11,256 nt of DNA, taken from a candidate division WOR-3 bacterium (GTDB lineage: Bacteria > Hydrothermota > Hydrothermia > LBFQ01). The DNA lies in NCBI GenBank assembly GCA_027050205.1, contig JALUCS010000079.1, positions 1-11,256 of the forward strand, written 5' to 3'. This document shows, piece by piece, positions 1 through 11,256 of this stretch. The notes below the pieces were generated by a model, which saw only the letters and a program-made list of their open reading frames with translations, was not told where the DNA came from and searched no databases. Each line of letters opens with the position of its first letter. Positions within the stretch are counted from its first letter, which is position 1. The position numbers and the translations under genes are program-made.

Positions 1-1488
1 CCGATAGCCGAACTGATGGTGAGCCTGATAGAGGCGCCGAAGGACGTAAGGGTCCTTGACAGCGGGTGCGGTAGGGGGGTGTTCATAGAGGCACTCCTGA
101 AGGCCGGCTTCAAGAACGTACGGGGAATAGAGATAGACCCCCAGCTCTACGCCGAATGCTCCGGGAAGTACGGAGACAGGGCGGAGATACTGAAGGGCGA
201 CTTCCTGAAGCACAGGGACACCTACGACGTCATAATCGGCAATCCCCCTTACGTGCATTTCAACAGCCTTCCTCCCCATCTGTCCGAAGAGGTGAGCCGG
301 ATAATCCGCTCCCGCGAGGGCGACATATACTACGCCTTCATCCTGAAGGCTCTGGAACTTTTGCGGGAGGGTGGGCAACTGGTGTATATCGTCCCCTACC
401 ACTTCTTCTACAACACCTACGCCAGAGTCGTCCGTGAGGCCCTCTTGAGGAAGGGGAGCCTTGAGGTGGTGATAGACCTTGACGAGGTGCGGATATTCTC
501 AAAGAGTCCGGAGACGGTCATATTCAGGTTCGTAAAGGGGAGAAAGGGGGAGAGGATGAAGATCCTCCGGATAAAGGACCGTAAGGCGACCCCCAAAGAG
601 ATAAGGGACCTCGCCCTTGATGCCCTGAAGAATGGGCGGTCCAACCGCCTGTTTCACTACTCGGAGGCCCCGCAGTTCCGGACGGCCGGGCCGTGGTCCT
701 CCTTCGTCGCCGGGATCCCCGAATTTGAGGGTATCCCCCTCAAAAAACTGGCCAAGGTGGGGGTGGGTCTGGTCTCCGGCTTTGACGAGGCCTTCAGGGT
801 CTCACAGGAGGAGCTAACGACCTTCAGCGACGAGGAGAGGAAACTGGTTAAGAGGTTCGTTAAGGCCAGAAACTGCGACCGCTTCGTCGTCAGGGGGCAT
901 GCCCTATACATCGTTATGGACGACCGCATCCGGGACGAGGGACATCTAAGGGAGAGGTACCCCAACATCTACGCCAGACTCCTGCCCTACAGGGAGAGGA
1001 TGACGAAGAGGTACCTTCCGGCGGGGAAGCGGTGGTTTCACTATCAGGCCCTCCGGAACTACACCTTCCTGCTCTCCCACATCTCCGAACCGAAGATATA
1101 CGTCCCTACCCTTGACAGGCGCCCCTACAACCGCTTCAGCCTCTCCTACGGCCCAGATCTACCCTCCGGGGACGTCCTCTTCATCTACCCCTACAGGAGG
1201 GAGGACCTCCTGTTTCTCCTCGGCTACTTAAACACCCGCTTCTTCAGGGAGTACTACCTTGGGCGGGGAGGGAGGAGGGGCGGGAGGGTGTCCTTCACCC
1301 AGAGGCTCCTTGAGAGGGCGGAGGTACCGGCCTTCAGCAAAGAGGTGAAGGAAAGGATATCCGCCCTGTCCGGAGAGATAGTCTCAAGACGGATGGAGGG
1401 GGAGGATACAACGGCCCTTGAGGAGGAGATTGAGCGTACGGTGAGGGAGGCCATAGAGGGGGGAAGGCGGACGGTCTCGTTGTTCTGA
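1..1488 (+). CDS. N6-adenine DNA methyltransferase, gamma class (M.TaqI/Eco57I-like), 5'-truncated by the window edge
   Basis: Motif I VLDSGCGRGVF, then GIEID and GDFL, precede catalytic motif IV IIGNPPY, the gamma order. DIYYAFI and LVYIVP follow, then a C-terminal TRD-like region ending LLGYLNT. The frame is open from base 1 (ccg ata gcc gaa ctg atg = PIAELM, resembling the end of motif X), so the true start is upstream of the window. Confidence 0.9.
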   Translation, partial: PIAELMVSLIEAPKDVRVLDSGCGRGVFIEALLKAGFKNVRGIEIDPQLYAECSGKYGDRAEILKGDFLKHRDTYDVIIGNPPYVHFNSLPPHLSEEVSRIIRSREGDIYYAFILKALELLREGGQLVYIVPYHFFYNTYARVVREALLRKGSLEVVIDLDEVRIFSKSPETVIFRFVKGRKGERMKILRIKDRKATPKEIRDLALDALKNGRSNRLFHYSEAPQFRTAGPWSSFVAGIPEFEGIPLKKLAKVGVGLVSGFDEAFRVSQEELTTFSDEERKLVKRFVKARNCDRFVVRGHALYIVMDDRIRDEGHLRERYPNIYARLLPYRERMTKRYLPAGKRWFHYQALRNYTFLLSHISEPKIYVPTLDRRPYNRFSLSYGPDLPSGDVLFIYPYRREDLLFLLGYLNTRFFREYYLGRGGRRGGRVSFTQRLLERAEVPAFSKEVKERISALSGEIVSRRMEGEDTTALEEEIERTVREAIEGGRRTVSLF

Positions 1489-1506
1489 CGGCAATCTGCC
1501 CGGTTC

Positions 1507-2226
1507 TTAGAAACCCTCAACCCTCTTACCTATGCCGAAGTGTAAGGTGCCTGAAGGTGTAACGTACCATCCACCTATGGTTCCGATGTGTCCGATGTTC
1601 CAACCGCTCATAAAGGAAAAGGTGTAATCCGAATGGTGCAGGGAGGTAATTATGAGGACATCGGACGTGTATTCGTTGGAGCCAGGCAACAGACTTGCAC
1701 CTAAGGTCAGGCGTTCCGGTTTACCGAATCCGACGAGGAGGTCCAACCTGGGCGAAAGTACAAAGAAGAACCTACTGTGGTATTGGCGAAAGAGGAACCC
1801 TTGGCCAAAGGAGGGTTTTATGGAAAATCTGACAGGATCGGTTGGGATACCGACCTTTACGTAAGGATATACATCTACCAAACCTTCCCACCCCCACCGG
1901 TTCGTGTGGGACGGTGCCATCGTGTACTTGTAGTATCCTACCGCTACACCTCCCATTACCCCGACCTCAACTATCCTCCTCCATCCGTATCCCGCCTGTA
2001 CGTCGCCCCGTACGTTGAAGTCCCGCGAGTAGTAAAGGGTACTCCCACTGAATGGGTTGAAATCCTCGTATATTTCGTAGTAATGTTGGCCACCTAATCC
2101 CACCTTCAGGTTTCTGGAGTTGTCGGGTATCTCGGCGGTATCGTAGCTTATGGGGGTGCTGAAGCAGGAAGCCAAGAACGTTATACCTACCGATAGGAGC
2201 GCAACCGACCTTGAGATACCTTTCAC
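1507..2226 (-). CDS. Putative lipoprotein / outer-membrane beta-rich protein, 239 aa from GTG at 2226
   Basis: Starting at GTG 2226 gives MKGISRSVALLSVGITFLAS-C21: basic n-region, hydrophobic h-region and lipobox LASC. TATAAT lies 9 nt upstream. The body is Gly/aromatic-rich with alternating beta-strand patterns. The 31 extra N-terminal codons in the ORF track (from 2319) run through the AT-rich promoter region. Confidence 0.7.
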   Translation of the reverse strand: MKGISRSVALLSVGITFLASCFSTPISYDTAEIPDNSRNLKVGLGGQHYYEIYEDFNPFSGSTLYYSRDFNVRGDVQAGYGWRRIVEVGVMGGVAVGYYKYTMAPSHTNRWGWEGLVDVYPYVKVGIPTDPVRFSIKPSFGQGFLFRQYHSRFFFVLSPRLDLLVGFGKPERLTLGASLLPGSNEYTSDVLIITSLHHSDYTFSFMSGWNIGHIGTIGGWYVTPSGTLHFGIGKRVEGF

Positions 2227-2235
2227 GAGTCTATT

Positions 2236-2241
2236 ATTATA
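2236..2241 (-). promoter_or_regulatory. -10 box TATAAT, 9 nt before GTG of the lipoprotein gene
   Basis: The minus strand reads TATAAT-aatagactc-GTG. Confidence 0.65.
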
Positions 2242-2291
2242 TCGCTGCAAGGGGTCTTCACGGGGTTTTTTAAGTGGATTTATTGCACATT

Positions 2292-2309
2292 TTGTGATGT
2301 ATTTCATAA
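2292..2309. promoter_or_regulatory. Palindromic operator, Rex- or CRP/FNR-family-like
   Basis: TTGTGATgtatTTCATAA matches 12/14 positions of the Rex consensus TTGTGAA-N4-TTCACAA and 9/10 of the CRP consensus TGTGA-N6-TCACA. It lies in the AT-rich divergent intergenic region. Confidence 0.5.
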
Positions 2310-2361
2310 ACAGGATCATTTTCTGATATTCACACTGGTAACGTGTTTGTCAAATCGGCCG

Positions 2362-2367
2362 TACAAT
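2362..2367 (+). promoter_or_regulatory. -10 box TACAAT, 7 nt before GTG 2375
   Basis: TACAAT-ttttttt-GTG. Confidence 0.6.
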
Positions 2368-2374
2368 TTTTTTT

Positions 2375-3069
2375 GTGATCGCTGCCCTACTAACAACAAT
2401 GGGACCTAGGGTGGTACCCGTAGCAGATACCTCGTACATAAGGGTGCCGAACTACATAATCATAGTCACCCCGGACGGTGATACCATCCGCAAGCCTATA
2501 TACTGCGCCCCCGGTGTCATATGCGACAGCATAATCCGGGTTGTGAAGCCGGATCCCGGTGAGTGGTGGCCCGGTACTCCCGTACGTATAGACACCGTTC
2601 AACCTAAGTTCCCCCCCTTGAGGGCTGCAAAAGGAGGTTCGGCAAACCGACGACCTTTATATTTGACACCATCACGGTAGGGAACATGCACTATACCTTC
2701 CCCGAAGGCATAGTTTCTAACTACCTTGACTCCGCCCGGTACTACGGAAGCAAGGGGTTAAAGTTCTATTTGAGAACGAACGGAAGTGCGAGGATAAAGA
2801 TAGGTGTCTGGCTCCACGATGAGAACGCTTTCTACAGAACTACTGTGTATAAGAGAGGATCAAGTTTCCTGAACATAGACTTCCACGAAGATCTTGAGCA
2901 GGCTCCCTGGGGACCTCCACGTTTTGGACCGTCTATACCTAACGATAGGCATGAACGGGCCAAACCCAAAATCCCGCGGAATAAGCTGATCGTTGAGATA
3001 ACAGCCCGGATACCCAATTACGAAGGGAAACCCCTCAAAGTGGAGGTGTCGGAGTTATGCTTGTATTGA
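2375..3069 (+). pseudogene. Single gene split by a frameshift at C7 (2611-2617); C-terminal part resembles a CBM11/CIA30-like beta-sandwich
   Basis: ORF 2375..2680 and ORF 2686..3069 fuse into 231 aa if one C is added to the C7 run (...PKF PP LEGCKRRFGKPTTFIFDTITVGNMHY...). The downstream frame opens at 2608, right after a TAA at 2605-2607 and just before the run. The segment YYGSKGLKFYLRTNGS...FLNIDFHEDLEQAPWG recalls CBM11/CIA30, judged by eye only. Confidence 0.6.
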
Positions 3070-3093
3070 ACCTTGTCATACACTTTTCAGCGG

Positions 3094-3099
3094 TATAAT
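3094..3099 (+). promoter_or_regulatory. -10 box TATAAT, 6 nt before ATG 3106
   Basis: TATAAT-acccct-ATG. A TTGTCA at 3073-3078 could be a -35 with a short 15-nt spacer. Confidence 0.7.
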
Positions 3100-3105
3100 A
3101 CCCCT

Positions 3106-4113
3106 ATGATACCCGTAATGCTCTCCCAGATCTATCCCCCGGAGATGGCTATGAGTGGGTACGTGAAAGGGGAGGTTAGGAGGTACGCCCTCGGCGGGTC
3201 GCGCTCTGGGTACGAAATTGACAGCGTGGTAAGTATAGGTAGCCCTACTTGGATAGGGTGCATACTCCCCACCGGTAGCCAGATAGTGACCGTAAAGACC
3301 TGGAACCCCGATTCTTCCCGCGTGGATACCTTCTACGCGTACTACAACACCTTCTACTTCGTTGAGTTCTTCAAAAAACCTTACTTCGGACTTGATGCGA
3401 GCCTCTCCGGCAGGGGCATAGCCATCAGATCCCTGAAGTTCCCGATAACGCCGGGGGATAGGTGGCCTGCTTACGACTGGTGCGGCCCACAACCCGGAGA
3501 CATTTACGGGATGGGCGATATAGACGGGAACGGACTTCCCGACTCCATCGTGTTCATGCCCTCCGAAATGTGGTACGAGTACGTTTCACCCGATACGGAC
3601 ACGGTCATAACTGCGGGGAGTATAGGGTACTATCTCCTCTACTCCTTCCGGGATACCGTCAGGTACGTCAGCGATACGAACTATACGGTGCTTCTCGGTA
3701 GATGGTTCCGCCATTACGACTACATACACTTCACCTACATAAAGAACGTAGGGTACGTAGAGTACAGGGTTGATTCTTCGGAGGTGTATTATTATTCCCG
3801 CGTTTATCACAAGAGCGGCCGCCTTGATATGCTCACAACAACCTTAGACAGCACGGCCACGCTTTACGACCTCTACTCCCGTACGAGGGAACCCCTGAAC
3901 GTAGCAGAGAATACCGGAAGGGAGCGACCCACCCTGACTGTCAAGGGCAGAAGGGTGTATATAAGGTGCGGTGGGTGTCCGTACAGCATCTACGCTTCGG
4001 ATGGGCGGATGGTTAGGGCCGGTACGTCGGTGGGGGAGACCTCCATCCCCCTGAAAGCCAGCATATATTTCGTAAAGGTGGCCAACGGGGTTGAAAGGGT
4101 AATTATAAGGTAG
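3106..4113 (+). CDS. Secreted protein with T9SS type A-like C-terminal sorting domain, 335 aa
   Basis: The C-terminus NVAE...YSIYASDGRMV...LKASIYFVKVANGVERVIIR fits the Por/T9SS CTD pattern (IYxxxGrxV...GxYfvk...k(v/i)ii). It has a DxDxNG Ca-binding-like loop (GDIDGNGLPD) and is Tyr-rich. The start was moved from TTG 3073 to ATG 3106 because of the -10 box. Confidence 0.7.
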   Translation: MIPVMLSQIYPPEMAMSGYVKGEVRRYALGGSRSGYEIDSVVSIGSPTWIGCILPTGSQIVTVKTWNPDSSRVDTFYAYYNTFYFVEFFKKPYFGLDASLSGRGIAIRSLKFPITPGDRWPAYDWCGPQPGDIYGMGDIDGNGLPDSIVFMPSEMWYEYVSPDTDTVITAGSIGYYLLYSFRDTVRYVSDTNYTVLLGRWFRHYDYIHFTYIKNVGYVEYRVDSSEVYYYSRVYHKSGRLDMLTTTLDSTATLYDLYSRTREPLNVAENTGRERPTLTVKGRRVYIRCGGCPYSIYASDGRMVRAGTSVGETSIPLKASIYFVKVANGVERVIIR

Positions 4114-4177
4114 ATACAACTGCGGTTTTTATGGGGGCAGTATAGGGTGATAGGTGCCGGATGAGGTCCCTTCGGGT

Positions 4178-4183
4178 TAGAAT
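4178..4183 (+). promoter_or_regulatory. -10 box TAGAAT, 6 nt before TTG 4190
   Basis: TAGAAT-tccctc-TTG, with no Shine-Dalgarno sequence. Confidence 0.65.
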
Positions 4184-4189
4184 TCCCTC

Positions 4190-5332
4190 TTGAAGGTCTG
4201 CATCGTTTCCTACTTCTTTCCGCCGAACAACTCCTCCGGCGCCCAGAGGTGGAGCAAGTTGGTCAAGTGTCTCCATCGGATGGGGAACGACGTCTGCGTC
4301 CTCGCTAACGTTGGCGATAGGTTCGGCGGGGAGGATCCGGCTCGCGCCCTGGAGATGCGTAAGTTCGCCCGCATCTACCGACTCTTCTGGCATATCCCCC
4401 ACAGGCCCCCTACCCTGTCCGAGAGCCGGCTCAAGAGTATCCTGAAGTTCTTCGTACAACCCGACTCCCGCCTACCTTTCTTCCTCTTCCACCTCAAAAG
4501 GATGCTCCGGATCCTCCGTAGGGAGAGGCCCCACGTCCTCATAGCGACGGCACCCCCCTTCTCCGCCCTGATAGCGGGCCGCATCCTGTCCGGCAAGACG
4601 GGGATACCCTTCGTAGCCGACCTACGGGACCCTTGGCTCAACGACCCCCACCGCCCCAACCGTTTGGCCAAATACCTCTTAGAGAGGTGGGTACTCAAAG
4701 GGGCGGAGGCCGTCCTCGTTATAAACGATGGGGAAACCTACGAGGAGGCCGTAAGGTTCAACCGGAACGTAGTCGTCCTTGAGCATACCTACGACCCCGA
4801 CGATTACACCCTACCCCCTGTCCCCCATCCGGGTGAGGTTTGGGTCTCCTACCTAGGCTCGCTCTACTCGTCCGTACAGAGGAGGATAATCGGGCAACTG
4901 CCCCATCTCCTACCGGAAGGCTTCAGATTGAGGGTCTTCGGGCCGGGTACGGGTAGGCTCCTCAACCGCAGGGAGGCCTTTAGGGAGATGCTCTCCTCCG
5001 ACGTCCTCTTGGTCTTGGACTTGGCAGCGAGGCGGAAGAAGTTGGGGTCGTCCATAAAGTTCTACGACTACCTCGGTACTGGGAAACCCATCGTCGTCGT
5101 ATCGGAAAACCCCTTCCTCCTGAGGCGGGCCGAATCCCTCGGCCTCCTAACCGTTCCCCCCACCCCTACCGCCGTAGCAAAAACCATCGTCAAGGCCCAC
5201 TTAGAGGGCCGCTCCCCCAACCGCAAACGGTACGAATATCGTTTGGACGTCGCCTGCTGTAAATTGGTCAGGACGCTCTACCGAGCGGTTAGCACTCGCA
5301 GCTCCGGAGGACCATCAGGTCTACGTCCTTAG
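4190..5332 (+). CDS. Glycosyltransferase family 4 (GT-B fold)
   Basis: N-terminal KVCIVSYFFPPNNSSGAQRW, followed by ATAPPFS, PFVADLRDPW and C-terminal SIKFYDYLGTGKPIV. These are typical GT4 signatures. Confidence 0.88.
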   Translation: MKVCIVSYFFPPNNSSGAQRWSKLVKCLHRMGNDVCVLANVGDRFGGEDPARALEMRKFARIYRLFWHIPHRPPTLSESRLKSILKFFVQPDSRLPFFLFHLKRMLRILRRERPHVLIATAPPFSALIAGRILSGKTGIPFVADLRDPWLNDPHRPNRLAKYLLERWVLKGAEAVLVINDGETYEEAVRFNRNVVVLEHTYDPDDYTLPPVPHPGEVWVSYLGSLYSSVQRRIIGQLPHLLPEGFRLRVFGPGTGRLLNRREAFREMLSSDVLLVLDLAARRKKLGSSIKFYDYLGTGKPIVVVSENPFLLRRAESLGLLTVPPTPTAVAKTIVKAHLEGRSPNRKRYEYRLDVACCKLVRTLYRAVSTRSSGGPSGLRP

Positions 5333-5633
5333 GCACGATGGAGGTGTCGGCCCCGGCACATACGACTATGATCCGTGTAAGGATACGCACACCCTCCACG
5401 TCAAACTTCTTCGTGTGTCTCTCCAAGGCCTCTATATGCTCCTCGGTGACCTTACAGTCGGCTATAACCTCCACTACAACCTTATCAACGTGCGTCTTCC
5501 TGCGACGCTCAACGATGAAGTCCGGGTTGTCGGCCCTCTCCCTGTCCAACTTACGTATGATCCACCCATCCTCATAGGGGAACCTCTTGCGGAGGTTCGC
5601 CTTGACGTAGGGATACATATCAACGGCTCTCAT
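5289..5633 (-). CDS. Small PD-(D/E)XK restriction-endonuclease-fold protein (Mrr/NucS-like), degenerate active site
   Basis: PDFIVE...VVVEVI...HIEALERH...RIIVVC parallels PD...ExK...QLxxY...GIxV of the Mrr/NucS-like clade. It has its own TATAAT and host-like codon use, and overlaps the GT4 3' end by 44 nt. Confidence 0.55.
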   Translation of the reverse strand: MRAVDMYPYVKANLRKRFPYEDGWIIRKLDRERADNPDFIVERRRKTHVDKVVVEVIADCKVTEEHIEALERHTKKFDVEGVRILTRIIVVCAGADTSIVPKDVDLMVLRSCEC

Positions 5634-5643
5634 AAAGGCGGGT

Positions 5644-5649
5644 ATTATA
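5644..5649 (-). promoter_or_regulatory. -10 box TATAAT, 10 nt before ATG 5633
   Basis: The minus strand reads TATAAT-acccgccttt-ATG. Confidence 0.65.
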
Positions 5650-5698
5650 CTGGGGAAACGTAAGCCGGATATACCCCCTCGGCCCTCAATAAAAAAAG

Positions 5699-5782
5699 TG
5701 CCGGGGGCGGGACTTGAACCCGCACGGGCCGAAGCCCACTAGGTCCTGAACCTAGCGCGTCTGCCAATTCCGCCACCCCGGC
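5699..5782 (-). tRNA. tRNA-Leu(CAG), CCA not encoded
   Basis: The reverse complement is GCCGGGGTGGCGGAATTGGCAGACGCGCTAGGTTCAGGACCTAGTGGGCTTCGGCCCGTGCGGGTTCAAGTCCCGCCCCCGGCA. Acceptor stem GCCGGGG/CCCCGGC, anticodon arm CTAGG-TTCAGGA-CCTAG, long variable arm GGGC-TTCG-GCCC, T-loop GTTCAAGTC and discriminator A, followed by CTTTTTTT. Confidence 0.97.
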
Positions 5783-5792
5783 AGAGGAAGAT

Positions 5793-5798
5793 ATTTTA
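5793..5798 (-). promoter_or_regulatory. -10 box TAAAAT, 10 nt before the tRNA 5' end
   Basis: The minus strand reads TAAAAT-atcttcctct-GCCGGGG. Confidence 0.6.
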
Positions 5799-5872
5799 AG
5801 GGTGTAGCCCGTGCGTTTTGGTTAGGAGGGGCGGTCTCCGTACCTGCTGTCCCCAAGGCTTTGGCTACTAAG

Positions 5873-5989
5873 ATCTTGAAGTCTGATTTGTGTTAGACTT
5901 CCTTGAAGTGTTATTTCAACTTACTTGAATCGAACTTCGTCCGAAACCGTTCAAAATCTTGCAATGATGGTGCAACAATCTTGAAGTCT
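5873..5989. repeat. AT-rich intergenic patch with a 12-bp direct repeat ATCTTGAAGTCT and iterated CTTGAA motifs
   Basis: ATCTTGAAGTCT occurs at 5873-5884 and 5978-5989. CTTGAA occurs at 5875, 5902, 5924 and 5980, and CTTGCA at 5958. Inverted elements are GAAGTCT/AGACTTC (5878-5901) and TTGAA-N7-TTCAA (5903-5919). Confidence 0.55.
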
Positions 5990-6092
5990 AAATCCCAGCC
6001 GGATATCCGAACGGGAAGGTTAGAGTGTCCTATCCGTCGGCGATCTCCCGACACCTCGCCCGTATCCGAAGGCCGTGGTCCCCTTACCGTCT

Positions 6093-6098
6093 TAAAAT
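6093..6098 (+). promoter_or_regulatory. -10 box TAAAAT, 8 nt before ATG 6107
   Basis: TAAAAT-caccggta-ATG TGC GGC. Confidence 0.65.
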
Positions 6099-6106
6099 CA
6101 CCGGTA

Positions 6107-7951
6107 ATGTGCGGCATATTCGGGGCGGTAGGGAAGGTGAGGTTCCGTCCTGACGAGATCTCCGCATCCCTTAGGCATAGGGGGCCGGACGACGAGGGGT
6201 GGGTGGTTGTAAAGGGAGACAGGGTTATACACGCAAAGGGGAGGGACACTATAGAAGAGTTCGCCCATCTACCGCCCGTAGAAAGCGTGATGGAGGGGGG
6301 GGAGGTCTTCCTACACTCAAGGCGTCTCAAGATAATAGACCTGTCCCCCGCCGGCCATCAACCTATGGAGTACGACGGCCTCGTTATGGTCTTCAACGGT
6401 GAGATATACAACTACCTTGAGATAAGGGAGGCTCTGGAGGGCGAAGGATACACCTTCGGGAGCGGGTCGGATACGGAGGTACTCCTGAAGGCCTTTCACC
6501 GGTGGGGGGCAGACGTCCTCCACAGGCTCAACGGTATGTGGGCCTTCGCCATATACGATACGCGGGAGAGGAAGCTCTTCCTCGCCAGGGACCGATTTGG
6601 TAAGAAACCCCTGTACTACATCCTCAAAGATGGGAGGTTCGTCTTCGCTTCGGAGGTCAAGGCCCTCCTCAAGACCTCCCTATCAACTAAAAACTTCAAT
6701 ACGAAGGAGATCGTGAGGTTCCTCGTGTATTCCGACTCGGATATGAACGAGGACACAATTTTTTACGGAATAAATAGGATTTTACCGTCTCACTATGCGA
6801 TTTTTGATTTAAAAAATGGGGATTTGAAAATAACGAGATACTACGACATAGACGTGGAAGAGAGGAGGATAGGGTTTGAGGAGGCGAAAGGGGCCTTCGT
6901 CTCCCTCTTTGATAGCGCAGTTAAATTGAGGTTGAGGAGCGACGTAAAGACGGGAACCTCACTTAGCGGCGGTTTGGACTCCTCGTCAATAGTCGCCTTC
7001 GCTGTGAGGTCCGGCCATCCCAACTTCAGCTACTACGCCTTTTCAATACTCCACAGCAGCTTCCCGAAGTACGACGAACGGGAGTATATCAGGGAGGTTG
7101 TGAAAAGCACCGGAATAAACTGGGTATATATTGAATCTGACCGCAATTTTTTAAAGGAAAATATACGGAAATTCGTATATCACCAGGAAGAACCTGTAGG
7201 GACTTTAAGCCCTTTCGCCCAATTCTCGGTATATACGTTGCCCCGGAAGTACGGCGTGATAGTCCTGCTGGACGGCCAAGGCGGAGACGAAACCTTGGGT
7301 GGCTACCTTAGGTACGTCCCCATCTTTCTGTTGGAGAGGCTCCTAAGGTTTGATATTCTATCCGTCCTCAAAGAGCTATGGCACTTCAGAAAGAGCAATA
7401 TAAGCTACACCAAGACGTTCCTAAGGGCCGTCCTGAACCTCCTGGGTCCCAAAGCCCTGTTCCTCTGGAGGTCCAAGGAGATCTTCTCCACCCCTCCCCC
7501 CTACGTACCACCACCCTCAAGGACGCGGGACAGGGTAAAGAGCCTTTCGGAGAAGTTGAAGAGCGATGTAATGGACAACATCTCCACCCTCCTTAGATAC
7601 GCCGATAAGAACTCCTCCGCCTTCTCTTTGGAGGTTAGAAGCCCCTACTTGGATTACCGCCTCGTGGAGTTTCTTCTATCTTTGCCATCGGATTACAAGA
7701 TTAGGGACGGTTTCACCAAGTACCTGGCCCGTGAGGCCTTCAAGGGCATACTACCCGACAAGGTGGTGTGGCGGAGGGACAAGTTGGGTTTCCCCTTTCC
7801 CCAAGAGGCGTTCATAGATCGCAATGACTACGTCGCCGTCCTGCGGAGGTCCAAAATCCTCAAATGGCTTAACGTGAAGGAGGACGTCCCTCCAAGTCTC
7901 TGGTGGCGGGTTATGAACGTAGGTCTCATAGAGGAGGTTTTCGGGTTGTGA
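6107..7951 (+). CDS. asnB: Asparagine synthase (glutamine-hydrolysing) family amidotransferase, probably the surface-glycan-modifying type, 614 aa
   Basis: The Ntn-amidotransferase start MCGIFG (Cys2) fixes the start at 6107 rather than 5903. Other motifs are RHRGPD, RRLKIID, FNGEIYNY, RDRFGKKPLYY, PP-loop SLSGGLDSS, LDGQGGDE and SLEVRSPYLD. Confidence 0.93.
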   Translation: MCGIFGAVGKVRFRPDEISASLRHRGPDDEGWVVVKGDRVIHAKGRDTIEEFAHLPPVESVMEGGEVFLHSRRLKIIDLSPAGHQPMEYDGLVMVFNGEIYNYLEIREALEGEGYTFGSGSDTEVLLKAFHRWGADVLHRLNGMWAFAIYDTRERKLFLARDRFGKKPLYYILKDGRFVFASEVKALLKTSLSTKNFNTKEIVRFLVYSDSDMNEDTIFYGINRILPSHYAIFDLKNGDLKITRYYDIDVEERRIGFEEAKGAFVSLFDSAVKLRLRSDVKTGTSLSGGLDSSSIVAFAVRSGHPNFSYYAFSILHSSFPKYDEREYIREVVKSTGINWVYIESDRNFLKENIRKFVYHQEEPVGTLSPFAQFSVYTLPRKYGVIVLLDGQGGDETLGGYLRYVPIFLLERLLRFDILSVLKELWHFRKSNISYTKTFLRAVLNLLGPKALFLWRSKEIFSTPPPYVPPPSRTRDRVKSLSEKLKSDVMDNISTLLRYADKNSSAFSLEVRSPYLDYRLVEFLLSLPSDYKIRDGFTKYLAREAFKGILPDKVVWRRDKLGFPFPQEAFIDRNDYVAVLRRSKILKWLNVKEDVPPSLWWRVMNVGLIEEVFGL

Positions 7952-8117
7952 GGGGTGGAAAATCCACCGGTCTTACTCGCAATAGGGAATGGAAGTGGAG
8001 GCCCGACGTCAAAGGTGCGGGGCGTGAGGTGCGATTTCAAATTTCAATCCTTTAAAGCATCACAACACCCTTTCGGGGCTACCGTTTTCCTACGTTCGGC
8101 CGAACACCCTTACCCTC

Positions 8118-8366
8118 TCACAGGAGGCCCAGAAGCTCCAGACCCCTACGGATCTGACCTTCCGCCTTTCTCCGACCGTAGATAATCTCCTCTAGGTCCC
8201 TATCGTACAGGGACACTACCTCGTATATGGCGTTCAGATCCTCCTCCGGTAAGGCGTGGAGGTTTAACCTCTCAACCGCCCCCCTCAAAAGCTCCTCCAT
8301 CTGGGAGGAGGCCCTGTGGAAGACGAGGTACCTTATCCGCTTTACTTTCCTTTCCCTTTCGTCCAT
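8118..8366 (-). CDS. sdhE: SdhE/Sdh5-like flavinylation/assembly factor (divergent)
   Basis: 82 aa. KRIRYLVFHRASSQMEELL...LPEEDLNAIYEVVSLYDRDLEEIIYGR aligns by eye with the SdhE pattern krlxwxcrRGxxElDxll...lsxxexxxfxxLLxxxDxdLxxwxxG. It is co-operonic with an Sdh anchor subunit. Confidence 0.6.
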   Translation of the reverse strand: MDERERKVKRIRYLVFHRASSQMEELLRGAVERLNLHALPEEDLNAIYEVVSLYDRDLEEIIYGRRKAEGQIRRGLELLGLL

Positions 8367-8662
8367 CGCACCAGATAGAATGCCCTGTACCCTCTACGGC
8401 GCAGTATCTCCGCCGCCTTCCTCGCTATTCCTCCGGATGGACAGGAGCATACGGTTACGTAGTAGTCGTAGCCTTCGGGTGGGTCGTATCCCCCCATTAT
8501 GTCGTACAGGGGGAGGTTGTAGTTAGCTCCTAAGGGGGCATTTTTGAAGAACGAGGGGGACCTGACGTCCAAGAGCAGGACCCTCCCCCTCAACCTCTCA
8601 GCGCTGTCGGGGGTTATGGCCAGACTGTCTAACCCGCTTGCAGCGTAAAGTACCCATACCAT
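8342..8662 (-). CDS. Rhodanese-like domain protein
   Basis: ITPDSA...LLLDVRSPSFF...NLPL...VTVCSCPSGGIARKAAEILRRRGYRAFYL gives the rhodanese DVR motif and a Cys active-site loop followed by AAxxLxxxG(F/Y). It overlaps both neighbours (34 and 25 nt). Confidence 0.8.
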   Translation of the reverse strand: MVWVLYAASGLDSLAITPDSAERLRGRVLLLDVRSPSFFKNAPLGANYNLPLYDIMGGYDPPEGYDYYVTVCSCPSGGIARKAAEILRRRGYRAFYLVRWTKGKGK

Positions 8663-9003
8663 GCCGCGAACGTCCCGTAGAGGAAGAACAGGACACCGAA
8701 GATTACGAGGAGTACGCCTATCGCCTTACGGTAGGGACGGAGGGAGTTTATCTCCGTAAGGATGCCGAAGAGGCCGTAGAGGCCGTGGTAGAGACCGAAG
8801 CCAACAAAGAAGGTGTAGATGATGGTCATTATGAGGTCCTTGGAGCGGGCGAGGACGCTCGTCCAACTTAGGGGGTTGGAGGGGTCGCTCATGGGAGCGG
8901 CGGCGCCGGCGGAGAAGTGCATCAGGGATAGGTGGGAGAAGAGAAGGAGGAAGAGAAAGAAGCCCGCTATCAGGTGAAACGCCCAGAGCTTTCCGCCTTT
9001 CAT
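8629..9003 (-). CDS. sdhD: Succinate dehydrogenase/fumarate reductase membrane anchor subunit (SdhD-like), 124 aa
   Basis: Three hydrophobic helices. WAFHLIAG...FSH(24)LSLMH and LYH(73)GLYGLFGILTE match the SdhD WxxQRxTG...H...H(A/G)xxGlxxixxD pattern. The start was moved to ATG 9003 because the track start at 9048 lies inside the duplicated ompA tail. Confidence 0.75.
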   Translation of the reverse strand: MKGGKLWAFHLIAGFFLFLLLFSHLSLMHFSAGAAAPMSDPSNPLSWTSVLARSKDLIMTIIYTFFVGFGLYHGLYGLFGILTEINSLRPYRKAIGVLLVIFGVLFFLYGTFAAWYGYFTLQAG

Positions 9004-9010
9004 AGAGGGT

Positions 9011-9016
9011 ATTCTA
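9011..9016 (-). promoter_or_regulatory. -10 box TAGAAT, 7 nt before ATG 9003
   Basis: The minus strand reads TAGAAT-accctct-ATG. Confidence 0.68.
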
Positions 9017-9040
9017 CCCCCGTTCCGCCTACCGTTGTAT

Positions 9041-9098
9041 CCCCTCACTCAAACTTTATCTCCACCCGCCTGTTCTTGGCCCTCCCCTCCGGGGTGTC
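9041..9098 (-). repeat. Direct repeat copy 1: orphan duplicate of the last 17 codons, stop and 4 nt of the ompA-like gene
   Basis: 56/58 identical to 10518-10575. The minus strand reads DTPEGRAKNRRVEIKFE*. Confidence 0.97.
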
Positions 9099-9124
9099 AG
9101 CAACACGGTAAAACAACGGAATTT

Positions 9125-9745
9125 CTACACTTCGGGCAGGTGTTTCCGAAGGAGGGTACTCCCTATTTGCTCAAGTACGGACTTCGCCACGTCGTAGCTC
9201 GCCGTCCTTATGTGGGCCGTTCCCTCCGGCTTCAGGGGAACCTTCAGGTCTATCTTCCAGTCCTTACTCACCTCAAGGACATCCCTGACCTTGACCGTGA
9301 GGGCGTCTTTCTTACGCTCCGGTGAAAGGGGCATACAGGGGTCGGCGTAGAACACGCCGTACCCACCTACGAAGAAGAGGGTTGGCTCGTCCCATTTGAC
9401 CTCCCCATCCCCCAGAACGTTTATAAGATGCACCGTCCCCCTCCTGCGGGTGAAGCTGCCCTTGAGTGAGAACTTACGTCCGTCAATCTGAAGGTCGTAC
9501 CTCTTTTCCCGTAGCCATACACATTCAAACCCGAGGGCCTTGAGGAGGGCGCAGAAGAGGACCTCCAGGGCTCCCCCCACTACGAAACGGTTCTCATGGT
9601 TTCGGGTATCGTAGGATTCCACCAACCTCTCAAGGGCCTTTTCAAACTCCTCCCGGTACTTGCGGTTGCTCTCGTCCTTTAGAGCATCGCGTATCCGTTT
9701 GAAAATCTTACGATGTTCCTTGAACCTAAGGCAACTTTCCATCAC
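9125..9745 (-). CDS. Putative Type II restriction endonuclease (PD-(D/E)XK fold, D...SxK variant)
   Basis: It is translationally coupled to the MTase (GTGATG overlap with the stop; start is 9745 or 9742). GGALE...RYDLQIDGRKFSLKG resembles the GxxxE...D...SxK catalytic layout known from Cfr10I/NgoMIV-type enzymes. The family was not recognised. Confidence 0.65.
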   Translation of the reverse strand: MMESCLRFKEHRKIFKRIRDALKDESNRKYREEFEKALERLVESYDTRNHENRFVVGGALEVLFCALLKALGFECVWLREKRYDLQIDGRKFSLKGSFTRRRGTVHLINVLGDGEVKWDEPTLFFVGGYGVFYADPCMPLSPERKKDALTVKVRDVLEVSKDWKIDLKVPLKPEGTAHIRTASYDVAKSVLEQIGSTLLRKHLPEV

Positions 9746-10482
9746 CTCCCCCCTGCAAACAGCTCCCGTTCGGTCTTCGCTATCCTCTCCCTCGCGAACT
9801 CGTAGTACTCCGGCACTATCTCAAACCCAAGGAAGCGCCTGTTCAGGAGCTTGGCCGCAACGGCCACCGTCCCGGAGCCAAGGAAGGGGTCAAAGACGAC
9901 GTCCCCCTCGTCACTGCTGTACAGGATTATCTTCTTCACTATCTCAAGGGGTAGCTTGGTGGGTGTCTTGACCTTACCCTTCCAGTACTCCCGCTTTATG
10001 ATCCAGACGTCCTCCGGGTAATGCTCAATCTTGTTGAACTTGTACCTCTTCTCATCCTTGACCACGAAGAGGATGTGGTAGTGGCTCGTGACGAACTTCC
10101 GGCGGGTGAAGACCCCGAACTGGTACTTCCATATTATGTGGTTTATCGTTATGAAGCCCACCTCGTCAATCGCGTTCAGTATATCCTTCAGGTTCGTCCA
10201 GCCGGAGAAGACGTACATACTTCCCGTCTCCTTCAGTATCCTGTGGGCCTCACTCATCCACCGCAGTGTGAACTCGTAGTACCTCTCCTTCGGTATCTCG
10301 TTGTACCCCTCCAACACCCTGTCCTGCGACCTGTTGTAGTTGGAGCGTTTGGCCTTGAAGTCTATGGCGAAGGGCGGGTCGGTGACTATCAGGTCTATGC
10401 TACCTTCCGGTATGTCCTTCATGAGGACGAGGGAGTCTCCGAGGTATATCTCGTTCAGGGCGAACCTCCCTACCCTTTCCAT
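9742..10482 (-). CDS. Site-specific amino (N6-adenine or N4-cytosine) DNA methyltransferase, beta class
   Basis: IYLGDSL and catalytic motif IV DLIVTDPPF lie near the N-terminus. PTKLPLEIVKKII and motif I VVFDPFLGSGT, then GFEIVPEYYE, lie near the C-terminus, the beta order. Confidence 0.93.
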   Translation of the reverse strand: MERVGRFALNEIYLGDSLVLMKDIPEGSIDLIVTDPPFAIDFKAKRSNYNRSQDRVLEGYNEIPKERYYEFTLRWMSEAHRILKETGSMYVFSGWTNLKDILNAIDEVGFITINHIIWKYQFGVFTRRKFVTSHYHILFVVKDEKRYKFNKIEHYPEDVWIIKREYWKGKVKTPTKLPLEIVKKIILYSSDEGDVVFDPFLGSGTVAVAAKLLNRRFLGFEIVPEYYEFARERIAKTERELFAGGR

Positions 10483-10491
10483 ATGCGGGGT

Positions 10492-10497
10492 ATTATA
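10492..10497 (-). promoter_or_regulatory. -10 box TATAAT, 9 nt before the MTase ATG
   Basis: The minus strand reads TATAAT-accccgcat-ATG. Confidence 0.68.
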
Positions 10498-10517
10498 AAC
10501 CCGGTACCCTGACCCGC

Positions 10518-10575
10518 CCCCTCACTCAAACTTTATCTCCACCCGCCTGTTCCTGGCCCTACCCTCCGGGGTGTC
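10518..10575 (-). repeat. Direct repeat copy 2: the functional 3' end of the ompA-like gene
   Basis: 56/58 identical to 9041-9098, with mismatches at 10553/9076 and 10561/9084. It reads DTPEGRARNRRVEIKFE*. Confidence 0.97.
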
Positions 10576-11256
10576 GTTGGGGGCTATGGGCTTGCGGGAG
10601 CCGTACCCCACCGTCCTTATCCTCTTCGGGTCTATCCCCTTACTTATGAGGTACTCGGCGACGGCCTTCGCTCTCCGCTCCGAAAGCTTCTGGTTGTACT
10701 CCTCGGAGCCGATTATGTCGGTGTGGCCCTCTATTACGATCTTGAGGTCTGGCCGACGTTTGAGGAGCTGGACAAGGCGATCCAGCTCAAGCCTGGATTC
10801 GGGTTTCAGCCTCGCCGAGTCAAAGTCAAAGAAGATGTTCTTGAGGACGAAGGACTCCCCCTTCTTTATGGGGGTTATGGGGACGTCAACCCTCTTCTCC
10901 TCGTACTCCTTCAGGCCCTTGAGGTCAAAGTTGAGGGATTGGAAGGCGTAGTGAAGGGAGTCTACGGGCTGGGCGCTTATACCGTAGCGTTTCCCGGAGG
11001 GGAGTACCACCGTAAAGCGGCCGCTGTCGTCCGTCGGGGACCTGAACCAGACCTTCCCCGTCGTCAGGTCCTCTATGGTGATGAAGGCCTTCAGTGGCCT
11101 CTTGGTCTCGGCGTCATATACGAAGCCCTTCACCAGATTGACCGGTTCGGGTATGACCTTCCTCTGGGCGGGGGTCAGGGACTTCCTCTCCGGTATCTTC
11201 GCCCTGTAGAGGTGGTATATCCTTACGCCGCTCTTCGGGTCTATGGAGTCCACCCG
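10522..11256 (-). CDS. OmpA-family peptidoglycan-binding protein (carboxypeptidase-regulatory-like domain plus OmpA_C; PorE-like), 5'-truncated by the window edge
   Basis: NIFFDFDSARLKPES, IEGHTDIIGSEEYNQKLSERRAKAV and GYGSRKPIAPNDTPEGRARNRRVE define OmpA_C. They are preceded by VKGFVYDAETKRPL...TDDSGRFTVVLP (CRD-like). The frame is open to the window edge. Confidence 0.93.
   Translation of the reverse strand, partial: RVDSIDPKSGVRIYHLYRAKIPERKSLTPAQRKVIPEPVNLVKGFVYDAETKRPLKAFITIEDLTTGKVWFRSPTDDSGRFTVVLPSGKRYGISAQPVDSLHYAFQSLNFDLKGLKEYEEKRVDVPITPIKKGESFVLKNIFFDFDSARLKPESRLELDRLVQLLKRRPDLKIVIEGHTDIIGSEEYNQKLSERRAKAVAEYLISKGIDPKRIRTVGYGSRKPIAPNDTPEGRARNRRVEIKFE

Follow-up and report, generated by a model that had tools for sequence, protein, structure and literature searches.

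Organization of the locus

The window, i.e. the whole stretch of 11,256 nucleotides analysed here, is contig C79 of G000, a 2.05-Mb assembly of an uncultured vent bacterium. On the minus strand, an ompA-domain gene is followed by a 35-bp leader, a methylase gene, a 206-aa ORF, a 26-bp spacer, a second copy of the ompA end, a 37-bp leader and an sdhD-like gene (Table 1). The two ompA ends, denoted as copy A (coding) and copy B (orphan), are identical at 56 of 58 nt and lie 1477 bp apart from start to start, as an earlier note on this DNA had read them. They form the sole near-identical long direct repeat of the window. The 58-mer occurs twice in the whole assembly, with no third copy, the next match measuring 16 nt. 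Read on the minus strand, each copy comprises the final 17 codons of the gene for the OmpA-domain protein with their stop, then 4 G residues; one synonymous and one Arg/Lys change distinguish the two. The ompA gene is kept whole, as the note held, copy A being the coding tail with its stop codon. The gene runs past the window edge and continues on contig C70 (exact overlap of 127 bp with the C70 end), and its orthologues are open frames of 656–706 aa in 11/11 family genomes. The cargo proper (1419 bp, 9099–10517) is made by two genes, and its GC content (0.53–0.58) is the same as that of the flanks. No recombinase resides inside the unit, again as claimed; the two tyrosine recombinases of the genome are on contigs C70 and C100.

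Both junctions and all 30 depth bins are covered by Logan contigs in 4/4 sequencing runs (X1 to X4) from 3 studies; the runs holding the stretch are labelled hydrothermal-vent metagenome. Because contigs of all four runs span both junctions, the duplication is no artefact of a single assembly, the first objection that the note had foreseen. X1 may be the source sample, and the independent support is therefore that of X2–X4 (2 studies). The sdhD-like gene has been named from Atlas features (top matches 0.94–0.95, Sdh_cyt on 17–48% of members), and has no Pfam match. A second Type II methylase is found at the contig edge (window positions 1–1488, PADLOC E 2.6e-123), and no nuclease that could partner it is seen in the window.

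By its sequence, the R-M operon leader is likely a leaderless-type promoter. The leader is kept, with its TATAAT box, in G002 and G005, and is similar in G001. The -10 region of the sdhD-like gene is likewise conserved in congeners, and the upstream neighbour of this gene differs among 6 congeners. Neither a sigma-70 two-box promoter nor a terminator was matched within positions 8900–10700. In the genome of G000, 497 of 1314 TATAAT/TAGAAT sites have an ATG 6–10 nt downstream, a raw count taken with no shuffled baseline. This count suggests that leaderless transcripts may be widespread in G000 and, if so, they would make single genes portable.

Table 1. Features of the ompA/R-M/sdhD-like region, in window coordinates
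Feature	Position	Strand	Evidence or remarks
3' part of the gene of an OmpA-domain outer-membrane protein of ~660 aa	10522..11256	-	PF00691, E 2.3e-31
ompA block common to G000 and the distant congener G005; candidate recombination anchor	10522..11031	-	22 differences/510 bp vs 52/225 bp before it
Copy A of the repeat, the coding end of ompA (17 codons, stop, 4 G)	10518..10575	-	polymorphic among strains at 10545, 10553, 10555, 10561
R-M operon leader, -10-like TATAAT (10492–10497) 9 nt before ATG	10483..10517	-	sequence
Type II N6/N4 DNA methyltransferase, 246 aa, DPPF motif	9742..10482	-	PF01555, E 4.5e-44; PADLOC MTase_II, E 2.3e-61
Predicted Type II restriction endonuclease, 206 aa, PD-(D/E)XK fold	9125..9745	-	predicted model, invariant residues, methylase neighbours
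Stretch absent in a natural variant (175-bp deletion)	9571..9745	-	deletion joint present in a single contig of X3 and in one of X4
26-bp spacer between nuclease stop and copy B; putative non-homologous joint at spacer end	9099..9124	-	
Copy B of the repeat, an orphan end of ompA preceding the sdhD-like gene	9041..9098	-	
sdhD-like membrane-anchor gene (8629–9003, 124 aa) with its own -10-like TAGAAT (9011–9016), 7 nt before ATG	8629..9040	-	

The methylase and the predicted nuclease

Homologues of the methylase were found in 9/13 relatives. The 206-aa ORF has no sequence match in Pfam, PADLOC, NCBIfam or PDB, and 80 homologues of it were collected. A structure model, derived from the alignment of the protein with 37 homologues (pLDDT 90.3), matches 3ndh (Z 10.7, rmsd 3.8, 159 residues aligned), NaeI (Z 8.8) and SwaI (Z 7.2); the best match found by Foldseek reached only E 4e-3. 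Residues E61, D84, S93 and K95 (S93-x-K95) are invariant in 38 sequences, and the nuclease homologue adjoins a methyltransferase at 30/36 homologous loci. On the grounds of the fold and the presence of catalytic-type E, D and K residues, the protein is predicted to be a Type II PD-(D/E)XK restriction endonuclease of the ThaI kind; it represents an unannotated thermophile family. The cargo is thus a predicted R-M pair, M being assigned by Pfam and PADLOC, and R by the predicted fold, the invariant residues and the methylase neighbours, in agreement with the note, which had called the two genes a methyltransferase and a putative endonuclease.

PDB entry 3NDH is the ThaI restriction endonuclease, whose site is made by E54, D82 and S91-x-K93 and whose partner is an N4 methyltransferase, according to the parts of the ThaI paper used here (PMC3025569). 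The likeness includes an Asp residue without a preceding Pro, and the S-x-K motif at the same spacing (D84/S93/K95 here, D82/S91/K93 in ThaI). The methylase partners compare as an N4 enzyme for ThaI and an N6/N4-family enzyme for the predicted nuclease. The two proteins share only 12% identity, with no sequence-level match. The attempt to read the target of the nuclease from palindrome depletion failed: CGCG occurs in G000 at 0.43 of the expected frequency, and ten palindromic patterns are more depleted.

Genes found behind ompA in related genomes

The ompA gene was located in 13 relatives (6 congeners, 5 sister-genus genomes and 2 more distant genomes; none is conspecific). The earlier note predicted an empty site, in which the sdhD-like gene would come straight after ompA, and proposed to look for it among relatives. 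Homologues of the sdhD-like gene are present in 13/13 relatives, but ompA lies beside it in 0/13, the two genes being on different contigs in 13/13; all relatives belong to other species, and gene order among them is scrambled. Neither a genus pattern search nor a family DNA search detected the empty site, and one metagenome scan gave a single locus, of the G006 type. The ompA tail is found in one copy in each matching relative genome.

Filled alleles vary. In G002, ompA is followed by the same M and R genes, then by a glyoxalase gene; in G004, the glyoxalase gene is directly behind ompA. G004 and G002 make an empty/filled pair at the ompA-glyoxalase site, which could result from either loss or gain. 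In G005 the methylase is alone; it breaks off some 20 bp short of its end, where a different gene is joined to it. In the remaining 10/13 relatives unrelated genes reside behind ompA, and the first downstream gene has no defence match (the G006 neighbour was scanned via its match L057). Among the 22 proteins scanned in the 13 relatives no other defence cargo was found: the two PADLOC matches, an ankyrin protein and a PUA-domain SAM methyltransferase, are both second genes. Since this R-M pair is the only defence cargo seen behind ompA, in 2/13 relatives, the idea of the ompA tail as a reusable landing site for defence cassettes finds no support. In G003, the 750 bp directly behind ompA (L025:2272–3021) hold no ORF of at least 90 aa, and are possibly a decayed insertion.

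The R-M pair is also found away from ompA in G001, G007, G008 and G010, as are nuclease matches in G006 and G011, and none of these 6 family loci features an ompA tail. The G001 pair shows 79% DNA identity, which falls inside the 69–82% background. An ompA match was found at 0/36 distant homologous loci, contrary to the expectation that homologous pairs elsewhere might carry the tail. Bracketing repeats mark 1/36 distant loci (L121), a count in which many flanks are short and two loci match family members already counted in their identity values. At L121 (1800–3955), the R-M homologue is bracketed by 86-bp and 53-bp direct repeats of its own (86% and 92% identical). Because the pair occurs away from ompA in relatives, at background identity in G001, it appears to be an old resident of the family rather than foreign cargo, the tie to ompA being local to three species.

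Variation among strains

Both the nuclease gene and the repeats vary in the metagenomic runs. The 175-bp deletion listed in Table 1 took place at an 8-bp microhomology and removes nuclease residues 1–56; in the X3 and X4 contigs the sides of the joint measure 29 and 22 letters, and sides shorter than 30 can stem from other organisms. Two truncated database proteins, P0082 and P0083, begin at the deletion joint. In other genomes of the family, nuclease fragments alone are left behind the methylase (G009), and the matches in G008 and G011 have one stop each.

In X2, X3 and X4 the ompA-side contig carries the copy B letters at both 10553 and 10561, and Lys is the usual residue at the Arg/Lys site in 6 congeners. 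The note had viewed the two tails as former coding alleles. The two observations argue instead that the differences in the window reflect turnover of the coding copy, the ompA copy having probably drifted or recombined. All four repeat-abutting contigs lose alignment at repeat position 28 in X2 and X3; two of the four are listed for X4, and agree with X2/X3. Contig ends fitted to the 31-mer graph suggest that in X2–X4 a 57-bp repeat is identical in both copies, both differing from the window at position 28. Co-varying copies, if read correctly, suggest that one copy has converted the other or that the repeat has formed more than once, and they weaken the case for two coding alleles. Copy B of X1 is the same as in the window, and an ompA allele with four changes is also present. 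In X2–X4 depth is lower at the sdhD side than over the cassette, with no dip over the cassette; depth is one figure per contig, with species mixed (in X4, a G005-type loose end is found at 9762), and is uninformative on empty-site cells.

Probable transfer through the ompA end

The methylase of the window is 96.5% and 96.4% identical at the DNA level to those of G002 and G005, respectively; at the sdhD-like locus identity is 75.3% and 66.4%. The similarity to G005 extends into ompA. At third codon positions, G000 and G005 differ at 208/492 sites in upstream ompA, at 13/153 over the final 459 bp of the gene, and at 18/230 in the methylase. The controls have no step (155/492 and 48/153 for G006; 195/492 and 49/153 for G001). 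The best breakpoint is 510 bp before the ompA stop, a position chosen after seeing the data. In this block the distances of G005 to four other congeners drop to G000-like values, and those of G000 stay near upstream values; G005 is therefore likely the recipient. The trees of ompA segments are short and in part weakly supported. Other G000–G005 stretches are also 89–96% alike, so exchange between these species is not confined to this locus. As the note supposed, the ompA tail moves together with the R-M genes, though as a long anchor (~500 bp into G005) and not as the 58-bp end of an element.

In G002 the pattern is different. Its ompA is 91–100% identical to that of G004 in each alignment window, up to the gene end, with no long anchor; the pair may have entered through a short anchor, or may have been lost later in G004. 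The latter shares with G002 8 bases after the ompA stop, and may have lost the pair rather than never having had it. In G002 the 32-bp spacer behind R holds the terminal 9 bases of ompA; by shuffling, P is 5e-5 for a suffix of that length and 0.002 for a 9-mer from anywhere in the final 60 bases. The 26-bp spacer of the window is present in 1/12 family genomes, G000 only. The right-hand ends thus differ in the three species (G000, G002, G005), and look independent.

The reading that fits these data best, and which is probably correct, is that donor DNA entered by homologous recombination through ompA on one side and by a non-homologous join on the other, the old 58-bp tail being left behind. 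The R-M pair, an old family resident, would have come to lie behind ompA in a genus in which gene order is scrambled. The conserved 3' end of ompA could then have served as a homology anchor, bringing ompA-M-R DNA into lineages where different genes followed ompA. The donor segment would pair with the resident ompA, and its far end would join the recipient 58 bp before the end of the old ompA, leaving the old tail in front of the sdhD-like gene. Each entry would have made its own right joint: the 58-bp tail next to the sdhD-like gene in G000, the 9-bp echo next to the glyoxalase gene in G002, the cut methylase 3' end in G005. The two 58-bp copies would since have recombined or been converted, and loss would likely begin with inactivation of the nuclease. 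The model requires a recipient allele in which ompA stood next to the sdhD-like gene, and assumes uptake by natural transformation. A ComEC-family gene was found in 5/5 and DprA in 3/3 congeners tested; both are weak evidence of competence, because they occur also in 10/14 control genomes. The anchor signature is observed for G005, not for the insertion in the window.

In a model like that of the earlier note, a 1477-bp circle carrying one 58-bp tail plus M and R would arise by excision, or from a ligated linear donor, enter by a single crossover at the ompA ends, and be excised again. The repeat geometry fits such a circle exactly, repeated excision and re-entry would account for the co-variation of the copies among strains, and single-crossover integration of circularised donor DNA with duplications has been described in E. 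coli (PMC3240628, in the parts drawn on here). Yet G002 and G005 carry the pair without a distal 58-bp copy and with different right ends, and G005 took ~500 bp of ompA, more than the circle holds. Neither excision nor circle joints are listed in the 4 runs, whose contigs are unable to resolve such forms. The circle is accordingly rated unlikely.

Improbable to a similar degree is that no insertion took place in the window, ompA-M-R having been in place already: the tail would derive from partial tandem duplication or template switching, and a later rearrangement would have brought it to the sdhD-like gene. The ompA-M-R linkage is indeed common to three species and the ompA-tail/sdhD junction is found in G000 only, in a genus where gene order is scrambled throughout; the distances of G000 suggest a donor, not a recipient, relative to G005. 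Copy B has the 4 G also found after ompA in filled alleles, but the G run following the stop is present also in G004, which is without the pair. Two events would be needed, and the joint made by the second would have to coincide with the ompA stop and lie immediately outside the sdhD-like promoter; the 9-bp echo in G002 points to an independent entry at the ompA end. Both the circle and the internal duplication keep some probability, because no empty allele has been seen and G000 looks like the donor in the single transfer with a readable direction. One-ended homologous recombination through ompA is the reading retained in the following.

Other repeats bracketing defence genes in G000

Comparison of G000 with itself identified 116 same-contig direct-repeat pairs, mostly CRISPR-like or due to multi-copy paralogues; 14 are low-copy. 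Five of the 14 are orphan gene or promoter pieces found around R-M or toxin-antitoxin genes, three more look like paralogue or chance matches by their ORF list, and six others were less closely inspected. CRISPR-like arrays are many, with at least 3 repeat types, and reside on contigs C7, C12, C30, C38, C53, C66, C78, C83, C85, C96–C98, C127 and C131.

Four pairs, of 46–265 bp, flank genes elsewhere in the genome and speak also for one-ended entry as proposed above. At C109:15670–18457 (L076) a 265-bp copy of the valS 5' end (94%) brackets a Type II methylase and a 363-aa gene. The full valS of G000 is 97% identical to those of G002 and G004, far above background, and on contig C4 of G004 two valS 5' fragments (200 and 95 bp) surround a 404-aa gene. 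At C126:38139–38865 (L077), upstream of a Type I specificity gene, a nucleotidyltransferase/HepT-like pair is enclosed by a 46-bp repeat (98%) that contains a -10-like box and purines resembling a ribosome site. At C78:14951–18753 (L078), behind a ResIII-type gene, a 149-bp copy of a methylase 5' end (99%) encloses that methylase itself (598 aa), together with an AAA ATPase (PADLOC HEC-01A-like) and a gene of 178 aa. At C95:15213–16961 (L079) a 75-bp internal piece of a Type II methylase (93%) is repeated upstream of an MvaI/BcnI-family ORF, which measures only 148 aa (227 in the model) and is possibly broken. No clean empty site was found for the valS and C126 cases in 5 congeners, C126 being judged from matches alone.

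A two-coding-allele origin was considered for these sister repeats and rejected: the valS and C95 remnants changed mostly at non-synonymous positions, as decaying copies do. The valS remnant differs from valS by 7 non-synonymous and 5 synonymous codons. Only C78 (2/2 synonymous changes) and one of the G004 valS fragments (6/8 in third positions) fit the two-allele pattern. The resemblance of the valS remnant to a decayed duplicate speaks for the internal duplication discussed above, and counts against the preferred reading.

That all five orphan-piece repeats among the 14 low-copy pairs involve R-M or toxin-antitoxin genes would suit a hypothesis of the Kobayashi group, in which the nuclease cuts the target and repair copies the flank, giving rise to a long target duplication; a role of double-strand breaks is suggested in the portions of Furuta et al. 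consulted (PMC2853133). Several data disagree with such a route. CGCG, which ThaI recognises, does not occur in the repeat, although the predicted nuclease may have another target. One of the four sister cases is without a DNase, the 404-aa gene surrounded by valS fragments in G004 does not resemble a defence gene (by look, with no defence scan), and G005 has the methylase alone at the ompA site. Among the alternatives it is the least supported, and highly improbable. Recombination anchored in ompA remains the preferred explanation.

Comparison with known systems

Insertion of R-M genes with long target duplication was reportedly first described in H. pylori by Nobusato et al. in 2000.

R-M complexes inserted in this manner have been catalogued by Furuta, Abe and Kobayashi (2010; PMC2853133), in terms, as given in the sections of that paper used here, of the presence of both R and M, an insert <20 kb, a unique repeat >30 bp and no mobility gene. 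In the H. influenzae cases the repeat measures 46 bp, with 44/46 identity between copies; repeats span start or stop sites, the target gene stays intact, and most species are naturally competent. The unit in the window has M and a predicted R, an insert of 1419 bp and a unique 58-bp repeat; the insert is free of integrase and transposase genes, and the target is the end of a protein gene, not a tRNA. It is like the cases of 2010, as far as these sections describe them, in carrying only R and M with no mobility gene, in the repeat spanning a stop codon, and in the intact target gene. Those cases were defined by comparison with empty sites; here 0/13 relatives, all of other species, show one. 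The locus has no recombinase of its own, its right ends differ among species and the cargo is not varied, a picture unlike that of a site-specific element or a cassette landing site.

In homology-facilitated illegitimate recombination, as described in the parts of PMC3240628 drawn on, the foreign DNA pairs over a long homology at one end and is joined non-homologously at the other; usually ~1 kb is deleted beside the anchor, and 3–10 bp of microhomology are found at the joint. Single crossovers leaving duplications of 109–950 bp are described there as well. The G005 allele resembles such a product. Unlike in the products described there, a 58-bp tail could be left at the present locus only by a joint lying within the anchor gene itself.

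The locus is likely an insertion with long target duplication of the kind catalogued in 2010, formed via one-ended homologous recombination. Insertions of this kind are already known, as is the integrase-free spread of defence genes, and their mechanism is still argued. Among open-access publications, to which the search was confined, none was found to link ompA, R-M genes and target duplication. The several stages seen at one locus speak for plain recombination anchored by homology rather than for a dedicated element; the locus also provides exact junctions. A wider and distinctly tentative extension, more doubtful than probable, is that conserved gene ends act as recombination handles throughout this thermophile genus: a self-contained R-M unit with a -10-only promoter would cross between species diverged by 25–35% on the ompA end, and would by turns insert, have its repeats converted, lose its nuclease and be excised. 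Gene order would be scrambled by that process too, without a recombinase. According to Furuta et al., in the sections used, R-M release and re-entry have no experimental evidence (PMC2853133); gene ends acting as handles, if true, would make the genus a natural, multi-species record of the entry step in the proposed R-M life cycle. What is new here is the anchor signature across species, the co-varying copies and the natural loss of the nuclease; the transfer between species with ~500 bp of the target gene, the three right ends and the co-variation of the copies go beyond the cases of 2010, as presented in the sections of that paper used here.
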